Source of the DNA: a bacterium
Lineage (GTDB): Bacteria; UBA8248
Assembly: GCA_965219955.1 (NCBI GenBank)
Contig: OZ244799.1
Location: 1,504,001-1,568,000 of the forward strand
Direction of reading: 5' to 3'
Length of the DNA stretch: 64,000 nt
Shown here: in pieces, positions 1-64,000 of the stretch
How positions within the stretch are numbered: the stretch's first letter is position 1
How the letters are laid out: each line of letters opens with the position of its first letter
Notes under the pieces: model-generated
Database searches by the model: none
Told to the model about the DNA's origin: nothing
The model's input: the letters and a program-made list of their open reading frames with translations, nothing else
Program-made: the position numbers and the translations under genes

Positions 1-2
1 CG

Positions 3-485
3 CGCGCGGGCGAACTCATCCCCGAGGGATGGGGGCTGGACAAGGAGGGAAGACCCACCACCGACCCCCACGAGGTTCTCGAAAGCTCCCTCCTCTCCCC
101 GATTGCGGGCTACAAGGGGAGCGGGCTTTCCATCGCGATCGACGCCATTCTGGGCTCCCTCTCGGGTGGAGGCCACAGCCACGAGATCGTGGGCATCAAC
201 GAGTTTCACGGGAAAAGCCGCGTCACGAGCATTTTCGTCGCCATCAACGTCGAGGCGTTACTCCCTTTGGGGGAATTTCGCTCCGCCGCCAACGCCTTCA
301 TCTCCATCATCAAGGCAACGCCGAAGGCCGCGGGCGTCGAAACGATTTTCATGCCGGGAGAGATCGAGCATCAAAGCGAGACGAAGCGCCGGCGCGACGG
401 GTTCGAGCTGTCGCCCGAGCGGCTCGCGGAACTCGACGAGATCGCCCAAAGGCTCGACCTCCCCCCGCTGGAGCGCGGGCGATGA
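3..485 (+). CDS. Ldh_2 family (malate/L-lactate dehydrogenase-like) oxidoreductase, 5'-truncated by window edge
   Basis: Frame is open from position 3: IPEGWGLDKEGRPTTDP...GYKGSGL...IFMPGEIE, the typical Ldh_2 C-terminal motifs. The stop overlaps the next ATG (ATGA). Confidence 0.85.
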   Translation, partial: RAGELIPEGWGLDKEGRPTTDPHEVLESSLLSPIAGYKGSGLSIAIDAILGSLSGGGHSHEIVGINEFHGKSRVTSIFVAINVEALLPLGEFRSAANAFISIIKATPKAAGVETIFMPGEIEHQSETKRRRDGFELSPERLAELDEIAQRLDLPPLERGR

Positions 486-1384
486 GCGACCCTGCTCCTC
501 AGGTTCTGGCCGAGGCGGCCTCTCGATTCGCCCGCGAGGCGGGAGAAATCCTGATGGGGCTTTTCGGCAAGCAGGTGGAAGTGGACTACAAGAACAAGGC
601 CGAAACCGACCCGGTGAGCGAAGCCGACCGCGCGAGCCAGGAGTTTCTGACGAAAGCGATAAACGAAAAATTTCCGGCGCACGGCGTCCTGGGTGAGGAG
701 AAGCCCGAAGACGAAGAAGAGGCCAAACGCCAGGGCGCGCTCGAGGTGCCCGAATATCTTTGGGTTCTGGACCCCCTGGACGGCACGAAAAATTTCCTGA
801 ACGGACTGCACGTCTGGGGCTGTTCCGTGGGGGTCCTGAAGCGCGGACGCTCGATTGCGGGCGCGATTTTCACGCCGGAGGACAAAGGAACCATCTACCA
901 CGCATTCGAGGGGGGCGGAGCGTTCCGCAACGATCACCGAATCGAGGTGGCGAAAGAGGAGAAACCCACGGGAAAGCGCATCGTCGCCCTGCCCGGCTCC
1001 TACTGGACGCAGTTCCGCCCTACGGGGCCGCTCAAAAAGAACCTGGGCGAGGTGCGCGCCACCGGATCGATGTGCTACGAGCAGGCCCTCGTGGCGCGCG
1101 GAGGGCTGCACTACACGCTCTTCGGCGTTCCCAGCATCTGGGACGTGGCGGCGGGCGCCATCATCGTGAAACAAGCGGGGGGCATGACGCTCGCCCGGCG
1201 CGACCGCACGAACAGGTGGAGCGAACTGGATAGCTTCTTCTCCGGGGAGAACACGCCCAAAGACCTGGACGCAGCGCGCAAATGGCGTCAATCCCTGCTC
1301 ATCGGCAACCCCGGCCTCGTGCAATACATCGCGAAACACATCAAGAAAGTGAACCGGCGCAGACCCGGGCGCAAGAATCGCTAG
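482..1384 (+). CDS. Inositol monophosphatase family protein
   Basis: Motifs DPVSEAD, LGEE, WVLDPLDGTKNF and WDVAAG. The start is taken as ATG 482 rather than 29. Confidence 0.9.
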   Translation: MSDPAPQVLAEAASRFAREAGEILMGLFGKQVEVDYKNKAETDPVSEADRASQEFLTKAINEKFPAHGVLGEEKPEDEEEAKRQGALEVPEYLWVLDPLDGTKNFLNGLHVWGCSVGVLKRGRSIAGAIFTPEDKGTIYHAFEGGGAFRNDHRIEVAKEEKPTGKRIVALPGSYWTQFRPTGPLKKNLGEVRATGSMCYEQALVARGGLHYTLFGVPSIWDVAAGAIIVKQAGGMTLARRDRTNRWSELDSFFSGENTPKDLDAARKWRQSLLIGNPGLVQYIAKHIKKVNRRRPGRKNR

Positions 1385-1463
1385 CAACCGCTCAGAACGA
1401 AGATGAGCTTATCTCTATTCTACTTTAAGATAGATTGATAACATATTGATATTCAAAGAACAT

Positions 1464-2789
1464 TTAATTCAGATCCGGCACTCGGACCGGCGCGAAGCGA
1501 TCACTCCGGGGGCCCTTGCCTCTCCCGCCCAGGCCCTCGATTTCCATGACTCGCTCCTCCTGGGGGTTCCGGTACGCGGAGCCGGATATCACTTCGAATT
1601 CATACCGGGGAGCGGGGCTGCCTCTTCTGGGTGATTTCCCGCGTATGGGAAATGAAAACGAGCGACTCTCTCCAGGCCTCAATCCTCTGAGCCAGTGCCT
1701 TGTGCGGCAGCATTTTTTTCCGTTCCGGGTGAGTTCCACCAGCAAGCCAACGTCGAAGGAAAAATCCGGATCCGCATTATGCAGCGTGCCTTGGGCGCGC
1801 AGATAGGGACTGCAGGATTTACACCGTGGCTTCCTGAACACCTCGACTTCGGCGTTTTCCACGCGCACCCACCGATGGACCTGTCGATTCCTTTCCCTGG
1901 CCATCGAGTTGATGGAGGAGAGGACCCGCTCCTTGTGGACCGAAGCCGGGTAGCGCTCAAGAAATTGCTCGAGCGCCGCAACGCGGCCCGAGCGCTCGGC
2001 TCCTTCCAGCGCCCGCGCCTCCATCCGCTGCTGCATGAGAGCGGCTTCTTTCGAACCTTTGAATCTGCGGATAAAAGCCTTCCAGTCCGCTTCAATCTCC
2101 GAGCGTATCGCCTGCCTGAACCTCGCAGCGCGCAAAGCGTCCTTCGCCTCGGGAAGATATGAACTCAGAGGATTGTCAAAGACGAACCTTTCGAGGCCGA
2201 GAACGCTTCCTGAGGCTTTCGCCGCGTCGAGCAGGAGTCTTTCGAGGCGCTGCGTCGCCGCTTCCGTCCACTCGCTCCGCGCCTTTTTGTATTTCGCAAT
2301 GAAGGCCCTGTAGGAGGAGACGTCGTCTTTTTCTCCCAGCGCTTCATATTCACTCTTTTGAAGATCGACGTCAGGAGGCTGCCGAAACCAACCTTCGGGA
2401 AAGCGCTTTAGAAATGATTCAAGGGCGCCGGGCGCCTTCGATGCAAGCGCTTCCCGGTACATGAGTTGCTCCCACCGGTAACGCGCCCGGCGGACGTACC
2501 TGCCGTCAAAATGATAGTCCAGATACTCCTTGTAAGCGCGGGCCGTATGCCTCCGGGTCGCACTTTCAAAATCGTACTCATCGAGTTCTGCGAGAAACGC
2601 TTTCGATTGGGGATGACCGGGGTTGTCGTGAACGAACCAGCGTTTTTCGTTCATCACGTCGCGCGGCGCTTTCCTGCGCACGCGCGGGCTCTCCAGGCAT
2701 CCGACGAGAGTCAGGGAGAGAATGAAGCAGAAAAGCAAGAACAACAGCCGATTCCCGGTCAGGTTCCTATGGACGCTCATCGCCTGCAC
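1464..2789 (-). CDS. Hypothetical lipoprotein with helical repeats and a C-terminal beta domain
   Basis: Hydrophobic leader ending LVGC; repeated (Y/L)..(F/Y)L..(F/Y)P-type units (LESFLKRFPEG, LEQFLERYPAS, WKAFIRRFKGS). Confidence 0.7.
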   Translation of the reverse strand: MQAMSVHRNLTGNRLLFLLFCFILSLTLVGCLESPRVRRKAPRDVMNEKRWFVHDNPGHPQSKAFLAELDEYDFESATRRHTARAYKEYLDYHFDGRYVRRARYRWEQLMYREALASKAPGALESFLKRFPEGWFRQPPDVDLQKSEYEALGEKDDVSSYRAFIAKYKKARSEWTEAATQRLERLLLDAAKASGSVLGLERFVFDNPLSSYLPEAKDALRAARFRQAIRSEIEADWKAFIRRFKGSKEAALMQQRMEARALEGAERSGRVAALEQFLERYPASVHKERVLSSINSMARERNRQVHRWVRVENAEVEVFRKPRCKSCSPYLRAQGTLHNADPDFSFDVGLLVELTRNGKKCCRTRHWLRGLRPGESRSFSFPIRGKSPRRGSPAPRYEFEVISGSAYRNPQEERVMEIEGLGGRGKGPRSDRFAPVRVPDLN

Positions 2790-2825
2790 CTCAGCGCTTC
2801 ACCATTTTTCCGGGCGTTTTTGAAC

Positions 2826-3611
2826 CTATTCGAAATGCCAGTGCCGACGCCGGTATTCTTCGGGCGTCGGCAGGCACGGGTTCTTCCTGAAGCGAACCAC
2901 CCTTTCCAGAAAAATTTCCACCTCCTCGGGTTCGAGAAGATCGTCCATCTCACGCCTCAAAGCGCTGTCGCTATCTCGCAGGCCGGCTTCCAGCCTTTTG
3001 ACGTCGTTCAACTGCGCCTCGGGGAGGGAAACGCCCGCATAGTCCCAGATGACGGTACGCAGCTTGGGTTCCGCGTGAAACGTGAGGCCGTGGTCGATTC
3101 CCCAGACGCGGCCGTCTTCGGATTTGAAGCAATGGCCTCCCTTGCGATCCGTGTTGTTCACCATGATGTCGAATGCGGCGATCAGCACCAGTTCCGGGCG
3201 TTCCTCGGCGCGGAGCGTGAAATAGTTCGATTTCCCGTCATAGGGCACGCACAGCTGCATGGAACCCTCCCCGTGCGGGCCTTCGCGAATCACCGTCGGG
3301 GGAACGAGGTGCCACCCCAGATGATGGCTCACCAGAAAAGAGCACCTTTCCCGGAAATGAAGCGTTCCGTAGGGGAAATCCCACAGCGGCCTCTCCCCGC
3401 TCGCAGGCTTGTATATCCCCCAGAACTGGAAATCCTCCGCGCCCATCTTCACGGCGAACGTGTAGTTCGAGCCTTGCGGCACCAGCTCGCCGCCCAGAAT
3501 TTCCGAGTTCAGAAGAAGATTCTCGATTTCCTCCGGTTCGAATCGATACGCCTGCGATTCGGACGCATCCACCGTTTCCTGGGCTTCAGGAGGAGAAAAT
3601 TTCCGGGCCAC
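2826..3611 (-). CDS. SCO1664-family protein (PI3/4-kinase-like fold)
   Basis: GSNYTF, IYKPASGERPLWDFPYGTL, VPPTV, FDIMVNNTDRKGGH, WGIDHGLTF, KLRTVIW. The GTG start at 3611 is inferred. Confidence 0.85.
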   Translation of the reverse strand: MARKFSPPEAQETVDASESQAYRFEPEEIENLLLNSEILGGELVPQGSNYTFAVKMGAEDFQFWGIYKPASGERPLWDFPYGTLHFRERCSFLVSHHLGWHLVPPTVIREGPHGEGSMQLCVPYDGKSNYFTLRAEERPELVLIAAFDIMVNNTDRKGGHCFKSEDGRVWGIDHGLTFHAEPKLRTVIWDYAGVSLPEAQLNDVKRLEAGLRDSDSALRREMDDLLEPEEVEIFLERVVRFRKNPCLPTPEEYRRRHWHFE

Positions 3612-3643
3612 GAGATTTCCCTGTCGAGTAGGATAGAGCCGAT

Positions 3644-4222
3644 TTAATGACGAAAATGCCCGTTCGTATTGGGGTCGACCTTGCCGGTGGCCACCATGGC
3701 GTGACGGGAGAGCGCATCCGTCCCCCGCCCGGAGGAGCATTCATCGAGGCTTTGGTTGATGAATTCTTCCAGCTTTGCATGCGCGAGACTCACTTGCAGC
3801 GCGGCGGGGCCGACGGCCTCCTCTTCGTATTCCTCTTCTTCGGAAGACTCCCCCTCCGAGGCGACCTCGTCCCGTTCATCGTAAAAAAAGACCGTGACGC
3901 GGTTTTTGCCCGGGCCATAAGCCAGCCCCAGACGGCTCACCTTGAACTCGATCAACCCCTCGGAACTCACCGGGGTGGAGCCGACCTCGGCGATGTCGGG
4001 AAAATCCGGCTCCTCGCCCGAGCGTTCCCCTTCCCCTTTCGCCTCCACCATCTTTTTCATCGCCATCGAAAGGCCGTAGACCTGTTCTTTTTCCAGCCAG
4101 AGCGTGGCGGCCGCCTTCGTCGGGCAATCGATCAGAATGCGGAAAATCCTCTTTCCCGCAACGCCGATCGCTTCCGTTTGGATTTTTTCGACCTCGCCGA
4201 AATTATGTTTGGCAGAATCCAT
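3644..4222 (-). CDS. DUF3090-family protein
   Basis: AIGVAGKRIFRI, LWLEKEQV, EFKVSRLGLAY and terminal NGH; adjacent to the SCO1664-family gene as in the known pair. Confidence 0.75.
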   Translation of the reverse strand: MDSAKHNFGEVEKIQTEAIGVAGKRIFRILIDCPTKAAATLWLEKEQVYGLSMAMKKMVEAKGEGERSGEEPDFPDIAEVGSTPVSSEGLIEFKVSRLGLAYGPGKNRVTVFFYDERDEVASEGESSEEEEYEEEAVGPAALQVSLAHAKLEEFINQSLDECSSGRGTDALSRHAMVATGKVDPNTNGHFRH

Positions 4223-4407
4223 GTGAGATATAAAACTCCGCAATGCGATATGAGACGGCTCGTGATGGGTATACCATAAACGGATGTCCCAACCTTGTCT
4301 ATTCAAACTTTCTCGCCACCGCTTCTGGTTTCATCGACGAGAAATTGTGGTTATAATCACCAACAGAGCCCGCCGTATATTTTCTTGATGGCCCGAGAAT
4401 CCACCAC

Positions 4408-4569
4408 ATGGCGAAAAGAAATCCCAGAAAACCCGCCGCCGTCAAACACGGCCTGCTGGAATATCTGCTCCTGAGCGTTCTCGTGCTAGTCGTCGTCGTG
4501 ACGGCGTGGACGCTCTATGACAACGGCATCATCGACACGTTCATCGAACTCATCATGGGTGCTCGCTAG
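4408..4569 (+). CDS. Small Flp-pilin-like single-TM protein (53 aa, not in ORF track)
   Basis: MAKRNPRKPAAVKHGLLEYLLLSVLVLVVVVTAWTLYDNGIIDTFIELIMGAR; TATAAT at 4352-4357 upstream. Confidence 0.6.
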   Translation: MAKRNPRKPAAVKHGLLEYLLLSVLVLVVVVTAWTLYDNGIIDTFIELIMGAR

Positions 4570-4734
4570 AGAACGATGCGCCCAGGAGTCGCGCCTCTTA
4601 TCCTCCGAAGTCCACACCACCCTTAATAATTCGACGCGTCAAAAGCAGACGAACGAATCTCCATACCACGGATTCGGAGCAAACAAATCCGCCGGCCAAA
4701 AACCCCGAACCGGCTACACACCTTTATCTAAAAA

Positions 4735-5583
4735 ATGGTAGCCTCCCCAAAATCGCCACACATCAGAGGTTGCTCATTGGTCCGGCTCATATCCAAAACA
4801 CTGCCAACTCCCGACGGCCCGCTCGCCTATACCGAAGCGGGAGCCGGCGATAAAGAACCCCTGCTCCTCGTGCACGGCGGCTTCGGGGCGGCGAACCACT
4901 GGGCGAAAAACCAGGCCTTCTTCGCCGAGCACTACCGCACTTTGGCGATCGATCTCCCCGCCTTCGGGGAAAGCTACCGGCCGCCCAGGCCGCACACGGC
5001 CGCATCCGTCACGCAGGGCATCGGTCGGCTGCTCGACGGGCTTGGAATCGAAGAGTGCTCCTGCGCGGCTTTTTCCTTCGGCGCGACGATGAGCGTGACG
5101 TATTGCCGGGAAAACGCCCCCAGGTTCAAGAAACTCGTTCTGCTGGGACCGGGGGGATTGGGGATCACGGGCGACGTCAAGCTCGGAGACGAGCGCCGCG
5201 CCACCAGGGAGATGAGCCCCGAGGAGAAGCACGCGGTGTTCGTTCACAACCAAAAAGCGCTGATGTTCAAGAATCCGGAGTGCGCGGATGAGGCGTACCT
5301 CTCACAGGCATGGACGAACCTCAAGAATTCGAGGATGAACATCTACGCCATGAACCGGGAACCCTACCTGCCCGATCTGCTTCCGGCGTGCGCCATGCCG
5401 ATGCTGATATTGTGGGGAGACGCAGACGTCATCGCCTATCCCACGCCGGAGGAACGGCAGCGCGCTTGCCAAAAAGCCGCCCCCCATGCAGAACTAGGGA
5501 TTATTCCGGACGCCGGGCACATGGCCCAGTGGGAGCAACCCGAGGTATTCAATGAACGCGTATTGAAATTCTTGAGATCGTAA
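4735..5583 (+). CDS. Alpha/beta-fold hydrolase
   Basis: LLVHGG, IDLPAFGES, nucleophile elbow AFSFG, LWGDAD, AGHMAQWEQP. The true start may be slightly downstream. Confidence 0.9.
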   Translation: MVASPKSPHIRGCSLVRLISKTLPTPDGPLAYTEAGAGDKEPLLLVHGGFGAANHWAKNQAFFAEHYRTLAIDLPAFGESYRPPRPHTAASVTQGIGRLLDGLGIEECSCAAFSFGATMSVTYCRENAPRFKKLVLLGPGGLGITGDVKLGDERRATREMSPEEKHAVFVHNQKALMFKNPECADEAYLSQAWTNLKNSRMNIYAMNREPYLPDLLPACAMPMLILWGDADVIAYPTPEERQRACQKAAPHAELGIIPDAGHMAQWEQPEVFNERVLKFLRS

Positions 5584-5612
5584 TGGTTCATCATCGTTAA
5601 GGAGAGTGTTTC

Positions 5613-6380
5613 ATGGGCAAAACGAACTTTGATTTTTCCGGACAGGTCGCCGTCGTCACGGGCGCGTCGCGCGGCATCGGCAAGGGGTCGGCGGAGAAGT
5701 TCGCCGAGGCGGGCGCCAAGGCCTATCTCGTCGACGTCGACGTCGAACCCGGAGAAGCCGCCGCGGCCGGCATCCGCGGGAACGGGGGGGACGCCACATT
5801 CATCGACTGCGACCTCACGGACTCGGTGGCCGTGAAACAGATGATAGAGCGCATCGCGAGCGAGGCGGGTGCCATCGACATTTTCGTGAACTGCGCGGGC
5901 GGGTTTCACCAGCAGCTTTCCATGGGCGATACGTCGGAAGACGAGTGGGACGCCGTGGTGGACAGGAACCTGAAGAGCGTGTTCCTGACCTCGAAGCATC
6001 TGACGCCCGTTTTCGAAAAACAAAAAAGCGGCTGCGTGATCAACCTGGGCTCCATGTCGGGAATCACCACGCTCCAGCCGTCTTCCCCACCCTATGCGGC
6101 GGCCAAGGCGGGCGTCCACGCCCTGACCCGCGTGCTCGCCTACGACCTGGGGCAATACAACGTGCGCGTGAACGCCATCGCGCCCGGAACGACGGCGACC
6201 GAGCGCGTCATCGCGGTGCGCTCCGAAGAACAGCGCGAGATGATCGGCAAGGGCACGCTCTTGGGCCGCATCGCCGAGGTGGACGACATGGTGGGCTGGG
6301 TGCTCATGCTGGCCTCGCCCGAATCCGCCTACCTCACGGGCCAGACCATCGTCGTGAACGCGGGCCGGTACATGTCGTAG
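5613..6380 (+). CDS. SDR family oxidoreductase
   Basis: TGASRGIG, VNCAG, YAAAK, VRVNAIAPG; RBS AAGGAG upstream. Confidence 0.93.
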   Translation: MGKTNFDFSGQVAVVTGASRGIGKGSAEKFAEAGAKAYLVDVDVEPGEAAAAGIRGNGGDATFIDCDLTDSVAVKQMIERIASEAGAIDIFVNCAGGFHQQLSMGDTSEDEWDAVVDRNLKSVFLTSKHLTPVFEKQKSGCVINLGSMSGITTLQPSSPPYAAAKAGVHALTRVLAYDLGQYNVRVNAIAPGTTATERVIAVRSEEQREMIGKGTLLGRIAEVDDMVGWVLMLASPESAYLTGQTIVVNAGRYMS

Positions 6381-6423
6381 ACGGCGTGAATCTTACGCGC
6401 TTACAGCCATTTTGAGGAATTCG

Positions 6424-7047
6424 ATGAGCGAATACCTGGAATTCGACCCCGACGAGATAGAGCGGCGCGAGATTTACCGCCTGCTCACGGGCTCCATCGT
6501 CCCCCGCCCCATCGGCTGGGCGTCATCCGTCAGCAAGGAGGGGGTCCACAACATCGCGCCATTCAGCTTCTTCACCTGCGTTTGCGTGGCGCCGCCGATG
6601 ATATCGCTCACCGTGGCGAGAAACCCCGACGGCACCAGGAAACACACCCTCATCAACGCGGAGGAAACCGGGGAATTCTGCTTCAACGTCGTCACCCACC
6701 GCCACTGGGAGCAGATGGTGGACACGGCGAACGGCATTCCTGCGGAAGAAAGCGAATTCGACGCCACGGGCCTCGAACCGATACCCGCCAGGAAGGTGAA
6801 GGCCCCCCGCATCAAGGACGCGCCCATCCACTTCGAGTGCAAGACCCACAACGTGTTCGAACTGGGGCCGAACAAGCACCCGCTCCTGATCGGAGAAGTC
6901 GTCTACTTCCACGTCAACCCCGACGTCATGACGAACGGATACATCGACATGAAGAAACTAGGTCCCATCGGCCGCCTGAACGGCTTCTGGCAGTGCACGC
7001 TCGGGGAGTTCCTGGAGAGAAGTTTTCAGGACGGCCAGCCGAGATAG
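6424..7047 (+). CDS. Flavin reductase family protein
   Basis: IVPRPIGW, NIAPFSFF, KHTLIN, FECK, IGEV, PIGRL. Confidence 0.9.
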   Translation: MSEYLEFDPDEIERREIYRLLTGSIVPRPIGWASSVSKEGVHNIAPFSFFTCVCVAPPMISLTVARNPDGTRKHTLINAEETGEFCFNVVTHRHWEQMVDTANGIPAEESEFDATGLEPIPARKVKAPRIKDAPIHFECKTHNVFELGPNKHPLLIGEVVYFHVNPDVMTNGYIDMKKLGPIGRLNGFWQCTLGEFLERSFQDGQPR

Positions 7048-7118
7048 GGCCGAGAGCGAACCAGAGAAACCAAGAATCTACTTGATATATAGCACTTAAC
7101 TATCTGTTAATTTGTGCT

Positions 7119-7325
7119 TTACTCTGCATCAAACCCTGCGTCCTGAACGGCGGCGCGCAAGGCGTCAAGGCTCGTCGTCCCCTCATCGAAAACGACCGTC
7201 GCCCTGCCTCCTTCCAGGTCGACGGCGGCCTCGGCCACGCCATCCACGCCGCTTAACGCCTCCTGGACCGCGGATTGACACATCCCGCAACTCATACCGC
7301 CTACGATTATCTCCACTTTGGCCAT
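7119..7325 (-). CDS. copZ: Heavy-metal (copper) chaperone
   Basis: HMA domain with GMSCGMC; directly downstream of copA. Confidence 0.85.
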   Translation of the reverse strand: MAKVEIIVGGMSCGMCQSAVQEALSGVDGVAEAAVDLEGGRATVVFDEGTTSLDALRAAVQDAGFDAE

Positions 7326-7361
7326 TTCATGTTTCTCCAAGAAAAAATCGAGTAGGTTGAC

Positions 7362-9794
<2,433 letters not shown>

Positions 9795-9803
9795 GTCATA
9801 CTC

Positions 9804-10952
9804 CTAGCCCAGGGCCTGAAGCTTTATGCTTATGCTCATCTCGCTACCCTCGCGCATCAGGCGCACTTCCACCACGTCGCCCACCTTGTGCGCATCGAGG
9901 GCGTCCAGCAGGTCATTGAGCGAAGTGATGGAGTGCTCCCCCACGCCGACAATCACGTCGCCGAGCACGAGGCGGCCTTCCCGGTTCCTCCCGGTGCCGC
10001 GCAACCCCGCGCCTTCCGCCGCGCTGCCTTTTTGCACGCGGATGATCAGTACGCCCCGCACGCCCAAGCGCTGCGCCGTACCCCTGTCCGCCACATGGAT
10101 GCCGAGCCCGGGCCTGATGACGCGGCCATGACGGAGCAACTGGGGCACGACCCGGTTCACCGTATCCACGGGAACCGCGAAACCGATGCCCGCGTTGGAG
10201 CCCGAGGGGCTGAAAATGGCGGTGTTGACGCCTATCAGGCGCCCGGCGCTGTCCAGCAGAGGCCCCCCGGAATTGCCCGGATTGATCGCGGCGTCGGTCT
10301 GGATGACGCCGCTGATCTTGCGGCCCGACACGGCGTTGATCTCACGCCCCAGGGCGCTGATGATCCCCGTCGTGAGCGTCTGGTCCAGCCCGAAGGGGTT
10401 GCCGATGGCGAACACCCGCTGGCCCACTTGTAAATTGGCGGACTGGCCGACGGAGATAGGCTTCAAGCGATCCCTCGGCGCGTTGATGAACAGAACCGCC
10501 AAATCCTGATCCGGCGCCCTGCCCACCACGCGCGCATCCCACTCGGAATTATCCGCCAGGGTGACGCGCAGGGCGCCCGCCCCCTGGATGACGTGAAAGT
10601 TCGTGATGACGTGGCCCTGATCGTTCCAGACGAAGCCCGAACCCGTACCCTGGGGAATCTCGAACAAGTTGAGGCTGAACCCATCGCGCCTCATTGCCAA
10701 TCTCGTGATGTATACGACCGACGGGGAGGAGAGGCGGAAAAGCTCTATGTTGGATTTTTCCTCGGCGGCGAGATCGCCTCGCGGGGTGACGACGCGGGGC
10801 ACGGCGTCCGGATCGTGGAGGTTGTCGAAATAGTCCCCCGCGAACAGCCATGCGAGAGCGACACCCAGCAAAAATACGCACCAGACGAGCCATCGCCATC
10901 CGCCGGCATACGTGGGACCTCCGCGCCTGAATTCCCGACCTCCCCCGTTCAT
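9804..10952 (-). CDS. HtrA/DegP-family trypsin-like serine protease with PDZ domain
   Basis: TNFHV, DLAVL, TDAAINPGNSGGPL; N-terminal TM; single C-terminal PDZ. Confidence 0.93.
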   Translation of the reverse strand: MNGGGREFRRGGPTYAGGWRWLVWCVFLLGVALAWLFAGDYFDNLHDPDAVPRVVTPRGDLAAEEKSNIELFRLSSPSVVYITRLAMRRDGFSLNLFEIPQGTGSGFVWNDQGHVITNFHVIQGAGALRVTLADNSEWDARVVGRAPDQDLAVLFINAPRDRLKPISVGQSANLQVGQRVFAIGNPFGLDQTLTTGIISALGREINAVSGRKISGVIQTDAAINPGNSGGPLLDSAGRLIGVNTAIFSPSGSNAGIGFAVPVDTVNRVVPQLLRHGRVIRPGLGIHVADRGTAQRLGVRGVLIIRVQKGSAAEGAGLRGTGRNREGRLVLGDVIVGVGEHSITSLNDLLDALDAHKVGDVVEVRLMREGSEMSISIKLQALG

Positions 10953-11581
10953 GTCGACTCCTCGCTCCGCGTCCAGGGCAGGCTCATGAAAGCACGCTCG
11001 CAGTCTGCGCGCAAAGATGGCTCATCCCGGGAGCACCTCGCGATGATATGCGCGCCCTGAATCTGGGAGAAATAAGAACGCGCGAATACAAGCGGGGTGA
11101 TACGCCCCGGAAGGTCTCCTTCTTTTTGGGACTGCGCCAATACGAGGGCAATTCTCTCGAAAACGCCGTCCCACACCTTTTTCAGCTTCACGCGCATCTC
11201 CTCGTCCAGGGCGCTGAGCTCGAGCGAGAGGTTCCCGATGGGGCATCCGCAGCACGGGGAATCCTGAATCGGCATGCGGGCGTAGGACTCCGCCAGACGC
11301 CGGATTTTCTCACGCCCCCTCGCCTGAATATCAAACGATGGAGAGAGGTAGTTTTGATGAAGAAGCGATTCGTAATGATCGATGACGGCGAGCCCCAGGT
11401 TCTTCTTGGAGCGGAAAAAATAATACAAACTCCCCCGGTTCACCCGGGCGGCCTGCGCGACCATGTCCAGTGAGGTGGCGTGAAAACCATTTTGATAGAC
11501 GAGCCGCGCGGCCGCATCTATGATTTTTTGTTTCGTCGCGGACGCCTTGGGGCCTTTGGGCGTCGCCGTTGCTGATTCCAT
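10949..11581 (-). CDS. TetR/AcrR family regulator (NemR/LmrA-like)
   Basis: N-terminal HTH (GFHATSL...GSLYYFFRSK); GCPIGNL in the C-terminal domain. Confidence 0.9.
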   Translation of the reverse strand: MESATATPKGPKASATKQKIIDAAARLVYQNGFHATSLDMVAQAARVNRGSLYYFFRSKKNLGLAVIDHYESLLHQNYLSPSFDIQARGREKIRRLAESYARMPIQDSPCCGCPIGNLSLELSALDEEMRVKLKKVWDGVFERIALVLAQSQKEGDLPGRITPLVFARSYFSQIQGAHIIARCSRDEPSLRADCERAFMSLPWTRSEEST

Positions 11582-11636
11582 TCCCTATTACTCCGATCCG
11601 TTGGAAACCGCCTGGTGAACAGCAGTCTACCGGAAA

Positions 11637-11670
11637 AGGATAATTTATTTTAGTTAGTCAGTCAACTAAA
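11637..11670 (-). promoter_or_regulatory. sigma70 promoter of the tetR-htrA-copA-copZ operon with an overlapping palindromic operator
   Basis: Minus strand TTGACT (11665-11660), 17 nt, TATCCT (11642-11637). Inverted repeat TTTAGTT-N8-AACTAAA (11649-11670) covers the -35. Confidence 0.7.
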
Positions 11671-11707
11671 TTTTGGGGCTGTTCGGGAAACTTGGTGCGC
11701 AAATCCG

Positions 11708-12646
11708 TTACGCCGTGAGTTCCCGCAAATGCGCGACGACGGAGCGCTCGAGAGCCTCGAGGTTGTATCCGCCTTCGAGCAGGCAGACAAGCCGCCCCTC
11801 GCAGAGGTTTTCGGCAAGCGCCTTCACCCAACCGGTCAGACGGGCGAACCCGGCTTCGGTGATCATCAGCCCCCCGAGCGGGTCGTCCCGGTGCGCGTCG
11901 AACCCAGCCGATACGACGATAGCCTCCGGCCCGTGCGCCTCGATGGCGGGGATGACGCTTTCCTGAAATTTATTCAGATATTCCTCCTCGGGCGTTCCCG
12001 CCGCGACGGGAATGTTGAGCGTCGCACCCTCGCCCGCTCCTTCTCCGGTCTCGCCCGCCAGCCCCGTACCCGGATAGTGGGGATGCTGGTGCAGGGAGAC
12101 GAAAAGCACGTCCGGATCGCTCCAGAAAATATGCTGGGTGCCGTTTCCGTGATGCACGTCCCAATCCACCACGGCGATTCTCCGGAGCCCGTGTTTTTCC
12201 TGCAGATACCGGACCAGGATGGAGGCGGTGGCGAACAGGCAGAAACCCATGGATTGATGGGGCAAGGCGTGATGGCCCGGCGGTCTGGCGGCGCAAAAGG
12301 CGTTATCGGCTTCTCCGGCCACGACGGCATCCGCCGCGCTCAGGGCCGCATCCACGGAGGCGAGAGCGGCCTCATAGCTACCGGGGCCCGCCAGCGTGTC
12401 GCCGCCATCGAGAACGCACCTGCCGCCGGCGCACGCCTCCCGCACGAAATCGTGGTGCGGTTCCTCATGCACCCTCAGAACCCACTCCCTGGCGTCGTGT
12501 GGCTGAATCTCCATGTGCCTGAGCGACGGGACTTGCGGGAGAATTCTCTCGGGCGTCAGGCGTCTGGCGCGCTCGACGTTCTCCACGTGCCGGCCGTTGT
12601 CGTGCATGAGCGATTCGGGCGTCCAGAAATACGCGGTCCGGCTCAA
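11708..12646 (-). CDS. Histone-deacetylase-family amidohydrolase
   Basis: RPPGHHA, GFC, DWDVHHGNGT, SLHQ..YPGTG, SAGFDAH..DPL, LEGGY. Confidence 0.93.
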   Translation of the reverse strand: MSRTAYFWTPESLMHDNGRHVENVERARRLTPERILPQVPSLRHMEIQPHDAREWVLRVHEEPHHDFVREACAGGRCVLDGGDTLAGPGSYEAALASVDAALSAADAVVAGEADNAFCAARPPGHHALPHQSMGFCLFATASILVRYLQEKHGLRRIAVVDWDVHHGNGTQHIFWSDPDVLFVSLHQHPHYPGTGLAGETGEGAGEGATLNIPVAAGTPEEEYLNKFQESVIPAIEAHGPEAIVVSAGFDAHRDDPLGGLMITEAGFARLTGWVKALAENLCEGRLVCLLEGGYNLEALERSVVAHLRELTA

Positions 12647-13560
12647 TGGAGTCTCACTCTCGGGTCAAGGACGGAATACATCATGTCAACGATGAGGTTC
12701 AAAGACACGAAAATCAGGGCAGTGATGGTCACCGAAGCCTGCACCAGCGGGAAATCCTTGGCGTAGACGGCCTGAATCAGGAGCCTGCCCACGCCCGGCC
12801 AGGAGAAAATCGTCTCGACGATCACGGCGCCGCCGAGTAAATGCCCGAATTCCAGGCCGATGATGGTGATCACCGGAATCAGGGAGTTTCTGAGCACGTG
12901 CAGGTTGACGACGACCCACTCGGAGAGTCCCTTCGCGCGAGCGGTCTTCACGTACTCATGGCGCAGCACCTCCAGCATGGAGCTTCGAACCACCCGCGCA
13001 TTTCTCGCAATCGAGTAGGTGGAAAGCGCGATGGCGGGCAGCACCAGATGCTCCCAGCCGCCTCTTCCGCTGACGGGCAGCCACCTCAGACCCACCCCGA
13101 AGACGAGGATCAGCATCAAACCGAGCCAGAAAACGGGCATGGATTGCCCCAGGAGCGCGAACAACATCCCCCCGTGATCATACGGAGAGCCGCGCTGCGT
13201 CGCGCTGATGATCCCTACCGGAAACGCCAGGATGATCGAGAGGACCAGCGCCACCAGGGCGAGTTCCAGCGTCGCCGGCAGACGCTCCATGATGAGTTCG
13301 AACGCGGGCTGGCGGTAGCGCAGGCTTTCTCCGAAATCACCCTGAACCGCCCTGCCCACGTAGAGCGTGTATTGAACGAACCAGGGCTTGTCCAGACCCA
13401 GGTCTTCTTTGAGTTTCTGAACCTCCTCGACCGTCCAGTCCTCGCCCACCATGGTGTCCGTCGGGTCGCCCGACAGGAACAAGACGGCGAACGAGATGAA
13501 GCTCACGCCGACCACGACCACGACGGCCCGAAGAAATCGTCTGAAGAGATAGGCGCCCAT
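12643..13560 (-). CDS. Peptide/nickel ABC transporter permease (DppB-like)
   Basis: GDFGES, YVKTARAKGL, GAVIVETIFSWPGVG, LDPRV. Confidence 0.92.
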   Translation of the reverse strand: MGAYLFRRFLRAVVVVVGVSFISFAVLFLSGDPTDTMVGEDWTVEEVQKLKEDLGLDKPWFVQYTLYVGRAVQGDFGESLRYRQPAFELIMERLPATLELALVALVLSIILAFPVGIISATQRGSPYDHGGMLFALLGQSMPVFWLGLMLILVFGVGLRWLPVSGRGGWEHLVLPAIALSTYSIARNARVVRSSMLEVLRHEYVKTARAKGLSEWVVVNLHVLRNSLIPVITIIGLEFGHLLGGAVIVETIFSWPGVGRLLIQAVYAKDFPLVQASVTITALIFVSLNLIVDMMYSVLDPRVRLH

Positions 13561-13563
13561 CGT

Positions 13564-15111
13564 CTATTCTTTCGCCTCTTTCAAGCGGATCGTGGGCAGG
13601 TAGATCCTCTCGTCCGGCCTCGGCGTCCATTGCGTTCTGGCGCTCAAGCCGAAAAAATCATACTGGTTCCAGAGGAATACCCACGGGCTTTCTTCATGAA
13701 CGATGCGCTGCATCCGGTAGCTGATCCGCTTGCGCTCGGCGGAGTCGAACGTCTGGCCCAGCAACTTGTAATTTTGAATAAACTCCCGGTTTCTCCAGGC
13801 GGTGAGGTTCGCAAAAAGGTTGGGCCTCAACACGCCCAGGTCGAGTTCTTCGTTGAAGGCGGAGCTGAACCCGTGAAAATACAAGGGCGCCAGCGTCTTT
13901 TTTCTTCTTCTGGCGAGAAAAACGGACCACTCCAGGGGGATCACCTCCACGCGGACGCCCACGTCGCGGAAATAAGCCGCCAAAAATTCCGACATCTCCT
14001 TTCCTTTCAAATACCTGGAAGCGGGCACTTCAAGTTTCACCTCAAACGGCTTTCCATTCGCTTCCAATACACCGTCCCCATTCGTATCCTTCAGACCGGC
14101 CTCGGCGAGGAGGGCTTTCGCCTTTTGAGGATCGTAGGCGTACGCCTTGATATCCGGGTCGGCGTTCGGGGGGTTCACGATACTCTTCATCCGGGAGCCA
14201 TGACCCAGAAAAACGTTCCTGACGATGGCCTCGAAATCAATCGCGTGGTTCAGCGCCCGGCGAACGCGAGGGTCGCCGAGCACCCCGTGATCCGTGCGAA
14301 TCCCCAGATAAATCCTGCGTCCCCCCCGGGCGCCTTTGAGCTGGAGACCCTCTTCTCTCGCCAGAATGGTTTTCGATTGATCGGGCGAGATGTTCATGAT
14401 GACGTCGGCCCCGCCCGTCTCAAGCTCCCCGATGCGGGCCGAAGCCTCGGCCACTGGACGCCAAACCACTTTTTTTATGGCGGGCTCACCCCGCCACCAG
14501 TTCTCGTTGGCCTCCATCTCGACGTGATCGTCCTTGACCCATTTCACCAGCTTGTAGGGCCCCGAGCCCACGGGTTTTTTCAACAGTTCCTTGGGCGGGG
14601 TCGATGAATAATACCCGGGCGGTAGCATGAACGCGTTCACCATCCACACAGGCAGGGTGGCGACCGGGCGCTTCGTATGAATCTTCACGGTGTGGGAGTC
14701 CACTTTTTCCACCCTGTCCAGAAAAATCCTCCGGTAAACCGTGGTGCGGGGCTTGAGTTTCCTGTCCCGCATCCGCTCGAAGGTGTAGCGCACGGATTCC
14801 GCATCGAACGGCTCGCCGTTATGAAACTTCACACCCTTGCGCAGATGAAACGTCCAGACCTTTTTCGTTTCGTCCACCTCCCAGCGTTCGGCCAGGGCGG
14901 GCCCCAGCGTCATATCGCCGCGCCGCTCGATGAGCGGGTCGAACATGTTCATCAATATGCTCCACTCGATGGTGGCCGTGGCGAAATGGGGGTCGAGCGT
15001 ATTGGCTTCCACCGAGAGGAGAACCGTGAAGGGACCCTGTTTCGCTTCGCGGCCGCAGGCGGCGAGCGCCACGAGCAGCAGGCAAAATCCGCACAACAAG
15101 GCTCTTTTCAT
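13564..15111 (-). CDS. ABC transporter substrate-binding lipoprotein (family 5)
   Basis: Lipobox LAAC; TLDP, LAERW, LRKGVKFHNG, PVGSGPY, VRRALNHAID. Confidence 0.92.
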   Translation of the reverse strand: MKRALLCGFCLLLVALAACGREAKQGPFTVLLSVEANTLDPHFATATIEWSILMNMFDPLIERRGDMTLGPALAERWEVDETKKVWTFHLRKGVKFHNGEPFDAESVRYTFERMRDRKLKPRTTVYRRIFLDRVEKVDSHTVKIHTKRPVATLPVWMVNAFMLPPGYYSSTPPKELLKKPVGSGPYKLVKWVKDDHVEMEANENWWRGEPAIKKVVWRPVAEASARIGELETGGADVIMNISPDQSKTILAREEGLQLKGARGGRRIYLGIRTDHGVLGDPRVRRALNHAIDFEAIVRNVFLGHGSRMKSIVNPPNADPDIKAYAYDPQKAKALLAEAGLKDTNGDGVLEANGKPFEVKLEVPASRYLKGKEMSEFLAAYFRDVGVRVEVIPLEWSVFLARRRKKTLAPLYFHGFSSAFNEELDLGVLRPNLFANLTAWRNREFIQNYKLLGQTFDSAERKRISYRMQRIVHEESPWVFLWNQYDFFGLSARTQWTPRPDERIYLPTIRLKEAKE

Positions 15112-15132
15112 GCGCGAGTTCCCTTCCGAAAC

Positions 15133-16065
15133 CTACATGTCATCGCCGAGGCGGGGGTCCATGTAGTCCCTCAGCCAGTCGCCGATGAGGTTGATGCTCA
15201 GAACCGTCGCCATGATGGCGAGACCCGGGAAAGTCGCCATCCACCACGCGCCTCTCAGATATTCACGCCCTTCGGCGAGCATGCCCCCCCAGGTGACGAC
15301 CGAAGGCGGAACGCCGAACCCCAGAAAGCTGAGCGAGGATTCGGAAATGATGTTTCCCGCTACGGCAAAGGTGGCGATGACGATCAGAGGCGAGAGGGTG
15401 TTGGGCAGTATCTGCATGAACAGTATGCGGTACAAAGGGTAGCCCAGGGCATGGGTGGCCTCCACGAATTCGCGCTCCCTTATCGAGATGACCTGTCCTC
15501 TCACCACGCGGCCGTACGCCACCCACCGGCTGATCCCCAGCACCACGATGATGTTGAACAGGCCCGGCCCGACGACCGCCATGATCGTGAGGGCCAGAAG
15601 CATAAAGGGAAACGCCAGTTGAATCTCGGAAAACCCGCTGATGAGATCGTCGATTTTTCCGCCGAAAAAGCCGGAAACAAGCCCCAGAACGATGCCGATC
15701 ACTCCTGAAATCACCACCGAACTCAAACCCACGAGAATGGAGACGCGGCCCCCGTACATGAGCCGGCTCAAAACGTCCCGGCCCAGCGCGTCTGTTCCCA
15801 GAAAATAGCGCGCGCTTCCGCCCTCCACCCAGACAGGCGGCTTCAGGCGCAGGTTGACGTCCACCAGGCTCGGGTCTTGCGGCACAATGAGAGGGGCGGA
15901 AAAAGAAACGACCACCAGCAGGATGAGAAAAACGCCCCCGAGCATCGCCGGTTTGGCGCGCATCAAGCTGCGGCGGAATTTCGCCCACCGGAGCTCCGAT
16001 TCCGGAATCATCGGGTATCCATCCGCATCAATAGCGGATTCGGACATTGTTCTATCTTCGGACAT
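15133..16065 (-). CDS. Peptide/nickel ABC transporter permease (DppC-like)
   Basis: LGTDALGRDVLSRL, EFVEATHALG, ESSLSFLGFG, GDWLRDYMDP. Confidence 0.92.
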   Translation of the reverse strand: MSEDRTMSESAIDADGYPMIPESELRWAKFRRSLMRAKPAMLGGVFLILLVVVSFSAPLIVPQDPSLVDVNLRLKPPVWVEGGSARYFLGTDALGRDVLSRLMYGGRVSILVGLSSVVISGVIGIVLGLVSGFFGGKIDDLISGFSEIQLAFPFMLLALTIMAVVGPGLFNIIVVLGISRWVAYGRVVRGQVISIREREFVEATHALGYPLYRILFMQILPNTLSPLIVIATFAVAGNIISESSLSFLGFGVPPSVVTWGGMLAEGREYLRGAWWMATFPGLAIMATVLSINLIGDWLRDYMDPRLGDDM

Positions 16066-16284
16066 TCATCTATTCTCGCGCCTTGGTGACATATTTCGTG
16101 AGTTGAGACGCTCCGCATCCTAGCATAGCGGAACGCGCGTTGCAGAAGCCCCGGGGGTGAAATCGCCGCACCCCGGAATGTCGATTCATGTTGATATCCG
16201 CAAGGCTATCGAATTAGAATCGCCTGTTTCGATTTTGGAGCCGCCAGGGGATTCACGCTGATTCTCGAAGAAGGAAAGTTTTCC

Positions 16285-17721
16285 TTGCCTCGCCACACGA
16301 AAGATGATTTCAACGAAGTGTTGACTTCCGCCGTTCCGGCAGGCTCGACGTTCGGCTTTCAGGGCCTGCGCGCGGTCGATTCCATTACCGTGGAAAACAT
16401 CGTCCCCCTCGATTTCCTCATCGCCTGTGACTACGGGCTCGACGGTCCGGAGTGGGACAGGCGCCTGCGCTATTTCGCCGTGGAGCGCGGGCGGAACAGA
16501 CGAATCGTGTGGACGCATTCATCGCTCGTAGAGGCTTATGAAGGCGCCCTGGGCTCTCAAATCCGGGAGTTTCTCTCGCAAGGGGACGCTCCCCGGTACG
16601 TCATCCCCTACCGCTCCACGGAATTCCTCGGAAAGCTCGCCGAAGAAGCCGACGGCAGGCTCCACATTCTGGCGAACCCGGTGGAAATCAAGACGAGACT
16701 CGACGACAAGATATCCTTCCGCCGCCAGGCGATCGAAGCAGGGTTCGCCGTTCCCCCGGGCGACGTGGTGGCGCTGGGTGAACTCGGACTCAATCAACTC
16801 GAAGAATTCGGCCCCGTTATGATCATTTCGGAGCGAATCGGTTCCTCCGGCAACCAGACGCACTTCATCGACTCACCCGAGGCGCTCGCAACGAAACGGG
16901 ATGAACTCATCGAGAAACTGGGCCCCGATGCGCCGGTGATCGTGAGCGCGTTTCTAAGCGGCCCCGCCGTGGGAACGGCAGGGTTGATTTATGACGGCAA
17001 ACCCTGGATGTCCCACCCCTCGGTGATGTTCACGGGAATTCCCGGCTGCTCCATGCACCGCTTCGACTATGCCGGAAGCGATTATGCGGCGTATCGGCTG
17101 GTTTCCGGGGAGAGCCGGCGAAAAATCGAAGAATTCACCCTGAAAATCGGAGAGTGGATAGCAGAGGCGGGCTACCGGGGAATATACGGCGTCGATTTCA
17201 TCGTCCATCGGGACGAACCCTACGCCCTCGAACTCAATCCGCGCGTACTGGGGACAACACAACTGATGACCGAACTCGAGGAAATACACGGCGACGCACC
17301 CACCACCACCTACTGGCATCTGGCCGAATTCCTGAAGCCGGGCGCCGCTCTCGACGCGCGTCAGGACTTGCTCGCCGAACTCAGCCGGCCGGATTTATCC
17401 GGTTTCCAGCTCCTGATTCGAAACACGAGTCCTTCGAGAGTCCGAATCGGCTCCTCGCTGGAACCCGGCATCTACACTATCCAGAATGGAAAGCCCGAAT
17501 TCATCCGGCGGGGGTATCGCCTGAGCGACGTTCAAGACCAGGATGAAGTGCTGGTGACTTGCTCTCCCCCGGCGAAAGGCACCATAGTAGAGCCGAGGGG
17601 AGCGTTCTGTAAGCTCGAGGGCGTTTCATCCATCTATGAAGGGGGAGAAAAGCAGATATCTCCGCACGCCCGGGAAATGATTGACAGTTTCACGCGCCGC
17701 CTCGCGCTTTCTCCCGCTTAG
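16285..17721 (+). CDS. ATP-grasp domain protein (putative amino acid/peptide ligase)
   Basis: DDKISFR, GSSGNQT loop, GYRGIYGVDF, LELNPR; TTG start with AAGGA RBS. Confidence 0.8.
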   Translation: MPRHTKDDFNEVLTSAVPAGSTFGFQGLRAVDSITVENIVPLDFLIACDYGLDGPEWDRRLRYFAVERGRNRRIVWTHSSLVEAYEGALGSQIREFLSQGDAPRYVIPYRSTEFLGKLAEEADGRLHILANPVEIKTRLDDKISFRRQAIEAGFAVPPGDVVALGELGLNQLEEFGPVMIISERIGSSGNQTHFIDSPEALATKRDELIEKLGPDAPVIVSAFLSGPAVGTAGLIYDGKPWMSHPSVMFTGIPGCSMHRFDYAGSDYAAYRLVSGESRRKIEEFTLKIGEWIAEAGYRGIYGVDFIVHRDEPYALELNPRVLGTTQLMTELEEIHGDAPTTTYWHLAEFLKPGAALDARQDLLAELSRPDLSGFQLLIRNTSPSRVRIGSSLEPGIYTIQNGKPEFIRRGYRLSDVQDQDEVLVTCSPPAKGTIVEPRGAFCKLEGVSSIYEGGEKQISPHAREMIDSFTRRLALSPA

Positions 17722-17734
17722 GACATCGTGGAAA

Positions 17735-18904
17735 TTGAAAATAGATTCTTTCGCATCCACCGCCCGGGGTCTGTTCCTCTCTCCCGGGAGTCCGTATGCC
17801 TTTCAGGCGGATTTCACGCCCGACCCGCAGGCCGTTCCTTCCAACGGCATCTTCCTGGGTGAGGTCGTTGACGTTCCCGAAAACGCGCCCATTGATCGCC
17901 TGGAAACGCTCGAAGCTCTCCAGGGAACGCAAGACGCCTGGAAGACGAGCGAAATGAAATTGCGCGAAAAAATGAACTTGGTCGTGACAATTGGCGGGCG
18001 CTATGCGAATCGCAGCGTTTCGGGCCGTGCGCCGGACTCGCCCGCAGAGCCTGGCGTCATACTCGACCTGCTGAACGTCGGCGGCGTCTGCGGGGTCCGC
18101 ACGAACCCCGATACGCCGTGCGTGAAAATAGAGGTGAAAGGGGGCGTCGCGCTGCGAGGCGAACCCGCCACGCTTTCTCATCTCCCCGTCATTCCCGATA
18201 CCCGGTGCCCCGTGGATGAAGAGGGAATTCCCTGCGCTCCCATTATCCTGGTCACCGGCTCCGAGATGGACGTGGGCAAAACGACCTGCGCGTCTTCGCT
18301 CGCCTCCGCCCTTCACTCCTCGGGCATCCACGTCTCGTACGTGAAACTCACGGGAACGGGACGCATGCGGGATCTCATGCAGGTAAACTACGGAAGACCG
18401 CTCGGGTTTTTCGATTCAGCGAGACTCGGGTGGGATTTCGTCGATGCGGGTCTCGCATCCACATGCGGCGCCTCCCCGCGCAGGGTCAGGCGATGCGCCC
18501 AGAACCTGCTTCGCCACGGCTGCGCGAAGGCGGAGATCGTGATTGCGGAATTGGCGGATTCCCCGTCTTCCGACGCCAGCCTCCACGTGGCGAGCGACCC
18601 CTGGGTCAAAGACTGGCTCGCGCGCAGAGGTCTGATAATCTGCGCATGTGATACGCTGGAATCAACGCTCATCGTTCACTGGATACGGAGCCACCTGGAA
18701 GTGGAGGAGGAAAACATGCTCATTTCCGGAAAGCTCGCGAACGAAGCGCATGCGCGCGAGGAGGCGTACCGCATGACCGGCATCCGCGCCCTGAGTTGCA
18801 CAGCTCCGAATCCCTCCTCCCTCGCGGGCGAGAGGGCTGTCGGCGGAGCCATCGCGGACTGGGTGGCAAAACACTTTATGCGCCAGCGCAAGTCGGTCTT
18901 CTAA
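17735..18904 (+). CDS. DUF1611-type P-loop NTPase-fold protein
   Basis: GSEMDVGKTT, KLTGTG, DFVDAGLAST, IAELAD; N-terminal GGRYA and GGVCG segments. TTG start inferred at 17735. Confidence 0.7.
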   Translation: MKIDSFASTARGLFLSPGSPYAFQADFTPDPQAVPSNGIFLGEVVDVPENAPIDRLETLEALQGTQDAWKTSEMKLREKMNLVVTIGGRYANRSVSGRAPDSPAEPGVILDLLNVGGVCGVRTNPDTPCVKIEVKGGVALRGEPATLSHLPVIPDTRCPVDEEGIPCAPIILVTGSEMDVGKTTCASSLASALHSSGIHVSYVKLTGTGRMRDLMQVNYGRPLGFFDSARLGWDFVDAGLASTCGASPRRVRRCAQNLLRHGCAKAEIVIAELADSPSSDASLHVASDPWVKDWLARRGLIICACDTLESTLIVHWIRSHLEVEEENMLISGKLANEAHAREEAYRMTGIRALSCTAPNPSSLAGERAVGGAIADWVAKHFMRQRKSVF

Positions 18905-18916
18905 AAGAGAAAACCC

Positions 18917-20533
18917 TTGGCCTCATACAAGAGAGCAAATCATCCCCTCATCGCGCGAGAACCTTCTCTGTATCACCTCACGCCGGATGCGAGCGGCGGC
19001 GTCTGGGATCTGAACCGGTTGAGCCGGGAATTCGACTCGCCCACCGGCGACCTGAATGAAACCCTGATCGAGAGCCTCAACCAATGGGCGTCGCGCGAAC
19101 CTCGATTTGCGGACTTCCGCATCGTAAAAGACGCATCACCCACTCGACTTCCGGGAGAGATACTTTTGCTGGACGGCTCCCCGAGCCGGCTCCCCCTCAC
19201 CATGGAGACGGCGCGGGTGATGCGGGCGCACCTGAATCAACTGGGGTTGTCCATCCCCGTCAGGGTCCTGAACCGGCGCGAAGAACTTCTGGCGCGCGCC
19301 GCCAAGGCGCCGAGAGAACTGCTCGTCATCAGCCAGACCGCCCAAAGAAGCCTCTACGACGCAACCCTCGCAAAGGTTCTCGAATCGCGGGGAATCGTCG
19401 TGGTGCCCGGGCCTCTCACCGCTCCCGGCGGGCCGCTGTCCAACAAGAAAACCACGTACGAACTCCTGAACGGAAACGGCGCTGACGCGAAAAACCTGCA
19501 TGTGGACGGTCCCGGGCGTCACCTGACGGCCGGCTATGAAGTGGTGGAATCAAACGGAGGGCGACCTGCGGATACCGCCACAGCCATACTGGACAAGGCT
19601 TCCGCCTTGTCGAAGAAGTGGGGCGTCACGACTTTCTTCGTCAAGCCGCAGGAAGGCGGCGGCGGACGCGGATGTTTTCGGCTGGACGTCTACCCCAACG
19701 GGTTCGGGCTGCCGGATTTGAGCAGGCTTGGCGTCGCAACACGCCATGCGACTCCTCAGCCCTTATCTATCGACGCGGAAAACCACGACCACCTTCGGGC
19801 GATGGATTGGCTCGTTCATCGCTTCCAGGCCAGCCCGGCGACCTCGAATGCCTATATCAAGACCCGAATGGTGGGAGACGGCGCTCCCCCGGCCGTCCTG
19901 GGTCAGATGCTCAGAAACTGCGCGCCCAGACTCGAATCCGAACTGCGCGAATCCGCCCGATCACGCGAGGAATCGCTGCGCCTCCTGTCGAGCGCCATCG
20001 AGAACTACGAGCAGGTGTTCGACGCGCGCTACCTGCCGCTGATATGCGACTGGATAGATTTCGGCCTGTTCAGCGTTCGCGTTCACCTGAGGCTCAGCCG
20101 CGAGGGAATGGTCGTGGAAACGCTCTACGCCAGGCTCTTTCCGGTGGAATTCTCGGATGATTCGATCGGCGTCGTCGGCGTGGACAGCATCACGAACCGC
20201 ACGGAGGGGGGCATGGAACTGAACCGCTATACGCCTCTGGTCCCGCCCCTGGTCGCGTATGCGGGAGGGGCGGAGAGATTGTGCGAGAAGCTTCGCGGCG
20301 CCTTCGATGCGTTCGCGCGCTTTTTGACTCTCGTCGACCCCTCCGAGCGCGGCAGGATTCCGGTTCGGGCCGAATTCGACCTCTCGCCCCTCAACGGACT
20401 GATCGCCGAGGGCAACGCCGATCCCGTCCGCGCCCAGTGCGCGAACAGCCGCTGGGTGAGATTCTCCGAAAACAGCGCGCAGTGGGCGGAGGACGCCCTG
20501 TCGCTCTACTCATGGAAATCTCAAAAACTCTAA
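18917..20533 (+). CDS. Divergent ATP-grasp-like protein
   Basis: SNKKTTYELL, FFVKPQEGGGGRGC, and AEFD...IAEGN resembling the metal-binding ExN motif; TTG start. Confidence 0.6.
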   Translation: MASYKRANHPLIAREPSLYHLTPDASGGVWDLNRLSREFDSPTGDLNETLIESLNQWASREPRFADFRIVKDASPTRLPGEILLLDGSPSRLPLTMETARVMRAHLNQLGLSIPVRVLNRREELLARAAKAPRELLVISQTAQRSLYDATLAKVLESRGIVVVPGPLTAPGGPLSNKKTTYELLNGNGADAKNLHVDGPGRHLTAGYEVVESNGGRPADTATAILDKASALSKKWGVTTFFVKPQEGGGGRGCFRLDVYPNGFGLPDLSRLGVATRHATPQPLSIDAENHDHLRAMDWLVHRFQASPATSNAYIKTRMVGDGAPPAVLGQMLRNCAPRLESELRESARSREESLRLLSSAIENYEQVFDARYLPLICDWIDFGLFSVRVHLRLSREGMVVETLYARLFPVEFSDDSIGVVGVDSITNRTEGGMELNRYTPLVPPLVAYAGGAERLCEKLRGAFDAFARFLTLVDPSERGRIPVRAEFDLSPLNGLIAEGNADPVRAQCANSRWVRFSENSAQWAEDALSLYSWKSQKL

Positions 20534-20622
20534 GTTAGAATCAACCGGCCCGCGTTCGTTTCTATTCGAGGAATCTCACGGGGCGGGAATCGCGCGAAAG
20601 ATCCTCATCCAGCGCTCTAGAA

Positions 20623-23600
20623 GTGAGCGAAATGGCGAAACTCCTCAAAAAAGTGTTCAGCATCCAGGAAGAGGAGTTGCTCGTCTTCTCGGTGTTCTTT
20701 TTCTTCTACTTCCTGATCGGGGTTCAGTTCTCCATCGGGCTCACCGTATCCGAAGCGTTGTTCCTCTCGGAAGTCGGCCCGGGGTTTCTCCCCTACATGT
20801 ACATATTCAACGCCCTGATGATCATCTTCATCAGCACGTTCTACTCCTCGCTGACCGAAAAACTCTCCATCCCGGCGATGTTCAAGACCGTCCTGATATT
20901 TTTCATCGTGCTCGTTTTCGGCATCAAGCTGCTCATCTTCGCGGATTTCCGCGCCTACGCGATGCCGATCGCATTCCCGCTCCTCCACACGCTGTTCGTG
21001 ATGTTCACGAACATGCTGCCGAACAATTTCCGCGCCCTCTACGGCCAGTATCTCGACGTCCTGCAGTCGAAGCGGCTGGTTCCGATCATCCTCACGGGCG
21101 GACGCTACGGCGGCATTGTCGGCGGCCTCGCCATTCCGCTGCTCATCCCCGTTCTCGGGAGCGTCTCGAATCTGCTCTACGTGTGGATTGGGGCCATCGT
21201 CGTCAGCATCGGGGTGGTGCAATACGCCGAATGGCGGCTCAGAGATCACCTCATCGACGATGCGCGTCCCAAAAAGCGCAAGGCGAAGAAGACGGCCTCA
21301 AAAGGCGGCAACATCGCATTGATGAAGACGAACAGGTACGTCTGCGCGTTCGCCCTGTTCAGCTTCATCGTGGTGATCCTCAGGAGTTTTCAGGATTTCC
21401 AATACAGCCTCGTCTTTCGCGAGGTCTTTCCCGACCGCGCGCAACTCGCCTCGTTCCTCGGGTATTTCACCGCCATCGGAAGCGCCTTCTCCCTGCTCGT
21501 CCAGACGTTCATCACCCCGCGCATCATCAAGCGTCTCGGCCTGGGCACGGCGAACCTCCTCTACCCGCTCACGACCATCATCGGCCTCGCCGGCATGGCG
21601 ATCTCGCCCGGCTTCTACTCCGCCGTCTTCCTGCGCTTCAACAACAAGAACCTCCAGGAATCGATTCGAAACGCCATCAACGCCCTGCTCTACAACGCCG
21701 TCTCCCCCTCGATCCGCGCGAGGGTCGGCGCGTTCGTCGCGGGCCAGGTGGTCGCCGTGGCCAGCATCGTCAGCGGCGTCGCCCTGCTCATCATCAAGCC
21801 CACCGGTCTCGCCCTCTTCCCGCTCAGCGCAGGCCAACTGGCGCTCATCTCCTTGTTCATCGCCTTCGCCTATCTGGCCGTCGGCTTCTTCGTGCGCCAT
21901 GAATACGGCGCGGCCCTGCGCCGGATGCTCGAGGAGAGGAACTTAGGGTTATTCCGCTACGCCCAGGAGGGGTTCGGCCCGGTTGACGACGAGAACATGG
22001 CGATACTCAGAAAAAACATCCGCGAGGGGGATGATGACCTTTGCGTCTTCACAGCCCGGATGATGGCGGAAAGCGGCAGAAGCGAGACCTTCTCTATTAT
22101 TCTCGGGGAAATCCCGCGGCGAAAGGGATATGCCGCAGCCGAGTTGCTCAAAATTCTCGCCAGGGCTCCAGGAGCCGAAGAAGGCGAGAAAATGCGGCCC
22201 TTGCTCGAGGAATACCTCACCTGCGGAGAACCCGTCCTGCAGTGCGCCGCCATGGACGCGGCGGAAACGGTCGGGCTCACCGATGAGACGGCGGATCTGG
22301 TCCATGAAAACCTGGAGAGCCGCTCGCCCGAGGTCAGGGCGCGCGCCGTCGAACTGCTGGTGCGCTCCGACGATCTGTTCTGGCTCGCCAACGGACTCCA
22401 AACACTGCACCGGATGCTCAACGAAGAAGACGCGGCGGCGAGGGTCTGCGCCCTGCGGTGCATGGGGGAACTTCAGAACCCGCGCTTCATCAGACGCTTG
22501 ATCCCCTATCTCTACCAGGAGGAGGAAAAAGTCCGCGAAGCCGCTTTGGAGGCGATAGAAGTATTGGCCCTGAATCAGGGGGTCGACGAGGAGAAGATGG
22601 AGGAAGTCATCCGGGTGACCACTTCGGATGAGAGTGCGGCCATCAGGCGCAGAGGCGTCAGGCAACTGGGCAACAAGGGCTCGAGGGAGAATTTCGAGCG
22701 CGTCCTGACCGCTCTTTCGGACGTCGATTCGCTGGTGAGGAGGCAGGCCGTCGATTCGCTCAAGAACATGAAGCGAAAAGGAACCCTCTCTCTCGAGGGC
22801 TCGGGTCTGATTTCATTCGCCGCCCCGCTTTTGTTCAGAAGCGCTAAAAACGGCTCCCGCGAAATGAGCGCGCAGGAAATCGTGGACTCCCTCTCCGGGT
22901 TCGCCGTGGAGCACCTGAAGGAAGTCTACGGCGTCATCAATCACCTCCACGTCATCGAAAGCCGGGAAAACGCATCCGCCTTCACGATGTTGAGAAAAGC
23001 GCTCGAAGACGTCGTCGCGGAAAGGCAACTGGTTCTGCTGGAATTATTGGGGGTGATAGGAGACGAGAAAACAGTGGACACCGTGTCGGAATCCCTCGCC
23101 CGTGGCGGATCGTCGTCGAGGGCAATCGCCATCGAGACGCTCTCGAACTTCTCCTCGTCCGGCAATACGAGAGTCCTCATTCTCGCCCTGGAGCCTCTGT
23201 TGCTGGGCAGGTCGACGGCCGACAAGGTTTCCGAGGGCAGGAAACTTTGGGAGATCCCCGATGAATCGATTGGCGAGGTGCTCTCGACATACATGAATTC
23301 CGAAAACGCGTGGCTCCGGGCCATCGCTCTCGACGCGGCGGGCAAGCACCTCGAAAGCGAAGCGGGTGGAGCTGCCGCCGAATGGCGCGAGCAGTTCAGG
23401 GCGCGGGCAACCGAGGACGACCCGTACGTCCGCGAGGCGGCGGTTGCCGCATTGAAAATTATCGGGAAAGATGAAGACGATGTTGAGGCGTTCTTGAGAA
23501 CCATGGAGAATGACGAGAACCAAATGGTGCGCATTCAGGTGCGCCGCGAGTTGCTCCGTTACGAGGACGGTGGGGAAAACTTATCCAGGCAGGAGAAAAT

Positions 23601-24030
23601 CATGCTCTCGACCATCGAAAAAGCCCTGTTTCTGAAAGGCGTCAACATGTTCGAGACGATGAGCGCGGATGAACTGAAAATACTGAGCAACATCTCCAGG
23701 GAAATCCAGATAGAGTCGGGCAAGGTTCTTTTCGAGCAAGGAGACTCTTGCGACTATCTCTACGTCATCGTGGACGGGGAAATCGAAATCATCCTCAATC
23801 AGGAGGACGCAGAGCCCAGGATTCTCGCCACGCTCGGCCCGCCGACCTCGTTCGGCGAAATCGCGCTCTTTGGCGACGAGGGCAGGAGCGCAGGCGCGCG
23901 AGCGAGCAAGGACACCTCTTTGCTCGGCATCGAGAAAGAACCCCTTCTCGAACTGATTCACGAGCACCCCACCATTTCCATCGCCATCATCGGCCAACTG
24001 GCCGGCATCATCAGAAGCCAGAACGAATAG
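20623..24030 (+). CDS. Npt/TLC-like MFS membrane domain fused to HEAT repeats and a C-terminal cNMP-binding domain
   Basis: About 12 hydrophobic segments with SKRLVPII and RIIKRLG; HEAT-like VRARAV/VREAAL repeats; LFEQGD, LYVIVDGEI, FGEIALF and RSA cNMP motifs. Confidence 0.8.
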   Translation: MSEMAKLLKKVFSIQEEELLVFSVFFFFYFLIGVQFSIGLTVSEALFLSEVGPGFLPYMYIFNALMIIFISTFYSSLTEKLSIPAMFKTVLIFFIVLVFGIKLLIFADFRAYAMPIAFPLLHTLFVMFTNMLPNNFRALYGQYLDVLQSKRLVPIILTGGRYGGIVGGLAIPLLIPVLGSVSNLLYVWIGAIVVSIGVVQYAEWRLRDHLIDDARPKKRKAKKTASKGGNIALMKTNRYVCAFALFSFIVVILRSFQDFQYSLVFREVFPDRAQLASFLGYFTAIGSAFSLLVQTFITPRIIKRLGLGTANLLYPLTTIIGLAGMAISPGFYSAVFLRFNNKNLQESIRNAINALLYNAVSPSIRARVGAFVAGQVVAVASIVSGVALLIIKPTGLALFPLSAGQLALISLFIAFAYLAVGFFVRHEYGAALRRMLEERNLGLFRYAQEGFGPVDDENMAILRKNIREGDDDLCVFTARMMAESGRSETFSIILGEIPRRKGYAAAELLKILARAPGAEEGEKMRPLLEEYLTCGEPVLQCAAMDAAETVGLTDETADLVHENLESRSPEVRARAVELLVRSDDLFWLANGLQTLHRMLNEEDAAARVCALRCMGELQNPRFIRRLIPYLYQEEEKVREAALEAIEVLALNQGVDEEKMEEVIRVTTSDESAAIRRRGVRQLGNKGSRENFERVLTALSDVDSLVRRQAVDSLKNMKRKGTLSLEGSGLISFAAPLLFRSAKNGSREMSAQEIVDSLSGFAVEHLKEVYGVINHLHVIESRENASAFTMLRKALEDVVAERQLVLLELLGVIGDEKTVDTVSESLARGGSSSRAIAIETLSNFSSSGNTRVLILALEPLLLGRSTADKVSEGRKLWEIPDESIGEVLSTYMNSENAWLRAIALDAAGKHLESEAGGAAAEWREQFRARATEDDPYVREAAVAALKIIGKDEDDVEAFLRTMENDENQMVRIQVRRELLRYEDGGENLSRQEKIMLSTIEKALFLKGVNMFETMSADELKILSNISREIQIESGKVLFEQGDSCDYLYVIVDGEIEIILNQEDAEPRILATLGPPTSFGEIALFGDEGRSAGARASKDTSLLGIEKEPLLELIHEHPTISIAIIGQLAGIIRSQNE

Positions 24031-24156
24031 CCTGGGCAGGAGGTGGAAGCGGGGCATGGGCGCCCGCCTTCATCTTCGTGAACCACCTTGTGTTTTCTGC
24101 ATATTCCCGCCGCAAGCAGGCTGAATTGCGCTACGTTAAAACTACCCGCTCTGCGG

Positions 24157-24185
24157 TTGACGCCCGTCCTGCCCATACCTATAAT
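24157..24185 (+). promoter_or_regulatory. sigma70 promoter upstream of the multiheme cytochrome c
   Basis: TTGACG, 17 nt, TATAAT. Confidence 0.75.
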
Positions 24186-24253
24186 CAGCCGGATTTTAGC
24201 CAAAGAACCCGGATTTTCCGCTCAGAACGCCGGTGGGGGAGCGTTTTTTCAAG

Positions 24254-27181
24254 ATGCAAGGTCGAGACTTCAAACCTCCGGAAGAAAAAACCAGTCCTAT
24301 ATCGTTTTTCATCCTAGGGCTCATCATGGTCGCGGTGACGTTCTGGACCGTCTGGGACGAAGCGTTCACGCGCAGACCCTGGAAGCAATACCAGAAACAG
24401 TTCAACGCTTATGAAAGAGCGCAGGTAGAGAAAGAGCTCGCCAGCCTCAAGAAAACCACCGGCTCGAAGGTTTCCGAACTCGACAAGAAGATCGCCGCGC
24501 TGCAACAAAAACTCGCGGGCGACGAAGAGTTGAAAAGCCTCAAGGAAGAACTCACGAAGGGCGAACTCGACGCTTTCGAGAAGGTGCAGGAGCTTGGCTT
24601 CAGAAAAGCGCTCTTCGATCAGTCCTACTTCTATCTCCAGGAAGCCATCCGGCAGGGGCACGACAAAAAAACCGAGCAAACCGAAGTCGACGAAGCCAAG
24701 GCCCTGCTCGATGAGATAACGCCCGTCGCGGCGAAGGCTGAAGCCGCGAGAGACGCGATAAAAGCGAAGATTGCGGCCAAGGAAAAAGAGCTGAAAACGC
24801 TCCAGGCGACGCGACGGAAAGTGGCGGGCGACATTTCCTTCCAGGAGCGGCGGCTGCAAGGCATCGCCGCCCGCCCCTATGAGATCAACCAGCTCGTCCT
24901 GCGCGAATACGAACGGAACAACTTCAACGAACCGGTGATGAAGGTGGAACGGTGCCAGACCTGTCACTTGGGCATCAACCGGGCGGGCTTCGAGAATGCG
25001 CCCCAGCCGTTCCGCACGCATCCCAACAGACGCCTTTATCTCACGACGCACGAATTCAACAAGGTCGGCTGCACGCTTTGCCACGGAGGACAGGGCTCGG
25101 CCGTCACCAGCCTCAATACGGCCCACGGCCATGTACAGTTCTGGGAAGACCCCCTTCTCCACGGCAGCGAAACACAAACCAAGTGCAGAAGCTGCCACAC
25201 CGAGATTTTCAACATCCCGGAAGCGCCCAAGATCTCGCGCGGAATCTCCCTCACCAGGGAGCTGGGCTGCAACGGCTGCCACACCCTCCCGGGCACGGAA
25301 GGCCTGCGCAAGGTGGGGCCGGACCTCTCGAGAATCCAGGAGAAAGTGGCGCCCGCCTGGCTCGTCTCCTGGGTCAAGAAGCCGAAAGACTACAACCCGC
25401 GCACCCGCATGCCGTATTTCAGCTTCACCGATCAGGAAGCGCTGGACATCGCCACGTACGTCTGGCGGCAGGGCCCGCGCAAGGTGGAATCCGCCAAGTT
25501 CCCGAGTCTCGATGACGCAGCGCTAATCAAAAAAGGAAAATCCATCTTTGAAGAAGTCGGGTGCCTGGGTTGTCACATCCGAAACGATAAAGACCTGGAA
25601 CCCGGTCCCCCGCTCGAGGGCGTGAACGGCAGGCCCATCGTGTACAGGAACCGCGATTTCGCACCGGCGCTCCAGAACATCGGCGCCAAGGTCCAGCCCG
25701 ACTGGCTGTTCCGCTGGCTCAAGAACCCCAGGTCGTACTGGCACGACACCAAGATGCCGAGCCTCCGTCTCACGGATGAGGAAGCGAGCGCGGTCACCAC
25801 TTACCTCGTCAGCCTCACGCCCCCCGCGAAACGGCCGAAACCCAGAAAACTGGGCGATGAGGCCTCGTTCGAGCGCGGCAAGAAACTCGTGGCGACGCGC
25901 GGGTGTTTCGGCTGCCACGTCATCCCCGGCACCGAGAAGCTCTCCAAAATCGGGCCGGACCTGACCCGCTTCGCGGCCAAAAAGCCGTTCGAGCTCTCAT
26001 TCGGCAACGTGGTCGACATGCCCCACACCTGGGAGTCGTGGACCTTCGGCAAGCTGAAAAATCCGCAACTCTACCAGACCGAGCGCGAGACGCTGCTCAT
26101 GCCGAACTTCGAATTCTCGGATGCGGAGGTCTCCGCCATACGCACCCTGCTGCGCTCCATGACGCCGCACGGCGCGCCGCACAGCGTCCACCAGGTGCTC
26201 GACACGCGCGCCAGGCGGATCGAAAACGGCCGCCGGATGATCGAGAAATACAACTGCAACGGCTGCCACGTCATCGAGAACTGGGGGGGCGACCTGCTCA
26301 GGCGCTATGAAGACAAGACGAACGGTCCGCCCCTGCTGAACGGCGAGGGCCGAAAGGTGCAGCCCGAGTGGTTCTTCGGCTTCCTGCGCAACGTCGTTAC
26401 GCTGAGACCCTGGCTCAAGGTGCGGATGCCCAGCTTCGAGATGCCCGAGAAAGACGCCGCGGCGCTCGTGGATTACTTCGCCGCGCTGGACTCGAAGCTC
26501 AACCCCTACATCCATTTCGACGCCAAGAGCGTGAGTGCGGAAAACCTCCAGGCCGGCAAAAAGCTCTTTGGCATGGCCGAATGCCTCGCCTGTCACGGCG
26601 AATGGCCGCCCCCGCCGGGCCAGGAACCCCCTACGGCGCCGAACCTGCTGTTCGCCAAGGAACGCCTGCGTCCCGACTGGGTCGTCGACTGGCTCATCTA
26701 CCCGGGCAGAATCCAGCCGGGAACCAAGATGCCCAACTTCTTCGAGGGGGCGGGTTCTCAGGCCCAAATCGTCAAAGGCGTCCGGGGCGAGAAGGAAGAC
26801 GACCTGTTCATCTACGAACTCGAAGCCACGGAAGAAGTCGAGTTGCCCGAAGAGCAATTCGCCACCCTTCGCGTCGGCGGCGCCACCCATCTCGTGAAGG
26901 TGGCGGAAATAGACGAGAAGAAGATGACCATCTCCTCGCCTGCCGATCTCGGAAAAACCATCGGCAAGGCGACGATAGAGAGCCACGGCGAGCCCATCGA
27001 CGAGGAACTCCTGGGCGGTGACGCGTACCGGCAAATCCGCGCGATGCGCGACTACCTGATGATCGAGACGAATTTCCTCAAACCCGCCGAGTCCAGCGCG
27101 AAGAACGACGCGCCTCAAACCGGGAAGCCCGAAAAAGAGGCCGAAGCCGAACAGGCCGATAGCGACGCATCGCCGAGCTAG
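24254..27181 (+). CDS. Membrane-anchored octaheme cytochrome c (probable c-subunit of a Rieske/cytochrome b complex)
   Basis: N-terminal TM, coiled coil, and 8 CxxCH motifs (CQTCH, CTLCH, CRSCH, CNGCH, CLGCH, CFGCH, CNGCH, CLACH) with GPDL/MP class-I-like modules. Confidence 0.88.
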   Translation: MQGRDFKPPEEKTSPISFFILGLIMVAVTFWTVWDEAFTRRPWKQYQKQFNAYERAQVEKELASLKKTTGSKVSELDKKIAALQQKLAGDEELKSLKEELTKGELDAFEKVQELGFRKALFDQSYFYLQEAIRQGHDKKTEQTEVDEAKALLDEITPVAAKAEAARDAIKAKIAAKEKELKTLQATRRKVAGDISFQERRLQGIAARPYEINQLVLREYERNNFNEPVMKVERCQTCHLGINRAGFENAPQPFRTHPNRRLYLTTHEFNKVGCTLCHGGQGSAVTSLNTAHGHVQFWEDPLLHGSETQTKCRSCHTEIFNIPEAPKISRGISLTRELGCNGCHTLPGTEGLRKVGPDLSRIQEKVAPAWLVSWVKKPKDYNPRTRMPYFSFTDQEALDIATYVWRQGPRKVESAKFPSLDDAALIKKGKSIFEEVGCLGCHIRNDKDLEPGPPLEGVNGRPIVYRNRDFAPALQNIGAKVQPDWLFRWLKNPRSYWHDTKMPSLRLTDEEASAVTTYLVSLTPPAKRPKPRKLGDEASFERGKKLVATRGCFGCHVIPGTEKLSKIGPDLTRFAAKKPFELSFGNVVDMPHTWESWTFGKLKNPQLYQTERETLLMPNFEFSDAEVSAIRTLLRSMTPHGAPHSVHQVLDTRARRIENGRRMIEKYNCNGCHVIENWGGDLLRRYEDKTNGPPLLNGEGRKVQPEWFFGFLRNVVTLRPWLKVRMPSFEMPEKDAAALVDYFAALDSKLNPYIHFDAKSVSAENLQAGKKLFGMAECLACHGEWPPPPGQEPPTAPNLLFAKERLRPDWVVDWLIYPGRIQPGTKMPNFFEGAGSQAQIVKGVRGEKEDDLFIYELEATEEVELPEEQFATLRVGGATHLVKVAEIDEKKMTISSPADLGKTIGKATIESHGEPIDEELLGGDAYRQIRAMRDYLMIETNFLKPAESSAKNDAPQTGKPEKEAEAEQADSDASPS

Positions 27182-27203
27182 ACCTGAAGTTTCCAAACAA
27201 AAG

Positions 27204-27229
27204 AAGCGCCTCGCAAGGGGCGCTTTTTT
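27204..27229 (+). terminator. Rho-independent terminator
   Basis: AAGCGCCTC-GCAA-GGGGCGCTT followed by a T run. Confidence 0.8.
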
Positions 27230-27246
27230 GGTGATCAACCCCTCAT

Positions 27247-27717
27247 CGGGCTTGTTGAAAAAGCCTTTGTCAAAAAACCAACCCCCCCTACCCCCCCTTG
27301 TCAGGGGGGCAAGAAAAAGCAAAAGCCCCTCAACCGGCGGTGGGCGTCGCCTTTTTTTACCCCCCTGACAAGGAACTGTTGAAAAAGCCCGAGGAGAGAG
27401 AAATCACTCCCCCCTTGAGGGTCTGGCTTCCCGAGGGGAAAGCCAGACGAGGAAGCCGAGCGTTTTGTGCGAAGGCTGAATCGGTGGGGGGGTGAATCGC
27501 GTTTATCGCCATTCCGAATTATACCCCCCACCGAATCGCTTGCGGGCTTACGCCCTTAGCTCACCGTCGGGCATTCCCCTCGGGATGCCCGACCCTCCAG
27601 GGGGGAGTGATTCCACTTCCTGCTTCCCTGGCAATGACCCTAAAGGGGAGAGTGATTTTTCTCTCGTCGATTGGCTACATATCCCAATTACGAAATCCCG
27701 ACTTTTTCAACGGCCCT
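27247..27717. repeat. Composite intergenic repeat (MITE-like TIRs plus CTCCCCCCTTGA/GGGGGAGTGA palindromic units)
   Basis: TGTTGAAAAAG near 27253 and 27377, CTTTTTCAACGGCCC at 27702-27716; the same units recur in other spacers. Confidence 0.65.
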
Positions 27718-27957
27718 CTTAACGTCTGTTGCAAAACCCCATCGGAGGGGGTAATAACGCCTGCGCCTCCGCCCGGTTTCGGATTTTGGCCGCCGCAGCA
27801 AACCGCCCCTGTCGCCTCCGTAACGAGGCCCGGATCCAGGCGGACGCGAAACGCATAGTCAAATCCGACCGAGAAGGGTTTTACAACACCCGATACGCGC
27901 GAGCCGCCATTCGCACCCCCACCGTCCCGAATGCCCACCCTGCGCGGCGCTTCGACT

Positions 27958-28647
27958 TCATCGCGCCTTTCGCCTCACCCGCTCCTCGTTCACGCGCCTG
28001 TGGGCCGCGCGTATCACCTCGGGCAGGCGGAACCGGGAAGTGGCCGCAAGCACCCAATGGACAGAATCTTCGATGTCGATGAGGTGCCCGGGTGAGACGT
28101 ACACGGGCTTCACGCCCTTTCTCGTTCTGAGAACGGCGCCTATCTCCCGCCCATCGGGTGAGTGCAGGTACCGCCAGTCCCCTTTCTCATCTCCCGGCGG
28201 CTCGTCGGCGTCGCCGAACAAGCGGCTCTTGGCGCACCCGATGGAAGGCACGCCCAGGCGAAGGCCCAGGTGCGAGGCGATACCGAATCCCCTGGGATGG
28301 GCGGCGCCCTGCCCGTCGAAGATGATGAGGTCCGGTTTTTCCCTCAACCCCCAAAAAGCCTTCTCGAGCAAGAAACCCTCTCTGAAGGAGAGCAGTCCCG
28401 GCACGTAGGGAAACCGTAATTCTCCGCTGTGGAACGACTCGTCGATGGGTTGCAAATCCGGCCAGGAGAAAACGACCATGCCCCCGACGCCGAACCGCCC
28501 GCGCCACTCGCATGAGATGTCCGCGCCCGCAATCGTTCCCGGCGGGGACGACAGCGAATGCAGGGCAACGCGTTTTTGGAGCGTCTTTTGGATCTGAACT
28601 GCTTCGGCGGGCGCTATCTCCCAGGAGTGGCGCAGCAAGTCGGTCAT
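27958..28647 (-). CDS. nfi: Endonuclease V
   Basis: AGADIS, FPYVPGLLSFRE, DGQGAAHPRGFGIASHLG, GCAKSRL, KPVYVSPGH, RLPE. Confidence 0.95.
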   Translation of the reverse strand: MTDLLRHSWEIAPAEAVQIQKTLQKRVALHSLSSPPGTIAGADISCEWRGRFGVGGMVVFSWPDLQPIDESFHSGELRFPYVPGLLSFREGFLLEKAFWGLREKPDLIIFDGQGAAHPRGFGIASHLGLRLGVPSIGCAKSRLFGDADEPPGDEKGDWRYLHSPDGREIGAVLRTRKGVKPVYVSPGHLIDIEDSVHWVLAATSRFRLPEVIRAAHRRVNEERVRRKAR

Positions 28648-28752
28648 TTTCGCGTCATCGATTCACGAGGCGGGCGAGGTTTCCGGCGTCATTCGGCTCA
28701 TCAATGAAACATCCAGGATGCGCGCCACCCCGCCGAAACGGCGAAAAGCGTC

Positions 28753-30987
28753 CTACTCCGTGGGGATTTGCGGAACCTTCCCCTTGAGCGGGGCCACCTC
28801 GGGCGCAATGCGGTTGACGGAGAGGATGAATTTCTCGTCGCGAACCCTCTTGACGACGTCGTTGAGCTGGGCCAGGTCGTGCACCTGCACGTCCAGGCGA
28901 ATCTCCGCCTTGTCCTGAGCGGCCTCGGCCGCCACGCGGGAGATGTTCGCCTCACAACTCGCGATGGCGGCGCTCAGGCTCGCGAGAACACCCGGCCTGT
29001 CGCGCGCTTCGACCACGAGCGTCACCATGTGCATCTGGTCTTTGTCGACATCGCCCCAGGCAACCTCCACCAGGCGTTCCTCGTCGTCCATCAACGACTT
29101 GATGTTGGGACAACTCTCGTTGTGCACCGTCACGCCGCGTCCGCGCGTGATGAAACCCACGATCCCGTCGCCCGGAATCGGCTGGCAGCATTTTCCGTAG
29201 CGGATCAGGACGTCGTCCTGACCCTTGACGAGGATGCCCGCCCTGTTCTTGTGGCGGCTCACGCGATTCACGAGACGCCTGAGACGGGATTTCTCCCGTT
29301 TTTCCCTCTCCCGCACGAGTTGTTCGGGCAGCAATTTGTGCACCACCTGCCGCGCGGATACGCGCCCGAAACCTATTGAAATCAACAAATCTTTATCGCT
29401 TTGAGCCTCGAAGGACCGCGCGACCCCCTTCAATTCCTTCGGCTTCATGTATGAGGCGACCTCTTCTTTCGCCACACACCGTTCCAGTTCATTTTCGAGC
29501 AACTCGTGGCCGAGCGTGAGGGAGCGCTCCTTTTGCTCCTGCCTGATCCAGTTTCTGATTTTTTGTTTCGCCCGGGCGGTGACGACGAACTTCAGCCAGT
29601 CCGCACTTGGCTTGCGGTGCGGGTTCGTGATGATCTCGACGATGTCGCCATTCTCGAGCATCGTGCTCAGCGGCGTAATTTTTCCGTTGACCTTCGCACC
29701 CACGCTGTGGCTGCCCACCTCCGTGTGGATGGAAAAAGCGAAATCCACCGGCGTCGCCCCGCGCGGAAGGCTCTTCACCTCGCCCCTGGGCGTAAAGACG
29801 AACACCTCGTCCTGAAACAGATTGACCTTGACGGAATCAACCAGGTTCCTGGGGTCGGATTCCTCGTTCAGGCTCTCCACGATTCTCCTGATCCACTCGA
29901 ACTTGTCGGCCATACCGTCGTCGGCCTCGTCGCCCTCCTTGTACTTCCAGTGCGCGGCGATGCCCTCCTCCGCCACGCGGTGCATCTCCCTGGTGCGGAT
30001 CTGGAATTCCACCCTCTGGCCCTGCGGCCCCACGATGGTCGTGTGGAGAGACTGATACAGATTCGCCTTAGGCAAAGCGATGTAATCCTTGAAGCGTCCG
30101 GGAATGGGAGTCCACGTGGAGTGCAGGACCCCCAATACGGCATAACAATCCTGCACGGAATCCACGATGATTCTCACGCCGCAAATGTCATACACCTGAT
30201 GGAAATCCAGGTTTTGCGTCTGCATCTTCTCGTAAATGCTCGAATGGAGCTTGAACCTGGCGGACGCGGCGCCGTCGATGCCCTCCATCTCGAGAATCTC
30301 CTTCAATCGCTCCATCACGAGATCCATATACGCCTCGCGGTCTTTGAGACCGTCGCGGAGCTTCTCGTCGATTTCCAGGAATTCCCTGGGATGCAGGTGC
30401 TTGAACGCCACGTCCTCGAGCGCCCCCTTGAGCCACCCGATGCCGATGCGATTGGCGAGCGGGGCATATATTTCAGCCGTCTCCCTCGCAATGCGAACCC
30501 TGCTTTTCTGGGGAAGATGCTGGAGCGTCAGCGCGTTGTGGAGCCTGTCCGCGAGCTTGATGATGATGACGCGAATGTCTCTCGCCATGGCGATCAGCAT
30601 CTTGCGGTAGCTTTCCGCCTGGCGAACCTGGGTGTTCGAAACATCGATCTTCGCGAGCTTCGTGACGCCGTCCACGAGCTCGGAGACGTCTTTCCCGAAA
30701 TGCTCGCCAATCTCTTTGAGCGTCGTGGCGGTGTCCTCCACGGTGTCGTGGAGAAGCCCCGCGCATACGGTTTCGGGGTCCTGGCGCAACTCCGCGAGAA
30801 GCCGGGCCACTTCCAATGGATGGGAGATGTAGGGCTCGCCGGAAATGCGGGATTGGCCCTTATGGACCTTCGCGGTGAAGATGTAGGCCTTGGTGAGCAG
30901 ATCAGAGCAGTCCGGCGAGTATTCCTCGACCAGATCGACGATGTCCATGATCCGGGCCGGCGGGCGCGACGTCAAAACTGGAGGCAA
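28753..30987 (-). CDS. rel: Long RelA/SpoT homologue, bifunctional (p)ppGpp synthetase/hydrolase
   Basis: Intact HD motif (LLHDTVEDT), RFKDYIA..K.N.YQSLHT, TGS domain, CCQPIPGD and ACT domain. Confidence 0.95.
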   Translation of the reverse strand: MPPVLTSRPPARIMDIVDLVEEYSPDCSDLLTKAYIFTAKVHKGQSRISGEPYISHPLEVARLLAELRQDPETVCAGLLHDTVEDTATTLKEIGEHFGKDVSELVDGVTKLAKIDVSNTQVRQAESYRKMLIAMARDIRVIIIKLADRLHNALTLQHLPQKSRVRIARETAEIYAPLANRIGIGWLKGALEDVAFKHLHPREFLEIDEKLRDGLKDREAYMDLVMERLKEILEMEGIDGAASARFKLHSSIYEKMQTQNLDFHQVYDICGVRIIVDSVQDCYAVLGVLHSTWTPIPGRFKDYIALPKANLYQSLHTTIVGPQGQRVEFQIRTREMHRVAEEGIAAHWKYKEGDEADDGMADKFEWIRRIVESLNEESDPRNLVDSVKVNLFQDEVFVFTPRGEVKSLPRGATPVDFAFSIHTEVGSHSVGAKVNGKITPLSTMLENGDIVEIITNPHRKPSADWLKFVVTARAKQKIRNWIRQEQKERSLTLGHELLENELERCVAKEEVASYMKPKELKGVARSFEAQSDKDLLISIGFGRVSARQVVHKLLPEQLVREREKREKSRLRRLVNRVSRHKNRAGILVKGQDDVLIRYGKCCQPIPGDGIVGFITRGRGVTVHNESCPNIKSLMDDEERLVEVAWGDVDKDQMHMVTLVVEARDRPGVLASLSAAIASCEANISRVAAEAAQDKAEIRLDVQVHDLAQLNDVVKRVRDEKFILSVNRIAPEVAPLKGKVPQIPTE

Positions 30988-31080
30988 CGAATTTCCCCCT
31001 CTTTCGACCTGCTCGGACTGCTGACAAAAAAGAGCAAAATCAGGCTCTTTCGATCAAATATAGAGCCTCGATGAATGAAA

Positions 31081-31109
31081 ACGCTACCTGAGCCTCCATA
31101 CAGCGTCAA
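31081..31109 (-). promoter_or_regulatory. Putative sigma70 promoter for rel-nfi
   Basis: Minus strand TTGACG, 17 nt, TAGCGT. Confidence 0.5.
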
Positions 31110-31120
31110 GGAGATGGCAC

Positions 31121-31150
31121 AAAAAAACTCCCCCGTGTCCGGGGGAGTCC
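31121..31150 (-). terminator. Rho-independent terminator of the ferredoxin gene
   Basis: ACTCCCCCG-loop-CGGGGGAGT followed by a T run on the minus strand. Confidence 0.75.
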
Positions 31151-31169
31151 TCATATGATATGTCTCGTC

Positions 31170-31649
31170 TTAATAGGCGCGAAGCGGCGAGGTGACGAAC
31201 TCGTGCATGAACGGCGTCATGTATTCAGACTCGTCATCGTGCTTGGGCACGATGATCGCCCCCTTGTTGCAAATCTCCTCGCACAGACGGCAGCCGACGC
31301 ACGTGGACTGATCCACCACGGCCACCGCGCTGTGGTCGCGCTCCACCGAGGAGGGCGCCATGCGGATGCAGTCGAACGGGCAAACGTCCACGCACCAGAT
31401 GCAGCCCGTGCAGTTCTCCTCCAGCACGAACGCCTTGGGCATTTCCTTGTGCTTGATGTTCTTGATGATGTCGCCCGTATCGTCCTGAATGGAGTAGGCC
31501 GGGCAATACTTGCCGCACACGCCGCAGTCGATGCAGAGCGTGGGATCGATTTTGTAGATTTCGCGCGGCTCGCCCGTGATGGCTTTCGTGGGGCAGACGG
31601 GCTCGCACACGGAACACCCGATGCAAGCGTCGAAGATGAAATGCGGCAT
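31170..31649 (-). CDS. Polyferredoxin-like protein with four [4Fe-4S] motifs
   Basis: CIGCSVCEPVCP, CIDCGVCGKYCP, CTGCIWCVDVCP, CVGCRLCEEICN. Confidence 0.9.
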   Translation of the reverse strand: MPHFIFDACIGCSVCEPVCPTKAITGEPREIYKIDPTLCIDCGVCGKYCPAYSIQDDTGDIIKNIKHKEMPKAFVLEENCTGCIWCVDVCPFDCIRMAPSSVERDHSAVAVVDQSTCVGCRLCEEICNKGAIIVPKHDDESEYMTPFMHEFVTSPLRAY

Positions 31650-31891
31650 ATCTGCGCCTCTCGGATAATTCGATTCACAAAGGGCGACGCGCCGGATCTC
31701 CTCAGCACCTCCGGCGACATACTCTCGATATCAAAGGTATATCCATTCCGCGCGCCGGTTGTCAAGGCGTTTCGCCGGTGAAACAGCCGATATGCGGGAG
31801 CAAAACCCCTGATTCTCTTGCCCTCGGCCCGGATTTGCGTCAGAATAGCTGTGTTTCGTTTTACCGCCAATTCGAGAGAAAAGGATTCGAG

Positions 31892-32059
31892 ATGGAAAAT
31901 TTCCTGCTCATTCTGACGAAGCCCGACAACATCCCCATCGCGTTCATGATTCCCCTGGTGGCGTTTTTCGTCTGGCTGGCTATTTCTCAAGGTCTCAGGC
32001 ACGACAGGCTCATCAAGAAGGGGAAAAAAGACGACGTCTACGACGAGATGATCCGATAA
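31892..32059 (+). CDS. Small membrane protein (55 aa) with KPDNIPI motif; candidate accessory piece of the cytochrome b complex
   Basis: MENFLLILTKPDNIPIAFMIPLVAFFVWLAISQGLRHDRLIKKGKKDDVYDEMIR; AAGGA RBS; one TM. Confidence 0.7.
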   Translation: MENFLLILTKPDNIPIAFMIPLVAFFVWLAISQGLRHDRLIKKGKKDDVYDEMIR

Positions 32060-32183
32060 GCGCTTTGCTCATCCATCCGATCTCATACCTGAGCGTCAAT
32101 TTCCCCTGTGCATGGAACCATGAATCCTCCATGATCGGCCACGGCGCAACGCCTTCGTTCCCACCCATATTCTGGAAGCCGGC

Positions 32184-32696
32184 ATGCTAGAACTCATCTT
32201 CGTCGCGCTCTTCCTGGGGTTTATTACCATCCTGTTCGTCAAGCGAACGACCTCGAACATCGCGCTCGAAGCCGATGCCGAGCAAACCAGGAACGATTCT
32301 GAAATCGAATCCCTGCGCAAGCTGTCTCCCCAGGCGTTCGAGCGCATGCTCGTGGAGTTGCTCGAGGGCATGAACATGCGCATCGTCGAGATTCACTGGG
32401 TCAACGAGGAGGAAATCGATATCCTCGCGCACAACCCCGCGCCCATTCTCGGGGGCGACTACATCATCCACGGCATACTCGTGCCCGAGGGCGACTTCGT
32501 GAACTCGATACGGGTCATCGGCCTCTCCGACACCGTCCGCGCCGAAAGGGCGCTCAAGGGAATCCTGATATCGACGGGATATTTCACCGAAGAGGTGCAG
32601 AAATACTCCGAAGGCGCGCCCATGGAGCTCATCAACGTCTCGAAACTCCGCGAGATACTCCACGCCCACGACATGGCCTGGCCCGGTACGGAGTGA
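32184..32696 (+). CDS. Membrane-anchored Mrr_cat-like (restriction endonuclease fold) protein
   Basis: N-terminal TM; LSPQAFERML, EIDILA, KGILISTGYFT, MELIN. Confidence 0.7.
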   Translation: MLELIFVALFLGFITILFVKRTTSNIALEADAEQTRNDSEIESLRKLSPQAFERMLVELLEGMNMRIVEIHWVNEEEIDILAHNPAPILGGDYIIHGILVPEGDFVNSIRVIGLSDTVRAERALKGILISTGYFTEEVQKYSEGAPMELINVSKLREILHAHDMAWPGTE

Positions 32697-32841
32697 GGCG
32701 CAGTTCGGGGGAGACGCCTTCGGCCTTCGTCCGTGGATCGATGCTCATTGCTATGCTGATGCGAGACGGTTGAAATCAAGCAGCGGGCGAGAGTCAGGAG
32801 GGGTTCTCCACCCGAGATAAGATCGTTCAATGAACTCATGA

Positions 32842-33198
32842 ATCAATGGCCACCTCGGGGTCGAACAAATCGATTTGCTTTATGCGCACTATCTCGACCC
32901 GAATGCGCCAGTTGAGGAAATCGTCTCCGCAATGGCGGAAGCCGTTCAGGAGGGCAAGGCCAAAGCCATCGGCCTTTCTAACGTAACATCCGAAGAAATT
33001 ATTCAAGCAAATGAAATTTATGCGATTTCGGCGGTTCAATACGAGTACTCGTTATTTCGTCGCGAGGCTGAAACCGATATTTTGCCTGCCGTAAACCGTA
33101 TCGGCGCCGCGCTCGATATACGGTTAAGCGCCGAAACGCTGCGACAACTTGATTCGGTTGCTCCGGCAGGAGCATTTCAGGGAGCAACTCTGGTGTAG
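32842..33198 (+). pseudogene. Aldo/keto reductase remnant (5'-truncated, internally deleted)
   Basis: HLGVEQIDLLYAH, EGKAKAIGLSN and AVQYEYSL are followed directly by the C-terminal ALDIRLS..LD; upstream in-frame stop at 32839-32841. Confidence 0.75.
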
Positions 33199-33283
33199 TG
33201 TGCAGGAGGCACATACGGGAACATTGAAAAAGCCCCGGTTTTGCGATTCCGTATATTCCTACGACCGACCAATGAGGAAACAG

Positions 33284-33481
33284 TCACTCCCCCCTTGGGG
33301 GGGTGTTGAAAAAGCGTTGATGAACGAGGGTTTGACGTGAGTCGGGAGGGGACGATTTTTGTAGGGGCCGCATATATGCGGCCCTTGTAGTGGGTGAAAA
33401 TCTGGGTCGCATATATGCGACCCCTACACAAGCAAAATTTTCCCTCTCCAGGTTCTTCAACGGCCCTCAAGAGGGGAGTGA
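33284..33481. repeat. MITE-like element carrying a GTAG-type REP doublet
   Basis: TIRs GGGTGTTGAAAAAG / TTCTTCAACGGCCC enclose GTAGGGGCCGCATATATGCGGCCC and GGGTCGCATATATGCGACCCCTAC. Confidence 0.7.
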
Positions 33482-33609
33482 TTTCTTTCGAAGGTTTGTA
33501 GGGACAGGCCTCCGTGCCTGTCCTATATTGGGGCAAATATGGTTACGGGGGGCCGCCCCTACAACACACTCGCGTCAAACCATCGTCTTACATACCGCCA
33601 TAGCAACCT

Positions 33610-33820
33610 CACCCTGAGTAGCCGCCGAAGGTCAAACGCGATTGATGAATGAGCGTTTGTATCGAAGGGGCCTGTCCTTAGCCTGTCGAAGGCCGGAGGG
33701 AGTCGAACGCCTCGCACCGGGCAGCGCAATCGCTTCCGCATTGGGCGCGATTGACCTTCGATATGCGGCTTCGCCGCTACTCAGGATGAAGCGGAGAGGA
33801 GGCTTTTTCAACAACCCCTT
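33610..33820. repeat. Inverted pair of the CCTGAGTAGC...TATCGAAGG repeat family
   Basis: Related copies near 37411-37444, 40641-40675, 40717-40751 and 63452-63486. Confidence 0.65.
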
Positions 33821-34005
33821 GAGGGTCGGGCTTCCTCCTCGGGAAGCTCGACACCGCGGCTTTCCCGCTCCGTCGGGATCAAACGTGATTGACAACACAA
33901 ATCAATACGAATAGCATATTCCATAACATTGAATGTAAGTTAATTGATTCGAATTAATTGAATTCGAACCTTTAACAGCAAGAAACTATGTTGAGGTATC
34001 TAGCC

Positions 34006-34431
34006 ATGAAAATACTTGTGATTGCACTACTACCTTTCTTGGCATTTGCGGGAAATCCTGCCCTCGCTGATGAAGCATCACCAGAGAACTCACAGAAAAC
34101 GCCTTATTGCAACTACATTGTAGGGCTTGCGTCCAGGGGTGATTTCGTTGACTGCGAGAGCCGCCACCGCAACAATGAAGGATGTCTCCGCTGGGCACGT
34201 GAGAGAGGAACATGGCTTGAAAATAATATTGGTGCGCGTTGTGGGCAATGGGTGCGCCAGGCCAATAGCCCCGGTGGCAGATGTCGATCCCGCGGCAAGA
34301 AGGCCCAGGTACTTTATCACATACATAGAGGGCACCCGTGTACTTATGACATGGGATGCACTGGCCGCGACGGTAAACCACCGCCTCATGACCATTGGGA
34401 GAGTGTGCATTTCCAAGTCGTTTGTCGCTAG
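34006..34431 (+). CDS. Small secreted cysteine-rich hypothetical protein
   Basis: Signal peptide MKILVIALLPFLAFAGNPALA; 8 Cys in the mature part; lower-GC context; alternative ATG at 33988. Confidence 0.7.
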   Translation: MKILVIALLPFLAFAGNPALADEASPENSQKTPYCNYIVGLASRGDFVDCESRHRNNEGCLRWARERGTWLENNIGARCGQWVRQANSPGGRCRSRGKKAQVLYHIHRGHPCTYDMGCTGRDGKPPPHDHWESVHFQVVCR

Positions 34432-34691
34432 ACGGTGCGGTCAGCATAGAATGTCGCTTGTTTGCTCTTCACTCTATTGAATTGGTCAACTTTGTTTTGT
34501 AACTACGTAGATGGGCTTGCTCTTGATATTGTACCATCTGCCACTTGATAGCATACCTGCTCAGCTAGTTATCACTTAAAATTTGACGACTTTACTCACT
34601 CCCTCTTCTTTGAAACGGTCGTTCGGCACCATTCTCACGCCTTACCGTGGCCAGACTACTTCCACATCGTGATGTACTAAATACCCCAACG

Positions 34692-34726
34692 AAAAAAAAC
34701 CGCCTCCCTGCCCGGGAAGCGGTTTC
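34692..34726 (-). terminator. Rho-independent terminator of the Rieske-petB-petD operon
   Basis: Minus strand AAACCGCTTCCC-loop-GGGAGGCGG followed by a T run. Confidence 0.75.
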
Positions 34727-34772
34727 ATAATTTTCGAAGCAATTAACTTTTTAGTTTCGTATCCGAAATCCC

Positions 34773-34880
34773 TTAGACCAGCAGGTAAATCACCCCCGAG
34801 ACGACGATCAGGGCGAGGGCGGCCACCTTCACGCCGCAGGCGTCCCACCAGAGATGTTTTCGCTGTCTGTCCTGAACCAT
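34773..34880 (-). CDS. 35-aa single-TM microprotein at the end of the pet operon (not in ORF track)
   Basis: MVQDRQRKHLWWDACGVKVAALALIVVSGVIYLLV; GGAG RBS; lies between the petD stop and the terminator. Confidence 0.6.
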   Translation of the reverse strand: MVQDRQRKHLWWDACGVKVAALALIVVSGVIYLLV

Positions 34881-34907
34881 CTTCTCCGCTCGGGTTAAGA
34901 AAAAAAC

Positions 34908-35687
34908 CTAGATGTTGAACCAGGGCGTGACGAGCACGTATTTGACGTTGAGCCCGATGCGCAGGACCATTTTCGCCACGATACCCATCATCGTCATGTT
35001 GAGCGACGCCTTGATGAGATAGCGCACCAGACCTACGTTCTTCATGCGCTCGCGCCGCCAGATATAATACGCCGGTATGGTGGCGTACCAGAGCAGGATT
35101 AGCACCGTACCGCACGCCGCCTGGCCCCAGTAGCTCCTGAATCCGAGCATATAGGGCAGGTCCACGTTCGTCAGGGCCACGACCTTGTGCGGGTCCCAGT
35201 ACTCCCAAGGCATGAAGAAGTTCCACCCCGGCCCGCGCAGGAAGGTTCCCTGCACCACCATCCACACCCACAGGACCAGAAATCCGAACAGGAAGGTGAA
35301 GATGGCGAATCTGCGTTCGTGGAAAGTGTAGTAGCCGTTCCCCTTGGGGTTCACGTCGATGAAGGGGATGGCCATCAGGCCCACGATGATGAGGGTGGGC
35401 AGCACGACGCCCGCCATCCACGGGTCGAAATAGACGAGCAACTCCTGAAGGCCCAGGAAATACCACGGCGCCTTCGAGGGGTTCGGCGTGACGGAAGGGT
35501 TCGCGGGCTCTTCGAGCGGCGCGTCGATCACGATGGACCACACCACCAAAAATATGGTGATGATGATCGCGCACATGAACTCGAGGCGCGTGAGGTAGGG
35601 CCACACGTGAACCTTGTCGTTCACCCGCTCCCAACTCGTCTTGGCCATCTCATCGGCAGAGCCGACTACCTTGTCTTCCTTCGCCAA
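34908..35687 (-). CDS. petD: Cytochrome b6 subunit IV-like protein
   Basis: [29 protein letters not shown] (PEWY equivalent), IPFID. Confidence 0.8.
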   Translation of the reverse strand: MAKEDKVVGSADEMAKTSWERVNDKVHVWPYLTRLEFMCAIIITIFLVVWSIVIDAPLEEPANPSVTPNPSKAPWYFLGLQELLVYFDPWMAGVVLPTLIIVGLMAIPFIDVNPKGNGYYTFHERRFAIFTFLFGFLVLWVWMVVQGTFLRGPGWNFFMPWEYWDPHKVVALTNVDLPYMLGFRSYWGQAACGTVLILLWYATIPAYYIWRRERMKNVGLVRYLIKASLNMTMMGIVAKMVLRIGLNVKYVLVTPWFNI

Positions 35688-35719
35688 TGTTCTCGCCCTT
35701 CTCTTTTATGCCCTCAAGA

Positions 35720-36508
35720 CTACAAAGGACCCGAGATGCCGCCGTCTTTTCGGATTCTCCAGAAATGCACCATCATCAGAATCGCCGCTATCAGAGGAAC
35801 GACGATGCAATGCAGCACGTAGAAGCGCAACAGCGTGGGCGGACCCACGATGGTTCCGCCCAGAAGTGCGGAGCGCGCGTCGAAGCGCGGCGTCACGCCC
35901 ACCATTTCGGCGAACGGGCCCTCGGACCCCAGCAGAGGCGTGGCCCGCGCCATGTTGGTTCCCACCGTCACCGCCCAGATGGCAAGCTGATCCCAGGGGA
36001 GCAGATAGCCGGTAAAGCTGAGCAGGAGGGTGAGCGTGAGCAGCAGCACCCCGATGACCCAGTTGAACTCGCGCGGCGGCTTGTAGGAGCCCGTCATGAA
36101 GACGCGCAGCATGTGCAGCCACACGGCGATGACCATCGCGTGCGCCGCCCAGCGGTGCATGTTTCGCATGAACATGCCGAAGGGGGCGTCGAATTCGAGA
36201 TACTTGATGTCGGCGTAGGCGTATTCGCCCACGGGCCGGTAGTAGAACATCAGGACTACGCCGGTGACGACGAGGTAGAGGAACAGCAGGAACGTCACCC
36301 CGCCCATGCACCACGTGAAACGGATGCGGATGGCGTGGCGCCTGATTTTCGTGGGATGCAGGTGCAGCCAGAGGTTGTCCACGACCATGAGAACGCGGTT
36401 TCTCGGCGTATCCTCATACCCGTGACGGAACATCGACCTCCACACCTGGGAGTCGAGCACACTGCGTTTCACCTGGTCCAGGTTCAAGCGTTCTTTCAAA
36501 CTCGGCAT
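35720..36508 (-). CDS. petB: Cytochrome b6-type N-terminal subunit
   Basis: [56 protein letters not shown]. Confidence 0.9.
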
Positions 36509-36551
36509 CTAAAAACCCCCACGTCCTCGCATCGAACGAACATATAAGCTC

Positions 36552-37106
36552 TTACGTAAAGAGAAAAGCGCCCGGGTCGTCCCATTGCCCTTTCTCGTGG
36601 AGAAACAGCTTGCCCTTGTCGATAATCAGCTGCCCATCCTCGGCCAGGCCGATTTTCAGCCTCTCGAGCGGCCTGGGCGCCGGACCCTCGAAGTTGATGC
36701 CGGAGCGGCGGAATCCGCTCCCGTGGCACGGGCACTTGAACTTGTCCTCGGAGCCCAGGTACTTCGGCGTGCATCCCAAGTGGGTGCATATCGCGCTCAG
36801 GGCGTAGAAGCCGTTCTCCTCGCGGATGATCCACACGCGCTCGCTGTTCACGTAGCGGGTGTCCACCACGCCCACGGCGTAGTCCGCCGGGTCGCCCGCC
36901 TTGAACTCGGTGGGCGGTTCGAACAGAACGCGCGGGAACATGAAGCGCAGGAAACCGATCAGCGCGACGTTGATGGCGCCCAGGATGCCGAGCCACCCCG
37001 TGTAGTTCATGAACCGCCTGCGGTCGATGAACGGCTTTTTCTCTTTCGCCTCCTCCTCGTAATCGGCAGGCAGCTTCACCGGAGGAGCTTTCAAGCGAGT
37101 GTTCAT
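36552..37106 (-). CDS. petC: Rieske iron-sulfur subunit
   Basis: Tat-like DRRRFM, CTHLGC, CPCHGS, GPAPRPL. Confidence 0.9.
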   Translation of the reverse strand: MNTRLKAPPVKLPADYEEEAKEKKPFIDRRRFMNYTGWLGILGAINVALIGFLRFMFPRVLFEPPTEFKAGDPADYAVGVVDTRYVNSERVWIIREENGFYALSAICTHLGCTPKYLGSEDKFKCPCHGSGFRRSGINFEGPAPRPLERLKIGLAEDGQLIIDKGKLFLHEKGQWDDPGAFLFT

Positions 37107-37307
37107 GAGGATCCTACACTCCTGTTCTGAGACTCGAACCAACTTTCGACTTCACTCATCCCGCGCCTGTCAGATGCCAAGCGTCGCACGGATGCATTAT
37201 CCCCCATCACGACGGATAATGAAACCGATGCGCTTGGTTTCGCCACGGGCGGCGCATGGCCTCGCCGGACGCCGAGACCATAGGGATTTAAGCTGTTGCC
37301 AAGGTTC

Positions 37308-37336
37308 TTATTACGGACGAAAGCACCTCGTGTCAA
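37308..37336 (-). promoter_or_regulatory. Putative sigma70 promoter of the pet operon
   Basis: Minus strand TTGACA, 17 nt, TAATAA; implies a leader of about 200 nt. Confidence 0.55.
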
Positions 37337-37713
37337 GGGCGGATGCGCGTTTCTCGCCGGATAGCGGGAGATTCAAGGCGAGGGGCTCGCACCGGGACGA
37401 AAAGACATCCTTCGATACGCGGCTCCGCCGCTACTCAGGATGAGGCGGTGCGGTTTTGTTCGTCATTCCGGTGTCGGAGCCGACCAAGGCGGGAGGGTTC
37501 GACGGAATCCATTTGTTCTGCCTTTGTTTTTTCCTGATTGGTTCCCGTCAATGACCGGGGAGGTAAAAAACCGGCGTATTGTCATTCTGCTTGAGAATGG
37601 ATTCCGGCTTTCGCCGGAATGACGGTTGTCCTGGCGTTGTAAGGGCGGTTCGCGAACCGCCCCTACGGGAATCTGCGCCAATCGAAAAGAGGCGCAATCA
37701 AGTATCACTACAT

Positions 37714-38706
37714 TTACAACCCCGCCCTGTTGTTCTCCCTGACGGCGCGGTTCACCACGTTCACGGGCCACTCGCCCGAGAGAACGCGGCGCACTTCGTT
37801 AGGAGCGCCCTGTTGTAAGCCCACCATGGACTCCTCGCTGTACCAGGCCGCGTGGGGGTTGATGATGACGTTCTCACGACCCCTCAAGGGGTGCGGGTCG
37901 GGCAGGGGCTCGGGGTCGGTCGTATCGAGAGCGCAGCCCGCGATTTCGCCGGAATCGAGCGCGCGCACGAGCGCATCGGTATCGATGATGGGACCCCGCG
38001 AGCAGTTGACGATGACGGCGGTGCTCTTCATCTGCGCGAAGGCTGCATCATTCATCATCCCGCGCGTCTGTGGGATGAGCGGCGGATGGATGGAGACGAA
38101 ATCGGACTCGGCGTACATATCCGCCAGCTCATCCACCTTTTCTCCGGGCGCATCGAACTGGCCCTGCTCCACGAAGGGGTCGTTGAAGAGCACCCGCATC
38201 CCGAACGAAGCGGCGCGGACGGCCACCATGCGGGCGATGTTCCCGAAGCCCACCAGCCCCAGCGTCGCGCCCACCAGGCGGAACATCGGCTTGCCCGGCG
38301 GCACCGCCCATTCGCCCGCGCGCACCCGGCGATCGTAAAACGCCACCTTCCTCGCCGATGCGAGCAGGAGCGCCATCGTGTGCTCGGCGACCTCCTCGAT
38401 GCAGTAGGTGGGGTTGTTCGTGACGATGATGCCCGCCTCGGTGGCGGCGTCCAGGTCGATGGTGTCCACGCCGATGCCGTAGCGCGCGATGATCTTGCAG
38501 TTCGGCATCCCCGCCATGTCCTCTTTGGTGATGGGGCCGGCGTAGGTGTTCAGTATGGCTTCGCAATCGGCGGCTTCCGCCAGAAATTCCGCAGGCGTCT
38601 TCGTCTGCATGGCGACGATGTCGGCCAGCTCTCCCAGAATCTCGTTCTCCACGTCCAGCGACTCCCAGACGTAATCGGTCAGGACGACTTTCGCCTTGTC
38701 CGGCAT
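37714..38706 (-). CDS. D-2-hydroxyacid dehydrogenase (CtBP-like subfamily)
   Basis: RYGIGVDTID, YCIEEVAEH, GLVGFGNI, VNCSRG, PHAAWYS. Confidence 0.92.
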   Translation of the reverse strand: MPDKAKVVLTDYVWESLDVENEILGELADIVAMQTKTPAEFLAEAADCEAILNTYAGPITKEDMAGMPNCKIIARYGIGVDTIDLDAATEAGIIVTNNPTYCIEEVAEHTMALLLASARKVAFYDRRVRAGEWAVPPGKPMFRLVGATLGLVGFGNIARMVAVRAASFGMRVLFNDPFVEQGQFDAPGEKVDELADMYAESDFVSIHPPLIPQTRGMMNDAAFAQMKSTAVIVNCSRGPIIDTDALVRALDSGEIAGCALDTTDPEPLPDPHPLRGRENVIINPHAAWYSEESMVGLQQGAPNEVRRVLSGEWPVNVVNRAVRENNRAGL

Positions 38707-38880
38707 GTTGTTCCCCTTTTGTTGGTTTCCATGATGGCTCAGAAAATTTACTGCGCGATGCTATCCCACGGGCATAAGGGAATCAAGGCTTTGGGCCGTA
38801 TTCCTTGACCGCGGAATTACGCTGTAATAGCCTTTTTCGTGGTTTCCCGCTTTTCGTGGTTTCCCTCTTGAGGAGAGCGC

Positions 38881-39447
38881 ATGGCCGACATCGACTCGTT
38901 CAGGCTTAAGCCCGAAGACTGCCTCCTGCTCATCGTCGACGCGCAGGAGCGGCTCATGTCCGCCATGAGGGAGGACGTGCGCGCGCAGGTCGTCGGGCGC
39001 ATCCTGACCCTGGCGGAGGCGGCGGCGCGCCTCGATTTCCCGGTCCTCGTCACCGAGCAATACCCAAAGGGACTCGGCCCCACCCTCCCCGAGGTGGCGG
39101 AGAAAGTGCCCGGGTTCGCCCCCATCGAGAAAATCTCGTTCAGCTGCTGCGCTGAGGAGACGTTCCTGCCGCGCCTGCACGAGACGGGCCGGACGAAAAT
39201 ACTGCTCACGGGTGCGGAGACGCACGTGTGCTGCTACCAGACGGCGCTCGACCTGCTCGATAACGGCTTCATCGTCCACGCGGTGGCCGACGCCACCTGT
39301 TCGCGCTCGAAGCTGAACTGGCGGACGGGGCTCTCGGCTCTCGAGCGCGCGGGCGCCATCCCCGCCACGACCGAGCAGGCGCTCTTCGATCTCCTCCGCG
39401 TGGCGGGCACCGAGGATTTCAAATTCCTCTCGAAACTGATACGCTGA
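38881..39447 (+). CDS. Isochorismatase/YcaC-like hydrolase
   Basis: VDAQERL, TEQYPKGLGPT, KISFSC, GAETHVCCYQT. Confidence 0.9.
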   Translation: MADIDSFRLKPEDCLLLIVDAQERLMSAMREDVRAQVVGRILTLAEAAARLDFPVLVTEQYPKGLGPTLPEVAEKVPGFAPIEKISFSCCAEETFLPRLHETGRTKILLTGAETHVCCYQTALDLLDNGFIVHAVADATCSRSKLNWRTGLSALERAGAIPATTEQALFDLLRVAGTEDFKFLSKLIR

Positions 39448-39500
39448 AACCCACGCCCACCTGCAACGCTTCGCACGCCCCGAGGAAGGATTCGCCGCAA

Positions 39501-40595
39501 ATGGCGTCAGCATCTTCAAAAACGAGCGTCGGCGTCGTGTTCGGCGGCCGCTCGACCGAGCACGAGGTGAGCCGCAACTCGGGCCGGGCCATCATGGCCG
39601 AGCTCGACAGTGAGAAATACGACGTCCACCCCATTCTCATCACGAAATCGGGCAGTTGGATCGCCCTCCCCCATCCCGACGCGTCACCCGAAGACGGTGA
39701 TGAGGTTCTCTTCTCGGGCACGCCGGGCGGAGCGCCGCTGAGATACGCCGGGAGCGGTGAACGCCTCGGGGTCGACGTATACTTCCCCATCATCCACGGC
39801 ACCTTCGGGGAGGACGGCACGCTGCAGGGCCTGTTCGAGCTGGCGGAGGCGCCCTTCGTGGGTTCGGGGTGCACGTCTTCGGCCGTCACGATGGACAAGG
39901 CCATCGCCAAGGCGGTGCTGCGCGGAGCAGGACTGCCCGTCCTGCCTTCCCTCACGCTGTTCCCGGAAACCTGGGAGGCGGACCGCGGCGCCGTCTCGGA
40001 GGAGGCGGCATCGAAGATCGGCTTTCCCCTCTTCGTCAAACCCTCCTCTTCGGGCAGCAGCGTCGGCGTCCACCTGGTGGAGAGTCCCGATGAACTTCAA
40101 GACGCCGTCGCCGACGCCTTCCGGTTCGATGCCAAGGTCCTGATTGAGGAACACGCGCAGGGCCGCGAACTGGAGTGTTCCGTGCTCGAAGGCCCCGCGC
40201 CCGGCGAATTCCTCGCCAGCCCCCTCATGGAGATCACGACGCGTTCGGGGTGGTACGACTACGAGGCGAAATACGAGGAAGGCCGCGCAGAGTTGATCAT
40301 CCCCGCGCCCGTGGAGGAATCCCTCGCCGATCACGCCCGCCTCTACGCGCGGAGCGCGTTCCGCGCGCTGGGCTGCTCTGGACTCGCCCGCGTGGATTTC
40401 TTCTACCGCGAGCGTACGGGCGAACTCTACATCAACGAGGTGAACACCCTGCCCGGCTTCACCCAGTTGAGCGGATATCCCCGCATGATACAGGCGGCGG
40501 GCGTCTCCTACCCCGAAATGCTGGATCGCTTGATCGCCTGCGCGATGGCGCGCCACGAGAAACTCAGGTCAAGAGAATACGACAGAAACGCCTGA
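39501..40595 (+). CDS. ddl: D-alanine--D-alanine ligase
   Basis: FGGRSTEHEVS, HGTFGEDGTLQG, MDK, FVKP..SGSSVG, YDYEAKY, NEVNTLPGFT. Confidence 0.95.
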   Translation: MASASSKTSVGVVFGGRSTEHEVSRNSGRAIMAELDSEKYDVHPILITKSGSWIALPHPDASPEDGDEVLFSGTPGGAPLRYAGSGERLGVDVYFPIIHGTFGEDGTLQGLFELAEAPFVGSGCTSSAVTMDKAIAKAVLRGAGLPVLPSLTLFPETWEADRGAVSEEAASKIGFPLFVKPSSSGSSVGVHLVESPDELQDAVADAFRFDAKVLIEEHAQGRELECSVLEGPAPGEFLASPLMEITTRSGWYDYEAKYEEGRAELIIPAPVEESLADHARLYARSAFRALGCSGLARVDFFYRERTGELYINEVNTLPGFTQLSGYPRMIQAAGVSYPEMLDRLIACAMARHEKLRSREYDRNA

Positions 40596-40612
40596 CGAAC
40601 ATTGTATTACCC

Positions 40613-41062
40613 GGGAGTGTCGAAAAAGTCATCGCCGCCTCATCCTGAGTAGCGGCGGAGCCGCGTATCGAAGGATGCCCTCTCGCCCGACGCGAGGCGT
40701 TCGGCTTTCCTCGCCCTTCGATACGCCGCCTTCGGCGGCTACTCAGGGTGAGGAAAGAGGCATTGACGGTTTGCGGGGGTCGTAGACGAGGGCTTTTTCA
40801 ACAGGCCCGACAAGGGGGGTTGGTTTTCAAGGCGAGGGAGGGCGGGTGAAGAATTCCAATCCTCCCCCGGCACAGGAGCCACGGACAGGCACAGGGGCCT
40901 GTCCCTACGAAAACCACGCGCTTCGAAACGAACCCGTAGGGGCGGGCCTCCGTGCCCGCCCGTTGTTGATATACGACCCGGAGACGCAGGACAGGCACGG
41001 AGGCCTGTCCCTACAAACCTTCTGCCGGCAGGATTCCCATACCGACTCTTTCAACACTCCCT
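40613..41062. repeat. Tandem MITE/REP mosaic between convergent genes
   Basis: GTCGAAAAAG ... CTTTTTCAACAGGCCC encloses a CTGAGTAGC doublet; three GTAG-type palindromes follow (about 40882, 40935, 40989). Confidence 0.7.
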
Positions 41063-41065
41063 CCG

Positions 41066-42058
41066 TCAGCTTTTCAGGCAACCATCGAGAAACTCGAACG
41101 CGCGCTCCTCGGCCCAGTAGACCGGCGAGCGGGGGTCGCTACCCGAGACGAAGCCCACGTGCCCGCCGCTTTTCAGCAACACGCCGCTCAGCCACTCGGA
41201 CTCCCCGATTTCTCGACGGGGAAATACGTGAGGCGGAACGATGGGGTCGTCCTCCGCTGCGAGGATGAGCGTTTTCACCTGAATTTCAGGCAGATAAGGC
41301 GAAGCGTCGGCTTGTTCGTAATAATCCAGTTCGTCCCTGAAGCCATAGAGGGGCGCGATGACGAGGCGGTCGAAATGGTGGAAGGTTCGCGTGCGGCGCA
41401 CCTCGTCGATGTCGATGCGGCCGGGGTGCAGCTCCGAGAAGCGCTCCGCTTTTTCCTTCACGCTGCTCAACAGATGCCATTTGTAGAAATAACCCGGCAA
41501 GGAATCGAGCACCTTCGCGCACGCGGCGGGTTGTAGGCTCGGGGAAATACTGGCGGCCCCGCGTATGCGGTCCGAGACCGTATCGCCGCATTCTCCCAGC
41601 CACTTGAGCAGGACGTTCCCTCCCAGCGAAAAGCCCGCCAGAACGAGCGGCCCGCTGAACCTCTCCAGAATCCGCCCTACCACGAATCCCGGGTCCCCCG
41701 TCTCCCCGCAGTGGTAGAACTTGGGATTGCGGTTCGGCTCGCCGCTGCAGGAGCGGTAGTTCATCGCCAGCGCCCGCCAGCCTAGCGCGCGCGCCCTCGC
41801 CGCCGCCCCGCGCACATAATGGGAATCGGAAGAACCTTCCAGGCCGTGCAGGACGAGCAGCGTCGGGGCGTCAGGTTGACCGGTATCGAGGAAATCGACG
41901 TCCACGAAATCGCCGTCGGGCGTATCCCAACGCTCCCGCCGCCAGGGGATGCGCGGGTGCTTCCTTAAAGAATATCCCCAGGTGCTCTGGAGGTGACGCC
42001 CCCGGCAGAACCAGGCCGGACGATAAGGGGGGGTGGGCGCGGAACCGTCAGGTTTCAT
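41066..42058 (-). CDS. YheT-family alpha/beta hydrolase
   Basis: HLQS, DGDFVDVD, HGLEGSS, YRSCSG, GFSLGGN, EDDP, GGHVGF. Confidence 0.9.
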   Translation of the reverse strand: MKPDGSAPTPPYRPAWFCRGRHLQSTWGYSLRKHPRIPWRRERWDTPDGDFVDVDFLDTGQPDAPTLLVLHGLEGSSDSHYVRGAAARARALGWRALAMNYRSCSGEPNRNPKFYHCGETGDPGFVVGRILERFSGPLVLAGFSLGGNVLLKWLGECGDTVSDRIRGAASISPSLQPAACAKVLDSLPGYFYKWHLLSSVKEKAERFSELHPGRIDIDEVRRTRTFHHFDRLVIAPLYGFRDELDYYEQADASPYLPEIQVKTLILAAEDDPIVPPHVFPRREIGESEWLSGVLLKSGGHVGFVSGSDPRSPVYWAEERAFEFLDGCLKS

Positions 42059-42069
42059 GCCGCGCGTGA

Positions 42070-42632
42070 GGGAGCCGTTGAATCACCCCGATGAACGAGG
42101 ATTTGACGCGAGCGATGAAAGCGCAAGATAGATTCCCCCTTGGGGGTCATTACTTCTCAATGAGAGAGGAAATTTACTCCCCCCTTGAGAGGGCCTGTTG
42201 AGAAACCCTCATCAATCGTGCTCGACACGTAGGGGCGGGCCTCTGTGCCCGCCCGTATGAGGGATGTCTATCCCTATAGTTTCCCCGGACAGGCACGGAG
42301 GCCTGTCCCTACGGTGAACAATCTCGAAGAGCGGAAAGGATTTTCAACAACCCCTCAAGGGGGGAGTGATTGCCGAACTCCGAGATTACCCACCGTCATT
42401 CCGGCGAAAGCCGGAATCCATTTTACGCCTTTTGCTTTTCGTCCAGGTTCCCGCGCATCGGCGGGGAATGAAACGCCGCCGCGTATTCACCCGCGCCCGC
42501 AAATGGATTCCGGTCAATCCCTCCTTTATCGGTCGGGACTGATGCCGGAATGACGAGCAAAAGCGGGTTCGGGGCGCCTTCCCTGATCGGTCGGGTCAAA
42601 TCCTCGTTCATCAACGCTTATTCAACAACCCC
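42070..42632. mobile_element. Nested non-autonomous MITE-like element
   Basis: Outer inverted repeats GATGAACGAGGATTTGAC / GTCAAATCCTCGTTCATC enclose an inner TIR element (42191-42354) with a GTAG-REP doublet and a GTCATTCCGGCGAAAGCCGGAATCCA-type pair. Confidence 0.65.
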
Positions 42633-42648
42633 GTATGCGGAGGCGCGC

Positions 42649-43566
42649 TCAGGCGTCCTGATCGAGGAACGCTCGATAGATATCCTCGCGGTGCGTCGGC
42701 GGGTCGAAGCGGTATTCCTGTTCGTATTTCTGCGCCAGCACCTGGTAGAGACCCAGCGAATTGCAGAAGAACGCGTTCGACGAGCAGACCAGCCAGACGC
42801 GGTAGATCCGGTAGGTGCGCTCACCGACGAGTTCCCTGATGCGCTCGGCGTTCTCTTCGAATTTCTCGTACCAGTGCTTGCAGGTCCGCGCGTAGTGGAG
42901 CCTCAGATTCTCCACGTCCAGAATCTCCCAGCGCGCGAGCTCCATCACGTCCTGGATGTGGGAGATGTTGTCCATCTCCCCGTTGGGAAAGACGTTGCGC
43001 AGCAGGAATTCGTTCTGGCTCGTGGGTTTCCAGAACTTGTTCGTCGTGATCCCGTGGTTCAGGAACAAGCCCCCGTCGCGCAGGCGGTTCCTCACCGAGG
43101 TGAAGTAGCTCATGTAGTTCGCGATGCCGACGTGCTCGATGATGCCGATGGCGGATATCTTGTCGAACGTCCTCGCCTCGGGGAAATCGCGGTAATCCAT
43201 GTGATGGATCTCGCACCTCTCCTCGATACCCTCGCGGCGCGCCCACTCCTGGCCCCATTTGGCCTGCTCGCGCGAGAGCGTGACGGCTGTGGCGTTCACG
43301 CCGTAGTGCTTCGCCGCCCATATCGCCAGCGAACCCCACCCGCAGCCGATATCGAGGTAATCCTCGCCGGGCGAGAGCCTGAGCTTCCGGCAGACCAGGT
43401 CCATCTTGTCGCGCTGCGCCTGGGCGAGATCGCCGCCCGGTTCGCGGTAATAGGCGCACGTGTAGAGCATGTTCTCGCACAGGAACTGCTCATAAAACTC
43501 GTTGGAGAGGTCGTAGTGGTGCGATATCGCCTCTGCGTCGAATTCTTTTGTTCGCTCTTTTACCAT
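42649..43566 (-). CDS. Cyclopropane-fatty-acid-synthase-family SAM methyltransferase (catalytic domain only)
   Basis: HHYDLSNEFY, YTCAY, LDIGCGWG, TLSREQ, EHVG, FPNG, HYARTC. Confidence 0.9.
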   Translation of the reverse strand: MVKERTKEFDAEAISHHYDLSNEFYEQFLCENMLYTCAYYREPGGDLAQAQRDKMDLVCRKLRLSPGEDYLDIGCGWGSLAIWAAKHYGVNATAVTLSREQAKWGQEWARREGIEERCEIHHMDYRDFPEARTFDKISAIGIIEHVGIANYMSYFTSVRNRLRDGGLFLNHGITTNKFWKPTSQNEFLLRNVFPNGEMDNISHIQDVMELARWEILDVENLRLHYARTCKHWYEKFEENAERIRELVGERTYRIYRVWLVCSSNAFFCNSLGLYQVLAQKYEQEYRFDPPTHREDIYRAFLDQDA

Positions 43567-43585
43567 GGCCGCCTCATTGTTTTGT

Positions 43586-44698
43586 TCAACCGATCCCGAA
43601 TGCGCCTTCCAGAACCAGTCGGCGTCTGAGCCATGCGTTGCCGCATATGAACTTCGCCACGCCGAAAAGAACCTTATCGGGAAGACGATCGATCAATTTA
43701 TCGAACAACCCTTCCCCGCCGCCTCCGTATTTCGCATAAAGCGCCTCGCCGTATTCCGCGAGGCCTTTCCCCGTCTCCAGATACTGAACCGCGGCCTCGG
43801 CCGCCATTTTAGCACTATAGACGGCGGGGCCGATGCCCTCCCCGCTGAAATCCTTGGCGAGTCCTGCGGCGTCGCCGATGAGCGCGAAGCCCTCGCCCGC
43901 GGGCCGCCGCACGTGCACCCGGTGCACCGAGTAGGCGTGGCCCCGGAATTTCGTGAGCTCCATCCCGGCGGACAGCCTGCCCGTCTCGCGGAATTTCTCG
44001 AGCAGGATTTCGAGGCGCTCGTGGACGCTCGGCTTCTTGCCGATGCAGCCCACGCCGATGTTCAGAAAATCCCCCTTTGTGAAGTACCACGCATAGCCCT
44101 TGAAGTCGGGCTCGGCGAACAACTCGGGCAAGCCGTAGTTGGGCGCCAGGGCGCGGAGCTTCTCGGCGCCCACGTTCGTCTCGCTCTCCTGCGTCAAGAC
44201 GACCGATTCTTCCGAGGAGACGTCGCCAAACGCCCTCGCGACCGGACAGGTGTGTCCGCCCGCGCCGATGACGACGGGAACATGTATTTTTTCATCACCC
44301 GTATCCACCCTCATCCCGTCTTCCGTCTTCTCCACGCCGCGGACGCGCACGCCCTCGCGGACTTCCGCACCCTCTTCCTGCGCGCGCCTCAGGAGCCAGG
44401 TGTCGAACTGGCTCCTGATGATCCCGTAGCTCGCGGGCTCGCTCCACCTCGTCTCGAGCAGCTTGTCGTCATAGCCCACGAACACGCTCTGGAACGGCTG
44501 TATGGTGTGGGGGTATTCAGCGGGGTCGAGCTTCAGGTCAGCCATCACCTGCTTCGTCACCCAGCCGGCGCAGAGCTTCACGCGCGGGAACGCGGCCGCA
44601 TCGAGCACGAGGACGCGGCGGCCGCGCCTGGCCAGCTCCCAGGCGGCCGTGCTGCCCCCCGGGCCTCCTCCGACGACGATGACTTCGGGCGCGCTCAT
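43586..44698 (-). CDS. Geranylgeranyl-reductase-family FAD oxidoreductase
   Basis: VGGGPGGS, FPRVKLCAG, IRSQFD, GYAWYF, IGDAAG...GEGI. The ATG at 44698 overlaps the upstream stop. Confidence 0.88.
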   Translation of the reverse strand: MSAPEVIVVGGGPGGSTAAWELARRGRRVLVLDAAAFPRVKLCAGWVTKQVMADLKLDPAEYPHTIQPFQSVFVGYDDKLLETRWSEPASYGIIRSQFDTWLLRRAQEEGAEVREGVRVRGVEKTEDGMRVDTGDEKIHVPVVIGAGGHTCPVARAFGDVSSEESVVLTQESETNVGAEKLRALAPNYGLPELFAEPDFKGYAWYFTKGDFLNIGVGCIGKKPSVHERLEILLEKFRETGRLSAGMELTKFRGHAYSVHRVHVRRPAGEGFALIGDAAGLAKDFSGEGIGPAVYSAKMAAEAAVQYLETGKGLAEYGEALYAKYGGGGEGLFDKLIDRLPDKVLFGVAKFICGNAWLRRRLVLEGAFGIG

Positions 44699-45051
44699 TC
44701 CGCGAGTTTCCATATGCGCAGGGCGATCTTGAATTTCTGAATCGTGCCCAATTCGACCGTCTCCATGCTGTCGGCCACCTTCATGACTTCGAACAGGTCG
44801 CCCTCGACGTCGATGACCGAGTCGCAATAGGCTTCGGCGAAGGCGTCGGCGCTGGGGTTCAGCATGACGCGCTTGAAGGCGTCGAGCGAGGGAAACGCCA
44901 CCTCGATGGCCAGCGCCTCGCGGCCCACCGAGAGCGTCGTCCCGTCCCACAGGCGGAAGCTGAGCCCGTAGTCGAGACCGCCGAAGACGTCGCGGAGAAT
45001 CCCGGCGGCCCCCGAAGCGGCGGAGTTGTTTTGCGCGGTAGATGTATCCAT
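44695..45051 (-). CDS. Stand-alone N-terminal domain of a Cfa-type methyltransferase
   Basis: FRLWDG, P...FAEAY...IDVEGDL, typical of the N-terminal part of long Cfa proteins; GGAGG RBS. Confidence 0.7.
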   Translation of the reverse strand: MDTSTAQNNSAASGAAGILRDVFGGLDYGLSFRLWDGTTLSVGREALAIEVAFPSLDAFKRVMLNPSADAFAEAYCDSVIDVEGDLFEVMKVADSMETVELGTIQKFKIALRIWKLAE

Positions 45052-45432
45052 GACTTCATCCTCCTATGCGGTGTCCAAAGGGGATGATCGTTCGACGGGC
45101 GTTCTTTCTTGCGACTCGTTCATGGCCTCGTGCAGCGGGCGAAAACCGAACTCAAAATACAACCTTTCCTCTATTTTGAATAAACGCTCACAGCCCATTC
45201 TGTCAACCCTTTTTTTCGGATGGCTGGCAGGTCCTCCGCCCGAGCGCGCTTCACCCATGGCCGCCACTCCGGCGCATGACGGAATAACGGCAAGCCGGAC
45301 ATCCATTTGCAGGGTCCGCTCACGAACGCGGGCCTTTTCAGAACGACCCCGGCAGGATTATGGCAAATGCAAAATCCCCCGGCTCTCAAAGGGGGATGAC
45401 TGCAAACCGCGCAAGGCCGAATTTCAATACTC

Positions 45433-45461
45433 TTGCAACATTCAGGCGCAGTCCTTATATT
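45433..45461 (+). promoter_or_regulatory. Putative sigma70 promoter of the Idr-like cluster
   Basis: TTGCAA, 17 nt, TATATT. Confidence 0.6.
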
Positions 45462-45621
45462 GGAATTAGGAACACGCTCATAAAGAGCATGCCGACATGG
45501 AAAGGACGCTTCCTTTCCGCGCCGGCGCCCCGCTGATGAGGAGGATGAAAACGACTCGGAACAGTTAATGACAGGGTTGCCGTGAGCCAATACAAGATTT
45601 CGTGGGGGAGTTACCGCAATC

Positions 45622-46362
45622 ATGAGTACATTTATCCTGCCTTTCGTTTTGTCCCTGCTTTTTCTCCTCCTCCCGGACGCTTCCCTGGCGAAGTACAAGG
45701 TCGCGCCCGTCAAAGGCGGCGGCGTCATCACCGGCAAAGTGCGCTTCGAGGGAAAGGTTCCCGCCCCCGTCAAATACATCATCACCAAGGACCAGCACGC
45801 CTGCGGCAAGGGCCAGGTCACCCGCCAGGAGGTGGACGTGAAAGACGGCGCCCTCAGGGGCGTGGTCGTCTATCTCGACAAGGTCAAGAAGGGCAAGGCG
45901 TATCCCAAGGAAATCCAGAGCGCCGTGGTGGACCAGAAGAAGTGCGCCTACGTCCCCTACCTCCAGGTCGTCGCCGAGGGGGGCAAGGTCACCATCCTGA
46001 ACAGCGACGACGCCCACCATAACATCCACACCTACGAGATCATCGGCCGGGCGAAGCGCTCCATGTGGAACATCTCCCAGCCCAAGCAGCGCAAGAAGGT
46101 CGTCCGCCGGGCGAAGGTCCGGCGCAGCCCCATCGTCCGGGTCGAGTGCGACGTGCACAACTGGATGAAGGGCTTTCTCTTCGTGGCCCGGAACCCCTAC
46201 TACGCGCTCGTGGGCGCGGACGGGAGCTTCGAGATCACCGGCGTCCCGCCGGGGAAATACTCGCTGCGGGCGTGGCACCCGGCCCTGGGGGTCAAGAAGA
46301 AGAAGATCGCCGTATCCGCCGGGGGAAAGAAGGCCGCTGCCTTCACGTTTACTTCGAAATAA
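45622..46362 (+). CDS. Exported protein with cupredoxin-like and carboxypeptidase-regulatory-like domains
   Basis: Signal peptide; DQKKCAYVP, HNIH, CDVHNWM, NPYY, VPPGKY.LRAWH. Confidence 0.8.
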   Translation: MSTFILPFVLSLLFLLLPDASLAKYKVAPVKGGGVITGKVRFEGKVPAPVKYIITKDQHACGKGQVTRQEVDVKDGALRGVVVYLDKVKKGKAYPKEIQSAVVDQKKCAYVPYLQVVAEGGKVTILNSDDAHHNIHTYEIIGRAKRSMWNISQPKQRKKVVRRAKVRRSPIVRVECDVHNWMKGFLFVARNPYYALVGADGSFEITGVPPGKYSLRAWHPALGVKKKKIAVSAGGKKAAAFTFTSK

Positions 46363-46395
46363 GACCGGATTTCCGGCCCAGGGGGGCGCAAGGAA

Positions 46396-46914
46396 ATGGG
46401 CATGAGACCGCATACGGAGAAACCACCAAAGAGGCGAGCCGTTCGCTATGCGGCCGTTGGTTTTTCCGTCCTGCTGCTCACGGCGGGGCCCGCGGGCACG
46501 GCCGGCGCTCAAGCCTACAAAAATTCCATGCCGGGGCATTCCGGGGGAGCCGGTATGCGCCACGGACACAAGGGAGACGTGGTTCCCTGCACCCACACCA
46601 TGCCGGCAAAACACGTGAAACCGCCCCCGGGCGCGAGCACCGGGAAGATCGTCATCCAGTCGCCCGCCAACGGTGGCGTCGTCCGCTCCCGCACAGTGAA
46701 GGTCATCTTCGATGTCCGGAACAAGGGGGTCCTGGACGACCACATCCATATCTACCTGGACGGCCGCTGTCAGAACATGATCAGACAGGGGGGGTCCTAT
46801 CACATCAGTGGCCTCAGAGACGGAAAACACACCATCGAATTGCGGCTCGTCACCAGGGAACACGTCGAATACGGGCCAAAGGCCAGGGTTGATATTGTCG
46901 TTCGGCACAAATGA
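46396..46914 (+). CDS. Exported His/Met-rich Ig-like protein
   Basis: Signal peptide, MPGH..MRHGH, IQSPANG, HIHIYLDG, GKHTIEL. Confidence 0.65.
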   Translation: MGMRPHTEKPPKRRAVRYAAVGFSVLLLTAGPAGTAGAQAYKNSMPGHSGGAGMRHGHKGDVVPCTHTMPAKHVKPPPGASTGKIVIQSPANGGVVRSRTVKVIFDVRNKGVLDDHIHIYLDGRCQNMIRQGGSYHISGLRDGKHTIELRLVTREHVEYGPKARVDIVVRHK

Positions 46915-46976
46915 GACGTATGTCCGACAGGGGATAGCGTCATAAGATAGAACAGCCAGCCAGGGAGGTGCGAAGA

Positions 46977-48083
46977 ATGGACTTGTTTCGCGTTGTTCGG
47001 CGCCGGCTACTCTGCGGAATCCTGCTGAGCGCCTGGGTTCTGCTCCCCGCCGCGGGTTGGGGGGCTGCTCTCGCGCCCCTGCCGGCCCCCAAGGCCCAGA
47101 AGCCCGCGCAGGTCGAACTGGGCCGGTACCTGTTCTTCGACCCCCGGATGTCGGGGGACGGAGGGATCAGCTGCGCCACCTGCCACCAGCCCGCGAAGGG
47201 ATGGGGCGACGGGCAGGCGCTCTCGACGGGCTATCCGGGCAGCAAGTATTTCAGGAACGCCCAGACGCTCCTGAACGCCGCCTACAACAAGCGCGTCTTC
47301 TGGGACGGCCGCCTGAGCGGGGCCGACCTGCCCACGCTCGTGCGGGATCACCTGACGGAAGCCCACTTCATGCTGGTGGACGGGCGGCTGTTCCCCGAGC
47401 GCCTCAAGCAGGTGCCCCTGTACGTGAAGAAATTCAAGGAGGTCTACGGCGGGGAGCCTTCCTTCGGCGGCGCGCTCAAGGCCATCGCGGCGTTCCTGCA
47501 CACCATCGCTTCGGAGAACGCACCTTTCGATGCGTACTTGAAAGGCGACAAGAAAGCCCTTTCCGCCGAGGCGCAAAAGGGCTTCGCCCTGTTCAGCGGA
47601 AAGGCCGGTTGCGTTCAGTGCCATAACGGCGCCCTTTTGAGCGACGGCGGGTTCCACGCGCTCGGCGTTCCCGAGAACGAGCAGATATTCAAGGACCCGC
47701 TGCGCCACATCACCTTCCGCCGGTTCAACAAGGTCATCGGCGTCCCGAACTTCATGAACTTAAGAGCCGACCCGGGCCTCTACGTCGTGACCAAACAGGA
47801 GAGCGACCGGGGCAAGTTCCGCACGCCGACGCTGCGCGAAGTCGCGAAGACGGCGCCCTACATGCACAACGGCGCACTCGCCACGCTCGAAGAGGTCGTC
47901 GCCTTTTACGACAAGGGCGGCGGGAGCGGCCCGAACAAAAGCTCGCGGCTCAAGCCGCTGGGGCTTAGTGCGAATGAGAAGAAGGCACTGGTGGAGTTCC
48001 TGAAGAGCCTCTCGGGCCCGGCGGTCTCCGCGGCGGCGCCGAAAATTCCCGATTACGAACTTCGCAAACTCGGCGATAATTGA
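46977..48083 (+). CDS. Diheme cytochrome c peroxidase/MauG family protein (IdrP-like)
   Basis: LFFDPRMS, CATCH, FWDGR, CVQCH, FRTPTLR, TAPYMHNG; GGAGG RBS before ATG 46977. Confidence 0.9.
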   Translation: MDLFRVVRRRLLCGILLSAWVLLPAAGWGAALAPLPAPKAQKPAQVELGRYLFFDPRMSGDGGISCATCHQPAKGWGDGQALSTGYPGSKYFRNAQTLLNAAYNKRVFWDGRLSGADLPTLVRDHLTEAHFMLVDGRLFPERLKQVPLYVKKFKEVYGGEPSFGGALKAIAAFLHTIASENAPFDAYLKGDKKALSAEAQKGFALFSGKAGCVQCHNGALLSDGGFHALGVPENEQIFKDPLRHITFRRFNKVIGVPNFMNLRADPGLYVVTKQESDRGKFRTPTLREVAKTAPYMHNGALATLEEVVAFYDKGGGSGPNKSSRLKPLGLSANEKKALVEFLKSLSGPAVSAAAPKIPDYELRKLGDN

Positions 48084-48093
48084 GGAGACGGCC

Positions 48094-49233
48094 ATGAACG
48101 CGCGAATCAAAAACTGCTTCCTGGGTTCCACGATGGCCGCCTGCTTCATCGCCCTCCTCGTGACGGGAGGAGCAAGCGCGGCCCAGGAGGGGAAATTCCC
48201 CCCGCTGGGACCCTTGCCGCCGGTTCCGGTGCCTGCGGACAACCCCATGTCCGACGCCAAGGTGGAACTCGGCAAGCTGCTCTTCTTCGACGCCCGCCTC
48301 TCGGGCGACGCCAGCACGTCGTGCGCCTCCTGCCACAGCCCCGAGGCCGGCTGGGGAGACGGCGGGGACCTGAGCCGGGGCTACCCGGGCACGCAGCACT
48401 GGCGGAACTCCCAGACGATCCTGAACTCGGCCTATTACGCAAAACTGTTCTGGGCGGGCGAGTCGACGAGTCTCGAAGACCAGGCGAAGAGCGCCGCCAC
48501 GGGCAACGTGGCGGGAAACGGCGACACCATGATGATGGAGGAGCGCCTGCGCCAGATTCCCGAATACGTGAAACGCTTCCGCGAAGTGTTCGGGACCCCC
48601 TGGCCGACCATCGACGACGCCTGGCGGGCCATCTCGGCCTTCGAACGCACGGTGGTGTCCAACGCGAAGGACGTGCCGTTCGACCGCTACATGAAGGGCG
48701 ACAAGAAGGCGCTCCCGGACAGCGCGAAACGCGGGCTGGCTCTCTTCCAGGGAAAGGCGGGGTGCGTCCAGTGCCACAACGGCGCGCTCCTCTCGGATGA
48801 GGACTACCACAACGTCGGCGTCCCGAAGAACCCAGCGTTCGAGGAGGACCCTCTAAGGCAGATAACGCTTCGCTTTCAGCACGTCATCCGCGGCGTCCCC
48901 GAATCCGTCTACCGCAAGGCGGACCGGGACCTGGGGCTCTTCTACACCACCAAGCGCGAAGCCGATAAGGGGAGGTTCCGCACCCCGAGCCTGAGAGAGC
49001 TCAAATACACGGCGCCCTATATGCACAACGGCGCGTTTTTCGAGTTGGATGAGGTCATCGATTTTTACGACGAAGGGGGAGGCGAGGACGCGAACAAGAG
49101 TCCCCTCATCAAGAAACTGGGGCTTTCGGACGAGGAGAAAGAAGACCTGCTGGCCTTCCTGGAATCGCTCTCGAGCGATAAGCCCTTGCTCGTCCGGCCC
49201 CCCGAACTGCCGCCGTACGCGGCCATGCCGTAA
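48094..49233 (+). CDS. Second diheme cytochrome c peroxidase/MauG family protein (IdrP-like)
   Basis: VPADNPMS, CASCH, CVQCH, FRTPSLR, TAPYMHNG; clear paralogue of the upstream gene. Confidence 0.9.
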   Translation: MNARIKNCFLGSTMAACFIALLVTGGASAAQEGKFPPLGPLPPVPVPADNPMSDAKVELGKLLFFDARLSGDASTSCASCHSPEAGWGDGGDLSRGYPGTQHWRNSQTILNSAYYAKLFWAGESTSLEDQAKSAATGNVAGNGDTMMMEERLRQIPEYVKRFREVFGTPWPTIDDAWRAISAFERTVVSNAKDVPFDRYMKGDKKALPDSAKRGLALFQGKAGCVQCHNGALLSDEDYHNVGVPKNPAFEEDPLRQITLRFQHVIRGVPESVYRKADRDLGLFYTTKREADKGRFRTPSLRELKYTAPYMHNGAFFELDEVIDFYDEGGGEDANKSPLIKKLGLSDEEKEDLLAFLESLSSDKPLLVRPPELPPYAAMP

Positions 49234-49243
49234 GGAGGAATCC

Positions 49244-49786
49244 ATGACTCAGGAAGCCAAGGAAACCCGGCCTTGCGTCTCGCGGCGCGCCTTTCTCCTG
49301 GCCGGAGGAACCGCCATGAGCATCGTGCTGGTCCAGGGCATCCCCGGCCTGGCGGGCGCGGCCCTGCAGCGGGCGGAGTATCCCCGCCAAAAAATCGGCA
49401 GGCTCAGCGCCCTCAAGGTCGATGCGCCGCAATACTTCCAGTACCCGTGGAAGGACGTCTTCTCGGGCTGCATGCTGGTCAGGCTGGGCGACCGCGCAGG
49501 CGGCGGCGTCGGCCCCAGGCGGGACGTCGTGGCGTTCAGCACCCTCTGCACACACATGGGCGGCCCCCTCCAGGGCACCTATAACGCGCAGCACAAGGCC
49601 ATCGGCCCGTGTCCCTTTCATCTGACGACCTTCGACCTGATGAAGCACGGCATGGTCGGGGCGGGGCAGGCGACGGAGAGCCTCCCCCAGGTCGTTCTGG
49701 AGACCCGGGGAGACGACATCTACGCGATCGGCATGATGGGGCTGCTGTATGGTTATCACTCGAACCTGGCGCCGGTTCAGCGCTGA
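49244..49786 (+). CDS. idrB: AioB/IdrB-type Rieske small subunit with Tat signal
   Basis: SRRAFLL, GGGVGP..DVVAFS, CTHMG, CPFHLTTFD, GQATESLPQV; AGGAGG RBS. Confidence 0.75.
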   Translation: MTQEAKETRPCVSRRAFLLAGGTAMSIVLVQGIPGLAGAALQRAEYPRQKIGRLSALKVDAPQYFQYPWKDVFSGCMLVRLGDRAGGGVGPRRDVVAFSTLCTHMGGPLQGTYNAQHKAIGPCPFHLTTFDLMKHGMVGAGQATESLPQVVLETRGDDIYAIGMMGLLYGYHSNLAPVQR

Positions 49787-49798
49787 GGAGGAGGCATC

Positions 49799-52465
49799 AT
49801 GGCAGGAAAGGTGACGAGCTACTATCTTGCGGAAGACAGTGTCCCCCTCCCCCCGCCGGACGCGGAGGTGTTCACCACGGCGTGCGACTACTGCATCGTG
49901 GGCTGCGGGTACAAGGTCTACCGCTGGCCGATCGGCCGCGAGGGCGGGCCCAAGGCGAGCCAGAACGCCCTGCGCGTCGATTTCCCCACCGCCATCATGA
50001 GCGGCGGCTGGGTCAGCCCGAACATGCACAACATCATCATGGTGAACGGCAGTCCCCACCACGTCGTCGTCATGCCGGACAAGGACGCGAAGGTCGTGAA
50101 CGTCGGGGGAAACCACTCCATCCGGGGCGGCGTGCTGGCCAAGAAGCTATACAACCCCAACGAACCCTCGCAGGACCGCCTGCGCCAGCCGATGATGCGC
50201 GTCCGCGGCACTCTCCAGGAGGTCTCGTGGGACACGGCCATGGGCGTCATGGCGGGACTCTCGAAACACGTCCTCGACAAGTACGGCGAACACGCCTGGG
50301 CGATGAAGACGTATTCCTACCAGTATTTCGAGAACACCTACGCCATCTCCAAGCTCGCCTTCCGCGCTATCGGGACGCCGGCCTACTCCCCGCACGACAA
50401 GCCGGGCCCCGGCCCGGACACGCCGGGGATCGATTTTTCCGGCATCAACCCCTTCAGCGCCTCCTATGACGACTGGGGAGAGGCCGAGGTCATCTTCTTC
50501 TCCGGCGTCGACCCGTGGGAAACCAAGTCGGTGCTGTTCACCTCGTGGATCATGGGCGGGAAAACGCCGAGCAAGAAGCTCGTCTTCGCCCTGCCGCGCA
50601 AGACCTCGGGCGTGGCCTACGGCGAGAAGCGCGGCGGTCTGTTCCTCCCCGTCATTCCGGGGACGGACACGGTGCTCCACCTGGCCATCATCCGCCTGAT
50701 CCTGGAGAACGGCTGGGAGGACAAGGAGTTCATTGCGCGCAAGGTGTCGAACAAGTGGGAGATCGGCTCCGGCATGGGGCGCGGCACCCGCAACACGCCG
50801 TGGCAGTGGGTCACGACCTGGGGCAAGTACGGGACGGACTTCGAGGGCTACAGGAAGTGGATACTGAGCTATCCCTACGCCGAACTGGAACGGGCCGCCA
50901 AGATTACGGGCGTGCCCGCGGCGTCCATCCGCCAGACGGCTGAAATCCTCGCCAAGCCCAAGCCCGACGGAACGCGCAAGAAGACCTCGTTCATGCTCGA
51001 GAAGGGAAATTACTGGTGCAACAGCTTCGGGAACACGGCTTCGTTCGCGGCGCTGGGGCTGGTCTGCGGCGCCGGGTCGCGGCCGGGCCGGGTGATCTCG
51101 CGCGGCGGAGGGCACCAGCGCGGCTGGATGGGCGCGGCCGGCTACCCGAGGGTCATGTCGCCCGAGAAGGCGCCCGGACGCCGCAAGAAGGAGATCGATC
51201 TCGACCGCTGGGTCGTGGACGGTAACGTGCGCTTCGCGTGGGTCATCGGCACCACCTGGTGCCAGGCCATGGCGGCGTCCCAGGAGTTGATGGACGTCTT
51301 CCAGCGGCTGACGCGCCGCAACCCCCACCAGATCGAGAGCTTCGACGTCGATAAGGCGGTGGATGTGCTGAAGCGGCGGGCGGATTCCGGCGGCATGGTC
51401 GTCGCCCACCAGGACATCTACCCCGTCTCCCCGATCGGAACCGAGTATGCGGACCTGGTGCTCCCGGCCGCCACCTGGGGCGAGGAGGACTTCACCCGGT
51501 GCAACGGCGAGCGCCGCTTGAGGCTCTACAGCAAGTTCGCCGATCCTCCCGGAGAGGCCCGGCCCGACTGGTGGATCATCGCGGCCTTCGCGAGGAAGAT
51601 GGGCTTCAAGGGCTTCGACTGGAAGGACAGCAACCAGATTTTCGAGGAGGCGGCCCGCTTCGGAAGAAAAGGCGTGCTCAACTACCACCCGCTCGTGGTG
51701 AAGGCCAAACGCGAGGGGAAACGGGGCCACGAGCTGCTCCGCGAATACGGAACCGGCGGCATCCAGACCCCCATCCGCATGGTCAAGGGCGAACTCGTCG
51801 GCACGAAGCGGCTCCACGACGAGACCCTGGAGCTCGGAACCCCCGAAGGCCCCACCATGCACCGGAAATGGCTCACCTCCTTCGGGACCCAGAGCGGCAA
51901 GGCGGTTTTGCTCAAAAGCTACTGGGAGGATTTCAAGGACTTCTACGACCGGGTTACCCCGCAGGGGGATGAGCTGTGGGTGACGAACGGGCGGATCAAC
52001 GAGCTCTGGCAATCCGGCTACGACGACAAGCGCCGGCCCTACATCATGCAGCGCTGGCCCCAGCAGTTCCTGGAAATCCACCCCAAAGACGCCGGCGCCC
52101 GGGGCATCGAATCGGGAGACCTGGTGGCCATCGAGAACGACGACCTGCTCGTGCAGACGGGCGGATACATCGGCGTCGACGGCAAGGAGCAGACGTTCAC
52201 CGAACTCATGAAGGCGGGGAATATCAAGAAGAGCAAGGGGAGCTTCACCGCGGTGGCCATGGTCACGGACGCGGTCCGGGAGGGCGTCACCTTCGCCTAT
52301 TTCGGATTCCCCGAGAACCCGGCCAATTCGGTGGTCCACCGGGTGCCGGACCCCCTGACCAACCGCTACCGCTACAAGCTGGGCAAGGGGAAGTTGAAGA
52401 AGATAGGAGAATCTCCGCACAAGCATTCGCTGACGAGCTTAAGCTTCGTCCCCCGGACGCTTTGA
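49799..52465 (+). CDS. idrA: AioA-clade DMSO-reductase-family molybdoenzyme, iodate reductase-like large subunit
   Basis: [3Fe-4S] motif CDYCIVGCGY...HSIRGG; FENTYA, EKGNYW, GGHQRG, NGERRLRLY, NGRINELWQSG; adjacent tandem CcP genes. Confidence 0.75.
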   Translation: MAGKVTSYYLAEDSVPLPPPDAEVFTTACDYCIVGCGYKVYRWPIGREGGPKASQNALRVDFPTAIMSGGWVSPNMHNIIMVNGSPHHVVVMPDKDAKVVNVGGNHSIRGGVLAKKLYNPNEPSQDRLRQPMMRVRGTLQEVSWDTAMGVMAGLSKHVLDKYGEHAWAMKTYSYQYFENTYAISKLAFRAIGTPAYSPHDKPGPGPDTPGIDFSGINPFSASYDDWGEAEVIFFSGVDPWETKSVLFTSWIMGGKTPSKKLVFALPRKTSGVAYGEKRGGLFLPVIPGTDTVLHLAIIRLILENGWEDKEFIARKVSNKWEIGSGMGRGTRNTPWQWVTTWGKYGTDFEGYRKWILSYPYAELERAAKITGVPAASIRQTAEILAKPKPDGTRKKTSFMLEKGNYWCNSFGNTASFAALGLVCGAGSRPGRVISRGGGHQRGWMGAAGYPRVMSPEKAPGRRKKEIDLDRWVVDGNVRFAWVIGTTWCQAMAASQELMDVFQRLTRRNPHQIESFDVDKAVDVLKRRADSGGMVVAHQDIYPVSPIGTEYADLVLPAATWGEEDFTRCNGERRLRLYSKFADPPGEARPDWWIIAAFARKMGFKGFDWKDSNQIFEEAARFGRKGVLNYHPLVVKAKREGKRGHELLREYGTGGIQTPIRMVKGELVGTKRLHDETLELGTPEGPTMHRKWLTSFGTQSGKAVLLKSYWEDFKDFYDRVTPQGDELWVTNGRINELWQSGYDDKRRPYIMQRWPQQFLEIHPKDAGARGIESGDLVAIENDDLLVQTGGYIGVDGKEQTFTELMKAGNIKKSKGSFTAVAMVTDAVREGVTFAYFGFPENPANSVVHRVPDPLTNRYRYKLGKGKLKKIGESPHKHSLTSLSFVPRTL

Positions 52466-52512
52466 TGGAGATGGAGGTTTACACAGGCCCGTAGAACCAC
52501 GAGGGAGGTTGT

Positions 52513-52899
52513 ATGCGAATGTCTCGATCGAGAAGGTTTTTCATCTGCGCAGTCCCTGCGCTCGCAGTGGCGCTCTTTTTCTGGGCATCTGATGACGGGG
52601 CCGCTCAGCAGAAAGGCGACGTCGCGGCCGGCAACGTCAAATACCAGCAGCTTTGCGCCTCCTGCCACGGCGCATCGGGCAAGGGCGACGGCCCCGCGGC
52701 CAAGGCGCTCAACCCGAAGCCGAGGAATCACACGGACGCCAAGTACATGAAGACCATAACGGACGAATATATCGCCAAGATCACCAAGCTTGGCGGCGTC
52801 GCGGTCGGGAAATCGCCGTTGATGCCCCCCTGGGGCGGTGTCCTTTCGGACGCGGACCTCCAGAACCTGGTCGCGTTCATGCGCTCGCTGGCGAAATAG
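52513..52899 (+). CDS. Monoheme cytochrome c
   Basis: Signal peptide, CASCHG..GKGDGP, SPLMPPWG. Confidence 0.9.
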   Translation: MRMSRSRRFFICAVPALAVALFFWASDDGAAQQKGDVAAGNVKYQQLCASCHGASGKGDGPAAKALNPKPRNHTDAKYMKTITDEYIAKITKLGGVAVGKSPLMPPWGGVLSDADLQNLVAFMRSLAK

Positions 52900-52909
52900 G
52901 CTCACGAAA

Positions 52910-54955
52910 ATGAGTTCAGGGAATCGCGACCCCTCCCCTCCCGAGCGCTCCTTCCGGGTCGAGTTGCCCGGCCACGACCACTGGCGGAAAACGATTTGCT
53001 GCCAGGATGCGTGTCCCGTCCACACGGACGCGCGGGGTTACGTGACGGCCATCTCGGAGCATGACTTCGAGCGCGCCTACATCATCGCCCGGGGGCCCAA
53101 CCCCTTCGCGTCGGTCTGCGGGCGCGTCTGCGCGGCCCCGTGCGAAGCGGCCTGCCGCCGCGGCAACATCGACGCGCCGGTGGCCATCCGGGCGCTCAAG
53201 CGATTCGTGACGGAGCGCTACGGGGTGGAGGCCGACCTGGCGTCCGGCAAGGGAGAATCCTCCTTCTCGCACCGGAGCCTCAGGAGCATGCGGGACCTCC
53301 GCTTTCAGCCCTCCACTCGAACGATCAACGATTTCTCGGTGCTGGAAGCGGCCCGCCGAAAGCCCGAACAGGAAAAGACGGCAGGGAAAAAGGTGGCCGT
53401 CGTCGGCTCGGGCGTGGCGGGGCTGACCTGCGCCCACGACCTCGCCCTGCTCGGCTATGACGTGAGCGTTTTCGAGAAACAGGGGGTACCCGGCGGCATG
53501 CTGATGCTCGGGGTTCCCGAATACCGCCTCCCGCGCGACCTCGTTCAGGCCGAAATCCAGGCCATTCTCAGCCTGGGCGTGGAGCTTCGGCTGAACCAGG
53601 CCATCGGGCGGGACTTCGACCTTTCCTCTCTTCGCGAGGAAGGCTTCGAGGCGGTGTTCGTCGCCATCGGCGCGCACGTGAGCCGCTCTCTCCCCATGGA
53701 AGGGCAGGACGCGGACGGCGTTTTCCGGGCCGTCGAGTTTCTGCTGAACGTGAACCTGAACTTCCGCGTCGATCTGGGCGAGCGCGTCGTCGTGATCGGC
53801 GGGGGGAACGTGGCCATGGACGCCGCCCGGGTCGCCGCCCGGGTCACCGGCGGGGCGGATGCCCCCGCGGGCGCTGCCGATCAGACCGAAGACGCCGTTC
53901 TCATGCGCGAGATGATGGACGTCGCCCGCGAGGCGATGCGCGTGGGAGCGAGGAACGTCCACGTCATCTGCCTGGAATCGCGCGACGAGATGCCGGCGGC
54001 GGATTTCGAGATTGAAGAGGCGCTCGATGAGGGGATAGAGCTGGAACCCCGTGTGGGGCCCGTCCGCATCGTGGAGGAAGAGGGCCGCGTGGTCGGGCTG
54101 GAAGTCCAGACGTGCACCCGCGTCTTCGACGAGGAGGGCCGCTTCAGCCCGGAATTCGACTCGGACACCAGGCGCGTGATCCCGTGTGATTCGGTGATCG
54201 TCGCCGTCGGCCAGGCCTCCGACCTCTCCTGGATCAAGGATGGGGACGGCGTGGAGACGACGCCGCGCGGGACGATCCGCGTGGATACCGAAACCCTGGC
54301 CACGACCGCTCCGGGCGTGTACGCGGGCGGGGACGTCGCCATGGGTCCCCGGATATTCATCGAGGGCGTGGAGAACGGCCACCGGGCCGCCCGCTCCATT
54401 CACACCTATCTCTCGGGCGGTCAGGCGGGCGTCCAGACGCATCTTCAGTGGGCCTCCATCGAACCCTTGCAACAGGCGCTGCTCCGGGAGCCGGGGGACG
54501 GGTTTTCCCTTCCCGTCGTCAATCCCGGATACCAGAAGGCGTCCCGGCGAAACCCCGACGCGCTGCCCATCGAGCGCAGAATCGGCGTCGCCGAGGTGGA
54601 GCTTGGTTATTCGCCCGGAGAAGCGGTCGGGCAGGGGCTCCGGTGTCTGCGCTGCAGTGCGAATCCGATCTTCGACGGCGCGAAGTGCATCCTCTGCGGC
54701 GGCTGTGTGGACGTGTGCCCGTCGCGCTGTCTTCGGATGGTTCCCCTCGAATCCCTTCAGGGCGGAGAGGACCTGGCGGCTCTGGTCCAGGCCCGCTTCG
54801 GAACGTCCGCCGGGGGCGCAGGAGAGAGGGGCGCGGCCATGATCATGGACCCGGACAAGTGCATCCGTTGTTCGCTCTGCGCCCAGCGCTGTCCCACGGG
54901 CGCCGTCACCATCGAGAATTTTTCTTTCCAGGAAGAGTGGGTGGAGACTGGATGA
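52910..54955 (+). CDS. GltD-like FAD/FeS NAD(P) oxidoreductase with C-terminal 2x[4Fe-4S] ferredoxin domain
   Basis: CQDACP, CGRVCAAPCEAAC, GSGVAGL, GVPEYRLP, GGGNVAMD, AGGD, CLRC, CILCGGCVDVCP, CIRCSLCAQRCP. Confidence 0.88.
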   Translation: MSSGNRDPSPPERSFRVELPGHDHWRKTICCQDACPVHTDARGYVTAISEHDFERAYIIARGPNPFASVCGRVCAAPCEAACRRGNIDAPVAIRALKRFVTERYGVEADLASGKGESSFSHRSLRSMRDLRFQPSTRTINDFSVLEAARRKPEQEKTAGKKVAVVGSGVAGLTCAHDLALLGYDVSVFEKQGVPGGMLMLGVPEYRLPRDLVQAEIQAILSLGVELRLNQAIGRDFDLSSLREEGFEAVFVAIGAHVSRSLPMEGQDADGVFRAVEFLLNVNLNFRVDLGERVVVIGGGNVAMDAARVAARVTGGADAPAGAADQTEDAVLMREMMDVAREAMRVGARNVHVICLESRDEMPAADFEIEEALDEGIELEPRVGPVRIVEEEGRVVGLEVQTCTRVFDEEGRFSPEFDSDTRRVIPCDSVIVAVGQASDLSWIKDGDGVETTPRGTIRVDTETLATTAPGVYAGGDVAMGPRIFIEGVENGHRAARSIHTYLSGGQAGVQTHLQWASIEPLQQALLREPGDGFSLPVVNPGYQKASRRNPDALPIERRIGVAEVELGYSPGEAVGQGLRCLRCSANPIFDGAKCILCGGCVDVCPSRCLRMVPLESLQGGEDLAALVQARFGTSAGGAGERGAAMIMDPDKCIRCSLCAQRCPTGAVTIENFSFQEEWVETG

Positions 54956-54956
54956 C

Positions 54957-55448
54957 ATGACTGCGAGCATGGATGAACAGACCCCCCGGCGACGGATGCT
55001 CCTGGGTCTCGGCTGGGTTTCCTTCCTGATCTCCCTGCTGGGTCCGGTTCTCGCCAACGTCCGGTTCCTGTTCCCCAACGTCGTTTATGAGGGCGAGTCG
55101 GTTCTGAAACTCGACTCTCTGAAAAAATACCCCGTGGGGTCCATCACGTTTTTCGCCGACAAGAAAATCGTTCTGTTTCGCGAGAAGGACGGCTTCAGGG
55201 CCTGCACCGCCGTCTGTCCTCATCTTCGGTGCGTGATCAGCCCCTTCGTCGGGGCGCCCGGCGCGTCTCCCGATATATTGAGGGCCCGGTGTCCGTGCCA
55301 CGGCAGCACGTTCGACGGGCGGGGCCAGGTGCTCGGGGGGCCTGCGCCGCGCGGGCTCGACTTCTTTCTCGTCAAGAAATCGCCGGATGGCCGCGTCGTG
55401 GTCGATACGCGCAAAGTCGTCGCCCCCTCCGAGCATTTCAAGATCTGA
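54957..55448 (+). CDS. Rieske iron-sulfur subunit of the second bc-type complex
   Basis: RRRML leader plus TM, CPHLRC, CPCHGS, GPAPRGL. Confidence 0.88.
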   Translation: MTASMDEQTPRRRMLLGLGWVSFLISLLGPVLANVRFLFPNVVYEGESVLKLDSLKKYPVGSITFFADKKIVLFREKDGFRACTAVCPHLRCVISPFVGAPGASPDILRARCPCHGSTFDGRGQVLGGPAPRGLDFFLVKKSPDGRVVVDTRKVVAPSEHFKI

Positions 55449-55457
55449 GCCGCCACG

Positions 55458-56954
55458 ATGGTCACCGAATCCCCACGGAAACCAGGACGCGGAAAAGCCG
55501 CATCGTGGATCAGGGACAACCGCGTCGTCCGCTCGATCTTCCGCCGCGGCTATCCGGACAACGATCTGGATCGCGCGGCCGTCATGTTCTCGAATTTCTT
55601 CCTGCACGTCCTTCCCGCGCGAACGCACGTCCACAGCTTAAAGCCCACCTACACCTGGGGGCTCGGGATCATCTCCCTGTTCCTGTTCATCATTCTTCTG
55701 GGCACCGGTTCCTTGCTCATGTTCTTCTACGTCCCCTCCACCGGACGCGCCTACAGCGACATGAAGGACCTGCAGTTCGTCGTCTCCTACGGCGTCGTCC
55801 TGCGGAACCTCCACCGCTGGGCCGCCCACGCGATGGTCGCCGTCGTCTTCCTGCACATGTGCCGGGTGTTCTATACGGCGAGCTATAAAGCGCCCCGCGA
55901 GTTCAACTGGGTCATCGGGGTGCTCCTCTGGGGGGCGACCCTGATGATGAGCTTCACGGGCTACCTGCTCCCCTGGGATCAGCTCGCCTACTGGGCCATC
56001 ACCGTCGGGTCGAGCATCGCCAGCTATCCGCCGCTGGTAGGAGAATACATCCGCACGCTCATGCTCGGAGGCGATACGGTGGGGCAGAACGCGCTGATCC
56101 GCTTCTACGTCATGCACGTCATCGTCCTGCCGGGGATCATGATGATACTCATGGGCGTCCATTTCTGGCGGATACGCAAGGACGGGGGCCTCTCCCGGCC
56201 GCCCGCGCCGCCCTCAGACGCCGCCCGGGGCGAGGCGGCGGCCTTTTCGCCGCACAAGACGTACATGCTCGTGGAGCTGGCCGAGGGCAAAACGCCCATG
56301 GTGGAGGCGCAGGCCCCCGAAGAAGAGGTCATGAGCTGGCCGCACACGGTCTTCAGGATGCTGGTCGTCTTCGTGGGCGTCGTGGCCGTCCTCTCCGCCG
56401 TCGCCTACTTCTTCGATGCGCCTCTGGAGGAGCTGGCCAACCCGGACCATCCGCCCAACCCCGCCAAGGCGCCCTGGTACTTTCTCGGACTCCAGGAAAT
56501 CGTGAGCTATTCCGCCCTGGCGGGAGGCGTCATCGTTCCCGCCGCCGCGATTATCGGCCTCATGACCATTCCCTACGTCGACCGGGACCCCGAGGGCCAG
56601 GGAACCTGGTTCACCTCGGGCCAGGGCCGGCGGATCACGCTCTGGTCGATCGTGGCCGTCATCCCGGTCGTCCTCGTCCTGACCTGGCTGAACGAGCACT
56701 ACGCGGTTCGGATACTGGTTCCGGGCGCCCCGCAGATCTGGGTCGACCTCCTGAACCCGGGCACCATACTGATCTTCCTCTTCGCCATCGGGTCGCTCTA
56801 CATCTGGCGGCGGACGGGGTCGAGCCGGATGGGGGCGCTGGCTCTCTATTCATATTTTCTGACGTCTTATCTGATTTACACGCTCATCGGGCTGTATTTC
56901 CGCGGCGCCAACTGGGCCTGGATATGGCCGTGGCAGGCGACGGGCCTGCACTGA
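55458..56954 (+). CDS. Cytochrome b with fused b6 and subunit-IV parts
   Basis: [30 protein letters not shown] and HFWRIRKDG, then SWPH and [11 protein letters not shown] in the same ORF. Confidence 0.9.
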
Positions 56955-56966
56955 GGCGGATGACGA

Positions 56967-57770
56967 ATGGCGAATTCAAATCACAACGATTCTCGGGTGC
57001 CGTTCGGGTGGGTGGTCGCCTTCGCCGCCCTGAGCGTATGCGCGGCGTTGTTTTTCCTGCTCTCCGTCTGGAAGGACTACGACCGCGAATGGCGGGACTA
57101 TCAGCGGACGTTCCGTGAGATGCTCGTCGAAAGAACCGGAACCGAAGAGGAGCGCGAGGCGGCTCTGGCGAGCGGGGATCAGTTCGAGCAGATCATCGTG
57201 GCCGGCGGCGAGCGCGTGGACAGGTGCGTCATGTGCCACCGCGGCGTCGAGCACCCGGCGTTCAAGGACGCCGACCAGCCTTTCGCCAGGCACCCCACCA
57301 TCCCGCCGCACCCATTCGAGCAATTCGGCTGCACCGTGTGCCACCAGGGCCAGGGGCGGGCCACGAGCGTCCAGGACGCCCACGGCGAAGTCGCGTTCTG
57401 GGAGGAGCCGCTCCTGCGGGGAGGGTTCATTCAGGCGAGTTGCGGCCCTTGCCACGCGGGCGCTCTCAAGGACGCCCCCCTCATCCAGAGGGGCAAGCTG
57501 CTCTATCTGATGAACGGCTGCCTCGCCTGCCACAAGATCAGGGGCGCCGGCGGGGTCGTCGGGCCCGACCTGACGTTTGCGGGCGAGCGCAAGAAGGACC
57601 CGAAGTGGCACATCGAGCACTTCAAGTTCCCGCAGAAGGTTTCGCCCGGCTCCGCCATGCCCGCCTACGGCCATTTGAAGCCGGAAGACCTCGAAGCGCT
57701 CACGGTCTACATGCTGAGCCTCCGCAGGGCGCCTTCCGCCCTGGCGCTGGCCGCGCCCAGAAAAAAATAG
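56967..57770 (+). CDS. Membrane-anchored tetraheme cytochrome c
   Basis: TM anchor; CVMCH, CTVCH, CGPCH, CLACH; paralogous to the N-terminal half of the 24254 octaheme protein. Confidence 0.88.
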   Translation: MANSNHNDSRVPFGWVVAFAALSVCAALFFLLSVWKDYDREWRDYQRTFREMLVERTGTEEEREAALASGDQFEQIIVAGGERVDRCVMCHRGVEHPAFKDADQPFARHPTIPPHPFEQFGCTVCHQGQGRATSVQDAHGEVAFWEEPLLRGGFIQASCGPCHAGALKDAPLIQRGKLLYLMNGCLACHKIRGAGGVVGPDLTFAGERKKDPKWHIEHFKFPQKVSPGSAMPAYGHLKPEDLEALTVYMLSLRRAPSALALAAPRKK

Positions 57771-58133
57771 AACGCGCATCGCCCTCCCCTCTCATCCGCC
57801 GGTGAAATATCCGGGCCAGGAGATCATTCGGCTTTTGCCTTCACGCCCGCGCAGGAGGCAACCGACAGATTGACCGGAGCCGATGCGGGCGCCGGCGCCG
57901 CAGAACGACCACTGAAAACGACAGGCCGAAGAGTCGAAAACGAAGCCGCTCGATTCGGGCACGCGCCGGAATGACAGGAAAGGCGCAAATCACTGCCTCT
58001 CTCCGATCGTGATCGACCCCCGGTGAACGGTTTTGAAGAAACGGGAGAACTCTTTTATAGTAGCGAGAATCAAGAGCGTCCAGTCGATTCAATCGAAAAA
58101 ATCTCCGGTTGGGCAACCAAAAAGGATTGCGAG

Positions 58134-58973
58134 ATGACAACCAAATTGACCGAAGAGGAACTTCGAATTCTAAGCGAGGCCTTAACATCAGAATCCGAGG
58201 GCCGGAAAATTGGCGAGGTGTTCGTCACATTCTTTGAAAGTCCTGGTTTTCAGCGTAAAAATCTAAAGGCCGAAGGACCTGAATATAGTTACATTAGCTA
58301 CCTTCTAGCATTAAAAGGCGAAAAATTTCCCAAGAGTTCTGCTCTTGCCCGTAACTCAGCAACCCAAATAAGAAGTTTCATCAAGAGACATGACGAGTTT
58401 TCCGATGACCTGAAAGAAAAACTGGCGGTTCATGCAGGCGAGTGTGATGAAATTTCCAATGACGAAGGCCAACAACGAAAAGAAATGAGCGAAGCTGCGA
58501 AGATAATCCAGAGAGAAAAGCATCAAAATGGAATCTACGCTTATACGTACCCACATTATCTCAATCATTACTTCATATCTGCCAAAGACGGTCTTACCGA
58601 TGATCGAACATTCATCAAAATCGGTCGAACATCAAATGCTTTAAGCAGCCGATTGGCGAGCGAAAAAACCCAGATGCCTCAGGATCCGATCCTGTTGTTT
58701 TTCTTCAAGGCCGGCGAGCGCGAACGCGCAGAGGAACCGGAACTAAAGAATACGCAGAATAATATACTTAAAGAAACGGAAACGACCATCCATGACCACT
58801 TGAAATCCATCGGCCATGTAAAATCCAGTTCCGGGGGAGGCGGTACAGAATGGTTCCTGACCAATTCCGCCACCATCGAGTCGACGGCTAAATTGATGAA
58901 GTTGGATATCGTATATGACCATAAAATAGAAGAAGCGAAGCGCGCAGAAGAGGAAGAGAAATCAGGCAACTGA
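58134..58973 (+). CDS. Hypothetical protein with a C-terminal GIY-YIG/T5orf172-like domain
   Basis: GIYAY, IKIGRT, E..IH..L, GTEWF; lower GC; promoter TTGAAG-17-TATAGT at 58033-58061. Confidence 0.65.
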   Translation: MTTKLTEEELRILSEALTSESEGRKIGEVFVTFFESPGFQRKNLKAEGPEYSYISYLLALKGEKFPKSSALARNSATQIRSFIKRHDEFSDDLKEKLAVHAGECDEISNDEGQQRKEMSEAAKIIQREKHQNGIYAYTYPHYLNHYFISAKDGLTDDRTFIKIGRTSNALSSRLASEKTQMPQDPILLFFFKAGERERAEEPELKNTQNNILKETETTIHDHLKSIGHVKSSSGGGGTEWFLTNSATIESTAKLMKLDIVYDHKIEEAKRAEEEEKSGN

Positions 58974-59350
58974 GATTAAACATTCACCCGTATCATCTCG
59001 CACGGGCGTCCCATTCACTGAACATCCCCCAATCATGCGAATGCTCCCTCCCCTCTGGCAGTGACACTCCCAAACCGTCTTCCGGCATGCGCCGGAATGA
59101 CGAGCCAAAACGCAATGCGGGTGGACACGCGGTTCCGCCCCTACGAAATTCTGCGAACCAAACGAATCCGTAGGGACAGGTCGCGACCTGTCCCTGCAAA
59201 AGGCGCAACTCCTCGTCCGCATACCCCTTCTCCGGTCAAGTTTGCCTCCCGGTGAACGGATTTGAAGAAACGGAAGAGCTTTTTGGTAGGGGAATAATTG
59301 GGGAATTATAAACTTAACTATGCAAACTTTTTGAAATCTTTCTCCATTTT

Positions 59351-59761
59351 TCAAGATAATGAAACTAAAGCAATAACAACCATAAACGAAAAAACAAGTA
59401 TTATTGTCGTCGCTGAACCAAAACAACCTGTCCCTTTATTTGCCAATCTTTTTTTATTGCACTCACTACAAACCCAAACTGTCTTTTTTCTTTTATAAGT
59501 ACGAGAACTAATTCTTGGATTCATTCCTCCTCGTTTGTTGGGGCTTCCAATACTAACCCCGGATGAACGTCCCGTTTCCACATATTCCGTATATTCGTGC
59601 ATTTCAGGTTTCGGGAAACGATAATGGCAATCAGGACATTCAGCCGTTGCAACCCTGCCCCTTCTTGGTTTTTTCATTTCTTGTGATTCTGCCGGAATTA
59701 TATCACCGCCCGTATCTTCATCAATAAAATCGTCTGTCATTTTGTTTTTCCCTTCTTCCAT
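59351..59761 (-). CDS. Hypothetical zinc-ribbon protein with C-terminal TM
   Basis: CPDC...CSEC; hydrophobic C-terminus; AT-rich. Confidence 0.6.
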   Translation of the reverse strand: MEEGKNKMTDDFIDEDTGGDIIPAESQEMKKPRRGRVATAECPDCHYRFPKPEMHEYTEYVETGRSSGVSIGSPNKRGGMNPRISSRTYKRKKTVWVCSECNKKRLANKGTGCFGSATTIILVFSFMVVIALVSLS

Positions 59762-59929
59762 TTTCCGCCAATATTTCTACAATCCATAAATGAATTACAT
59801 ATAGGCTAATCGCAATGAGACCCATCGCCACTTAATCCACAGCTTCCCACCTACACAAACATTCCATTGTTTTGGTTCTCCCCAAGCGAGCAAATACATC
59901 CCCGACCTCCCGATAAGGTCGGGCCGTTT

Positions 59930-60037
59930 GCCACACGACTCAGGGATCGATGGTGGGTTCGCTCATCTTCCTGCGAGGAAGCGGTGTTGTATACCGCGGG
60001 CGACGCAGCGAGCAGGTCAATCCATAGGTTATGTGGC
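59930..60037 (-). ncRNA. Candidate structured ncRNA, copy A
   Basis: Preceded by TTGACA-17-CAAGAT; 5' and 3' ends pair; internal hairpins; homologous to 60581-60689. Confidence 0.5.
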
Positions 60038-60128
60038 GAAGAATATCTTGATTGCGATACCGGAATCTGTCAAGCGAGAGGGCCGGGTCGCGACCTGTCC
60101 CTGCAATAGAACCCCGACCGGCCCTCAA

Positions 60129-60354
60129 GGGACTGTTGAAAAAGCCTCGATGAACGAGGGATGGAGAATTATGGCCGCGCTCGCCGCGGATGAAAATTTC
60201 AACCGTAGGGGCGTCGAACTTCCCGAAGAGGGAAGTTCGACCGTGCCCGCCCGTATCGGGAACGTCCATGCCCGTAAAAAGCCTCGGACAGGCACGGAGG
60301 CCTGTCCCTACGGCGAACAATCTCGAAGGTCGGATAGGGGTTTTCAACAGCCCC
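60129..60354. mobile_element. MITE-like element with GTAG-REP cargo
   Basis: TIRs GGGACTGTTGAAAA / TTTTCAACAGCCCC; TCAA directly flanks both ends (possible 4-bp target duplication). Confidence 0.65.
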
Positions 60355-60580
60355 TCAAGCGGGCAGTGGTTCCCGGCCTTCGAAATTCTTCACCGACGAG
60401 CAATGTCGACAAAAAATCCATTCAAGAAGCCAGACAAGAACCAAAACCCTTAAACGCTGCCCAAACGCCAGGCAAATGCCCACCAAATGGGTATTGTTTT
60501 CGGGAAGTCGATCTTGATGTAATCCAGACAAGTTCTCCTAGCGAAGGAAACACGTTTCGACCCCTACAATCGGGTCGATT

Positions 60581-60689
60581 GCCACATAACCTATAGACTC
60601 TTGGGTAGGTTCCCGCGTATTCCCGCAAGGAAGCGGTGTTGTATTCCGCAGGCGACCCGACTAGCAGGTCAAGCCATAGGTTATGTGGC
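60581..60689 (-). ncRNA. Candidate structured ncRNA, copy B
   Basis: Preceded by TTGACA-17-CAAGAT; perfect 14-bp terminal stem GCCACATAACCTAT/ATAGGTTATGTGGC. Confidence 0.55.
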
Positions 60690-60988
60690 GAGAAATATCT
60701 TGATTGTGATGTTGAAATTTGTCAAGCGAAACCAATTCGTTAAAACGGGGATAGGTGATGTCTTGACTCGAGCGGACACGCCGGATAGCAAAGCGGGAGT
60801 TCCGGCACCCCTTCACCACTTCAAACCATAAATATCCCATAAAAGAGATATTCAGCCTCAAATACTCCTTATATATACCATTATTAAGTAGATATTTATT
60901 AAAATTTCTCTTTAATATCTCATTAAATAAAGCGTATTATGTTTTCAGGATACGGAGTCAACAAACTTTTCCGCATGAGGTTCATACG

Positions 60989-61966
60989 ATGAAGATACAC
61001 CCCGAAACACTGAAAAGGCTGCGCAAGGCGCGGGGATGGAGCCAGCAGGAACTGGCCGATAAGGCGAAGATCGAAAAGAAGACCATCGGCCGTCTCGAGA
61101 GCGCAAACGGAGGCGAAGCGCGAGAATCCACCGCCCGGTTGCTCGCCTCCGCTCTGAAGCTGGGGAATCCCCGGATTCTGGCGCTTGGCCCCGAATCAGA
61201 AGCGGTGCGGGACGAAGTATCCCGGATCAACTTCGATTCCGGCGGCTCAGGCCCCAGGGTTCATCTCGACAGCGAAACCGCCCTCGCCTACAACATGGTG
61301 GAGGAACACTACGGGGTGGAGATGCACAGACTAATCGAGGAGGCCCCCATGCTCTTCACACTCCTCGCCGAAGCGAGCTTGGCCGAGCGCCGCCGCCATG
61401 TCGAGGAAGCAAGAGCCGTCCTCGAAGAATTCAACCGCACCCTGCCCGCGCATCTCGCAGACTCCGGGTGGGCATACCAGGAGGAGGAGGAATCCATCGG
61501 GAGGCGCGACCTGTTCCGCCACCCCGGAAACCTCGAGTGGGACGATCCCCGCTGGGAGGAGTATCGGGAAAACGGAAACCCCTTCTCCAACTTCCTGAAG
61601 CGACTGGCTGAAAATCTGAAAGCCGACAACGGCGCGCTCGACCCCGCCGACGTCGAGTTCGACCCCGACATCAGCTGCAGGGGCTATCTTTTTCCCGAGC
61701 TCCGCGCGCACATCACAGGCGGTTCACGGCGCGCCGAGTGGGCCCTCTCCCACGGCCACGTGCGCCTCGGGCAGATACCCAAACGCCTGCGCGGCGAGGG
61801 CGAAGACGCCGCCCGGGAGCGCGCCGAATGGCTGGAGGCGCAAATCACGGACGATGAATGGGCTAAATGTGAGGAGATGATGGCCGCCGCCGTGAAACTC
61901 GGGAAAATGTTGGCGGGCGGAACCGATTCTGACGATGAGGCGGACGAACAGGAGAATCGATCATGA
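60989..61966 (+). CDS. XRE-family HTH protein with a long C-terminal domain
   Basis: LKRLRKARGWSQQELADKAKIEKKTIGRLE. Confidence 0.85.
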   Translation: MKIHPETLKRLRKARGWSQQELADKAKIEKKTIGRLESANGGEARESTARLLASALKLGNPRILALGPESEAVRDEVSRINFDSGGSGPRVHLDSETALAYNMVEEHYGVEMHRLIEEAPMLFTLLAEASLAERRRHVEEARAVLEEFNRTLPAHLADSGWAYQEEEESIGRRDLFRHPGNLEWDDPRWEEYRENGNPFSNFLKRLAENLKADNGALDPADVEFDPDISCRGYLFPELRAHITGGSRRAEWALSHGHVRLGQIPKRLRGEGEDAARERAEWLEAQITDDEWAKCEEMMAAAVKLGKMLAGGTDSDDEADEQENRS

Positions 61967-62136
61967 TGAATGAAGTGACAAAGCACAACATTCACGAAAA
62001 AGCGATGGAATGGGTCAATAAGATGGCGAAGGATTGGATTCGGGAAGGACTCGGCCAGGAACAGATGTTTGACAGGGCATGGTTGCGCTACGGACTCGTG
62101 GCGTATCGAGCAAACAATACAGCCGGGAAAGGATGA
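61963..62136 (+). CDS. Small hypothetical protein (57 aa, not in ORF track)
   Basis: ATGA overlap with the XRE gene stop; AGGAGA RBS; MMNEVTKHNIHEKAMEW... Confidence 0.45.
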   Translation: MMNEVTKHNIHEKAMEWVNKMAKDWIREGLGQEQMFDRAWLRYGLVAYRANNTAGKG

Positions 62137-62140
62137 GGCG

Positions 62141-62305
62141 ATGGCGAATGATTCCATCTTTACCGCCGCGGAAAAAATAGCGCTCATAGCGGCGTTGGGC
62201 AGGATGGGCGCAATCAGCGATTCACTCGAAAGAATCGCCGACGCTCTGGAGCGGGCATATCCGCCCCCGCCGAAGCCCGAGAAGAAGGGCTGGTTCAAAT
62301 CGTAA
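62141..62305 (+). CDS. Small hypothetical protein (54 aa)
   Basis: GAGG RBS; SLERIADALER helix; KKGWF tail. Confidence 0.55.
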   Translation: MANDSIFTAAEKIALIAALGRMGAISDSLERIADALERAYPPPPKPEKKGWFKS

Positions 62306-62348
62306 AGCCGCGTTTTCCTGATACCGGACAGATGCAGAAGGAGAAAAC

Positions 62349-63320
62349 ATGAACGCCGAATGTTTGATTCAGTGGAACCGCCTGAAGAGAGAAGCAGGTG
62401 AGGATTTCCCCTTTGAAAGGCTCGGATGCGGCATCGACGCATACCTGCAAGAAAACGGAGAGAGCGGCGAGCGGACCGTATGCGCAATTCTCAGGGCCAT
62501 CCGGGAGGCGCTCAAGTGCTCCGGGCATGAGGATGAGGCCGTGAGGCGCAAGGCCGGGAAACTCCTCAAGAGCTGCCGCCATACTATCGATGAAGCCTGC
62601 AAGAATGCAGAGCACTTCCGCAAGGCGTTGACCGAGGCCCGCGAGAGGCGCGCCGAAGCAGAAGCAAAACCCGGCGCCATCCCATTGAGCGGAAAATACA
62701 GGCTCGAAGAGGTGCTCTCCCTCAACAGGCTCATGGCCACCGGAAAAACTCTCGAACTCTGCGTTCGCAAGCGCGAGGATGCGCAAAGTTATTGGAAGGA
62801 GGTCGAGTCCGGCGAATCCAGGCTGTGGCTGCTCCTGAAGGGAGAAGAACCATTCGCCCTGCTCAAGATCGATTTGGAGAAGAGCGAGGCTGTGGAATTC
62901 TCCGCCCACGGTAACGACGATCCCGAAATTTCATACGGGTTGGCTATGGAGCTTCTCCATAAACTCGGCGTCACCGCCGATAACGAAACTTCATTCGCCC
63001 GCGTGGGCGCATTCGGCAGGTTCAAGGGCGGGCGGCCCGAAGTCGAACCTGCCCGCGTCGGCGATTTGGAAATGTGGATCTGGTACTACGGAGACGAACT
63101 CATCGTGGGGATGGAAGAGCACCCCGACGGGAAACTCTCCTGGTCCCGCTTCCGGTTGACAAGGGAGACCTGCCGGAACCAGCTGGAATGGGACGATGAT
63201 TTCGGCAACCACCTCAGCCTGGGGATGCTCTTCGAGATCGTCCGGCGCAATCCCCACCTTCTGGAAAAACTCCGCTCCCCCGCCCTGGGGGAATCGCCCC
63301 GTCTCGAAATCGCCGCCTGA
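62349..63320 (+). CDS. Hypothetical protein (weak PcfJ-like segment)
   Basis: AAGGAG RBS; 323 aa; L..TGK.LELCV segment. Confidence 0.7.
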   Translation: MNAECLIQWNRLKREAGEDFPFERLGCGIDAYLQENGESGERTVCAILRAIREALKCSGHEDEAVRRKAGKLLKSCRHTIDEACKNAEHFRKALTEARERRAEAEAKPGAIPLSGKYRLEEVLSLNRLMATGKTLELCVRKREDAQSYWKEVESGESRLWLLLKGEEPFALLKIDLEKSEAVEFSAHGNDDPEISYGLAMELLHKLGVTADNETSFARVGAFGRFKGGRPEVEPARVGDLEMWIWYYGDELIVGMEEHPDGKLSWSRFRLTRETCRNQLEWDDDFGNHLSLGMLFEIVRRNPHLLEKLRSPALGESPRLEIAA

Positions 63321-63420
63321 GCGTCCTTCTCCTCTCCTCATCCCCGAGACATCCCCCCCGCCAATTTCAAGAACCCTCAAGATTCGGCTGGGGACGAAGG
63401 CGCGCAACTCCCCCCTCTTC

Positions 63421-63618
63421 GGGGCTGTTGAAAAAGTCCTCACATCTCCCTCACCCTGAGTAGCGGCGAAGCCGCGTATCGAAGGGCGCGCGTCCCTCGA
63501 TACGGCGCGCAAGCGCGCCTGCTCGGGATGAGGGGATTGTCCCGCGCCTCTGGAGACCCGATCGGGACGAGGGGGGTAAAGCGACACCCCCCGATGAAGG
63601 AGTTTTTCAAAAACTCCC
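63421..63618. repeat. MITE-like element with CTGAGTAGC-family doublet
   Basis: GGGGCTGTTGAAAAAG ... TTTTTCAAAAACTCC. Confidence 0.6.
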
Positions 63619-63870
63619 CCCCGGCCGGTCTTGACCCCGCATTTGCCCTCATCCGGGAACGCGGCGCGCACGGCGCCATCCACACGGATTCCCACACGCG
63701 CAGCCGGGTCGAATTTCCGAAAAATAAGATAAAATCAGATAAATTCACGGGGTTTTTCGATAAATTGGTGATGAATTTTTCTGGGCTTTGACGCCGCGGA
63801 ATCCGGGCGCAGGGGAATTCTGCCACGGCCCGAGAGTCGTTCGATGACGGCAAATGCGCGGACTTGCGGG

Positions 63871-63999
63871 CTAGCGCAGCGAAGTCACCAGAATCACGCC
63901 CGCCACGGTGATGAGCACGCCCAAAACGATGCGCGGGGTGATCCTCTCGCGCCTGCCGAGTATCAGGGGCGCCAGCACGAGCATAAAGAGCGGCACCGT
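63871..63999 (-). CDS. EamA/DMT-family transporter, C-terminal fragment (runs off window)
   Basis: TVPLFMLVLAPLILGRRERITPRIVLGVLITVAGVILVTSLR-stop. Confidence 0.8.
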   Translation of the reverse strand, partial: TVPLFMLVLAPLILGRRERITPRIVLGVLITVAGVILVTSLR

Positions 64000-64000
64000 C

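Follow-up and report, generated by a model that had tools for sequence, protein, structure and literature searches.

sRNA-Xcc1 (Rfam family RF02221) is a Xanthomonas campestris small RNA whose carriers are integron cassettes, transposons and plasmids, and the title of Chen et al. 2011 reportedly calls it trans-acting. Excerpts of one report describe a discrete, trans-acting RNA of 88 nt characterized by cDNA cloning, Northern blot and end mapping; the blot gave a single band of approximately 100 nt and the mapped ends lie 88 nt apart (PMC2996969). Three further papers report its position elsewhere. In Xanthomonas integron cassettes the RNA precedes symE in the same orientation, which the authors take to be regulation of a different mode (bioRxiv 10.1101/2025.06.18.660453), and in two APSE phages it precedes an ORF6N gene (bioRxiv 10.1101/2020.03.17.996009). 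A genomic island of Xylella has five tandem homologues spaced about 381 nt apart, and transcripts of all five were detected (PMC12189769).

The window analysed here, the whole stretch of 64,000 nt from contig OZ244799.1, carries two copies of a structured RNA element on its minus strand. They lie in a low-GC islet (GC 0.45-0.49 as against about 0.6), which bears out the accessory-island setting proposed in a first-pass annotation of the sequence. A repeat finder confirms the duplication, matching 59952-60077 (copy A) with 60604-60729 (copy B) at 83% identity over 126 nt, and both copies have the boxes and spacing described in that annotation, reading TTGACA-17-CAAGAT-7-GCCACATAACCTATGG on the minus strand. 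The similarity starts about 5 nt 5′ of the −35 box and ends at an SD-like GGAGAAC approximately 35 nt past the hairpin that follows each copy. Because it spans the stretch from the upstream flank of the −35 box to this SD-like word, the duplicated entity is the whole promoter-to-SD unit.

MAFFT misaligned the hypervariable terminal stem, P1, and RNAalifold applied to those alignments gave only an outer stem and the helices P3 and P4. Since MAFFT could not align the variable stem, a covariance model was built from copies A and B with a hand-written structure; the eight copies of the genome from which the window derives were realigned to this first model, and the model was rebuilt to give R2. 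It comprises four helices. P1 consists of 16 bp and ties the two ends of the RNA body together, P2 is a local hairpin of about 6 bp, P3 has 6 bp, and P4 at least 4 bp with, in most cross-phylum copies, an insert of up to about 60 nt.

In copy B (all positions on the minus strand) the −35 box TTGACA occupies 60720-60725, a position at which TTGAC is kept in much of the family, and the −10-like CAAGAT occupies 60697-60702, with 17 nt separating it from the −35 box and 7 nt from P1. The RNA body, 109 nt long (60581-60689), is delineated by its fold, by model scores (151 bits with R1, 131 bits with R2) and by covariation. It runs from the P1 5′ strand (60674-60689) through the P2 hairpin (60654-60670) and the P3-internal loop-P4 domain (60612-60652) to a linker and the P1 3′ strand (60581-60596). 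Within P1 the perfect 14 bp pairing of the two ends reported in the first-pass annotation is found between 60581-60594 and 60676-60689. A conserved 14-nt 3′ tail, AAUCGACCCGAUUG (60567-60580), is complementary to the P2 3′ arm and, judged by the alignment of relatives to RF02221, is the equivalent of the sRNA-Xcc1 outer stem. The tail and its downstream complement make up the hairpin that follows the RNA, hairpin T (60557-60578), seen in the sequence and in tail-downstream duplexes across the family.

Copy A has the same arrangement on the minus strand, with its −35 box TTGACA at 60068-60073 and CAAGAT at 60045-60050, both read from the sequence. The body of 108 nt (59930-60037), defined by its fold and an R2 score of 94.5 bits, has a P1 with three mismatches and two wobble pairs, in agreement with the imperfect pairing noticed earlier. 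The 3′ tail is placed at 59916-59929 by the family alignment, and hairpin T, at 59901-59923, is terminator-like by a loose scan (9 pairs, 6 of them G-C). The bodies of both copies fold better than 200 of 200 shuffled sequences, at −49.4 kcal/mol (z −5.6) for copy B and −41.3 kcal/mol (z −3.9) for copy A.

That these are members of a genuine structured RNA family with its own promoter, as the first-pass annotation supposed, is supported by strong covariation and by relatives in many genomes, found with the covariance model approach that the annotation had recommended. Among 8 sequences, 93.4% of cells are paired (shuffles 76.0%, slid partners 36-41%) and 20 of 32 pairs have changed on both sides; the corresponding values are 94.7% (77.8%, 32-43%) and 26 of 32 for 37 sequences, and 93.6% (64.4%, 36-42%) and 27 of 32 for 73 sequences, figures to be read with the caution that alignments fitted to a model lean to its structure and that copies from related genomes are not independent. 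P1, P3 and P4 are 96-99% paired, and P2 is weaker at 80-84%. All 16 pairs of P1, which is itself 96-97% paired, covary. G-U cells number 347 and A-C cells 33, and because G-U far exceeds A-C the fold is assigned to the strand that the promoter faces.

One element of the original description does not survive comparison beyond close relatives. The first of two internal hairpins, GCGG..CCGC, is 82% paired in that group but only 23% in the cross-phylum set; in the comparative structure its bases pair otherwise, in P3 (97% paired) and P4 (97-99%). The second of the two hairpins overlaps P4. The internal loop between P3 and P4 has a 5′ strand of G-A-A-U-A-N-A-A-N-A and a 3′ strand of G-A-A-U-A. Among the 37 copies that the model retrieved by itself, loop bases A53, U54, A55, A57 and A58 are 100% conserved and the 3′ loop strand is 86-100% conserved (A 100, A 100, U 86, A 97). 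The range for the 3′ strand is again 86-100% in the 73-row set; there the 5′ loop strand and the P2 3′ arm are conserved by construction, because the search pattern fixes parts of them, and of the two loop strands only the 3′ one is independent evidence. To our knowledge none of the K-turn, sarcin-ricin and tetraloop-receptor readings fits this loop.

How widely is the element distributed? In its own genome (4.28 Mb) R2 finds eight full copies scoring 91-131 bits at seven separate loci, together with four weak copies of 26-36 bits, three of which stand in tandem next to the copy located at 3.73 Mb of the genome. BLAST within this genome yields partial matches elsewhere that have the same architecture and different terminal stems. 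Of 61 genomes searched, 24 have an R2 match, the own genome included: 20 of 22 other genomes of the genus carry 1-14 copies each, one genome in each of three further genera has a match, and under stricter filters the remainder gave none at E ≤ 0.001. Further afield, a collection of species genomes was scanned with a degenerate 23-letter pattern covering the P2 3′ arm, P3 and the 5′ loop strand, giving at least 120 stretches. As approximately 50 chance matches are expected in such a collection, pattern matches were re-checked with the model; among the matches listed, 71 of 80 loci have a full-length R2 match (model positions 1-123) and nine have none. The titles of member loci among these matches name Alpha- and Gammaproteobacteria, Binatia, Acidobacteria, Gemmatimonadota, Longimicrobiales, Chloroflexota, Spirochaetia, Nitrospirales, Nitrospinota and others, where the phylum labels are those of record titles and all cross-phylum records are MAGs. 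The same pattern gives at least 120 stretches in metagenome contigs and no match in 2.9 million viral contigs.

Long terminal inverted repeats in accessory DNA raise the question of whether the element works as DNA, that is as a recombination site, an attC-like hairpin or a MITE folding in single-stranded form. The link between canonical Xcc1 and integron cassettes, and the real MITE-like repeats nearby in the window, lend this some colour. Yet the arms differ between copies with compensating changes and are not shared ends, G-U exceeds A-C ten to one on one strand, a promoter stands at a fixed distance, the genome holds only eight copies, the pattern is absent from the viral contigs, and no integrase or transposase family occurs in the 40 neighbouring ORFs scanned. 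We regard function at the DNA level as highly improbable. The first-pass annotation had named a high-copy MITE end as the finding that would count against it; with P1 differing between copies and eight strong copies in 4.28 Mb, and because the terminal arms differ with compensating changes, the unit is not a MITE end. An integron attC site, which would belong to a cassette array beside an integrase and keep only its paired ends, was considered separately and rejected on the grounds of seven separate loci, no integrase family in the 40 neighbouring ORFs scanned of 112 listed, and a conserved internal core and promoter; the comparison also took in the attC R′/R″ consensus.

The first-pass annotation did not recognize the family, and this stands in so far as no copy reaches any Rfam threshold; the core, on the other hand, is that of sRNA-Xcc1. 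A search of the whole window with 4227 Rfam families at the gathering threshold gave no match, and at E ≤ 10 over 59500-61000 there was nothing on either copy. Three weak matches, to two CRISPR repeat models and a snoRNA model, lie away from the copies and are at chance level. RF02221, which has a gathering cut-off of 53 bits, gives 0 matches at E ≤ 10 in the whole own genome. Sub-threshold matches to it occur in four of 20 cross-phylum loci scanned (29.6-32.2 bits), with a fifth match at 24.4 bits. A weak BLAST match of copy B led to a conjugative Novosphingobium plasmid, where R2 scores 34.7 bits (E 2e-6, P1 included) and RF02221 35.0 bits at the same place; an annotated IS1595 transposase follows on that strand after about 330 nt. 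BLAST against plasmids with a proteobacterial copy as the query gave no match. In practice RF02221 misses this branch altogether; relatives attain only 24-35 bits against a cut-off of 53.

Column for column, the outer stem (here represented by the P2 3′ arm with the tail), P3, both loops and P4 match sRNA-Xcc1, so that the core of P3, internal loop (AAUACAA.A facing GAAUA) and P4 is present in both. The outer stem of about 9 bp is also the closing stem of RF02221, and RNAalifold chose it unprompted; its complementarity is retained here, with paired cells at 93.4% and 97.0% and a single covarying pair (C-G 46, U-A 12, U-G 13), although such a stem would compete with P2 and cross P1. Excerpts of the literature depict an RNA that is likewise multi-copy, sometimes tandem, located on accessory DNA and upstream of a same-strand gene. 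The differences are that the local third hairpin of sRNA-Xcc1 is replaced by the long-range 16-bp P1, the 5′ strand of which lies upstream of the Xcc1 5′ end, that the outer stem has a competitor in an additional 5′ arm (P2), and that the tail is followed by its own complement in place of the ACCC-UUUU end of the Rfam consensus. What is new with respect to Xcc1 is thus a long, hypervariable stem of 5′ and 3′ strands that begins at the predicted +1, and a competing local hairpin. From these alignments we conclude that the family is a divergent branch of the sRNA-Xcc1 kind. In the literature searched, neither a P1-extended branch nor a leader role before genes for exported proteins is described.

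With regard to promoters, the boxes and spacing assigned in the first-pass annotation are present and the position of TTGAC is conserved, but a simple promoter scan lists neither promoter because CAAGAT fits TATAAT at only three of six places. In 68 of 110 family copies TTGAC is found at −38 to −35 from the first P1 base, with an A-A-N-A-T-T-like −10 element at −12 to −7, and from these positions the start is predicted to fall at or beside the first paired base. The case for the putative promoter lies in conservation and not in consensus strength, the −10 hexamer being weak. The RNA data are contigs of one metatranscriptome run (0.13 of sampled words), which cannot show RNA ends; they cover 59434-59675 and an inserted repeat at about 60129-60354, neither copy, and so leave expression uninformed either way. 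The stretch itself is present in runs labelled sponge metagenome, and two runs carry both copies on one contig.

What lies downstream is informative. ORFs were called by a crude rule of our own, which takes the first ATG, GTG or TTG that has an SD-like word 4-13 nt in front of it and requires a length of 40 aa or more. By this rule 96 of 110 copies are followed within 260 nt by an SD-led ORF on the same strand, at a median distance of 41 nt and within 75 nt in 77 cases. By a similarly crude test, 64 of the 96 ORFs have a signal-peptide-like N-terminus, 27 of these also with a lipobox, and in 16 of the downstream ORFs a Cys is followed by a Gly run; the background in 3153 long ORFs of the own genome is 20.8% signal-peptide-like and 2.8% with a lipobox. 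Clustered on their first 80 residues the downstream ORFs fall into 86 groups, 58 of them signal-peptide-like, and export is the only feature common to the proteins. The place of the RNA, shortly before (median 41 nt) a same-strand ORF that in most cases encodes an exported protein, indicates a role as a 5′ leader. The antitoxin, antisense or protein-sponge role suggested in the first-pass annotation finds no support in this position across the 110 copies; the annotation was right in kind as to a small RNA family, and a cis-acting, promoter-coupled leader is the likelier role. As for an antitoxin or type I toxin, no ORF is conserved on either strand of the RNA, and a hydrophobic ORF of 43-58 aa downstream of B-type copies was set aside since it has no conserved start or SD.

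Could the RNA instead be a free, stable, trans-acting species, some 110-135 nt long and ending at hairpin T, whose targets are other mRNAs or a protein, with the downstream genes as bystanders or cargo of the same mobile unit? The single Northern band and mapped ends of sRNA-Xcc1, as given in excerpts (PMC2996969), and the five transcribed tandem homologues of Xylella, likewise from excerpts (PMC12189769), speak for this, as do tandem copies here and at a second locus of the own genome, the terminator-like hairpin of copy A, and the lack of an ORF immediately after copy B. Early termination of a leader would, however, leave a small band of this sort on a blot as well. The segments of P1, which alone have the length needed for a seed, are hypervariable and locked in a helix, an SD-led same-strand ORF starts within 75 nt in 77 of 110 copies, and 93 of 110 copies have no T run after hairpin T. 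A free small RNA is unlikely in our estimation.

On balance, then, and with only modest confidence, we think that each copy is probably a portable module of promoter plus leader that acts in cis, with an Xcc1-type core and a putative effector-driven toggle. Of this picture, the family and its fold, the promoter position, the association with genes and the core common to Xcc1 are observed, and transcription, action in cis, the toggle and the effector are inferred. A sigma-70-type promoter would start transcription at the first base of the 16-bp P1. P1 would act as a 5′-end protector of the mRNA. This proposal draws on work on RNase E and RppH, from which it is established that mRNAs are spared 5′-end-dependent decay when their 5′ end lies within a helix. 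Its sequence is free to vary because P1 only has to pair. P1 also closes a predicted three-way junction with the P2 hairpin and the P3-P4 arm, and the nearly invariant internal loop (AAUA.AA.A facing GAAUA) is a putative site for a ligand or a protein.

The module may also be imagined as a passive expression cassette, in which a promoter and a 5′ stabilizer or insulator do no sensing and the core is kept for folding, processing or ribosome loading. P1 begins at the predicted +1 and selection acts on its pairing only, the module precedes 86 unrelated genes, and it keeps the company of mobile genes, as with the IS1595 transposase downstream on the plasmid and, in excerpts of the literature, in integron cassettes. 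A stabilizer, on the other hand, has no need of an almost invariant 10+5-nt internal loop, nor would it explain a tail that covaries with P2, is kept across many phyla and is common to Xcc1. A cassette devoid of sensing seems to us less probable again than a free small RNA.

Returning to the promoter-coupled leader with a putative toggle, four segments recur in the family: a, the P2 5′ arm (..CCCG); b, the P2 3′ arm (CGGG..); c, the tail (..CCCG..); and d, just downstream (..CGGG..). The energies of the duplexes average −7.3 kcal/mol for a:b, −12.6 for b:c and −14.7 for c:d, against −4.6, −7.0 and −10.6 kcal/mol, respectively, with shuffled partners. With these four recurring segments the RNA can therefore form either P2 and hairpin T or the outer stem, which is the logic of an attenuator. 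In state 1, P2 (a:b) and the hairpin after the RNA (c:d) would form; in state 2, the Xcc1-type outer stem (b:c). An effector could shift the pairing balance and so alter read-through, stability or translation of the gene approximately 40 nt downstream, which would most often encode an exported protein or lipoprotein. There are points against this arrangement. A T run of at least four lies within 45 nt of hairpin T in only 17 of 110 copies, inspection of family copies by eye revealed no consistent masking of the SD by a helix, and the b:c state may never form because P1 crosses the outer stem as a pseudoknot and is a much stronger helix. The capacity of b to pair with c might be no more than a relic, or a by-product of having two hairpins that are alike. 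We advance the toggle as a hypothesis, and hold the probable roles of P1 as protector and of the loop as effector site with more confidence.

Some properties are reminiscent of riboswitches. The c-di-GMP-I riboswitches are multi-copy, respond to a second messenger and precede many genes for surface proteins. Compared with these and with orphan riboswitch candidates, the present family has a similar conserved core of junction and loop, variable stems, a 5′-UTR position, several copies per genome and, downstream, many exported proteins of unknown function, and as in a riboswitch a conserved structured domain lies 5′ of genes, with a same-strand ORF at 96 of 110 copies. It differs in having no match to any of the 4227 Rfam families and no defined terminator or SD-masking platform; the four segments do offer alternative pairings, but T runs are scarce after hairpin T and no consistent SD masking was seen by eye, and 86 clusters with no common function beyond export would be unusual for a metabolite riboswitch. 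The ompA leader is a 5′-terminal stem-loop that stabilizes its mRNA, and it resembles the present family in having a helix from the first transcribed base, here a predicted one. Unlike in ompA-type leaders, the helix here closes a conserved three-way junction with invariant loops.

If the leader reading is correct, sRNA-Xcc1, known since 2010 only as a virulence-linked sRNA of Xanthomonas, would be one branch of a much larger family, in which promoter-coupled leaders precede dozens of unrelated exported proteins in records titled with at least ten phyla. Many of these proteins would be lipoproteins of no known family, so the RNA would offer a handle on the control of unstudied surface proteins. 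It would also constitute a well-defined, strongly covarying orphan switch candidate for screens with ligands or proteins, and an instance of a regulatory RNA that travels from phylum to phylum with its promoter attached. A bolder proposal is that the Xcc1-type core is the sensor, for a ligand or a protein, of a new class of RNA switch, that joined to its promoter and stabilizer stem it makes up a horizontally exchanged control unit for the surface and secreted proteome of many bacterial phyla, and that the published trans-acting sRNA is its terminated or processed leader. This we offer tentatively, as an attractive though doubtful extension.

The immediate surroundings of the two copies are less regular than the family as a whole. 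The divergent XRE regulator reported in the first-pass annotation is indeed there, an HTH_3 (XRE-type) gene of 325 aa on the plus strand at 60989-61966. A 91% identical homologue stands beside one congener locus (L029) and in none of the other fetched loci, and we discount it as a conserved partner. Copy B is followed by about 490 nt with no convincing ORF and then by copy A; its gene may have been lost, or it may act as a free small RNA or as an added promoter. Copy A would lead an ORF of 136 aa (59351-59761, minus strand) with two CxxC pairs, a C-terminal hydrophobic stretch and no Pfam family, a putative membrane-anchored, zinc-ribbon-like protein. The MTDDF start of this ORF lies 175 nt after the copy A tail. 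It has 74% identity to its homologue in a congener (L050), where the ORF begins about 50 nt beyond a leader copy's tail.

Around the own-genome copies, 40 ORFs scanned of 112 listed contain no integrase or transposase family, and hence no sign of carriage by IS1595. A search for Pfam families in the downstream examples from this genome found none. These examples include lipoprotein-like ORFs of 418 and 457 aa with, by eye, an HExxHxxGxxH motif, further lipoprotein-like ORFs of 585, 508 and 390 aa, and a secreted protein of 138 aa. Non-exported cargo is also present behind family copies, with starts that by eye are glycosyltransferase-like, methylase-like and T5orf172-like.

Copies B and A of the leader RNA family are separated by a 230-bp insert (window 60122-60351), bounded by 20-nt inverted repeats at 60128-60147 and 60336-60355 and containing GC-rich hairpins. 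In DNA contigs from two other sponge-metagenome runs the insert is missing and position 60121 is joined directly to 60352. Summed contig depth on the insert reaches up to 5852 as opposed to 43.8 in the flank, a difference of more than 100-fold. The insert appears to be a MITE-like element of high copy number, common to many members of the community. A second repeat, a REP-like palindrome of 24 nt (AGGGACAGGTCGCGACCTGTCCCT type), occurs twice, at 59172-59195 and 60079-60102, the two occurrences being 92% alike, and one of them lies immediately upstream of the copy A promoter.

Approximately 200 nt downstream of the B-type copies are retained between congeners (window 60355-60560, minus strand; loci L026, L027 and L029). 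This stretch includes an open frame for a hydrophobic peptide of 43-58 residues (LVGIC..WLLEW..), for which neither a start codon nor an SD sequence is conserved. The conserved segment may represent a long 5′ UTR or encode a small membrane peptide. Elsewhere in the window, a 316-residue ORF with a T5orf172 (GIY-YIG-like) domain (58023-58973, plus strand) is convergent with the 136-residue ORF behind copy A, both within one low-GC islet.

The same genome carries further family copies on the minus strand of contig C1. That at locus L004 (2277444-2277567, 25.7 bits with our covariance model) is truncated, retaining the promoter, the 5′ strand of terminal stem P1 and the adjacent hairpin P2 whilst the remainder has diverged; a 346-residue methyltransferase-like ORF follows directly downstream. 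A second tandem array, L299 (3729663-3731033), comprises one strong and three weak copies (26-36 bits), the last ending 38 nt ahead of a 389-residue lipoprotein-like ORF with a long glycine run past the lipobox cysteine. Two copies at congener locus L033 are arranged likewise. Lipoprotein-like ORFs of 418 and 457 residues also lie behind leader copies in this genome (L294:7967-9220 and L297:7643-9013, respectively). Neither matched a Pfam family; inspection by eye reveals an HExxHxxGxxH zinc-protease-like motif in both.

A family member on the conjugative plasmid p2 of Novosphingobium sp. ES2-1 (NZ_CP063447.1; locus L301, 2479-2586) bridges our model and the Rfam family RF02221 (sRNA-Xcc1). 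An annotated IS1595-family transposase is placed about 330 nt downstream, followed by a second transposase gene.
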